Positions 1 through 64,000 of a DNA stretch of 64,000 nucleotides are shown one piece after another (the first letter of the stretch is position 1; each line of letters begins with the position of its first letter). Location: NCBI RefSeq assembly GCF_016433145.1, contig NC_058131.1, forward strand, positions 284,514,695-284,578,694, read 5' to 3'. The position numbers and the translations under genes are program-made. The DNA is from Gracilinanus agilis (lineage: Eukaryota). Under the pieces are notes generated by a model. That model searched no databases, was not told where the DNA came from, and saw only the letters and a list, made by a program, of their open reading frames with translations.

Positions 1-12441: not shown

Positions 12442-12447
12442 TTTATT
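12442..12447 (-). other. COQ4: Candidate COQ4 poly(A) signal AATAAA
   Basis: First minus-strand AATAAA found, ~175 nt past the stop; another at 12123-12128. Confidence 0.45.
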
Positions 12448-12621
12448 CTCATATCTCTTTTAGGAGATAAAGAGACATACATATCCTTTTAAGATCATTT
12501 TGTTGAACTCCTTCATCTCCTTATCTGAGGTTAGATGTCCCTGGGTAAAGAGTGCAAAGGTTTAGGCAAGGAAGCCCTTTACCCAATGGAACAGAGGTTG
12601 AGATGGCATGAACTTGTTGGC

Positions 12622-12808
12622 TCAGAGCTTTGAGGATTGAGTAAAGCCTCTGTCCACAGTAGGGGGTAGAGTGATGCCTAGCTCCTCCCGAAGGGCTCTT
12701 AGGGGCTGCTCCCACCGTTGTTCATAGTAGAGGTTGAGGACGCATCGGGAGTTTTGACCATTCTGAACTGCCCAGGGAATCAGGTCTGACACCAACACTT
12801 TCAACTTT
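12622..12808 (-). CDS. COQ4: COQ4 coding exon 6 (last)
   Basis: Acceptor ctccacag|A; encodes [17 protein letters not shown]...[19 protein letters not shown]...SSKL*; TGA at 12624-12622. Confidence 0.96.
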
Positions 12809-13270
12809 CTGTGGAGACAAGGAAACATCCATTATGTCAACTCCAGCCCATTCTTGCCTCATGAGAATGTAAGATCCTTGAGGGTAAGAGCTCATGTTTT
12901 ACTCTCTACCCACAATGCTTAGCACACAGTTAACTGCTTAATAAAATCTTGTTGAATGACTACATCCTCAGGAGCAGCTAAAAAAATAATCCAACAAACT
13001 TCTAGGTCCAGGATAACTAACAAACTTGAAATCTCTTTGTTCTGGGATTGAGTGATCTACTGTAATGGGGCATCTCTTTGGCCCACCACACTCTCGTTCT
13101 TGAATATGACATCTGACTAGCTGCAAAGAGATTGCTAAATTCTGAGTGCAGGGACTAATGGGGCACTGGCTTCTCCTTCTATTTCCTGTCCCTCTGTACC
13201 CCCAGCTCTTCTTCCTGTTTGGACATGTATATAAGAGGTGTCACCTATACACCTATACAAAAGAACTTAC

Positions 13271-13364
13271 TTGGCACTGAGTCGGATGGGTCCAAAGGCA
13301 GCTCCTAGGACACACATGGGTAGGCCTGTCTGGATAGCTTCAAACCACTTGACCACAACTTCTC
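13271..13364 (-). CDS. COQ4: COQ4 coding exon 5 (94 nt)
   Basis: ttgtccag|GAGAAG...GCCAA|gtaagt; [32 protein letters not shown]. Confidence 0.97.
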
Positions 13365-14042
13365 CTGGACAAAAGGAAAAAAGTGAGTAGTGATAGGGAC
13401 ATGTTGTGTGTCCTACCACATATCACTAAGACAGGAGCTAACATGTGCAAGAAAAGCAAGCTACCACCTCTTCTCCTTAGCCCCTTATGGAGAGGGCCCA
13501 GAAACTTGAACCTCCAGACTACTGGTCCTGCTTCCATCTCAGGCCTTACCACCATCATTAAGGGGAGCAACAACTATGAAGAAGAGGCCTAGGATCACAT
13601 TTCTTTCCATCACCACTGCTGATCCACTGCCATCAACAAGCAGGCAGGCCCAGGGACCTGGGAAATGGCATTGTCCACACCCCCTACCCTAGCATCCTCC
13701 CACACCATCTCCTGGTTCTGCTTCTAGTCCAATTCTCAGGGTCTTTATCTCAGGAAGCAATACTATACTGGTTCCCCCATTTGATGTAAATTCCTTCAGA
13801 GTATGATGGTCTCTGTTTTCTATCTGTATCTTCAGTGCTTTGTATCTAGTAAACACCTAATAAATGTTAATTCATTCATTGATACTTAGGTTAGGCTGTA
13901 TAGCATGGAGGAGGTGGCATGGGCAAACTACTGGCTCCCTTCCTGGATCTGATACATTCATAGTTCTTGTCTCTTTGGATTGAGATGCTCCAAGAATACA
14001 GCCCATCCCAACTTCCCTTGGGCCCACCAGAATGGGTACTCA

Positions 14043-14222
<180 letters not shown>

Positions 14223-15681
14223 TCACATCAGCTTCCCTAGCCAGTCTTCTGGTAGGCCAACTCTTCACTATTTGGGGGCCCCAGCACTCTCTACACATGC
14301 ATACTAATTGAGAACATTTGCAGAAGTGAGCAAAGTCTACTATGACTATCTCAAGCACTGTTACTAGAGGTATATGAGCCTTAAGGATATCTTTAGAGTT
14401 ATTTCTATGGGAGAAGAAGGGTATTTAAATGTGGGAAGAGAATCATACTTTTTAGTCCCTGCCTCCAATACTTGTATCTAGATGAATTCGTGTTATAATG
14501 ACTATCGAAGGCATCACTGAAGGACAAAGGAAAAGTTCCAGAAGCCCTTTACAAACTGAAGGAAGACTGGGGTATTTAAGGAAGTAGGGTAGTTCCTCTG
14601 GTGATAACAAGGATGTGTATGACTTGATGAGGTGTAGATAAGTCAAAGGTCTTTTTTCTTTTTAGCATAAGCTCACTGAGCTGCTTCCTCCCTCTGCTAC
14701 TAGAGTCTTGTGTAGTCACTGTCAATCCACCATCAGCATCAAGCTAGAACCCTGAATGCTCGGAATCCTCCATATTCAGGCTAGAAATATCTGGTTTACT
14801 CTTCCCAGAAGGCACTTGATCCTCTGCTTGCACACAGGACAAGGATTTTCATTTGTTTAATTACTGCCCTTTGTGGATTATTTCCTCCATAGAGTTCTCC
14901 TGCTGGAGCAGAGGATCCAGCAGCTCTTTTAAGCTGTAAAGTGCTGGAGTCTTGTCTCCCAATGGACTGTTGGCAGTTCAATCCCCTCTCTTCAAAGCCA
15001 TTAGATTTAGACAAGAGACTCAGCAGAGGATGAACTCTTTTAGCCACAGCCTTCACAAAGGTGTGTGCAGGAATTATCAGTTGCATCACCTATACATGCT
15101 GATGAAATCACAGCTTCCTTTAGTATGGAAGGAAATTTTTTCTCTTCACTGTTAATTTGATTATCTCTAGGTCTTCTCAGTCAAAGCAGTCTCTGATTAT
15201 TTTAAGTTCTTAAGGAAAACTTAAAATTCCTTAATTTGCTTAGTGGAGTGCCAGAGGTATAAGCCTGATTAAACTTTCGATAATGATCCTTAATTCTGGA
15301 CTCCTTGAAGCAGGAATTGAACCTTGGGCTTAATCACCTTTAGGGCAATTTTGTTGCTCCATTCTTTGTGGGTTAGCAGGGCCTCAGGGCACAGTTGGGT
15401 CATAGCTAGTTGCTACAATAATGGGCTAGGGACTGGGTCAGAAGGCTATACCTTCTCTAAGTCCTTGACCCCAGAGAGCTCCCTGGGATACTTTCTTGAC
15501 AGGTGCCTCCATCAGAGAGACTAGGCTGGAAAATCATAATGTTGGAGAATTAGAGAAATCTTGTTTTCTAGATTTAAAAAAATTTAAGTGAAATCTGATA
15601 AAAGTGAATGTGAAAAGTAGCCTTGAGATTTAGGGTTAAGAAGGTTTTAGGAAGACACTAATGTATTGCTGGTAGAGTTAT

Positions 15682-16330
15682 AAATTAATCCAACCATTCT
15701 GGAAGGAAATTTGGAATTATGCCCAAAGGGCTTTAAAAGATTGCATGCTCTTTGATTCAGCCATACCACTACTGGGTTTGTACCCCAAAGAGATCATAAT
15801 GAAAAATATTTGTACAAAAATATTCATAGCTGCACTCTTTGTGGTGGCAAAAAATTGGAAAATGAGGGGGTGTCCATTGAATGGGGAATAGCTGAACAGA
15901 TTGTGGTATCTAATGTTGATGGAATATTATTGTTCTGAAAGGAATGATGACCTGGAGGTTTTCTATATGAACTGGAAGAACCTCTATGAACTGATGCAGA
16001 ATGAAATGAGCAGAAGAACCAGGAGAACATTGTACAAAGAAAGTAAAACATTGTGAAACTATCCAATGTAATGATCTTTACTACTAGTAGCAATACAATA
16101 ATCCAGAACACTCCTGAAGGACTTATGAGAAAGAATGCTATCCATAATGAGAAAAAGAACTGTGAGAGTAGAAATGCAAAAGAAAAATGTATAACATCAC
16201 TTATCACAGTTCTGGGAGGGGGGAGGGAAGAAGGGAGGGAAAGAAAATGAATCAAGTAAATATGGAAAAATATTTCTAAAATAAATTTTAAATAATTAAA
16301 AAATAAAGTTCCATTTGGCAAATTCCTAAA
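15682..16330 (+). mobile_element. L1 3' fragment (ORF2 end + 3'UTR)
   Basis: Reverse-complement match to 6520-7260; A-rich tail; bounds approximate. Confidence 0.8.
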
Positions 16331-17006
16331 AAAAGGAAAAAAAAGGAAAAGAAAAGAAAAAGGTGGTTTTAGGAGATCAAGGATATGTTAGGTCAAGAGG
16401 CTACTAGTAGCCTCAATGATTCTGAAGAGTAGGGGTGGGTAGGCAGTTAGATGGCTCAGTGGATATAGCTAGTTCCAGAAACAGGAGGTCCTGGATTCAA
16501 ATTTGACCTCAGACACTTTCTAGTTGTGTGACTCTGGGCAAGTCAGTTAATCCCCCATTGCCTAGCTCTTACTAATACACAGTAATGATTCTAAGATAGA
16601 AGGTAAGGGAAAAAAGGAGGGAGGGAGGGAAGAAAGGAGGGAGGAAAGAGTTGAGGACTAATATGCTTAGATTGACTATACTTGTATTCTCTTCTACTGG
16701 ACTGACTACCTCTTGAGTCACTGCCAGATTGGTGGGGGAGTAGAGGACGCAGAAATGACCTGAAGGCCATGTTATTAGGCTACTAATCTTCTTCTATCTT
16801 TGATAGAAGTTTTTATAGGCTACTGATCTGTTTGCTCACAACAAGATGACAAAACTTGGGTCTTCCAGGTCAAAAGGTGACGGTGCTAATAAAAATGACT
16901 CTCAGGATATTTCTATGATAGTTCCTGGTCGTTACCATGGTTCTGTCTTTACCTATTCCCACCATCCCCCAGGGCTCAATCACACACATACAGAATAAAT
17001 ACTCAC

Positions 17007-17109
17007 ATTAACATCAAGAAAGTGGGCATACTCCCAGCCAAAGGAGCCCTTCGGAAGTGTCCGGAGTTTGTTCAAGTCCAGGGTGGAAAGCTGGATCCGA
17101 GGCCGTTCC
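17007..17109 (-). CDS. COQ4: COQ4 coding exon 3 (103 nt)
   Basis: ccatag|GGAACGG...GTTAAT|gtgagt; [34 protein letters not shown]. Confidence 0.97.
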
Positions 17110-17205
17110 CTATGGAGTAGAAGGAAAGATGTAGGAGCTAGAATGCGTAAATTAAGGTGTGGATTAAAATACCAGACATGAATGACATGTAGAAAGCTTA
17201 TGTGA

Positions 17206-17405
17206 GGGAGTAGCTAGATGGCTGAGTAGATTGAGAGCCAGGCCCAGAGACGGGAGGTTCTGGGTTCAAATCTGACCTCAGACACTTCCTAGCTGTGTGA
17301 CCCTGGGCAAGTCACTTGACCCCCATTGCCTAGCCCTTATTGCTCTTCTGTCTTGAAACTAATACACAGTACTGATTTTAAGATGGAAGGTAAGAGTTTT
17401 TAAAA
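17206..17405 (+). mobile_element. SINE, older marsupial subfamily
   Basis: TSD AAAGCTTATGTGA at 17193-17205 / 17406-17418. Confidence 0.9.
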
Positions 17406-17570
17406 AAAGCTTATGTGAAATTGACAGCTAGATTAGGTCTTATAAGAGGATGAACTAGACAGAATTGGATCAACAGGAAGGTGGTCGTCTATACACATTT
17501 ATGGAGCTACTTTGTGCAGGGATACAAAGAAGTTTAGGATACTGACCCTGCCCTCAAGAAACTTTGGGGA

Positions 17571-17771
17571 GGGGCAGCTGGGTAGCTCAGTGGATTGAGA
17601 GCCAGGCCTAGAGACGGGAGGTCCTAGGTTCAAATCCGGCCTCAGACACTTCCCAGCTGTGTGACCCTGGGCAAGTCACTTGACCCCCATTGCCTACCCT
17701 TACCAATCTTCCACCTATAAGTCAATACACAGAAGTTAAGGGTTTAAAAAATTAAAAAACAAACAAAAAAA
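17571..17771 (+). mobile_element. Young SINE1_Mdo-like element
   Basis: TSD AAGAAACTTT(G/A)GGGA at 17556-17570 / 17772-17786; near-identical to the 9276 and 31286 copies. Confidence 0.92.
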
Positions 17772-19099
17772 AAGAAACTTTAGGGAGAAAAAAGGGTACA
17801 AATATGAAAAGATAATTAACAACAGAAGACAAGACAGTAGGAATAGTAGCAAGAGTTTAGATTCTGGAGAAAGTCAAATTTCACTTCCTATACTAACTAG
17901 TTGTACAACTATGAGCAAATTGTTTAAGCTCTCTGAGCCTCTTCTCATTTGTAAAATGGGAATCATAGTACTTGGCAGTAATTACTTCACATGGTTGCTA
18001 TGAAGATGAAATAAGACCATATGGGCAAATCTTGAATTGTTCCATAAAGGTCATTCATCACAATTATTCCAAGGCATTATAAATAAATATAATGTACATT
18101 TAAACTGCCACCTATCTTAGTATTGTGTCTGAGAAAATCGGCAAGGGCTAGGCAATCAGAGTTAAATGACTTGCCCAGGGTCACACAGCTAGGAAATGTC
18201 TGAGGTCAAATTTGAACCCAGGTCCCTCTGACTCCAGGCTGGGTGCTCTATCCATTCTGCTACCTAGCTGTCCTGGCATTATATATTTTAAATGTAAATT
18301 TAGTGGTACTAACAGTAAGCCCTTAAGAAGTTTAGGAATGGGAAAGAGACTGGAATGGTCAGGGAAAACTTCATAGAAGAGGTGTGACTTCAGCTGGGAC
18401 TTATAGGATATAAGAATAATTGGAAAAGAGAGTGAAGACCATTCCAGGAAATGTATACAGTATGGCTAAAGATGGGACATGTAAGAAGTAATAGAAAATA
18501 AGTCTGGAAAAGTAAGGAGTAGAGGGCCTTCCAAGACAAAAAAAAATCAAAATTTTAAAATTAAAGATGTTAAAATCAAGATTTTATCCTGTAATTTGTA
18601 CAACCCAGTGGAATTGCTTGTCGGCTGGGGCAGAAGAAGGGAGAGAAAGAAAATTAATCATGTAAATATGGAAAAATAGTTAAAAAATAAATTAAAACAA
18701 AAAAACAAACAAACAAAGATTTTATCCTGTAAGCACTGAAGAACCATTAGATGTTTCTATGCAGAGAAAATACTATAACGCATATAGCGATCCCATATGT
18801 AAGGGTCAGGACATGGGCAAGGCTGGAAGGAACCAGAGAAGTTATCTTATCCAACCCTCTTCTTTTACATATGAGTAATCGAGGCCAAGAAAGGCTAAGT
18901 GCATTGCCCAGAATTACACAGCTAGTAAGTGTCTAGGCCAGGATTTGAACCTCCATCTTCCTGACTTCAGGTTCAAAACTATGCACTATGACTATACCAT
19001 TTTGCTTTGGTTTAAGGGACATCAGAATTCTCATCCTATTCCCACCTCCAACCCCTTCAATTAAGTAAGATCCCATCCCAAGCCCAAGATGGGACCTAC

Positions 19100-19196
19100 T
19101 GCAGAATTTGGGCACCCTCGGGGTCCCTCCTCATCCGGTCCCTCAGTGCCTGCAGAGCTTGGTGTCCTGTAGTCTCACCCAAAACAGCAACCATGT
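19100..19196 (-). CDS. COQ4: COQ4 coding exon 2 (97 nt)
   Basis: cctttcag|ACATGG...CTGCA|gtaggt; [33 protein letters not shown]. Confidence 0.97.
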
Positions 19197-19751
19197 CTGA
19201 AAGGACATAAATTAGCATATGTGGAAAGAATGGGGGGAGTCTCTTAGTCAACTCAAAATGCTGTTGTGTATAGAATCCTGTAATAAGGTTTAAGGGAGGA
19301 AGTCAAGGTATTCCCAAACACTTATGTACAAGGCTCTAAGGATATAAAGATGAAAAATGACACTGATTATGCCTTCAAGAAATTTAAAAGAATTAAGACA
19401 AGTATACAAAAAAGTATAAAGCAGAATAGGATTATGTGAAAAGGAGAAAAATAGACAAAGTGAAATGAGAATTCTGAGGAAGGAAATACTACCACTTTCA
19501 GGTGGGAGGAAATGGCATTTAAGGAGGCTTCATGGAAGAAATAGTCCCCGAGATGAGCCTTAAAAGATAAAAAGAATTTTAACTGCAAGAAATGGGTTCA
19601 TGGCTAGGATACATTTATGGAGGTCTAAGACCTAAAATATAGTATAGTAGAGAGAGCACTCAACTAATAATCAAGGAACCTGGATCTGTCACTAATTCCT
19701 GGTGTGACTCTGGGCCAGGAACTCCACATGGGCCTCGATTTCCTAATTTTA

Positions 19752-19952
19752 TTTTTTTTAAACCCTCACGTTCTATCTTGGAGTCAATATTGTGTATTGG
19801 CTCCAAGGCAGAAGAGTGGTAAGGATAGGCAATGGGGGTCAAGTGACTTGCCTAGGGTCACACAGTTGGGAAGTGTCTGAGGCCAAGATTTGAATCCAGG
19901 ACCTCCTGTCTCTAAGCCTGGCTCTCGATTCACTGAGCTATCCAGCTGCCCC
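19752..19952 (-). mobile_element. SINE, older marsupial subfamily
   Basis: TSD CGATTTCCTAATTTTA at 19736-19751 / 19953-19968. Confidence 0.9.
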
Positions 19953-20289
19953 CGATTTCCTAATTTTAAAAATGAGAAGACTTAACTGGATGACCTCTAA
20001 AGGGCCTTTCAGCTCTCAAACTGTATAATTCAATCTATATTAAGATTTGGAAGAAACCTATACAATGAGAATCACTGGTTGGAAGTCAGTAAAGTAGAGT
20101 GGTAAAGAAGGCTAGAAATAGAAGGGCCTTTAGAAGTTATCTAATCCAACCTCATTTTACAGATAAGGGCTGGCAAGCAAGATACTAAAAACAGACAAGG
20201 CAGGCGTGACCTGGCTAGAACCTCAGTGATCATCTAATAGCATCTAATAGCAGGGTGTGGTAGAAAAAGCAATGGACTTGCTAGCACAC

Positions 20290-21760
20290 ATTCAGGACTG
20301 ATAAAAACATCTCAACACAAAGCAAGATTTACAAAAACAAAAGACTTGAATAATTAAAATTCAATGTTCATGGCTAGTCCATGCCAATATAATAAAAACA
20401 AGACTACTCAAATTACTTTTCAAATTTAGTACTCTATAAAATTACTAAAGGATACTTTATCGAAACAGACACAATAATAACAAAATTATGGAGTAATAAC
20501 AGGAATGGGATAGTAAAAACTATTGAAATAGAATAATGAAAATAGTAGGAAGGAGGGGCAACTTGGTGTTATCAAATCTTAAACTAAAGTATAAAAGTAA
20601 TAGTTATAAAAATGACCTGGTACAGGACAGAAAACAAGAGTAAGAACATAGAATTAGATCAGATAAGCAAGATCTAGAAAGAAAAGTATAGAGAGAGGTC
20701 TAGTGTTCCATAAATCCAGGAACACAAACTTGAGGAAAGTAGTCTGGTGAAAAATAATTTGAGATCAACATCTTATGCTTTATACAACGGTAACAAATGG
20801 ATAAGTATAAATCATGTATATTACATATTTAAAAATTCATACTTCTAAGAAATAAGAGAAATGAAGGTTTTAACTTTCATAATTATGAATAGGAGAAAAA
20901 CTGCAATCAGAAATGGCATAGAAGGGATTATAAAAGATAAAACAGATAATCTTAAATAAAGGACATTTAAAGCTTTTATAGGAATAAAACCAGTGCAGCC
21001 CAAATTAGAAAAAAAAGATACCAACTTGGGGGGCAATGTTTAAATTAAGTAAATGGCTAAAAGTATGACATACAAAATGCAAATTGAAATAAATATATAT
21101 TTCCCAAGTAGCTAAAGGATATGAACCAACAATTCTCAAAAGGAGGCATGTAAACTATTAATTATCTAAAATAGTATTCAGAATAATTAGAGAAATGTAA
21201 ACTAACACTCTGAGGCAGCAGTTCACACTCAAAGTGCCAAGATGCTAAAAGATTCTAAAGGGAATATTTATTGGTAGGGCCATAGGGAAGACACATTAAT
21301 TTACTGTTTGTGGAACTATGAATTGGTTCAGCCATTCTAAAAACAATTTAGAACTATTCAAGAAAAGTTACCAAGTTGTTTATACCTTCTGACCTAGAGA
21401 TTCTATTAGCAGGCCTATGGCTCAATGAGGATACTGACAGTAAGAAAAGACCCATATATACAAAAAATGTCGACAGCACTATTATTCATTATGATGGAAA
21501 TATGAAACAGAATAGGTAACCAAAGATTGGAAAATAGCTGAACAAACTGTGGCATAGGAATGTACTATTATATCTCATAGAAGACAAATGGGAAGAATTC
21601 AGGGGAAAACATAAAGACTTATGAAATCATACAGAGTAAATAAAGCATAGCCTGAAGAATGACTTTAAGTCACCAGAACAATGCCAATAAAATCAATATG
21701 GTAAGATAACATCATGGTGCATCATATCAATCAATGTTAATACCATCCTGTTAAAATTTA
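20290..21760 (+). mobile_element. Old degraded L1 ORF2 3' fragment
   Basis: A-rich, collinear with L1 ORF2 C-terminal sequence; no open frame; bounds approximate. Confidence 0.7.
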
Positions 21761-24244
21761 AGGACTCATTCCTATTGTCAACCTATCACCTAATAAGCAG
21801 TTTCAGGGGGAATGCTTATAGTAAGGGAGGTTTTTGGGTCGTTTAGAGCTCCAAATATATAATCAATCCTACATATCTTCAAGTATCTTCAAAACAAAAT
21901 GTACCAGGACATTTAAAAAAATTACTGGATTGAAATTCAAAGATCCAAGATTTGGCACGACTTTGCTCCAAATTACTTTCTCTTGTTCTGTTTCTCCATA
22001 AAATGAAGTTATTATGGGTGACTTCTGATTCTCTTTGTGTTCTAAAGGTTGCAATGGATGAGGCCTACTTGGACTTTGGGTATAGTCATTAGAGCAGGGT
22101 GCTGGCAAGTAGGATAAAAACTCAGAACATTAGTAACCTGCCCAGGGCTTTAGCAACTAAATACTGGCAGAGCACTCACTGGTCTGGTAATTGAGTGGCC
22201 TGTATGCTAACTAGTCCTAACTCTACAACTGACTTTGTAATTTTGAATAAAGTAACTCTTTTACTGAGCCATGGTATGAGGTTTTCATTATTTTTTTTAA
22301 ATCCTTTTACCTTTTTAGAATTGATACTAATTATAGATTTCAGGGCAGAAGAGTGGTAAAGACTAGGCAACTGGGGGTAAATAACTTGCTCAGGATCACA
22401 ACAGCTAGGAAGTATTTGAGTCCACATTTGAATTCAAATCCTCTTGACTCTAAGCCTAATGTTCTATCCACTAAACCACCTAGCTGTCCCTATTTGTTCT
22501 TTTATAAAATGATAAGACTAGATTAGATGATTTCTAAGGTTCTTCCCAGCTCTGACCTATAATTTTGACCTAAAGTTCATCTAATTAATACAATATATAA
22601 AATATCAACTTTTCTCCTTTTCCTTCTTTCTAACGAAAAATATAAACATTAAGTATTGAGAGTATATGGATTTAATTATCAAAATGGGCAAATGGATTTT
22701 TGTGGTTAGGCATAACTGAGTAGAGGAAATTATAAAATGCTGGTCCTATAAAACAGAACTTCTATAATAAGCATGGGATAGTAAGACCTGGGTTCTGGTC
22801 TTAATTCTTCCACTTACTGTGTGACTTTGAGCAAGCCACTTCCCCTTTTCTATACGTCTGTTTTTTCATCTGTAAAATGAGTATATATAGGGTTTCCATC
22901 TTATTCTACAGGTATTAGGATTCTATCCAGCTCTGAGCACTACTAGATAGGGGTAGGTAGAGGTTTAGGGATGTTAGCAAGGCAGAAGACTGACAAGCAG
23001 GATATTAAACAGGTCAAAAGTTATCTAACAATACCCTAGACTAGGAGTTGGGAAACCTGAATTTTAGTCCTGATTCTGCCACTAATTCAACGTATGACCT
23101 TCAGCATATTACTTCTCAGCTCTGGTTCTGTTCTTTCTTTTGTAAAATGAGATGTCCAAGGTCTCCTTCCGCTCTAAAAGTGGGGAAAAAACATTTCAAG
23201 GAGGGACAATGGATGGGATTAGGAGGTACTTAAACCTAGGAGGTAAGCAAAATAAGAGAGTATAGAGGATATAAAATCAGAATGTTAGGGAGCAACTGGG
23301 TGGATTGAAAGCCAGGCCTGCAGACAGGAGGTCCTAGGTTCAAATCTGGCCTCAAGATACTTCCTAGCTGTGTGACCCTGGGCAAGCCCCCCCACCCTAC
23401 CCCCCAATTGCCTAGCCTTTACTACTCTTCTGCCTCTGAACCAATACATAGTATTGATTCTAAGGTGGAAGGTAAGGGTTATTTTAAAAAAAAAATCAGA
23501 ATGTTAGAAGCAGAAGGAGCCTTTCAGATCTTGGAGACTAACCTTCTTATTTTACAGTTTTGTTGTGGAGAACAAGATATTAAGCAGAACACAATAGCCT
23601 CTTTCTTTCTTTGGGTCTGACTTCTTTTTTGCAAAATGGAGAGATTAGACAGGAAGATCTCCGAGTTTCATTCCAGGTCTAAAGGTGGGACCTGCTCAAG
23701 GATAGGGCCAAATGTGGGTCTTTGATTGAGAGGGAGAGGGTGGAGAAAGGGGCAGAAGACTTGGGTGCAGGCCATATATAATTGACAGAGATAAAGTGAT
23801 CCCCCAAGACACTAGTGGAACTGGAAATCGGGTGATTTTGTCTTGTTTTTGCTCCTACCCCAGAGGTTACTTTGCTATCGACTAGATTCCACCTCTCTAG
23901 GATCTAATTTTCCCATTTCTCAATAGAATGCACTAGATGAACTTATCTCTAAGATCCCTTTAAACAGGAAAATGCTCGACTTCTCCCTAGCTTGAGGATC
24001 AGCAGGGCAGGAGTCAAGGCATCGTAGTAAAATGGGAAAAGAGCCCCCTTTTGGAATCGGAAGAGCTGGGTTTGAATCCCAGATGTCACTTTACTTCCCG
24101 TGCAACTTTGGGAAAGTCTCTTGGCCCCTCTGAGTTCCCTTCTGCTCCATGTAAAACGAGGCGGGTGGGCACGATGCCCTCCGAGGTTCCCTCTCGTTCT
24201 CTGCCTACGATCGTAAAACGTTGGTAGGCTCTGGTCAGGCTTAC

Positions 24245-24461
24245 CGTGGCGGTAGGGGTCATAAAGCGCCATGCAGGCGGCACCGGCCGCCAGCAGCATC
24301 TTCTGCAGTGGGCTGGTGGGGATGTGGCCTGGGTAGAGCAGCCCCAGACCCGTGCTGCGGCCGCCGGGTAGAGTAGCCGAGTCCGAGGCGGGGCGAGGGG
24401 TTCCTAGCCGGGGTCGGGGTCGAAGGCCCCAGAGCCGCGACAGGCGTGATAGCGTCGCCAT
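24245..24461 (-). CDS. COQ4: COQ4 coding exon 1 (217 nt), including the mitochondrial targeting sequence
   Basis: ATG at 24461 in strong Kozak context (ACCATGG); [20 protein letters not shown]...[31 protein letters not shown]; donor CACG|gtaagc. The six exons sum to 828 nt = 275 aa + stop. Confidence 0.95.
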
Positions 24462-24868
24462 GGTAGCGGGCAGCAAGGGGGTGCGCCCCCTAGGAAAGGA
24501 AGGGCAAAGTCAAACCACCTCCGGACTAGCTGAGACGGAGCCGCGCAATGGCCAAAAGTAGTTTGATCGCGCTCGTCGGCTCTCAGTTATCCTCTTTTCT
24601 AATCTTCTGAGGGCTCTGCCGACTCTTCAGAGAGATACAGTCTCCTATGTATTTTACTCTATTACCGCAAACGTGGAAAGAGAATGAAGTAACGCTAGTT
24701 ATTTCCAGATAAAGCCAGTCCTATTTTCGTCGCGAGTCATGTTTCTCTCCGGAACAGTATAGAAAGGAACCACTTCTGACCTAGGAGTATGGCCGCGCCC
24801 ATTGAGGGAACCCATTTCCTAGGATGCTTGTTGCGTCACTTCCGGCGATTTCCTAGCGGAATGCCGAC
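24462..24868. promoter_or_regulatory. COQ4/TRUB2 bidirectional promoter
   Basis: 407 bp between divergent ATGs, CpG-rich; composite TTGCGTCACTTCCGG (ETS overlapping a CRE-like half site) at 24831-24845. Confidence 0.85.
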
Positions 24869-24968
24869 ATGGGTTGGAGTCGCCTGCATGGGCTATTCGC
24901 AGTCTACAAGCCCCCTGGCTTGAACTGGAAACATCTGCGAGATACTGTGGAGTTGCAGCTCCTGAAGG
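24869..24968 (+). CDS. TRUB2: TRUB2 exon 1 (100 nt coding)
   Basis: MGWSRLHGLFAVYKPPGLNWKHLRDTVELQLLK; donor AAGG|gtgaac. Confidence 0.95.
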
Positions 24969-25423
24969 GTGAACCACTTTGTTCCCTGGCTCTTGTACCC
25001 CTCCCTAGTCCTTTTCTTTTACTCCACGATCTGTTCTATGCACTAACTTCACTTAAAGCTAAGGACCGCTTACTAAGAGCAACTGAAGCTTGCTGTGTGA
25101 TGTTGGATAAGTGACTCCTCCCCCCCCCCCCACGTGTTAATTTTTTTTCTCTAAACTGAGCAGCTTTCATTAGATGATCTTAAAGGTCCCTCTTTGCATT
25201 CTTCTCCATAGTCCACCCCATCTAAGTGACTGGACCTCTTTACTCTAGGAAAGATGGCAACAAGCATGTTTTAGAGTTATCTTCTTAGCACAGTATCTGA
25301 CATGTAGTAAGGACTTGATAAATGGTCTGATTTTTCTATCTGTATTTCCTGATTTTCTGCCTTTCTTGCCCCTACCAGATCCCTCTCCTCTCCTCTTGTA
25401 AGATTCTCCCTAATGCCCTAGAT

Positions 25424-25610
25424 CAGGGGTCGGCAACGTATGGCTTTGGAGCCATATCTGGCTCCACCTCCCGACCTGCCAGTCCGGGCCAAGGATGTGC
25501 CCCCAGGGGGCCCTTCAGCCCCCGCCCCAGATTCCAGGGCCTTCCGCCTCCATCCTCCTCCTTCCACACACATTTATGGCTCTCACTGCCAAAAAGGTTG
25601 CCGACCCCTG
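25424..25610. mobile_element. Young hAT MITE, 187 bp
   Basis: TIRs CAGGGGTCGGCAAC / GTTGCCGACCCCTG; perfect 8-bp TSD CCCTAGAT (25416-25423 / 25611-25618). Confidence 0.93.
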
Positions 25611-26715
25611 CCCTAGATTTTAGGATCATAGATTTAAAACTGATGGGGATTTTAGATAGCAGACATCTAGTGCAATCTTTGTTGTTGTTGTTTAGTCGTT
25701 TTATAGTAGTGTCTGACTCTTTGTAATCTCGTTTGGAGTTTTCTTGGCAGATATACTGGAATGGTTTGCCATTTCCTTCTCCAGCTCATTTTTACAGATG
25801 AGGAAATGAGGCAGACAGGTTTAAGTGAATTGCCCAGGGTCATACAGCTAGTAAATGTAACTCATGAAGATGAGTCTTCCTGACTCCAGGCCCAGTGCTC
25901 TATCCATTGTACAACCTAGGTATCCAGTCTCCCCAACTCTTATTTTGGATATGAGGAAACTGAATTCCATTGGTGTTCTTTTCCTGCTAGGCCCCTTAGA
26001 GTAAACATTGATACAGGCTGTTTTTAAGTTTGCAAATAGCTTTATGAAAGATATATCATTTAGTTTTTACAACAACTCCACAGGTAGGTGCTGTTATTAT
26101 CCCTGTATCATAGATGAGGAAACTAAGGGTAGCAGAGGTTAAATAACTTGCCCAGGATCATCAGCTTAGTAATAGTATCTGATGTAAGATTCAAACTTAA
26201 GACTTTCTGATTTGAAGTTTGGTTTTCAGAGGCAGCTAGATGGCTTAGTGGATTGAAAGCCAGGACTAGAGATGGGAAGTCCTAGGTTCAAATCTAGCCT
26301 TAGACACTTCCTAGCTGTGTGACTTGGGGCAAATCACTTAATCCCCATTGACTAGCCCTTGCTGTTCTTCTGCATTAGAACCAATACACAGTATTGATTC
26401 TAACACAGAAGATTAAGGTTATTAATTTTTTTTTAAGTCTAGCACTCTACCCACTGGACCACTCAGGATGCCTTATCTCTGACATTCCCTGCTAGGAATT
26501 GTTCTTGGTCTCTGAATTAGATGGATAGGCTTTTAAAGGTAATTTCTATTCCATTTCTCTTATTTTACAAGGAAAATAGGGACTTGGTATTAGAAATGTC
26601 TTGACTAAGGTTAAGAGGAATAACCTCAGGCCTAGAACTAGTTCCTAAAGTCCAAACTAAGTGTCATCTTTTTTTATTTTCCTTTACTACTTCACCCTAT
26701 CTACTCATTTTCCAG

Positions 26716-26847
26716 GTCTTAACTCAGAGAAGCAATTTACTCCTCAGGAGCACATCCGATTCCTGCTTGCCCCTACAGAAGGAAGTGAAAGGAAAGAACT
26801 GACTCTCATGGCCACCAATGTTCCAGTTCTTTCTGAACACCCATTAG
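26716..26847 (+). CDS. TRUB2: TRUB2 exon 2 (132 nt)
   Basis: ttccag|GTCTT...TTAG|gtaaga; GLNSEKQFTPQEHIRFLLAPTEGSERKELTLMATNVPVLSEHPL. Confidence 0.95.
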
Positions 26848-27060
26848 GTAAGATGCTTCTGGGACTTGTCAATGGGGTTAGGTAACCTCCATAAAGCAGG
26901 CAGGGAATTTAGTTTGATGCAACAAGTATTTAAGTACCTACTAGGAACCATGAGAGATTTTGTGGGAGAAGGGAGGGTGTTTTATTTTTAAACCCTTACC
27001 ATCCATCTTAGAGTCATTATTATGTATTGGTTCCAAGGTGGAAGAATGTAAGAGCCAGGC

Positions 27061-27263
27061 CAGTGATGGTGAAACTTTTAGAGACTGGTTACCTAAACTG
27101 CATGTGAACCCCCTGCCTTATCCCATACAGGGGAGGGAGGAAGTGCTCCCATTGGGCTGTTGGACAGAGGGGTGGGTAGACAGAAGATTTTCTTCAGGCT
27201 TGTGTGGAGATGGGGAGGGGAGAAGCCCCCTCCAGCACTCATGCCATAGCTTCACCAACATGG
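27061..27263. mobile_element. hAT MITE (~205-bp family) inserted inside an antisense SINE
   Basis: Left TIR CAGTGATGGTGAAACT; TSD AGCCAGGC / AGCTAGGC; the host SINE resumes collinearly afterwards. Confidence 0.85.
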
Positions 27264-28379
27264 AGCTAGGCAATCGGGATTAATTGACTTTCCTAGAGTC
27301 ACATAGGTATCTGAGTCTAGATATGAATCCAAGTCCTCATATCTCTAGGCCTGGCTCTAAATCTACTGAACCACCTAGCTGCCCCCATTTGTTTATTTAT
27401 TTATTAAAATTTTTTTTTTTTCTAAAACTCTTATCTTCCATCTTGGAATCAATACTGTGTGTTGGTTCCAAGGCAGAAGAGTGGTAAGGGCTAGGTAGCT
27501 GGGGTTAAGTGACTTGCCCAGGTCACACAATTAGGAAGTATCTAAGTCCAGATTTAAACCCAGGACCTCCTATCTCTAAGCCTAACTTTCTGTCTACTGA
27601 GCTCCTTAGCTTCCCTTCAGTAGCTTTAATTATAAATTCTCTTCAACTCTCCAACAAACTGGGATTGAGTTCTAGAGACAAATGGAGTCCTTTAGCTATG
27701 CAGGCTGTTAAATCCTTTCAGGAAGCCACATAGAAAGCTCTGGAGGGAAAGGAGTCTCCTTATTTAACTACATTGTCTTCAGCCTAAGACCTCTTCCCCA
27801 GTGGAGACAATCAAACTATTGTGGTTTGGCTTGTAAGTGGGAAATGGGTTTTAAGCAAGTTCATTGAACATGATTTGAGATTTGGATAATTCTAATTCTT
27901 ATCTTTCATTTTGAGAATGAACATTCACTCCTTCCTGTGTATTAGCTTAGTAGTAGAGCTCTGTACCTCCAGCTCTTCCCTCCATTCCTTCCCTCCCAGC
28001 TGGCTTTTTTTTCCTCTGGGACCTTCTTCAGAATGTTAGCAAAAGCCATCACCTGCTTTAATCATGATTAAAATAGAAGATCTTAACCTTGTTTGTGTCA
28101 TGGACTCCTTGGCAATCTAGTGAAACCAATAGACCCCATCTCTGAATAGGTTTTTTTATGCATAAAATAAAATACATAGTATTACAAATGAAACCCATTA
28201 TATCCTAATAGAGTTGTACTTTTTTCCAATTAAAGTTCATGGATCCCCGAAATCGATCCACTAACCCTTGGGCATCCATGGGCCTCAGGTTAAGATTCCT
28301 TCTTCTAATGGGAAAGATAACATGTGTATGTAAAAGTATATACAAGAAAGGAAAGAAAGGGAAGGCAGTTGGCAGGGGA

Positions 28380-28598
28380 GATGTTCAGGAAGAAGAGGCA
28401 CTTGGGTTGAGTCTTCTCAGCAATTAAAGGTTCTAAGAGCTAAGAAAATGAAGGAATCAATTTCAGAGAGTGCATTGGGGAGGAGCCTGGGGGTTTGAAG
28501 ATGGGGAACAGTCAAAGCAAAGCACAGAGAAGGGAAATAAGAATGCTGAGAGTATGGTATGGTAATTTGGTCATGTCAGGACCATAGAGAGAAAGAGA

Positions 28599-28659
<61 letters not shown>

Positions 28660-30130
28660 GTGACTGGGATGGGAAGGGGCAGGGCAGTAATGTCTAAGAA
28701 ATGTATCTGGTTGCGAAGACCATTAGGTGTTAAACAGAAGTGTTTATATTGAATTCTATAGTTAATAAAGACCCAAGAGAGCTCCTTGAATATAAGGGGT
28801 AGGGGCAAGGGTAACAGAGTCAGAACTGCACTTTAGGAAAATGAATTTAGTGGCTGTTGGAGGATAAATTGGAGTAGGAGAAAGTTTGAGGGGTGGAGAC
28901 CAACAGGATTTTAATAGTGTCATGGTCATGTGAATGGAGACATGGGCAATATAAAAGAGATGTCAGGAATGACAAGATTGGGCTACTGATTGGATATTTG
29001 AGGGGAGTGAAAGTCAGGAGTTCTGGATACAGCTGAGGTGATAGCCTGAGTGACAAGGATGATTCCCTCAGCAGTGATAGGGAAACTAAGAGGAGGGTTG
29101 TCCTTGAGGAGGTAAGGGGGGATTTTCTTTTAGACTTGGTGAATTTGAGATGCTTATGGGACAACTAGCTCAGAATATCCACCTTTCTTTTTTTTAATTT
29201 TTAAAAATTATTTAATTATTTTAATTTTACTTTATTTAGAATATCTACCCTTTAGCTGGTGATGTAGGAAAGGAAGAAACTAGAATTCAGGAAAGAAACT
29301 AGGGCTAGATATATATATTTGAGTGTCATCTGCATAGGGTTAATAATTTAACTTATGGGAGCTGATGAGAGTCTAGAGAGAAGACAGAAAAGGACACAGG
29401 ACCAAACCTTTGGGTTTACCCAAAGATGAAGATCTAGAAAAGCAGACTGAGAAGAAAGGGCCAGATGGGTAGGATGAAGATCAGGAGAGAGCAGTATTAT
29501 GAAACCCAGAGAGGAGAGTGTTTGGTAATGTCAAGAGGTCAAGAAGGATGAAGGTTGAAAAAAGGTCATTAGATTTGACAGTTAAAAGCTCACAGTTAGC
29601 TTTGTGGAGAAATGACAAAATTGAGTGATGAGGTAAGAAGCCAGATTGCAGTTTAGAGAAGAATGAGAGGAAAGGAATTGGAAGATTGTTTTTTAAACCC
29701 TTACCTTTCATCTTAGAATCAATACTGTGTATTGGTTCCAAGCCAGAAGAGCAGTAAGGGCTAGGCAATGAGGGTTAAGTGACTTGCCCAGGGTCACACA
29801 GCTAGGAAGTGTCTGAGGCTAGATTTGAGCCTAAGTTCTCTCATCACCAGACCTGGCTCTCATTCCACTGAGTTACCTAGTTGCCCTTGAACTAGAAGTT
29901 TCAAGTATAGAGAGGACTTTTTCAAGGAGTTTGGCCAAGAAAGGGAGGAGAAACGAGGAAGGTAGGATCTAGTGAAGATTTTTTAGGGACTGGGAGAATT
30001 TGGCATGTTTATAAGCAACAGGATAGGAACAGGTAGTTAGGGAGAAGTGGAAGATTAAAGAGAGTTAAGAGATGAGAGGGGGAATAATCTGCTCCAGAAG
30101 ACAAAAGGGAATGGCATCAGGTGTGCCTTT
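28380..30130 (-). mobile_element. Old L2 fragment(s) with internal SINE and (TG)n
   Basis: L2-like antisense words (GATTTGAGATGCTTATGGGACA, TTTGAGTGTCATCTGCATAG); bounds approximate. Confidence 0.55.
28600..28656 (+). repeat. (TG)~28 microsatellite
   Basis: Perfect dinucleotide run. Confidence 0.97.
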
Positions 30131-31083
30131 AGAATTGTTGGTAAAAATAGGGGATGATTGAAAGCACTGTGCAATTTTCTAAATGTATTTTTCCTCTGTA
30201 ATTATGGGCCTGGTATGCATATAATACATATGTATGTAGTATTATATGTAGTGCAGAGATAGTCTGGGAACCTTTTGTGCCCAAGGAAATTCTTTTGACT
30301 GAATTTTTTCCAGGGCATTTTTTCCTTCCCACTTATGAGACGCTTAGAAGCAGTTATAGGTCATTTTAATGACTGTGTCTTCAGGTAGGGGAAAATAGAC
30401 TTTTCATGTTCATTATAATAGGACGTGCAAGCCAGAACTGTCCCTGGTTGGGATTTCCTTGAATCAAAACATTTCAAGCAAATAAATCTTGAAAACTAAA
30501 GTCACTGACTAAAACCAGAAAAAATGGGGGAAAATAATATGGGATCATTCCCCTATTCCAAACCTAGGCTTTTTCCAGAATCCCCATTGGTCTCCAAAGA
30601 ATTCTTCTGTATTCTTGAGCCCCAGAGATGCTATTGTCACATTACTCTGTAAAATTTAAATTAATATCAATAACAATAACTCCCAAGTATTATTTTTCCA
30701 TAAAGTTCTATTAATAATCACTAAAGATAGAGAAAGCAGACTGAAGCCTAATCTAAACTAACTGACCACTACCTAGCTCTCCACATGGCTGGCTGACTCA
30801 GCCATGGTGCTCCACTGCCACCTCCAAGGGAATAGAGAGAGCCCTTCATCCTTTCTCTTGAACCCGGACCCTTAACCTTTAGTTCTAGTCATGTTCCTAG
30901 GGCTCTTCACCTGTGACCTCTGTTTGGAGCATTCACGTGACATCCAGCCATGCGAGGTGGGGATAGGGGAGACTAGACACGGACAAAAGACTCAAATCAC
31001 CTAATTTTATTCCCTGTTACCTCAGCTCTCAAATGCTCTATCTGCACAACTCCAGGGACCTCACATATCTTATGTCTTTCTAG

Positions 31084-31158
31084 TAAGAGGGCCAAACTAC
31101 ACCAGCGTGAAGGTGGGCGTCGGGCACCGACTGGATGTCAAGTCATCTGGAGTGCTCG
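31084..31158 (+). CDS. TRUB2: TRUB2 exon 3 (75 nt), with the catalytic GHRLD aspartate motif
   Basis: tttctag|TAAGA...CTCG|gtaggc; VRGPNYTSVKVGVGHRLDVKSSGVL. Confidence 0.97.
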
Positions 31159-31285
31159 GTAGGCAGGGTTGGCATGCTTTGGGTTGTGTGGCTTCTGCTT
31201 GGGAGATTAAGATGTCTTCTTGGAGGGTAAGATTAACAAGTGATAGCTGCTGAATGGAAGAGGGGCTGCATAAAAGAGAATGATA

Positions 31286-31483
31286 GGGGGCAGCTGGGTA
31301 GCTCAGTGGATTGAGAGCCAGGCCTAGAGACAGGAGGTCTTAGGTTCAAATCTGGCCTCGGACACTTCCCAGCTGTGTGACCCTGGGCAAGTCACTTGAC
31401 CCCCATTGCCTACCCTTACCAATCTTCCACCTATAAGTCAATACACAGAAGTTAAGGGTTTAAAATTTAAAAAAAAGAAAAAA
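31286..31483 (+). mobile_element. Young SINE1_Mdo-like element
   Basis: Perfect TSD AAAAGAGAATGATA (31272-31285 / 31484-31497). Confidence 0.92.
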
Positions 31484-32295
31484 AAAAGAGAATGATAACT
31501 ACCTCTTCTACCTGCCACCAAAGGAGTGTGGAATTCTGTATCAGGACCAAAAAAGTTCCTGTGAGAATCTTTCCTACAGGCACTCCTTGTTCATTGTCCT
31601 GCTATTCTAAAACCCTTTCCTGATCCTCTTTTGGCCCAGATCTTTGATACATTAGGATAGAGGACATAGGCCAAGGAGGGGTGTTAAAACTTTTAGACTT
31701 GTCCCAGAGCAGGAGTCAGGAAATACATGATGACATTTAGGATGTGTGAACATGTGGTTCTGGACCTGTTGTTAGGCACTTGGACAACATATCTATCATC
31801 AGAGACCATAGTGCCCTGGTTCTGAGGGACAGGAGCCAGCTGGCAGCAGCTCCTGTGCTATCTGTGGCCCTGGAGTCAGTGACCACATCATCCGGATGGG
31901 GCCAGTCACAGTCATCCTTTGTATTTTCCTTCATCTCTCTCCCCCACATCCCTTGAACCCCCCAACCCCCACTCAGCAGAAGTCAGGCTAGACAGACATG
32001 ATCTCATTTTGCTGTCCTTTTTCTTCCCTCCAAAAGAGGGATTTGGAGAAATTCTTTCCTTAAACCAGAATGAGAAACTGAGACCAGAACTTGCCCAGAG
32101 AATCCTCTGCCAGAATTTTACATGCTTGTTGCTCTTTTGTGATTGGACAGGACAACAGGGTTAGGAGACCCAAGCAGTAAATTGAGGCAGGACCAGAGGG
32201 TAATAGTTTTAGCAACTATTGGACAATTATTCCAATGGTGGGAATCCCCAAACATGAGGGGCTTGAGGATAAATTCTCAAATTGATATCTTTTAG

Positions 32296-32357
32296 TGCTC
32301 GGCGTGGGACATGGTAACAAGCTGCTCACAGACATCTACAATGCCCATCTCACCAAG
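32296..32357 (+). CDS. TRUB2: TRUB2 exon 4 (62 nt)
   Basis: cttttag|TGCTC...CAAG|gtacct; VLGVGHGNKLLTDIYNAHLTK. Confidence 0.96.
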
Positions 32358-33827
32358 GTACCTGCTGGGGATGCTTGGCTTTAGAGGTTAGCTATGTATC
32401 CTTGAATGAATAATTTAACTTCTGAGTCTCAGTTTCTTTGTTTGTAAAATGGGCAGAGATCATAATTCTGGTTTTCCCAAACTTCAAAGGTTGCTGTGAA
32501 GATCCTTGGAGTTAATGGATTGTGAGATTCCTTTTTAAGTAACTGGGTGTAAAGTCAGGAGGTGCCAGCTTATTATTTTTGTGTCCCCAAGGTTTAGACC
32601 TTGCTATGCCTTAGGCTACAGCAACTGAATGGGTCTAATGACCTCTTGCCTACATCTGGAATCTGGTAGAGAAAGGACTTCTTGGAGCCTCTGGGGAATA
32701 CATTAACTAACTTTGATGTACCTCCAGTGTGAAAGGCCATGTAGTTGCTATTGTAAGGGCTATATAAGAGCAGAAGACATAGTCTTTGCCCTTAAGAACC
32801 TTAAAGTCATTCATTTATTTGTTCCCAGAAATGCTCACTCAGTACCTAGGCACAAATTCACTAGGCACGAATATGTGAAAAGTTAAGTAATAATGAAAAA
32901 GATAGTATAAGGCTGTGCAGGTGTGTGTGGCCCATCGAGAGGAACAGAGAGGCCTGGTTGAAGTTGAGGAGGGAGAGAAACACTACTGTACTTTAGGAAG
33001 GGCTAATGCATGGAAGAAGTGAATTGAGTTGAACCCTAAAGGATAGAGACGATGAGTGTGAACAGGTTATTGAAGGCTAAGGAAGGAGAAGAAGTTGGAC
33101 ATCGAGGTTCACATTGTGTTGGAGAGGGGCAGCTAGGTGGCAATTTTAAAGTGCTAGATTGAGTTGGGAGGACCTGGGTTCAAATCTGACCTCGGATACT
33201 TCCTAGCTGTGTAATCTTGGGCAAGTCACTTATAACCTTGTTTGCCTAGGCCCTTAACAGAAGTCTTAGAATTGTTACTAGAAAATAAGAGTTTTAAAAA
33301 GAAAAAAAAGATGTGTTTTCAGGACAGTGGGCCAGATCAATGAGAGGAGAGATTTTGTGAAGATGATTATTGACAAATAAGACTTGTTTAGAGACAAATT
33401 GTGGAAGGTTTTGATCGTTGGGATGAACGATGGGGAAGGGCCATCTATTGTACTTTCATGGGGCTCAGATCTCTTTATAGCCCCTGGTTTTATTTATCGA
33501 CTTCTTAAAAATATAGCCAAAATAGAGAGGCAAAGAAGTACAATAGGCATAAATCAGGAGCAAAGAATACAAATTTTTGAGGGCAGGGCCTGTCTTTCAT
33601 GCTGCTCTTAACCTAGCAAACCATGGGTATGTAGTAAATGTTCAACAGGTTGTCTGCTTCACTGTCCCAACCTCCAGGAGCATAGTAAATATTAGGTGAC
33701 TTGCTTCATTATCTCTTGACTTTGGGACCTTTAGTTATCATAGCAAGAGATGTGTTCCATTTAAGCTGTTTTTTTGGGGGGTTCACTTGAAAGAGTGAAG
33801 ATTGATGCTTCATCTCCTTTCTCAAAG

Positions 33828-33909
33828 GATTACACAGTTCGTGGGCTCCTGGGAAAAGCCACTGATGACTTCACTGATGAGGGCAGGCTGATTGAAAAGA
33901 CTACTTATG
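33828..33909 (+). CDS. TRUB2: TRUB2 exon 5 (82 nt)
   Basis: ctcaaag|GAT...TATG|gtaaga; DYTVRGLLGKATDDFTDEGRLIEKTTY. Confidence 0.97.
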
Positions 33910-35249
33910 GTAAGAGCATCTGAGAGCCAAGGTAACAGGGAATAAAATTAGGTGATTTGAGTCTTTTGTCCATGTGTAGTCTCCAGTCTTTCTCCAAGGC
34001 CTCTGAGACTCCTGAGCTAGTGCTAAGCAGAAAGAGACAAGCATAGCTTGGGGCTTCAGTAAGCAAATTCTTGTCATGGAGGAAAGAGTACTGAATTTGG
34101 AGTCAGAGAATCCAGGTGCCATTCCTGGCTAAAGTATTTACTATCTGTTCCCAAACTCTCAAAATGAGGCCAGACTAGATCCCTTTTAGCTCTTTCTTTG
34201 ATTCTTGTGTCCCCTTCAGGGCAGGGCTGATACTTGTGATAGAAGTCAACAAGACAGATTTTGGTTCAATCTAAGAGAACTCCTTAATAAGCAAGAATTC
34301 TGAGAGTGAAAAAGAGTGCTTTAGGAGCTTTCTGTTATTTGGAATGTCCACCTTTCTCTATGTGATGCTATGAAGGGGATTTCTACATGGACCTCATAGC
34401 CATCTGCTCTAGGTTAGACTAGAGAGTCCCTAAGGTCTGCTCTACTGTAACTTGAAGATTCTAGGAATCTGAAATGACCTAGGTCAGCCCCAAGGCAGGA
34501 TGACTTCTTAACCAGGTAATTGTTAGAATTTTTGTATCCTATATAGACCCTTCTTGACTTCCCCTTGACTTCCCCTTAGGCTGGAGCTCCCCAGTAGCCT
34601 GAGGCCGGAACCTTTCTTATGAACATGCAGGACAAGGGTAGATCAAATAGTGTGCCTTTCAAGCAGCTTGTTTTTCCAGATGAAATTATGTTCAAATGAA
34701 CTTTGAGAAGAGAAAGAAATCACATTAGGGTAACAGGGAGCTTAAGGAGGAGGCATATAGGTGGGATTTGGGTAGCCTTACTCATTTGCCTTAGCAATGG
34801 TGACAGAATTTAGTGGCAAGAGGGCAAGTAAAGACACATTAGGCCTTTTATAGCACCATCAAGAGAACCTGTCTTTTGCTGGCTAAAGTTTAGCTTCACA
34901 AAGTCATCACCCCTTTTGCCCTGGGTGGGGAAAGCTAGGGAAAGAATCATTGCTTGATCTCCAACTCACTGTGAAGTAGTAGGACCTTGGCTTCTGATGG
35001 AAAAGTTGTGTGGGAAGGTGTGAGCATCCCAGGAATGTGCCAGAGGGATGGTGTGGGTACAGCAGAATCATTTTGTTTCTAAGGGGGCAATTCTTCCCTT
35101 GCCTTGGTGCATACCCACTCTAGTAGTTGGAGAGAGAGAGAGATAGAAGGAGGAAAGAGACTATAGGCTGAGCTGGGAGGCTGGAAGTGTGTGTGTGGGG
35201 GGTTAGCTTCCCCTTGTGATTCTGTTCTAATATCCATTCACTTCCCCAG

Positions 35250-35322
35250 ATCATGTAACCCAAGAGAAGCTTAGCAGAATCCTGGCAGTCATCCAGGGCT
35301 CCCATCAGAAGGCATTGGTAAT
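35250..35322 (+). CDS. TRUB2: TRUB2 exon 6 (73 nt)
   Basis: ttccccag|ATCAT...GTAAT|gtaagt; DHVTQEKLSRILAVIQGSHQKALVM. Confidence 0.97.
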
Positions 35323-37194
35323 GTAAGTGTCAAGACCGGGCTGTCTGCCCTCGCCCTTTCCCAGTAGGGCCAATATTCAAAGCTGGAATCCAGCCTATAA
35401 CTGGTCCCTGTGTTGTGTTGGCTAGAGTTCTTGTCTTGGGACAACTTTTCCTGGTCGTTTCCTGAAACCTCTCCGGGAGGGAGCCCAGATCTACTTTCTG
35501 TCAGATTTCCCATAATGCCATTCCCAGAACTTTTCCACTCCAGGTCCAATTTCAACCCTGGTTGAACAGGCAAGGCATTCATTCAACAGGTGATCCAGCT
35601 TCTTACTTTGCTATATATAGGTGTTAAATATATATATTTAAATATATGCTATATATAGGTGTTAAAAAAAAAGGGGTGGGGGGTTGGGGGCAGCTAGGTA
35701 GCTGGATGGAGAGAGGGCCAGGCCTAGAGTTGGGAGCACCTGGGTTCAAATATGACCTCAGATACTTTTGTGTGATGCTGGGCAAGTCATTTAACCCCCA
35801 TTGCCTAGCCCTTGCTCTTTTGTCTTAGAATTGATACTAAGACAGATGGTAAGGGTTTAAAAGAAAAAGGTATAGGTGTTGAAATCATTTGATGGGACAC
35901 TCCCGCACTTCTTTGAAAAATGTCTTCCTCCTTTTAAGACCTTAATTTTTTAATTCTGAAATTGAATATGAAAAAAGTATTTTCATACATATTGTAAAAC
36001 ATAACAAAAAAGGATTATATATGAAACTATGAGCCTCCATTTCATATCACAGTTGTTCTGCTTATCTGTGCTTCCTTCTGTTCTCTTCTGTGTATAAAAA
36101 AAATATATGTATATAAGGTATATCTTCTGTCTTAGAATCAATACTAGGTATTGATTCCAAGGCAGAAGAGCAGTAAGGGCTAGGCAATGGTTGTTAAGTG
36201 ACTTGCCACAGGGTTAGAGAGTTAGGAAGAATTTGAGATCACATTTGAACCCAGGACCTTCTTTTAAGCCTGGCTCTCAATCCATTGAGTTACCTACCTG
36301 CCTCTCATTAAAAAAAAAAAAAAATTACAATGCCCCCTGCCTTTTTTTTTTTGGCTGCACTAATTCTATCCCCTCCTCTGTCCAGACCTCCCAAATAAAA
36401 ACCAAGAGAAAGGAAAAAGCCCACCCTATAACAAGTAAGTAGAGTCAGGCAAAAGGAATGCAAAGTGACCATGTCCAAAAATGTCTTGTTCCTCATCTTG
36501 TCTCTCTTGATTCTGTCAACACACTCCATCCTTTGGAGATATTGTTGATTATTGCATTGTTCAGAGTTCTCCCTCAACTCCTACTTCAGGTTATTGCCAA
36601 GACCTATGGTTTGGCTTTTGCAGTGTCTATCATCCTTGTTAGCCCTTTCTTGAAGTCTCCTTGTATATGCATCATACATGTTCCTCCCAGTACAACTAAG
36701 CTCCCTCTGGGCAGAGACTATTTCCTCGGTGGTGGGTTGTTTGTTGCTTTGTATACAATATCTACTTGCTACATGTTTGTTGAATTCCATATGTGTTGCC
36801 TTTTCTCCTTTCCTACCACTACCACCAGAATTCTTTATTAATGCAACAAGATCATAATTGATCCTTTGGCTTCTCCTCTGATGTGTGTTGCATAGATTGC
36901 CACATAAATCATCTCAAAAGACAATTCTGATCATATCACCCCTCTGCTCAAAAATCTTTACTGGCTCCCCAGTATCAAATGCAGAGAGGCAGCTAGGTGG
37001 CTCAGTAGATAAAGAGCCAGGCTTAGAGGAGAGAGGTCTAGGTTCAAATGTGGTCTCAAACTCTTCTTAATTCTGTAACCTTGGGCAAGTCACTTAATCC
37101 CTATTGTCTAGCCCTTACCACTCTTCTGCCTTGTAACTGATACTTAATATTGATTCTAAGACAGAAGGTATGGATTTAAAAAAAACAACTCAGA

Positions 37195-37354
37195 ACTCAA
37201 GTAGAAACAGATCTCAGTGCTTCCTGTTGACTTAGAAAACCACAAATTAACATTATCTATGTTATACCTATATTTTGTGTGTGTGACGCATTTCCCAAAT
37301 ACATTTAATCTGGTTTGGGCTGGATAGGCATTTGCCGTGAGTTTGACATCTCTG
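37195..37354. mobile_element. Degenerate hAT MITE fragment (right end only)
   Basis: Right TIR-like GTTTGACATCTCTG (37341-37354) followed by ATCTA; left TIR not found. Confidence 0.5.
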
Positions 37355-37941
37355 ATCTATTGCAAAAGCAGTTTTCTGAGATGAAAATAATCTTGAGTAT
37401 GAATACTTGGAAAGTATTTATACACCTGTATGTATGCCTTTACCTTTCCTTTTCAACCTTCTTTCCCATTACTTCTCTGTTTGACTTTTGCCAAATACTT
37501 TCTGAATGTACCATCTCTGTGTCTGTTCATTATTATTCTCTCTGTCCTGAATGCCCTCCTCCCACTCTACTCTTTAAAGCTTATCTCAGATGCTATTTCC
37601 TTTCCTGATTTCCCTCCAGCCACATGTGATCTCTCTCATAGAATAAATCAGTATTTCATAAAAAGTATATGCCTTCTGTGACATATCCCATACGCCCATT
37701 CTACCTTGTGTCAGAGTTAGTGGCCCTGCCTTATTCCCCTTCAGGGATTGTCTCTTTCACTTGTGTATCCTCAAAAGTGCCTTATAGATTGCTGACTGAA
37801 CTGGATTTACCTTGCCTTTCCTGACATTGAATTATTTCTGGTTAGGCAAAACAGCTTCATTTGGAGTTAGGAATGGGAAGACACCTCAATTTCATCCCAA
37901 GCTTTTATTGTGAAGTGGTCATTTGTCATCCTCTTCCCTAG

Positions 37942-38078
37942 GCATTCTAATCTTGACTTGAAGACCCAAGAGGCCTACGAAATGGCTGTGAAAGGGTTAA
38001 TCCGGCCCATGTGCAAGACTCCAATGCTGATTACGGGAATACGGTGCCTCCAGTTTGCTCCTCCTGAATTCCTCTTAG
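37942..38078 (+). CDS. TRUB2: TRUB2 exon 7 (137 nt)
   Basis: ccctag|GCAT...TTAG|gtagga; HSNLDLKTQEAYEMAVKGLIRPMCKTPMLITGIRCLQFAPPEFLL. Confidence 0.97.
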
Positions 38079-38595
38079 GTAGGATTTGGGAGCATAGAAA
38101 GTCAAGACAGCCTGAGAGTAGAAGAATAAGGCTAGTCTACTTCCATGAAAGTAACCTTAGGGTAACCCTGGAAGACAGTTCTCAATCTTTATTGACAGTT
38201 ACTCCTTTTCCACCAAACCCAGATGGTCTGAGCAGAGCTGTGAGGCCTCACAGCATCATTCCCTGCCATGGCTTTTAGGGTCTCCAGCTTTTCCCACCCC
38301 CAGTGCAAAGGACCTTGCCAGATAGCAGACTTCATACAACAAATGCTCTCATATCTCATGCCAAATCACTCTTTGAAGCAGAATCTTAACAAGCAAAGGT
38401 TATATTTAGAGGCATGTTCCCAGGGTTGGATGGCATTTCATGTTGCTGGCAAAGCTCTCCCAGTGAATTTCTCTATTGCTTTGACCTCATTCAGTTCCCT
38501 ACTTTCTTCCTGATCCCTCTCCTCCTTCGATTGCTTTTCATCTTGCTTGCTCATACTCCTTTCTCTCTAACTCCTTGTCTTTTTCCCTGGTATAG

Positions 38596-38867
38596 AGATT
38601 CAATGCATGCATGAAACCCAGCAGTTGCTTCGTCGAGTGGTACATGAGATTGGACTGGAGCTGAAGTCAGCTGCTGTCTGTACCCAGGTGCGCAGGACCA
38701 GAGATGGGGTCTTCACCCTGGAGGATGCCCTCCTACGGACACAGTGGGATATGCACAGCATTCAAAAATCAATCCAGAAAGTGACACCCCGAGTGGAGGC
38801 AGAACTTAAAAAGTACCAAACAGTAGGACCGGCCCAAAGAGACCTTGTGGGACACCCTGCTTCCTAA
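38596..38867 (+). CDS. TRUB2: TRUB2 exon 8 (last)
   Basis: gtatag|AGATT; EIQCMHETQQLLRRVVHEIGLELKSAAVCTQVRRTRDGVFTLEDALLRTQW...HPAS*. The eight exons total 933 nt = 310 aa + stop. Confidence 0.96.
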
Positions 38868-39101
38868 CAGATCCAGGTCACAGGCAAACTCAAGGAAACT
38901 TTCCCCATGGGCTAAGTAGAATGAGGCACACAGCCTCAGGAAAGAATAGCAAAGGAGGGTGCTGTGATGGTGTAGGAGTTAGCAAATAACTGAATTGCAG
39001 GAGACAGTCATGGGAGATCCATGACCTGACTCAGGTAAGAGTTCATGAATCCCCCCAGAAGGATTTGGGAACCTTTGAAAATGATCCTAATTCATTCAGT
39101 A

Positions 39102-39107
39102 AATAAA
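39102..39107 (+). other. TRUB2: Candidate proximal TRUB2 poly(A) signal AATAAA
   Basis: First AATAAA, ~235 nt after the stop. Confidence 0.55.
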
Positions 39108-42100
39108 AGGCCCTGCCCCCTGGCTTTTGTATAAGGAAGTGACCCACTGTTACTGCTCTAGTGGAAGAGTTGAGAAACCAGCATTCTTGGCTACCTCTGA
39201 ATCTGGCCTAATCTTGCCAATGTCAGTGGCAAAGTGGTGGTAGAGAGGTGGAGACTCCCAAGATAAAATAGTGAGAAGACAAGATAGAAAAAGATGAGCA
39301 GATAATGGGCTTTAGGCTTACAGTTTCAAGTGGACCCTTCTAACCTATTTTGGGAGGGAGGTATCAGGAAGAACTGAGATTTCTTCTGAAGAACTTGGAG
39401 CACTCAGTAACTGGGATTATTCTGGTTTTTGTTGCAGAGAGGGAGAAATGAGATATGGGTTTGTGGAAATTTCTTCTCTTTTTTCCTGACCCTAAATCTC
39501 TAGGCAGGGTAAGTTAGGGGAGAAAGAACACTGGAATTTGTGTCAGAAGATCTGAGTTTGAATCCCAGCTTTGCCATTTTCTAGCTAGACGACCATGGAC
39601 AAATCACCTCACCTTTCTGAGCATGTTTCCTCAACTATAAGAATCAGGATTATGACACGCATTTCAGGCTGCACAGGGTTAATTGTGAGGACCAGAGGAG
39701 ATGGGGTGGATGTATGTGTGGATGTAAAGAATTTTGTAAACCTATTAAGTGCTGTATGAGGGTTAGTTACTGCTATCCAACAGTAACCCAAGACTACTTT
39801 CTAACAACTCAGGATAATGGACGTCTGGGTGAATGGCCGAACAGTACAGGTGATCTTTTTTTTTTTTTAGTTCCTCTTCTAGAGCTTGGGCATTGCTTTT
39901 TGGCTTATCACTACCTGAAATCAAAAAGAACTGTGCCTCATATGTGTCCCTGGGGATAGGGCCAAATTATAGGTGAAGAGGAGGGTGATTGCAGAGCTTG
40001 TTCTATGTTGCCTAACAACCACGTGTGGAAGAGAATGGGAGTTAGAAAACTCTGCTAAGGCAGAGAAAATTTCCATTCTAAGTTGGTGACTTTTCTCCTG
40101 CCTTCTTCCACCCTTCCTTCTGCTGCTATGTATGTAGGTGTCAGAGGCAGACTTAAACAGGAGTCTGGGCCTAAGGAGCTTCTAGTACCCTTGCTCTAGT
40201 CAGGTATGGACTATGCCTAGTAATAGTTAGGTCACAATGAATGGTAATAACCTTGCTGATAATAAACTTTAAGCATCAGTTCCACCCATCATTACTCACA
40301 CCACCCTTGTCCCCTCCAGAATGGATCCACCCCTTTTCTTAAGCAAAGCAAGACTTTTGTTCTCTGGAAGTATGTTACAACAAATGCAAACTCTCATAAA
40401 ATCCAAATGGGCATGGACTATCAAGTCAAAAGTCCTACCCTTCTGCCTTGATTCTCCCTGCCCAACATGGGTTTAAGGAAGGGTGAAGAGTTTATTTGTT
40501 CTCTCTCTTCTTCCTAATTTCGACTGTGCCAGGATGGCTCATTTTTTGAAAGCTCCAATTCGAGTGTAGCCCTCATCTTGCACATAGTGGCTTCTTAAAA
40601 AGTCCTGCTGGAACATGACAAAACTAGTGGAAATGTGCATCGGCCATGGGTGGGGGGACTGCGGGGGGGGGGGGGCGAAGGGGAAAGGAGGAGCATGAAT
40701 CATGTAACCATGTTAAAAATGAATATTAATAAATGTTTGAAAAAAAAAGTCCTGCTGGATAGAATTGAATTTCTCCCCATTCATGCACCACAGCCTAGAT
40801 TTCTTTCAGTCAACACATTTTAAGTACTTGCCTATCTTTTACAGAATGCTTTCTGTGTACATAGCACTTAACTAGATTGCAGCTAATGCCCTGTTAAAAT
40901 ATTCCCTAGAGCTTACAGTTTAGTGAGGGGAATAAGACATGTATACAAATAATTAATACAGTACCTGTGAAAGTCTAATAAGAGAAGTACCAAATACTGT
41001 GATTTCACCAGAGGGAAAATATTAATTTCTGGGTACTTTTATACTTAGCACCATGCTAGCTGCTATAATTACATAAGAAATATGAGACCTAGACCCAGTT
41101 CTTTCCTGCCGTAGGTCCCTGTGTTCATTTACCTTACAAATAACCTTTGGTCCCTTTTCCCTTCTGATTATCCTTAAACCTATCTGGCTTGTTTTCCTTC
41201 ACTCTCATCCCTAATCCTGGCTCTTAAGGTAGCATTTTTTCTAGCCCAGTTTATATGGGTGCTTTATAAATACTTATTAACTTAAGGCCCCAAATAAAGG
41301 AAACAAGAGTCCTCAGGGGCCACAGTTTGCATAGCATGCACATAAAAGAGCATGCCCTTGATTATACTCTTGGCCCCTCAGCTTGTCAGAATATGCTATA
41401 TATTTCACCTAAGGAAAGAAATGAAGGTTAGCAAAGAACTCTTCCCTGTCGGTAGTGATGGCTAGGCTGCAGTGAATATTTTCAGTATCAGCAATCAAGA
41501 TTGATGTTAGTCGTCACTAACAATTTCCTGTTTGTGTTGTGAGATAATGATACATACTACTAAGAAAGGCCGGAGGATCATCTTTGCAGGAGATAGATGG
41601 ATTGCTAATTCTTTTTGCCTAAGGATTTTGCATATAGTAATATAAGTTGGTGTCATAGTTGCCTCTCCCTGATCACTCTTAAGAAAAAAAAAACCAGCTT
41701 AGTCAGAAAACCTGTACTCTAGTCACTTATTAGTCATATACCCATGGACAAATTGCCAAATATGAACGAGCATTGGTTTCCTCATTTGTGAAATAGTGGT
41801 AATGCCCATCCTACATATTTCATATTGTTGTGAGGATCAAAGGATAGAGACTGTATGTGAATGCACTTAGCCATGTATGGTTAATATCATTAAGGTTTGA
41901 AAGAGTCAGGATACTTTGAGGAGTTCCAGTGGCCAAGCTCACCCCTTTTGTGAGGTTATGGACTTATAAAGTGAGTGCCAGTGAAAGCAAAACAGCTCTG
42001 TTCTTATCCTAAGAAACTAGCAGAACAGGTTTTGGGTTTTGTTTTGTTTTTTTGTAAGGTGGCTAAAGAAGCAAGAGACACAGAAAAAGTCACCTAGCAG

Positions 42101-42942
42101 TGAGCAATTTTTCTCCTGCACAGGTTAAGGATTAGGGGAAGACTGAAGTGACCGTTTACCAAGAGGAAGCTGATTCAAATTGGCTAACATTGGTTTTTTG
42201 GCTTAGCAAAAGCTTGCTGTTTAAGAATAAAGTTGTGTTTAGATTTAATTTATGATGGCTTGAGGAGATTTAAACATGTATGTAAAACACTTTATAAACC
42301 TTTTTAGTCTCTTGCCATTTCTAAAATGTGTTTCTTTTTTTTCCTTGAATTTGATTTTATTTTTCAATTATATGTAAGAACAATTTTTGAAAATTGTTTT
42401 CTGACATTTGGTGATTCAGATTCTCTCTTTTCCTCCCTGAGTGGTATATAGTCTGATATGTTATCTCAGTGCTTTCATGCAATAAATGTATTTACTTTTA
42501 ACTCCTGTGTTTGCATTTCAAAGTTTACTCTGACCTGATCTTTTCATCAGAAATACTTGGAGGTCCTCAGTTTCATTAAAGGTCCTTATAATTCCCATAG
42601 GATTATACTAATTTTTTTCTGGGTAAATTATTCTTGGTGGTAAACTTACTTTTGCCTTTGGATTATGGTATTTCAAATGCTCTCCTTATTTGTAGTAGTA
42701 GCTGCCAAATCTTGTGTGAACCTGGGATTTGTTTTTAGATACTTGAACTCTTTCTGGATACTTGAATTATTTTTTTTTTTAACTTGGAAACTGAATTTTG
42801 GCTTACATTTCTGGAAATTTTCATTTTGGGATCTCTTTCAGGAGGTTACCAGTGAATTCTTTGTATTTTTACTTTGCCCTGTAGTTCTGATACAAGAATA
42901 AAGAGAATGCCCAAGAGAAGGCCTACTGTTTGATCCATTTTT

Positions 42943-43136
42943 TTTTTTTTTTACATTTTTAAACCCTTAACTTCTGTGTATTGACTCCTAGGTGGAAGAG
43001 TGTTAAGGGTGGGCAATGGGGGTCAAGTGACTTGTCCAGGGTTACACAGCTGGGAAGTGTCTCAGGGCAGATTTGAACCTAGGACCTCCCGTCTCTAGGT
43101 CTGACTCTCAATCCACTGAGCTACCCAGCTGCCCCT
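42943..43136 (-). mobile_element. Young SINE
   Basis: TSD TGTTTGATCCATTTTT on both sides (from 42927 and 43137). Confidence 0.9.
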
Positions 43137-43820
43137 TGTTTGATCCATTTTTATAGATTAGAGAGAAAAGATTGAGTGTTAAATCAGAAGCTTTTGAAAA
43201 TTCTAAACAAAGGGTTTTGAAGTCTGGGAGAAATGGGACAGATGATTGTTGAAATATGAACCTGCTTATCTCCTAACCTTGTATACCTAGATGCCTATAG
43301 CATTTGGCATGGAAATATAAATTGTCTATTATGGACAGGATGACTTAATTTGAGACAAACATCTCTTCTCTGGAGGAACGTTGTTCTCATTACTTGGCTG
43401 ACTGACTATTTTGGTTTGTAATTTTAACCTTTTACCTGATTCACCATTCCCACCCAGCCTCCAGGGTTCTCTGTACCCTCATTAACCCTTCACACTGACT
43501 CTAGCCTACAGAAAACATTTGAGTCAGGCAGCTTCCTCACAGTGCTTTTTAAAGGTTCTAGAGGTGAGACCTTCACCCTGAACCTCTTCCAGACCTGCAC
43601 ATTAAGAAAAGCTTAAGTAAGGCTTTGCTTTATGAGTTTTTACTCCAGCCATTCAGTCACATAAAAAATAAACAATCATTTAAACATCTGTCAACATGCA
43701 AGAAGTAGCATGCCATAGTAGATAGAGAGCTGCCTTCAAAGCCAAGACCGGATACAAATTTTACCTCTGACACATATTGGCAGTGTGACCCTCAGCAATT
43801 ACAATCTTTAGACTTTAGGC

Positions 43821-43979
43821 CAATGATGGGCAAACTACAACCCAAGGGCCAGATGTGGGCCCCCTGAAATGTTCTATATACGATACATTGAAACTTCGAA
43901 AGAGCTGCCTTAGAAACAGACTGACAGATGAGCATTTCCTTTCCTTTGGCCCCCTCTTTAAAAAGTTTGCCTATCACTG
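43821..43979. mobile_element. hAT MITE, 159 bp
   Basis: TIRs CAATGATGGGCAAACT / AGTTTGCCTATCACTG; TSD CTTTAGGC / ATCTAGGC (6/8). Confidence 0.85.
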
Positions 43980-46018
43980 ATCTAGGCAAGTTTCTAAAAC
44001 TAAGTTGAAAAGAAAATGCAAAATATAGTCCCTGCCCTTTTGCTTCTTTAAGAACCTCTGTGCCAGACAGACCTCTCTGTCAAAGGAGAAATGGCCCTAA
44101 GGAAAGACAAACAGGAATTGGTATCCGGACAGTATTCTGATATTTATTTACTTCATTTTAATGCTGTAAGATGGCATAGCACTTATTTCCTTGTTATAGA
44201 TTAGCTTTTCCTACTCTGAGAATCTGGAATTCCTAAGACCTTTTATTATCTTAGAGGGCTGAGACGTTGTCTTTAGAATATTTTAGAATATCTAGAATAC
44301 TAAAATATTAAAGCAGTTGTATTCATGGCCCAGACTGTGATCCAAATCTCCTGATTAGCTGCCTGGAATTCCTGCTTCCTTCAGATGGGAAGTTGCCAGA
44401 GAGAACAGCTTCCCTTGCAAAAGAGGAAACAAAGACTGTAGCCATGTCACCAGCTCCTTGCCTGAACCGTCCTGTGCAAGGCTGTTCAGCTAATCCTTTG
44501 TAGACTATGATCAAGGCATCAGAGAACTCTTTGAAGGACTTTGATTTATTGCTGAGGTGACACTGCCTCCCAGAGGCCCATTCCTATTTTTGCACCTCCA
44601 ACTGGGAATTTATTCTAGATTTAAGAAATGAATTGGCTACTAGGAAACAGGGGTTTACCTAAGATGTCATCCTACAGCCAGGAGTTCTCCAGATGACGTT
44701 TGATTTAATTCAAAGTAAAGAGGAGGAATATGTCAGTGTGGTGTTGGGATTCCCAGCCAGGCAGCCAGAGAGTAGGAACAAGGGGAAGAAAGCTATTAAC
44801 ATGGCTGCCTTTTGTCTTAAATACTCACTCTAAATGGTGTGTGGAATTACTACACGGCTCCCACAACTTGGAGAAGATGCTTTGAAGTGAGATCAGAACT
44901 CTCCTCTGTAATGAGGAAAGGGAGTCCTACCCGTAGGCATAGGGAATTGAGGTGAAATGTTGAAAACTTAATTTTAGGAGATTATTCTGACATTACAAGT
45001 TGTTCCCTCTTTCCCTTATTTTGTCATCTCCTTTACCTGGCTTCTTGTCATATACAATAACATGGTTCAGATAGATGAGCATATAGTAGATCAAAAGACT
45101 TTATCCTGGCGATTTTGGAATTGTTTTTCATGGCGATAGTAAGGGTGTGGGAAATAGAAGAGTAGGTGAGTTGTGGCTTGAAAAGTCTTAAGAACTGTTA
45201 GTTTAGCTTTATTTTAAATAGTTCCTTGGGAGTCTAACCAAGTTCCAATTCTTGGTGTCAGTCTCCTTTCCTAATCAAGTCTCCTCAGCTCTTACAAGGA
45301 ATGAAAATAGGACAGGGTTGTTACTCCAAGCTTCCAAATATTTTGCACATAGTAGAACTCATTAAAATCCTCCCTGAAAAAATTTAACCAACTGGCATAA
45401 ATAGGAACTGTGACTCTTCCCATTTGGAGATGCCTTGCCCCTACATGCTTTCTGAGAGACAAGGCAAGGACAATGAGAAGGAAGCTGGAATGGTGGGGAG
45501 CAGCAAAGTTAGAAAGGTCATTTAGCCAAATGGCCCTTCCCTCTGCCCTCCATTCTGCTCCCCCTCAACTCTCCATGATACTGGGGAGGTGAAGCGCCAG
45601 GGAAGTTAAAGGATAAATGAAACAGTACAGGAAACTAATAAAATGTTTGCCTTTTACGGCTGAAAACTTAAAATCATATGTGATTGGTAATCAGAACATT
45701 TTTTCTGTCCCCCTAGAAGAGAGGAGCTCCACCTCTCCTTGTCATCTATTTTCAAGTCTTATTTACCATCAAAAATAAAATTATTAAATGTAATATTAAT
45801 AAAATATTGTAGTTGCCATTGTAAAATTTACTCTCAAATAGGAGTGCGTTAGTAGCTCTTAACAATGTAATTTTTAATAAAATGGAGATATATGAAAAAG
45901 GGAAATGAAGGAGGGAGACAGAAAAATCTCACCCATCTAGAAAAATACCTAAACCAAAATCCCAAGCCCGCCAAGCTATTTAAGTCGCAAAGCCCTCGAG
46001 TGCCAACAGAGAGAGATC

Positions 46019-46021
<3 letters not shown>

Positions 46022-46051
<30 letters not shown>
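46022..46051 (+). repeat. (AG)n microsatellite
   Basis: Perfect dinucleotide run. Confidence 0.95.
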
Positions 46052-46056
<5 letters not shown>

Positions 46057-46358
46057 TCTGCCCCACACCTTTTATACGATCCCTATGCATGAAAAAATGG
46101 GGAACAGGGTAGGACAAATTTAGGGAGTGGTTTCTATCATCACATCATTATGTAAGACAAACCATCCTTATGAATTTGAATATACAAGCAACATCACACA
46201 AATTAATAACAATTCCAGATCTATGGATTAGGTAAATTTTTTTAATATGATATATACACATAAAGGATATAGTAAAAAATGCTAGTGATAGGTTCCCTGT
46301 AATACTCAATTCAGAGGGTTGAAGAGCTTAAAAATCAACTCTTCAACACATACACATA

Positions 46359-46363
<5 letters not shown>

Positions 46364-46439
<76 letters not shown>

Positions 46440-46518
46440 CCTTTTCCAAANNNNNNNNNNNNNNNNNNNNNNNNNNNNNNNNNNNNNNNNNNNNNNNNNN
46501 NNNATGTGTATAAGAGAC

Positions 46519-46575
<57 letters not shown>

Positions 46576-46585
46576 CCTTTTCCAA
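46364..46585 (+). repeat. (CT)n microsatellite duplicated across an N gap (46451-46503), with Tn5 adapter at 46504-46520
   Basis: (CT)n-CCCCTTTTCCAAA occurs on both sides of the gap; ATGTGTATAAGAGACAG abuts the gap. Confidence 0.93.
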
Positions 46586-46736
46586 ATTAGTATAACCTTT
46601 CTAGAAAAGCACTTGTGAATACTTTGTCTGCCATGACTGCCTCTCTCAGAACTCTTGTAGTTTTCTTCTTCATGCTTTTCTTGGGTCTTTTTGCTTACAC
46701 CGAGCTAAGGAGGATGCAGGGAAAGCAACTTTCTGC

Positions 46737-46801
46737 TTAGTCATTTATATCCAGATCAAATTCAGGATACAGCTCCTTGGTAGTGACCCCTCTGATGCTG
46801 G
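46737..46801 (-). CDS. SWI5: SWI5 exon 5 (last, 65 nt coding)
   Basis: ctcttccag|CCAGC; ASIRGVTTKELYPEFDLDIND*; TAA at 46739-46737. Confidence 0.96.
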
Positions 46802-47099
46802 CTGGAAGAGCAGAATGATGATGTGAGAGAAATGAAAGTTGGGAAAGAGGCTGCTGTCAGAATCTGGGCACAAAAATGACCCAACATTTTGACCAAAAAC
46901 TCCTTTTCTCAAATCCCTCTGTCAGATTGAGACTACTTGCCCAAGGCTTCAAGACATGTACTTGTCTGCCATCACATTCTTCCATTTCTTTCACCCTTTC
47001 TACAAGGTCAAACCAATCTTTAAGCTGCTTTTTCATTCTTTTTCCCATGGACCCAGGACATCATTTTATCATCCATGCAGAGATGTAAAGGGATTAGAC

Positions 47100-49070
47100 C
47101 TCAACATTTTCTTCCTCCTCCTTTTGGGAAGTCTTTTCTTATGACACTTGATTTTTCTCTTTCTGTTCCAAATTCTCTTCCTCCTCTCCCCCTCACCATT
47201 GAGAAGGTAAGAAAACCAAAATCCATTACAGATATGTATAGTTATTCAAAATAAGTCATGTTCCAAAGAAAAAGCAAGAAAGACAATATCTTTTGTTTTT
47301 TATATTACCTTAATTTCCTAAAATAGCCTTCCCTCTAACATTATCAGAGAGTTCTCCCTTATAATAAAGAACGAAAAAGGCAAAACAAAACCAAACATAT
47401 CCAGTCAAATGTCATATGTGGTAGTTAGTGTGCCTCACATCAAGAATGTCAGGAAGTGCATTCTCAAATCTCCTCTTTGAGGCTAAGCTTGTTCATTATA
47501 ATTTTTTTGAACTTGGGAACAAACACTTAATAAGATGAGCACTTCCATATATAGTATAGAACAGGAGAGGATTATACAAGAAGCTCCAAAGTTGTCATTT
47601 CATTATAAGTTCATGTTTTCATTTAGTTTTTTTTTATTGTTCTTTCTGTTGTTAATCACTGTGTAACATTTTCCTGATTCTACTTACTTCCCTTTGCTGT
47701 AGGTTCATATAAGTCTTTTCCTGTTTCCCTGTATTCTTCATAGTAATTGTTTATTACAGTGCAATATTATTACATTATGTTAACATATAACGTGTTAAGC
47801 CTTTCCTCAGTGGATGGGGGAGGTACTTTGTTTTCAGGTCTTTGCTACTACAAAAAAAGCTGCTACTCAACAGGGGAATGACAGAGAAAGAGCAAAAGAA
47901 GGGAGGGGGGAAATGACTGGGAAGGTAAATTAAAGGAAGGATTAATCCTGAGGGGGAAAAAATGCTCATGTACAAAAATGTTAATAGTTTTCTTTAAGGT
48001 GGCAAAGGGGGGAATATGAGGGGATACCCATAAATGGATGAGATATTATTATGCTGTAAAGAATAACAGTTTCAGAGAAAACTGGGGAAAATGGTAGGAA
48101 CTGATACAGAAAACAGAACAATTTATACGACAACAATATGGTAAAGCCAAACAACTTTGAAAGAATTATTTTTCTTACCAGTTTAATGACTAATCATGAT
48201 TCGAGAGGCCTAATGATGAAATATGGTGCCTGCCTCCTTATAAGGAGAGGTAGCCTCAAGAGTACAGAATGAGGGGGCAGCTGGGTAGCTCAGTGGATTG
48301 AGAGTCAGGCCTAGAGACAGGAGGTCCTAGGTTCAAATCTGGCCTCAGACACTTCCCAGCTGTGTGACCCTGGGCAAGTCACTTGACCCCCACTGCCTAC
48401 CCTTACCACTCTTCTGCCTTGGAGCCAATACACAGAATTGACTCCAAGACGGAAGGTAAGGGTTTAAAAAAAAAAAAAAAAAAAAGAGTACAGAATGAAA
48501 ACATTTTTGTTTGATGCATGGCCAAAGTGGAAATTTATTTTTCTTTAGTTCTCAATTAGGTCTAGGGGTAGAGCATGAGGATTTGGGTAGGAGAGTGAGA
48601 AGATGAATTTTTGTTGATTGGGAAAAATAAAATATTATAAATATTTTGATATATACAGTGCCTTTATTTTATTTTACTTTTTTTTTTTATCACTGATATA
48701 TATGGGGTATATATTGCCTAATAGTGGTGTCTTTGGGTCAAAGGGTATGACTTAGACTCTTCCTTAGTATAATTTAAACTGTTTACCAAAATGGTTAGAT
48801 CAATTCACAGTTTTATTAACAGTGTTTTTGTATGCTTGTCTTTTAAAAGCCCTCCAACCCTGATCAATCCATCTTTTATCATCTTTGCCATTGGCTGGAT
48901 TGAGATGAAACCTTGAGTTGTTTTGATTTTCGTTTCTTATTATTTGGAACAACTTTTTATATGGTTAATAGTTTGCAATTCTCCTCTTGAGAACTGATTG
49001 TTCATATCCTTTGGGGAATGGCTTAAATGCTATATTTGTGTTAGTTTCTTATGTCTTTGTTATCAGAAAT
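47100..49070. mobile_element. Several old L1 3' fragments in both orientations
   Basis: Recognisable L1 3'UTR/ORF2-end words; bounds approximate. Confidence 0.6.
48273..48483 (+). mobile_element. SINE of an intermediate subfamily
   Basis: Perfect TSD AAGAGTACAGAATGA (48258-48272 / 48484-48498). Confidence 0.92.
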
Positions 49071-49230
49071 ACTTGATGTAGGTGGTTCAGTGGATAAAGT
49101 CAGGCCTGGAGTCAGGATGACCTGGGTTCAAATCTTGCCTCAGATACTTCCTATCTATGTGACCCTAAGCAAGTCACTTAATCCCAAATGTCTAGCTCTT
49201 ATTGCTCTTCTGCATATTTAGTATTGACTC

Positions 49231-49277
49231 CTTCCTTCCTTCCTTCCTTCCTTCCTTCCTTCCTTCCTTCCTTCCTT
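49231..49277 (+). repeat. (TTCC)n microsatellite at a SINE 3' end
   Basis: Direct observation. Confidence 0.92.
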
Positions 49278-49759
49278 CTGTCTCTTATACACANNNNNNN
49301 NNNNNNNNNNNNNNNNNNNNNNNNNNNNNNNNNNNNNNNNNNNNNNNNNNNNNNNNNNNNNNNNNNNNNNNNNNNNNNNNNNNNNNNNNNNNNNNNNNNN
49401 NNNNNNNNNNNNNNNNNNNNNNNNNNNNNNNNNNNNNNNNNNNNNNNNNNNNNNNNNNNNNNNNNNNNNNNNNNNNNNNNNNNNNNNNNNNNNNNNNNNN
49501 NNNNNNNNNNNNNNNNNNNNNNNNNNNNNNNNNNNNNNNNNNNNNNNNNNNNNNNNNNNNNNNNNNNNNNNNNNNNNNNNNNNNNNNNNNNNNNNNNNNN
49601 NNNNNNNNNNNNNNNNNNNNNNNNNNNNNNNNNNNNNNNNNNNNNNNNNNNNNNNNNNNNNNNNNNNNNNNNNNNNNNNNNNNNNNNNNNNNNNNNNNNN
49701 NNNNNNNNNNNNNNNNNNNNNNNNNNNNNNNNNNNNNNNNNNNNNNNNNNNNNNNNNNN
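49278..49759. other. Tn5 adapter remnant (49278-49293) plus assembly gap (N, 49294-49759)
   Basis: CTGTCTCTTATACACA is 16 nt of the mosaic-end reverse complement and lies directly before the Ns. Confidence 0.95.
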
Positions 49760-50079
49760 AATCAATACTGCATATTGGTTCCAAGGCAGAAGATTGGTAA
49801 GGGCTAGGCAATGGAGGTTAAATGACTTGCCCAGGGTCACACAGCTGGGAAGTGTCTGAGACTAGATTCGAACATAGGACCTCCCATCTCTAAGCCTGGT
49901 TGTCAATCCATTGAGCCACCCAGCTGCCCCCTATTTAATAATGAGTCTTAAGAGAAAAGGGGTAAGGGTTTAAAAAAAAACAAAAGATTCCCCCCCAGAT
50001 GAATACTTCCCTTCTGGGAAGAAAAAAGTAAAAATGACTATATAGGGAAGAATCAGAAACAAATTAATTTCTTAACTCA

Positions 50080-50900
50080 GTTTCAACAAGACATAAATTA
50101 CTTGGGAACTCCCTATTTAACAAGAACTGCTAGGAAAACTGGAAGGCAGTTTGGCAGAAGGTAGTTTTAGATTAATATCTATATGTACTACAATAAACTC
50201 AAAATGGATAAGACACCTGACTGATAAAAATCACATCATTAAAAAAATGAAAAGAAACTAGAGTAGGTACCTTTTCATAGCTACAAAAAGAGGAAAATTC
50301 TATGGAAAATTCTCCAACTTCACAGAACTGCTCTTACAGACCTACAGGCTTCTGTTGGCACTTAAGAAACAAGCAAGCAGATCTTATGACAATGATCTAA
50401 AATGATTATTTGTTGCTAAATAACTTGCCGAGCATGTACGACATACATTAGATACTCAACTGAGTTGGAAAGGCACTTAAAAATTTTTTAAAACAAACTG
50501 GATGCTCTTCAGTTGAGGGAATGGCTGATGGTCCATGAATATAATGGAGTAACTACTGTATCATAAGAAAATAAGAATGTTGAGAATTAGAGAAATTTGG
50601 GAAGACATGTAAACTTATGTAGAATAGAATGAGTAGGGTCAGATCAATTAATAGGATAAGTATAATAATGCAAAGAAAAAGAGGAAAGATTTCATGAAAA
50701 AGGCCCCTTCCCTCTCAGGGAAAAAAGTAATGGACAAAATGATAAATGATAAATACATTTCCAGACTTGGACAATATGTTGATTTGTTTTGCTTGTCTAT
50801 ACTTATTTATAACAATGGAGAGCTTCTTTTGTGGGGGAGGGGAGAGTTTACAGGGAATGATTGAGATGTTAAAAAAAAAGCATGAATAAAACATTAAGAA
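50080..50900 (+). mobile_element. Old, internally deleted L1 3' fragment
   Basis: L1 ORF2-end and 3'UTR-like words; bounds approximate. Confidence 0.6.
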
Positions 50901-51517
50901 ACATATAAAAGAAAACCAAAAAGCTCAGAAGACACAAACTAAGAAATTTTGTTTTACTACCTTGTTAAATTTAACATATACTTTAAAATTTTTTGTTGAT
51001 AGTCATAATAAACGAAAGGAATTTAAAAACTTAAAAGCATCTTCCCTCTATCTCTAGAACATGAATTATGACTAAAGGCTGCCAGAGGAGATTCTTAGAA
51101 GGGACAAAATGGATCATTAAACAACAAAGGGCTGTTCTTTTGCTGTTGTTACATTAACAAGTCAGCAATTTGAGGACAAATAGAATCTCTCAAATGACCC
51201 ATATAGATATATCAAAGTTCTCCAATTATTTACTCTAGTTGGGTAGGAGGGACATTATCAGAAAACCGTCCTCATTTAGGTCCAAGGGAAGTTAGAGGCA
51301 CCTGTCACAGCCTATAGGCAGCTCCCCAAACAAGCATGCCAATTGCATGGATAAAGGAGTTTAGGGGTCAAAATACAAACAGCCTAGTCATTCGCAGTTG
51401 GCTGTAATTTGTGAGTTTGAGATGAGGAGTTCTAAGAATGCATGGCTGAATATGGTAGGAGGCATGAAGGTGTGGGGCAAAGGTGGTCTCTCTAAAGCTA
51501 GAGAACTGGCCACTCAC

Positions 51518-51612
51518 CTAATTTTCCCATTAACATCTGGCCCACATCTTTAATGTCATTGTACTCATGAAGCAGGGAAATGTGGTCCTCCAACTCAGAC
51601 ACAACATAGCCT
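51518..51612 (-). CDS. SWI5: SWI5 exon 4 (95 nt)
   Basis: tgtttcag|AGGC...TTAG|gtgagt; GYVVSELEDHISLLHEYNDIKDVGQMLMGKL, the Swi5-domain signature. Confidence 0.97.
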
Positions 51613-54600
51613 CTGAAACAAAGAGAAGGTAGACAATGAAAAGCCACATAAGGATCAGAAGCTGCCATAGCAATGAGGAATAACAAATGTATGCTTAATC
51701 CAAGTGAAATGATACGTGGGCAGGGGCTTGGTGCTCATGAACAAAATGATGGATTTGGACAGACACAGCTCTGCCACTTTCTGGCTCTGGACCACTGACA
51801 TTCACTTACATCTCCAGAGCAGTTTTCTTATCTATATGATGAGGTTGATAATGTTTACCCTGGCTACTTTACAGTGAGGTGGTGAGGAAAGCCCTTCAAA
51901 TACTATGGAAATGCGAGTTACTGTTATCATCTAGCAAAGAAACCAGGCTGGGATATGCAGGGGCAAAGAAGGAAAGAGGAGGTTCCTTTTTTGTTAAATA
52001 TTAGGAGAGAGATTCAAAAGTTCAAGGAATGGAGAGATCATTTAGTCCAACCTCCTCATTTTATAACTGTGGGAATGAAGCAAAGAGTGATATACCTGGG
52101 TCACAGTTGCACAGAGCAAAAGGGGCAGATCAGATTCAAACCAGGCCTTCTGATGCAATCTCATTCTTTCTACTACATTTTATTGTTTTGTTTTTTAATA
52201 ACCCTCATTTTTGGTCTTAGAATTGATACTAAGTATTGGGTCCGAGGCAGAAGAGCCATGAGGGCTAGGCAATGGGGGTTAAGTGACTTGCCCAGGGTCA
52301 CACAGCTAAGGCCAGAACTGAACCCAGGACCTTCCATCTCCAGGCCTGACACACTATCGAATGAGCAACCCAGGTACCCCTTACATCTTCAAATTTTGAA
52401 AAACAGTTTCAAACTAGACAAGAAAAGTAATTAAACTGTTTACGGTCTGCCACAGAGAGCAGCACCCCGTGGGATATATACTCCATGCAGGTGAATCGCA
52501 ATGAGAAAAGATCTGTATGTACCAATATATTCATAAGAGCATTATCTATAATTAGAAAAAGCTGCAAACAAAATATGTGCCCTGCAACTGGAGAATAGCT
52601 GAACCAGGTAAGTATACTAATGCCATGGAAGATTAGTGTGCTATGATGAATGTCAAAGGTGAAGGATTCACAGAAGTGTGGAAGGTTCAAGTGGCATGAA
52701 GCCATGTAAAAGATGCATAGCCAAAATTGTTTATACAGAGGGATTACAACAATGTCAAACAATACCAAAAAGCAACAAAATGTGGGTCAAATTCAGTGGG
52801 TGATATTGGTACAGAGTTATTTTTATTTTTTAAAAACCCTTACCTTCTGTCTTAGAATTGACACTAAATATTGGTTCCAAGGCAGAAGAGAGGAATATGG
52901 GCTAGGTGACTGGGGTTAAGTGACTGGCCAAGGATCACAGCTAGAAGTGTCTGAGGCTACATTTGAACCCAGGACCTACCATCTCCAAGCCTGAGGCTCT
53001 GTCTACATATATGCTCTATCTAGAGTCACCTAGCTGCCCTGGTATTTACTTATTAATATTAAAGGGCACATTCTTCCTTTCAAATAAGTGGTAAGTGATA
53101 AAAGTGCAAAGTGACATGATAAAAAAAAAAGAAGGGTATTTGAGACAACACAATATGAACAAGAATTCCCACAGAATTCAAAGGTCAATTCCTACATAAA
53201 AAGTGAAAATCTAGTGAGTTAGTCATGTTCAGTGTTTATCAAACAGGCAGCTGGGAAAAGTTCCAAGAGGGTCATAGACATGAAAGTAACAGGAACTTCA
53301 ACTAGGTGTTTGGGGATGTTTTTGTAATGGAGCCTTTTTTATCCCTGTGTCTTCCTCTTTTCATCCCCACCCCCTCCACCCCTCATCATACCAAAAGAGG
53401 TGATTTACAGGCTTTTCACTTTTGGTGGAGGGAATGATATAGGCCCTAAGAGGCTACTAAAATACAGGTTAAGGCACTGATTTGATTTTCAAATTTTGTA
53501 ATCTCCTGCCTAAAGACTCTCTGCAGTCTAAGTAGTTCTATGAACTCTTCAGAGGAAAGAAATTCTAGAAATGCAAAGTCCTCAATCTACTAATTCAAAG
53601 ACAGTGAGATTTCATGCTGATCTAACTCCTAGTCCTCAGTCTTGTAATCACAGGTCTGATGATATATTTTTTTAACTAAAATTCTTACCTTCTGTCTTAG
53701 AATCAATACTATGTATTGGTTCCAAGGCAGAAGAGTGGTAAGGGCTAGGCAATGGGGGTCAAGTGACTTGCCCAGGGTCACACAGCTAGAAAGGGTTTGA
53801 GGCCATATTTGAACCCAGGACCTGCCATCATCTCTAAGCCTGGCTCTCAATCCACTGAGCTCAATCCAGCTGCCCCCTGATGATATTTTTTGGTAAGAAT
53901 TTATAAGAATATTGTTTTATGAGGATTCTTGAGATCTAGGCAGCAAGGTAGCACAGTGGACAGAATGCCAGGCCTGGGAGGACTTGGGTTCAAATTTAGC
54001 CTCAGATACTTCCTAGCTGTGTAACTCTGGGCAAGTCAGTCACTTAAACTGGATTACCCAGCCCTTGCTGCTCTTCTCTCTTAGAACTGATATCTAGACA
54101 GAAGGTAAAAGGATAAAATAAAAAAGAATTCTTAAGATCTTTTTCAGGTTTGTTATGTTCTAGTTCACTTACAGAATTTTAGAATTAGAGTCAAACTTAA
54201 AAATTATTTAGTCCATCCTCTCATCCTCAGCTGAGGAAAATGAAGGTATGACAGGATAAAATAAGTTAGTTCTAGAATTGGAGCCAAGAATTAGGTCTAG
54301 TCCTCGGGCCTCCCTCAAGAGCCTGGAAACTCAAGGGAAGAAATCATGTCACTGTGGTACAGTGGAGGCTGGGTGGGGGCCAGAATGTGGAGACAGAGAA
54401 CTAAGGTTCTAGTCCCAGCTCTGACATTTATTAGCTATGAAACTGGAGAGAGTAGTTTCTTCTCCCAGATTTCCAGTTTCTTCATCCATAAAAGAATAAG
54501 AAGGTTTACTGGGATTCTATGAGCCTCAAATGTGATGTTTATAAACTGTAAAATGATATACACATGTGCTACTACTATTCTTCTTCTTTCAATACCCCTA

Positions 54601-54716
54601 GAACACTTAATGATCATGATGCTTTGATATAGTGGGTCATCAAACCATGGTATTTAGTATACAAACTCCTGACACAAGTAAGAGATCTTGCAAAAAAACT
54701 TGAGTAATAAACCTAC

Positions 54717-54838
54717 TCAGACATTAGCTGGGAGATCTCCTGATCCAAAGCATCCCTCTTTTGCTTTAGCTCCTGGATTTCAAGCCGTAGGGAATTCTCA
54801 TTGGTCTCATCAGCCTGGTCAGACTTGGGAGTGGGCAC
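54717..54838 (-). CDS. SWI5: SWI5 exon 3 (122 nt)
   Basis: catttag|GTGCCC...TCTGA|gtaggt; VPTPKSDQADETNENSLRLEIQELKQKRDALDQEISQLMSE. Confidence 0.94.
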
Positions 54839-56504
54839 CTAAATGACATAATGAGAAAGGTTGTATTGACTGACTTACCTAGAGGTCAATATGGTTAGCT
54901 TCCTCCCTATCCTGGTATCCATATCAACTGAACTGGGTTCTCTTCCCAATTCTATCTGCCAAAAGCAGCTTAATAGGATGGAAGGGGACTTGGCTGGGAT
55001 CAACACTTCCTGGTTGTGTGGCCCTGGGCAAGTCATTTGAAATCCTTGAGCCTCAAGTTTCTCCCTTTGAACCTGTACTACCTCCCTCCCAGGATTGTTG
55101 TAAAAGGAAGTACATTGTAAAACTTGAAGTGCTATTAAAAATTCTAGTTCACTATTTACCAAGTGACAAGAATTGGGAGTAGGGTTTCCCCAATACTTGA
55201 TGACTTTTTCCTTTGCCCTTCTTTCCTCTTGGAGATACTGGGGGGATGAAGAAGGTGATGCCTAAGCCTCACCAAAAAAAAAAAAGAAGAAAGTGGGACA
55301 CCTAAAGGTTTAAAGAGCAGGCCCCTGGAACATGTACCTAAAATGATCCAGGATAGAACTGAAGAAGATAGTCTAAGGCAAAGAATAGGAAAAAGTACTT
55401 TTTGACAAAGAATACTGGATGCAGTATATCTCCTTACTCACTCTCTCTGGACCTCAGTTACCTCACCTGTCAAATGGTGAGATTAGACTAAATGATCTAT
55501 GCCAAGCACTGTGGGAGATGCTAATGGAGGCAAAAAGATAAATAAGTTATGAATCTAAAGGAGTTAACAGACAGAGACACACACACACAATACTACAAAA
55601 TAGAACATGAAATTGAACACTGATTCAATTATCACTAAGATCTCTCTCAACTTCTAGACATATCTCAATGCCTATTGGACAGTTTGAACTAGATGTCCCA
55701 CAGACATTTTTTAACCCTTACTTCCTATCTTAGAATCAACACTAAGTAACAGTTCCAAGGCAGAAGAGTGGCAAGAGCTAAGCAATTAGTGTTAAGTATC
55801 TAGGAAGTGTCCAAGGCCAAATTTGAACCCAGGACCTCCTATCTCTAGGTCTTGGTTCTCAATCCACTGAGTCACCTAGTTTCCCCAAGTCTCATAGATA
55901 TCTTAAAACTAGAACAATATCTGAATGTGAACTCATTAACTTTTTCTTATAACCCTCCCTACTTCTGAACCACCCCTATTATCAATTTTTAAAACTCTTA
56001 CTTTCCATCTTAGAATCAATACTAAGTATCAGTTCCAAAGCAGAACAGTAAGGGCTAGGCAATTAAGTGATTTGCCCAAGGTCTTACTGCTAGGAAGTGT
56101 CAGAGGACAATTCTGAACCCAGGACCTTCCATTTCCAGGTCTGGCTTTTAGTCCAGTGAGTCACCTACCTGCTCCTCTTAAACTGAGTCTTGAAGAAAGC
56201 CAGATACTGGCATTTCAGGCATGGAGGACAGCCAGACACATAGAAATGTGAGATGGAATACACATATATATGTGAAATCATGTCAAACTTTGCAGAGGAT
56301 TTAGAAGAAAGAGGACAAGAAGAGGAGGCATCAAGTGTAGATAATTTTTTCAAGGTCTTTAGCCATGAAAAGGAGATATAGAAAAAAAAGCAAGAGTAAT
56401 TAGTGAAGATCTTTATGATGGGAGAGACTTGTACATGTTTGTAGATAACAGGGAAAAATAGGGGGAAAACTAAAAATGTCTGGTGTTGGGGTTTTTTAAA
56501 TCCT

Positions 56505-57200
56505 TATTTTATTTTAATAACAAAATTCCACATTAAGTTCTCCAAAGTTATATGATTCATGTTGTCTCCCTCTCTTCTTCCCTCCCCCTTCCTGGAGTTG
56601 ATGAGCTATTCAATCTGGGTTATACATTTATTATCATGCAAAACTTATTTCCATATTAATCATTTATGTAAATGAATAATCTTATAAAAGCAAAACCCCA
56701 AAACACATACCCAAATAAACAAGTGATAAATCCTATGTTTTCATCTGCATTTATACTCTAACAGTTCTTTCTCTACAGGTGGATAGCATTCTTTTTCATT
56801 AGTCCCTCAGAATTGTCCTGATCATTGCATTGCTGTTAGTAGCAAAGTCTATCACATTTGATTGTTCCACATTTCAGTTACTGTGTATAACGTCCTCCTG
56901 GTTCTGTTTATTTCACTCCGGATGGGTTCATGTAGGTCTTTTCAGCTTTTTCTGAAATCATCCTGTTCATCATTCCTTATAGCACAACAGTATTCCATCA
57001 CCATCACATACCACAATTTGTTCAGCCATTCCCCAACTGAGGGACATCCCATTAGTTTCCAATTCTTTGCCCACCACAAAAAGAGCAGCTATAAATATTT
57101 TTGTACAAACAGGTCCATTCCCATTTTTAAAAAAAAATCTCTTTGGATTACAGACCTGATAGTGGTATTGCTGGATCAAAAGGTACGAATTCTTTTATAG
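56505..57200 (-). mobile_element. L1 3' fragment
   Basis: Collinear with the 3'UTR/ORF2 end of the 6516 element. Confidence 0.8.
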
Positions 57201-57439
57201 CTCTTAGGTGTTGTTAATGGGAACAGTTTTGGGGGGAATTTGGAAGAGGATGGCATCAAAGGTATACATAATAGTACTGTTCTTAGTGAAAAAGATTATC
57301 TCACTGTCAAGAAAATGGATTAAAGAAGAAAGTGAGAAATGATGTCAGGGATTTTGGGGATTTTTTTTTCCTTCAGTAAAATGAGAGTTAAGGAATCTTG
57401 AGTACTGCTTTACATCAATAAGATTGGCTAACAGAAGAG

Positions 57440-58037
57440 AAAAGGAAAATGATAAATGATGGAGGGGATGTGGAAAAATAGGGACACTAATGCACTGTTG
57501 GTGGAATTATGAACTGGTCTGACCACTCTGGAGATCAATTTGGAAATATGTTTAAAGAACTATAAAACTGTGCATACCCTTTGACTTAGGAATACCACTA
57601 TATTAGGTATATATTCCAAAGAGATCAAAGAAAAAAGAAAAAGACCTGCATATACAAAAATATTTATGGCAGCTCTTTTCATGGTGGCAAAGAACTGAAA
57701 ATTGTTGGGGTGCCCATCGATTGGGGGATAGCTGAACAAAGTTGTGATATATAGTTATGAAGGATACTGTTTGCTATAAGAAAGGATAAAGGGGATGGTT
57801 TCAGAAAAATGGGAAAGGTTAGATGAGCTAATGCAAAGTGAAGGAAGCAAAACTAGGGGAACAGTGTACACAGTAACAGCAATAGTATAAAGATGGTCAA
57901 CTGTTAAAAAGATTTAACCACTCTAATTAATACAATGATCCAAGACAATTCTAAAAGACTCACAAAGAAAAATGTTATCTATATTCAGAGAGAAACGATG
58001 AACTGAGTGTAAATTGAAACATGCTTTTTTTACTTTT

Positions 58038-58069
<32 letters not shown>

Positions 58070-58470
58070 TTTTTTTTTTTTTTGCATCATGGCTAATATG
58101 GAAAAGTTTCCCATGATCATATTGCTTGCCTTCTCAATGGATGAGGGAGGGGCTGAAGGGAGGGAAAGGATGCAAACTAAAATGTTTTTTAGGGAACAGC
58201 TGGGTGGCTCAGGGCATTGAGAGCCAGGTCTAGAGACAGGAGGTCCTAGGCTCAAATCTGGCCTCAGACACTTCCCAGATGTGTGACCCTAGGCAAGTCA
58301 CTTAACCCCCATTGCCTAGCCCTTACTGCAATTCTGCCTTAGAACCAATAAACAGTATTGATTGATTCTAAGCCAGAAGGTAAGGGTTTAGAAAAAGGTT
58401 TTTAAAATGAATGTTAAAGTATGATTTTAAAAAATAAAATATTTAAAAAATTTTAAAATTTTGAAAAAAA
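57440..58470 (+). mobile_element. L1 3' fragment with internal SINE (~58192-58400) and (TTTC)n
   Basis: L1 ORF2-end words; bounds approximate. Confidence 0.7.
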
Positions 58471-60029
58471 TTAGTTCCGATCCTCTGAGAGGGTAGGAGG
58501 GAGGGGAAGATATGGGAGGTTGGAAGAGAGAAGATAAAGTATGAAAACAATCTCTGTGGAAAGTGGGAATAAAGCTTCAATTAGGAAGAAGTAAAAAGAC
58601 TGATTTGCTACAGTGAGGTAAGCCAGTAAGGTTAGCTAATATAAATTTGAAACATGAGGTCAGCTTGGTGGAATGATGTATTTCAGCTCTGTTCAGCAAC
58701 ACAAGGACACCAGAGGCAAAGTGGTGGGGGTAATGTAGGGTTAATTTTTGGCAAGGAATAAGTGTTAACAGTACAAAGGAGCAAGGGATTTGAAATTAGA
58801 GGGCAAAATAAGAGTCTAACTGGTTAACTATAAGATCAAAGTTAGAATGGAGGAAAGTGAAATCAGAACAGAGGTAAAGGCCTGAGAAAGTACTAAAGGG
58901 TGAATTATAAGATGAAGAATTGGTTTAGGATGGTGGATGGTAAGGCATAGGGAGAGATAGAATGATATGCTATAAGACAAGAGGAATATAAGATTTTTCA
59001 TTGTGAGGTATAATGCATAGGGATGATATGTTGAGATCTAAGAGGATAACCATCATTGGATTTGAAGATATACCAGATACTGAATGCCTTGAAAAAGGAA
59101 GAAGAATGAACTGGGACCAGTAAATGTTAGACACTATGATTCTGAGTTTTTCAAAAGGAGTCAATAAAACAACAAAATTCCCTCTCAAGGGCATAATTTG
59201 CATAGAAATAATATCAAAATCAGGAATTATATAATTTTTTAAAAATGAAGAATGAGTAGGAGTCAGAGAAAAAGAAAGAAAGGGGAGGGCATCTCAGGCT
59301 GGTATGAATATAGATAGCCACAGAGGTAAGAATAACTTGGCTTTTTGTAGGGGCAGTAAGACTAGTTTGATTGGAGCAAAAGAAGCATTCAAAAATAAGG
59401 TTAGAAAGGTAGAAGAAGATTAGATTGCAAAAAGTCTTCTATATTTGCTGTTTCAGAAGAATCAACCTGATGTTTTAGGTGGTCTGGACACTACTAGAAA
59501 TTTTTTAATTAGAGGGTAATATGTGTTTTGACAAATTTAACCTGGAAATGGCAGTGTGAATGGTGGATTAGAAGGAAGCTGTGGTCATGGTAAAAGTGAA
59601 GAGGCCAATAGTTTATGTATGAAGTAGAAAGGACCTGACCTGGGATTATGTCCTTAGAAATGGAGAGACAAGGATGAAAGACAATACAAAGAACATACAA
59701 GTTCTGATAAATGTGGGGGGTGAGAGAGAGGGAAAGATCACAAATGACTGCCATTTCTCAGCAACTGAAAATGGCGAATGAAAGAAAAAGGGAAGTTAAG
59801 AGGAAGAGGTCATTTTGACAGACACTGATGAGATCAGTTTTGGATACATTGAGTGCATCTAGTATAGTGAAAATAAAACATAAAAATGGGAAAATCCAGG
59901 AGGTAGTTAGAAATGTAAAATTCATTAGGTCAGAATGGGAGATATGGATTTAGAAGTCATCAGCAGAAGTGATGACAGAACAGTAGAAGAAATGACCAAT
60001 GAAAACCATAGCATAAGCAATCAAGTATA

Positions 60030-60640
60030 AAAAGAGAAAGAGACAATTGGGGAATGGCTGAAAAAATCATAGTTCATGCTGGTGATGGAATACTACTGTG
60101 CAATAAGAAATAAGCAAGATGACTTCAGAAAAAGCCAGAAAGATCTGCAGAAACTGATACAGAGTGAAATAAGTAGAACTGGGAGAATACCGTATACAAT
60201 AACAGCAATACTGTACAATGATTACCCGTGAAAATTTGGCTATTCTCAGCAATGCAATGATCTGGGACAATCCTGAAAGACCTATGGTAGGGAATGCTAT
60301 CTATCTCCAGAGAAAGAACCGTTGAAATCATCTTTCATATCAGTGTATTTATGGTTTTATTTTGGGGTTTTGTTATGTATAAGTTTGCTCTTACAACAAT
60401 GACCAATATGGAAGCGTGTTTTGCATGACAATAAAATAAAATGAAAGGGGGCAGCTGGGTAGCTCAGTGGAGTGAGAGTCAGGCCTAGAGACAGGAGGTC
60501 CTAGGTTCAAACCTGGCCTTAGCCACTTCCCAGCTGTGTGACCCTGGGCAAGTCACTTGACCCCCATTGCCCACCCTTACCACTCTTCCACCTATGAGAC
60601 AATACACCGAAGTACAAGGGTTTAAAAAATAAAATAAAAT
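60030..60640 (+). mobile_element. L1 3' end with a young SINE (60447-60640) inserted in its A-tail
   Basis: AATAAAATAAAATGAAAG is repeated on both sides of the SINE. Confidence 0.8.
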
Positions 60641-61540
60641 AAAATAAAATGAAAGAGAACAGGGGATTGACGACAAAGACAGAGGAAGGACTAAGGAACT
60701 GAAAAAGCAGAATAGTATTGCCTCATGAAGGAAAAGGGAGAATAGGGTTCCAAGAAGGAGGTAGCAGAAAATAGTATAGATTTCTTCAGTGAGGTAATAT
60801 TAAAAGGTCATTGGAAATATTTGAAGAGCTTGGGTAGAGTGGAAAGGGCAGAAATAAGACTGTCAAGGTTAAAGAGCAAGAGGATGATGAAGGCACCTAC
60901 TTGGTGCCATGTAGGTTTGGTAGTAAAAGGGAAGGAAGAAGATAGAAACTAGTTGGGGGAGGGGGGAGTAGGATCAAGCAAAGTTGTTTTTTTCTCCCTC
61001 TCTCCAAAGATTAGGGAAATCTGTGTGTTTAAAGGCAGAGAGGATGCAACTATTTGGGAGAAAAAGATGGTAGAAATTATGGAACAAGATTTTAAAGCAA
61101 GAAGAGATCAAAGGGGTTAGCTTTGGACAATCACATCTGAATCTGGTTAGGATGAGAAAATATACTTAGAGGCATAAGGCAGAGGAGATGAGATGAAGAT
61201 AACACCAGATATCCTGTCTGATCCACCTTAGTCAAGTAGGGGGCAGGCAAGTCATTCAATTTATCTGATATTTATTAAATCTCTAATATGGCTGAGTACA
61301 TTTAGTGGAGGTGGAAGGAGACATTAGAGGATGAGAAAAAGAAAGGCTTTTAAGAGATGCTATGAAAACTTCTGCTATGGAATCAAAGCAATTAAGAAAA
61401 GGATTGCTGGGCTGTAACTAGGAGACCCAGAGAGACTAGGGAAAGATAAATTGTTAATGGGGCAGAATGGGAAATTGAGATACATAGGAAAGAAGGAAGG
61501 AGTCCTAGAAAGAAGCCTAAGAGCTTGCATATATACTCAC

Positions 61541-61589
61541 AGGAGATCGAAAAGATGCTGAATGTCGTTTGGAGAGTCCCAGTCGTGCC
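61541..61589 (-). CDS. SWI5: SWI5 exon 2 (49 nt)
   Basis: ttgctttccag|GGCACG...TCTCCT|gtgagt; (R)ARLGLSKRHSASFRSP; phase 2 to phase 0 fits exon 3; the FRSP end matches the remembered human GAFRSP. Confidence 0.88.
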
Positions 61590-62134
61590 CTGGAAAGCAA
61601 CCAAGGAAAAGGGGTGATTAAGGACCCAGAAATTGTGGCAAGAAGGCGACCCTTCAAAGTTACCTGAGAGCCAGTGAGGGGGCAAGTGGGAAAGGGAAAC
61701 TGAATCAGATTATTTGGGCAAGGGCATTTGAGAAGTGATGGAGACTCAAAGGTAAGGAAGAGTAGCCTACAAAGGAAGACAGGTCTATAAATCTCCCAAA
61801 GGGGCGAAGAGTCTCTGGGGAAAGAGGTGTCAATGGAAAGGATTGGAACTTTGGGTTGAGATCTTTAAAGGGAACAAGGTCTCTGATGGGATTCACCAGT
61901 CCCTTGAGACCAGGGTTTCTGAAGTGGGTGGGATCTTAAAGAAGGCGGGTCTTTAAAAGGTATGAAGTCTCGGATGATACCAATACAAAAAGAACAAGCA
62001 TTTATTAGCGCCCACTATGAGCCAAGCCCGGTGCTGGGTGCTATAGGAGGAGGGGTCGTTGAAGGAGGCTGAGGTCTCCTGAGAAGGAAGTTTCAAAAGT
62101 GCCTGCTCTTATGGGAGTCTTGTCCTCGTCGCAC

Positions 62135-62196
62135 CTCCGGAGGCCCGGAGGCCCGGGCTCCCCTCCCGAGGGTCTCTGCAGTGCGCGGGGCTCCAG
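62135..62196 (-). CDS. SWI5: SWI5 exon 1 coding part (62 nt), proposed CUG start
   Basis: GCAGCC-CTG-G at 62196-62194; (M)EPRALQRPSGGEPGPPGLR(R); donor CGGAG|gtgcga in phase 2. The five exons total 393 nt = 130 aa + stop. There is no ATG on the minus strand in this exon or for ~400 nt upstream. Confidence 0.78.
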
Positions 62197-62495
62197 GGCT
62201 GCCCAGGAAGTGGAGATGCGACAAGGTTCGCTCCCAGAGCAGCGCGTTCTCGAAGAAGGTCCTAAAGAATTCGCGCCAGCGAAGAGAAGGCCGGGAGAAG
62301 ATAGGAAGGGCTAAAGCGAAGAGGCGAGTGGGCGGGGCGGGGCGACGCACGCGCGAGTGGGCGGGACAGGCGCAGGCGCAGACGCAGGGGAGCGCAGGGC
62401 CGTCCGACCCCGCCCTTCGCCCTCCCAATGGGAGGAGCGGGCGCGGCGCGGTGGCTGCCGGATGGAATGCCGCGGTGGTTGCCGGGATCACGGTG
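62197..62495. promoter_or_regulatory. SWI5/GOLGA2 bidirectional CpG-island promoter
   Basis: 300 bp between the starts; ETS CAGGAAGTG at 62204-62212, GC boxes at ~62330-62342, NRF1-like GCGCAGGCGCA at 62370-62380, CCAAT at 62425-62429. Confidence 0.85.
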
Positions 62496-62532
62496 ATGTG
62501 GCCCCCCCCGCCTTTCCCCTCCCCGGCCCGGG

Positions 62533-62580
62533 ATGGCGGACGAGACCCGACAGAGCAAATTGGCCGCGGCCAAAAAGAAG
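62533..62580 (+). CDS. GOLGA2: GOLGA2 (GM130) exon 1; gene continues beyond the window
   Basis: [16 protein letters not shown]|gtaaac matches the GM130 N-terminus [16 protein letters not shown]. The upstream MWP ATG at 62496 is 37 nt away and so out of frame. Exon 2 was not found before 64000. Confidence 0.93.
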
Positions 62581-62976
62581 GTAAACGCTGCCAGAGCAGC
62601 CCCTATACCCGCAGTCTCGGCCCCGCCCCTTTCCTCTTCGCCGCTTGGGCCCTGACAGACCCCCTCTCGGATCCAGTCTCTTCTTGGTCCCCTCAGGTCC
62701 CTACTGATTCCCTTCCGGATCTCCTCAGATCGCCCTCCTGATCCACCTCGCGCCTCCCCCGCCGGTTCCTGAAGGGCCTTCACCAGTCTCCCTCCCCAAT
62801 CCCCTCAGGGTCCTCATCTCAAACCCCGCAAGTCTCTGTTCTTGATCCCCGCAGACCCCGCGCCTCGAACCCCCCAGGACTTCCTCAAACCCCTGGCGGC
62901 CCGCGCCCCTCCCCCGCCGCCCCCTTGGTGACTTTGGGCCCGTGACACCCTCTCTCCGGGCCCGGGCCCGGGCCCG

Positions 62977-62984
62977 TGACGTCA
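62977..62984. promoter_or_regulatory. Full palindromic CRE TGACGTCA in GOLGA2 intron 1
   Basis: Exact consensus inside the CpG island, directly after a (GGGCCC)3 array. Confidence 0.5.
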
Positions 62985-64000
62985 GGCCCAGCTGTTGGCC
63001 TCTCCGGAAAGGCCTCCCCTCCTGCCACACACAGCTGGTGCCGGAGAGAGATGCCCCCCTCCTTGTCTCGCTGCCCCGGGAACCTCCCTCCCCCATTCCT
63101 CCCCAAAATCCCGACACCCTAGAAGGGGCCCCCAAGATGAAGGCTTGGGCAAGCCAGCTGTTAGGCCTGCCCCGCCCGCCCTATGGGAATCCGACGCCTT
63201 CCTGGATTTCCTCCCTCAGGGCCCTTCCCAAACCCTCTTTTCAATCCTGTTCACCCAGGATCAGACTCCCCTTTGCCTCAGATCCAGGCCTGGGGTTCCA
63301 GAGTTAGGGACGGTGGGAACTGGAGCTAGGGTTGGGGAAGGTATGTGTGGAAGGACTACATATGTGATATTATTTGGTGGGGGTAGAAAATTGTTTCTCT
63401 CTTCTTAGAGTAACTCCTATGAGGAGGATTTGGAATGTGGTTAGGTAACCATCCCCCTTCCCAAGTTGTCATTATAACCTCTTGGCCTGGGAAAATGGAC
63501 AAGATATTTAAAATTACTCCCTCTTGGGAAATTCTTGATTCCCTTGGGAACATACATTCAGAGGCTGCCCAAAGACCTGGAGTGACTATCACTGTGCAGA
63601 TTAAGAAGCCTATTTTACATTGATGATCATGATGGATTATAATGATCAGTAATTCCTAAATTTATCTAGTTCTTGATTCTTAAGATCTCAAAGAATTCAA
63701 AACATGTTTGAGAAGTGAATGAGAGTATTATTTCTGCCCAGATTCCAACTCTTTTGAAATGTTCCTGGTTTCATTTTTCAACTTTTCCCTCCACACACTT
63801 ATTACCTAAATTACTAGAACCATTATCCCCTTTACTCATTGCTCTCTATGTCAAGATATGCTCATCTATCAGGGGAATGGAGAGGACTTAAAATGGGGGG
63901 AATTCTATTAGGTTGGAAGAGAAGTTACTTTTGAGGGGGTAACAAAGGATTTGGAGTTGGGATACCTAAGATTGAGTCCAGGTTTTCACATTTAATTATC

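What the first reader, a model, noticed from the sequence alone, without database searches (positions are those of the whole stretch)
62135..62313. SWI5 (RAD51 mediator subunit) appears to be translated from a conserved CUG codon
Seen: exons 2-5 are intact, but the exon 1 frame has no ATG back to an in-frame TAG (62313-62311), and there is no ATG in any frame on the minus strand for ~400 nt upstream of the donor. A CTG at 62196 has optimal context (GCAGCC-CUG-G), is followed by GC-rich self-complementary sequence, and gives a 130-aa ORF. The first in-frame AUG is Met76, which would remove about half of the coiled coil; earlier AUGs in exon 3 are out of frame and stop within 15 codons. From memory, the long human annotation contains ALDP...PGLRR, matching ALEP...PGLRR here with the Leu exactly 20 codons before the same donor, while the short mouse protein starts at an AUG in exon 3 that is absent here. 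Inference: non-AUG initiation is ancestral in therians, keeps SWI5 limiting for the SWI5-SFR1 complex, and makes homologous recombination sensitive to start-codon stringency (eIF1/eIF5/BZW). The human CUG may already be annotated in some databases; I cannot check.
Basis: partly seen in the sequence, partly recalled or inferred. Interest (0 to 1): 0.85.

Follow-up and report, generated by a model that had tools for sequence, protein, structure and literature searches.

The report
SWI5 starts at conserved CUG codon
The opossum gene for the DNA-repair protein SWI5 has no usable AUG and almost certainly starts translation at a CUG codon conserved across mammals, but this same start was already detected in human cells, so it confirms known biology.

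Summary
On the minus strand lies a five-exon SWI5 orthologue, head-to-head with GOLGA2. Its conceptual translation is identical to NCBI's "partial" SWI5 model of Gracilinanus agilis. There is no ATG for 682 nt upstream of the exon-1 donor. The CTG at 62196-62194 (context gcagccCTGg) opens a 130-codon frame. The first in-frame ATG is codon 76, inside the Swi5 domain and after three out-of-frame ATGs.

Comparative DNA supports the CTG as the start:
- The codon exactly 62 nt before the exon-1 donor is CTG, in context gCC-CTG-GA, in 8 of 9 therians examined. These are four marsupials, sloth, rabbit, oryx and bat.
- In the hare it is ATG. In the wombat the NCBI model starts with Met there.
- The 62 nt carry no indel. 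Frame-breaking indels and in-frame stops 8-13 codons upstream lie just before the codon.

It is not new. A supplementary table of human N-terminal proteomics lists SWI5, CTG, peptide MDPLAPLNPLIR, which is the orthologous codon. Akamatsu and Jasin (2010) already suspected a non-AUG start in mouse. Ensembl-derived models begin with Met at this codon in several species.

The proposed dosage and start-stringency role is untested. The "special" downstream RNA structure is no more stable than shuffled sequence.

The parts
62194..62196 (-). Proposed CUG initiation codon of SWI5 (codon 1 of the 130-codon frame)
   Evidence: Searches show the codon and its context. The same codon, 62 nt before the donor, is CTG in 8 of 9 therians and ATG in Lepus. 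The human N-terminal peptide starts at the orthologous CTG.
62193..62202 (-). Kozak-like context gcagcc-CTG-g (G at -3, G at +4). The core gCC CTG GA is shared by all eight CTG-bearing therians.
62135..62196 (-). Coding part of exon 1: 20 codons plus 2 nt, ending at donor AG|gtgcga
   Evidence: It is exactly 62 nt with no indel in nine therians. Variable columns by codon position are 12/7/16.
62311..62313 (-). In-frame TAG 39 codons upstream of the CTG. It bounds the open frame, and NCBI's partial model starts right after it.
62197..62310 (-). 5' leader between the TAG and the CTG. It is open in frame but not conserved as coding sequence.
   Evidence: Alignment A1 shows indels of 13, 1, 25 and 9 nt among marsupials. 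The only in-frame near-cognate codons are ATC and ACG in weaker context.
61541..61589 (-). Exon 2 (49 nt), encoding the conserved ...FRSP segment
54717..54838 (-). Exon 3. It holds three out-of-frame ATGs (54810, 54801, 54753) and the first in-frame ATG, codon 76 (54724-54722).
51518..51612 (-). Exon 4, the core of the Swi5 domain
   Evidence: Pfam PF07061 at E = 2.5e-12, profile positions 35-60 of 80
46737..46801 (-). Exon 5 coding part with the TAA stop
   Evidence: Pfam Swi5 profile positions 63-79.
62533..62580 (+). First coding exon of GOLGA2 (16 codons, then gtaaac). It is divergent from SWI5, and its ATG lies 337 nt from the SWI5 CTG.
   Evidence: Read. A GOLGA2-type gene (PF15070, PF19046) sits head-to-head with SWI5 in every fetched locus.

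Best explanation
The window carries the SWI5 orthologue of an opossum. Its translation is identical to the Gracilinanus agilis SWI5 model. SWI5 is the small partner of SFR1 that stabilises RAD51 filaments.

The mRNA is transcribed from a CpG-island promoter shared with GOLGA2 and has an AUG-free leader. Scanning 43S complexes initiate with Met-tRNAi at the CUG at 62196-62194, which sits in a strong context (G at -3, G at +4). This gives a 130-residue protein. Its first ~55 residues are a proline- and arginine-rich extension, and residues ~56-128 are the Swi5 domain.

Ribosomes that leak past the CUG meet three out-of-frame AUGs in exon 3 before the in-frame AUG76. Little or no functional protein can therefore come from any AUG.

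What is shown: the gene structure, the lack of an AUG, the conservation of the CTG, its context and its distance to the donor across therians, and its replacement by ATG in the hare.

What is taken from the literature: a human N-terminal peptide with Met at the orthologous CTG, and a mouse endogenous protein larger than its AUG forms.

What is inferred: that this opossum actually initiates there.
For: Gene structure and missing AUG:
- Swi5 domain mapping: Pfam matches residues 94-166 of the 168-residue upstream-extended translation. That equals residues 56-128 counted from the CTG. S. pombe Swi5 (PDB 3viq_B, residues 10-81) aligns to the same stretch. AUG76 would therefore remove about 20 residues of the domain.
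- NCBI found no start. The window's upstream-extended translation is identical to the model 'SWI5 homolog, partial [Gracilinanus agilis]'.
- Many other mammalian NCBI models are also 'partial'.

DNA-level conservation:
- The codon 62 nt before the donor is CTG in Gracilinanus, Dromiciops, Sarcophilus, Sminthopsis, Choloepus, Oryctolagus, Oryx and Rhinolophus, always as gCC CTG GA.
- It is ATG in Lepus, where -3 has become C.
- The block GGCAGCCCTGGAG is invariant in the four marsupials. Frame-breaking indels lie directly upstream and none downstream.
- In-frame stops lie 8 codons upstream in sloth, 9 in Sminthopsis and 13 in Rhinolophus. The sloth has no other in-frame near-cognate codon in between.
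- The next in-frame CTG (codon 6) is not conserved.

Protein models:
- Of 76 mammalian models that contain the motif, the residue is L in 63, M in 12 and V in 1. The M is always residue 1 of its model.
- Wombat XP_027725503 starts with M at this position, while the brushtail possum reads L.

Literature:
- Human SWI5 is listed with CTG, N-terminal peptide MDPLAPLNPLIR, at +196 of NM_001040011 (PMC9789052 Supplementary Data 3).
- Endogenous mouse Swi5 runs larger than the 89- and 121-residue AUG forms, and the authors suggest a non-AUG codon (PMC2954829).
Against: - There are no transcript, ribosome-profiling or proteomic data for this species. The transcription start site and the exon 1-exon 2 junction rest on NCBI's model and on conservation.
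- The wombat ATG is inferred from the annotation only, because its DNA could not be fetched.
- The platypus has no CTG at -62. It has GCG CTG GAT at -38, which fits only if a 24-nt indel is assumed.
- Amino-acid constraint on codons 2-20 is modest, with many non-synonymous changes.
- An out-of-frame CTG in good context lies 41 nt upstream, at 62237.
- The original paper behind the human peptide (Van Damme 2014) is not held. The sheet labels in the secondary table look swapped.
Confidence: 0.8

Rival explanations
1. SWI5 protein in this species comes from transcripts with a different, AUG-containing first exon spliced to exon 2. The CTG exon would then be a leader or a minor isoform.
For: - Alternative first exons with AUG exist elsewhere. 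Primate models start MGEG... and join exon 2. Mouse has two alternative first exons. The sloth and Sminthopsis NCBI models use other AUG exons.
- In the window, minus-strand ATGs at 63096 (good context, ORF beginning MGEGGS...) and 62817 could join exon 2 in frame through a GT at 62746.
Against: - Both ATGs and the GT donor are absent from Dromiciops, Sarcophilus and Sminthopsis (alignment A2).
- They lie in GOLGA2 intron 1, on the far side of GOLGA2 exon 1. That differs from the eutherian exon-1a position.
- NCBI's RNA-supported model for this species found no complete AUG model.
- In mouse, both AUG forms are smaller than the endogenous protein.
Confidence: 0.07
2. Initiation is non-AUG but occurs mainly at another near-cognate codon, or is spread over several. 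Candidates are the in-frame ACG at 62247 (147 residues), the CTG at 62181 and the CTG at 62127.
For: These codons are in frame and upstream of the Swi5 domain. The codon aligned with the ACG is GTG in Dromiciops, which is also near-cognate.
Against: - None has both a purine at -3 and G at +4.
- The ACG region is deleted in Sarcophilus. In Sminthopsis it lies upstream of the in-frame stop that sits 9 codons before the CTG.
- CTG codon 6 is CTA, CCA or CAG in eutherians.
- The human peptide starts exactly at the orthologue of 62196.
Confidence: 0.08
3. Translation starts at AUG76 and yields a 55-residue truncated protein, or the gene is losing function in this lineage.
For: It is the first in-frame AUG.
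Against: - Three out-of-frame AUGs precede it, and its context is weak.
- It removes about 20 residues of the Pfam domain and the equivalent of S. pombe Swi5 residues ~1-31.
- Exons 1-3 keep an open, indel-free frame and 92-94% identity with other marsupials.
Confidence: 0.03
4. The CTG is an assembly error or a private variant of an ATG.
For: Wombat and hare carry Met/ATG at this codon.
Against: The same CTG is present in three other marsupial genomes from independent assemblies and in four eutherians.
Confidence: 0.01

Closest known systems
[quoted passage not shown] 2014, as tabulated in PMC9789052 Supplementary Data 3)
   Same: It uses the orthologous codon, the Leu of ...ALDP..., 62 nt before the same exon-1 donor. 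The context is of the same gCC CTG GA type seen in other eutherians. The N-terminus is Met followed by an acidic residue.
   Different: The human RefSeq mRNA also has a lineage-specific upstream in-frame AUG giving a 235-residue model, so there the CUG form counts as an N-terminal truncation. The opossum has no upstream AUG at all, so the CUG is the only route to a full Swi5 domain.
Mouse Swi5 (Akamatsu and Jasin 2010, PMC2954829)
   Same: It is the same gene and the same problem. The endogenous protein is larger than any AUG-initiated cDNA product, and the authors name a non-AUG codon as a possible cause.
   Different: Mouse has alternative first exons with AUGs giving 89- and 121-residue forms that complement the knockout. 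No such conserved AUG exon was found in marsupials.
Genes translated only or mainly from a conserved near-cognate codon, such as EIF4G2/DAP5 (GUG), TEAD1 (AUU), and the MYC and FGF2 CUG extensions (recalled from general knowledge and from the Ivanov 2011 list reproduced)
   Same: They share a conserved near-cognate codon in strong context, coding conservation that starts at that codon, and occasional replacement by AUG in some lineages.
   Different: SWI5 is not in the Ivanov list shown, nor in the held text and supplementary files of the PhyloCSF/ribo-seq study apart from that borrowed proteomics table. Its extension is short and only moderately constrained.

Membership tests
Swi5 family (Pfam PF07061), vertebrate SWI5 orthologue | Swi5 domain detected above the curated threshold | tested here: met
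   88.1 bits against a cutoff of 22.1, E = 4.3e-25, on the translation identical to the window's. Exon 4 alone scores 47.1 bits.
Swi5 family (Pfam PF07061), vertebrate SWI5 orthologue | Orthology by sequence and synteny (head-to-head with GOLGA2) | tested here: met
   92-94% identity to wombat, possum and Dromiciops SWI5. GOLGA2 exon 1 lies on the opposite strand, and the same arrangement is seen in all fetched loci.
Swi5 family (Pfam PF07061), vertebrate SWI5 orthologue | Forms a complex with SFR1 and stimulates RAD51 | not testable with these tools
   There is only the sequence alignment to S. pombe Swi5 in the Swi5-Sfr1 crystal structure 3viq.
Conserved non-AUG (CUG)-initiated mammalian coding sequences | No in-frame AUG upstream of the essential domain in the mRNA | tested here: met
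   There is no ATG in any frame from 62816 to the donor or in exon 2. The first in-frame ATG is codon 76, inside the domain.
Conserved non-AUG (CUG)-initiated mammalian coding sequences | Near-cognate codon conserved in position and identity across distant species | tested here: met
   CTG in 8 of 9 therians at DNA level and ATG in 1. L or M in 75 of 76 protein models.
Conserved non-AUG (CUG)-initiated mammalian coding sequences | Strong initiation context (purine at -3, G at +4) | tested here: met
   gCC CTG GA in all eight CTG-bearing species.
Conserved non-AUG (CUG)-initiated mammalian coding sequences | Reading frame conserved downstream of the codon but not upstream | tested here: met
   The 62 nt carry no indel in nine species. 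Upstream there are indels not divisible by three and in-frame stops 8-13 codons away. The codon-position bias of 12/7/16 is weak.
Conserved non-AUG (CUG)-initiated mammalian coding sequences | Direct evidence of initiation (initiation-site profiling or an N-terminal peptide with Met at the near-cognate codon) | not testable with these tools
   Not available for the opossum. For the human orthologue a peptide is listed in a published supplementary table, but the primary paper is not held.

The most novel reading that the evidence does not exclude
Mammals lost the ancestral amniote AUG of SWI5, which turtles still use about 45 codons before the same donor. Since then they have made this RAD51 mediator almost exclusively from one CUG. 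On this reading, selection has held the codon as CUG rather than AUG for more than 160 million years because sub-maximal output that depends on start-codon stringency matters. SWI5-SFR1 dosage, and hence homologous recombination, would then respond to eIF1, eIF5 and 5MP/BZW levels.
Probability: 0.15. Interest if true: 0.6.

Novelty: already known. Interest (0 to 1): 0.35.

Why it matters
- Annotation. NCBI labels SWI5 'partial', or invents species-specific AUG exons, in many mammals including this opossum. The 130-residue CUG-initiated protein is the form that is consistent across mammals.
- Recombination research. Work so far has used the 89-residue mouse AUG form, and the annotated human model is the 235-residue form. 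Neither is likely to be the main natural protein.
- Mechanism. A RAD51 mediator made only from a CUG would be a clean case for asking whether start-codon stringency tunes a DNA-repair pathway. Nothing here shows that it does.

Tried and rejected
- Alternative AUG first exons. Minus-strand ATGs at 63096 and 62817 could join exon 2 through a GT at 62746. I rejected them as conserved features because the ATGs and the donor are missing in three other marsupials.
- Start-enhancing hairpin. Folds of the 62 nt after the start codon in six species are stable only because of GC content (z from -1.35 to +0.78). The predicted structures differ between species.
- Absence of ATG as a signal. It is not significant within 179-286 nt.
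- Assembly error. Rejected by the cross-species alignment.
- Wombat, sugar glider and elephant DNA could not be fetched because the files are too large. The wombat ATG therefore stays unverified at DNA level.
- Literature. Searches combining SWI5 with near-cognate, CUG or start-codon terms gave only the Akamatsu and Jasin remark. SWI5 is absent from the supplements of PMC11317171 and from the held supplements of Yeom 2017. The supplements of PMC5749180 and the Van Damme 2014 paper are not held.
- The search of earlier findings returned nothing near this place.

Full report
**What is in the window.** The minus strand between 46.7 and 62.3 kb carries a five-exon gene.
- Exon 1 ends at 62135 (donor AG|gtgcga). 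Exon 2 is 61589-61541, exon 3 is 54838-54717, exon 4 is 51612-51518, and exon 5 is 46801-46737, ending in TAA.
- All junctions are canonical. Counted from the CTG at 62196 the frame is 393 nt, or 130 codons.
- Pfam Swi5 (PF07061) matches exon 4 alone at E = 2.5e-12 and the full translation at E = 4.3e-25. The match covers residues 56-128 in CTG numbering. S. pombe Swi5 of the Swi5-Sfr1 crystal structure (3viq_B, residues 10-81) aligns to the same stretch.
- On the plus strand, 337 nt away, is the first coding exon of GOLGA2 (62533-62580). The two genes are head-to-head in a CpG island of 64-68% GC.
- The translation of the frame from just after the upstream TAG is identical, over 168 of 168 residues, to NCBI's 'DNA repair protein SWI5 homolog, partial [Gracilinanus agilis]'. 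The window is therefore that opossum or a very close relative, and NCBI's pipeline found no start codon.

**Check of the observation.**
- The in-frame TAG is at 62313-62311.
- There is no ATG in any frame on the minus strand from 62816 down to 62002.
- The CTG context is gcagccCTGg.
- The first ATGs of the spliced mRNA are three out-of-frame ones in exon 3, whose frames close after 14, 11 and 9 codons.
- The first in-frame ATG is codon 76, in weak context. It lies about 20 residues inside the Pfam domain.

Two points are weaker than stated.
- The lack of ATG in the 179-286 nt around the finding is what this composition gives by chance. P is 0.46-0.55 there, and only 0.0035 for the full 682 nt.
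- The 'GC-rich self-complementary' sequence folds at -28.4 kcal/mol, but shuffles do as well (z = +0.59). The predicted structures differ among species.

**Comparative evidence.** A protein search returned 236 SWI5 homologues, the listed ones nearly all mammalian. A striking share of the NCBI models are 'partial', meaning no start was found. These include Dromiciops, Gracilinanus, Petaurus, Trichosurus, platypus and many eutherians.

I fetched the locus DNA of nine other species.
- The codon lying exactly 62 nt before the exon-1 donor is CTG in Gracilinanus, Dromiciops, Sarcophilus, Sminthopsis, Choloepus, Oryctolagus, Oryx and Rhinolophus. It is always embedded in gCC CTG GA.
- In Lepus europaeus it is ATG, and there -3 has changed from G to C.
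- The 62 nt contain no indel in any of the nine therians. Variable columns fall 12/7/16 on codon positions 1/2/3.
- In the marsupial alignment the block GGCAGCCCTGGAG is invariant. Immediately upstream there are gaps of 13, 1, 25 and 9 nt, so the frame is not kept there.
- In-frame stops lie only 8 codons upstream in the sloth, 9 in Sminthopsis and 13 in the bat. The sloth has no other in-frame near-cognate codon in that interval.
- The next in-frame CTG (codon 6) is not conserved.
- Of 76 mammalian protein models that include this segment, the residue is L in 63, V in 1 and M in 12. Every M is residue 1 of its model.
- The wombat RefSeq model XP_027725503 starts with Met at this position, while the brushtail possum, from the same order, reads ...AAL-EPRAL.
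- The platypus has no CTG at -62. It has GCG CTG GAT, an ALD motif like the eutherian one, 38 nt before the donor. This is the same codon only if a 24-nt indel is assumed.
- Turtle models start at an AUG about 45 codons before the same ...LRR| junction. The exon-1 coding segment is therefore older than mammals, and the AUG was lost.

**What is already known.**
- Akamatsu and Jasin (2010) reported that both AUG-initiated mouse Swi5 cDNAs (89 and 121 residues) give proteins smaller than the endogenous one. They named a non-AUG initiation codon as a possible reason.
- Supplementary Data 3 of Fedorova et al. 2022 reproduces a table of N-termini found by N-terminal proteomics. It lists NM_001040011, SWI5, start codon CTG, peptide MDPLAPLNPLIR, +196 from the annotated start, class 'n-term-trunc'.
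- By its gene content and the main text, that table is the Van Damme et al. 2014 set, although the sheet labels look swapped. The primary paper is not held.
- The peptide is the eutherian ...A-L-DPLAPLNPLIR... segment with Met in place of the CTG-encoded Leu. It is therefore the orthologue of window codon 62196.
- UniProt entries of Ensembl origin give 130-residue proteins starting with Met at this codon in cattle, a Bos hybrid, lion, cat, lynx and meerkat. Other models from the same species read Leu there. I infer that database models already use this CUG.

**Most likely mechanism.** The leader has no AUG. Scanning complexes start at the CUG, helped by G at -3 and G at +4. Leaky ribosomes are then consumed by the out-of-frame AUGs of exon 3. 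The product is a 130-residue protein. Its conserved second residue is acidic (Glu in marsupials, Asp in eutherians), which also supplies the +4 G. Initiation with methionine is supported for human by the peptide. For the opossum the whole step is inferred. Confidence is about 0.8.

**Rivals.**
- An AUG-bearing alternative first exon is the serious one, because eutherians have such exons (primate MGEG... models, mouse, sloth).
- In the window, ATGs at 63096 and 62817 could join exon 2 in frame through a GT at 62746. Neither the ATGs nor the donor exist in Dromiciops, Sarcophilus or Sminthopsis.
- Other near-cognate codons (ACG 62247, CTG 62181, CTG 62127) have poorer context and are not conserved.
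- A start at AUG76 would truncate the domain.
- An assembly error is excluded by the other genomes.

**What is not supported.** No test made here bears on the idea that the CUG keeps SWI5 limiting or links recombination to eIF1/eIF5/BZW. ATG at this codon in the hare, and apparently in the wombat, shows that an AUG is tolerated. Retention of CTG in eight of nine lineages, with no synonymous drift, does show selection on the codon itself.

**Verdict.** This is a correct and careful observation of a real feature, and its main interpretation is right. It is the opossum orthologue of a CUG start already seen in human proteomics, suspected in mouse and used in database models. The mammal-wide DNA comparison made here, including the hare ATG, adds detail rather than a new kind of thing.

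Noticed in passing
window 62900-63010 (around the TGACGTCA at 62977-62984): A block in GOLGA2 intron 1, upstream of SWI5 on the minus strand, is almost invariant among four marsupials. It contains the window's only palindromic CRE (TGACGTCA) and repeated GTCAC motifs. It looks like a conserved regulatory element of the bidirectional GOLGA2/SWI5 region.
   Followed up: partly
window 63096-62728, minus strand: A Gracilinanus-specific ATG in good context (ggaggaATGg) opens a 123-codon ORF beginning MGEGGS...SETRR. This resembles the start of the eutherian alternative SWI5 first exon (MGEG[ST]AGPGPRSLETR). The ATG is absent in three other marsupials and lies on the other side of GOLGA2 exon 1, so the resemblance is probably due to G-rich composition.
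   Followed up: partly
window 62440-62530: The segment between the GOLGA2 start codon and the SWI5 leader (ccacatcacc..gatcccggca..) is conserved from platypus to marsupials and eutherians. A CCAAT-type ATTGG box follows it in the marsupials. This probably belongs to the shared promoter or the GOLGA2 leader.
   Followed up: no
window 62237-62235, minus strand: An out-of-frame CTG in good context (G at -3, G at +4) lies 41 nt upstream of the proposed start and opens a 74-codon frame. It is present in Dromiciops and Sminthopsis but not in Sarcophilus. It could act as a weak upstream overlapping ORF.
   Followed up: partly
window 46451-46503 and 49294-49759: There are two runs of N. One lies about 230 nt downstream of the SWI5 stop codon and one in intron 4. 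Neither touches a coding exon, and both were left as they are.
   Followed up: no
L005 (Lepus) 1485-1503 compared with L007 (Oryctolagus): The hare, which has ATG at the start position, has C instead of G at -3. The frame just upstream also differs from the rabbit's. This is consistent with relaxed need for a strong context once the codon is AUG.
   Followed up: partly
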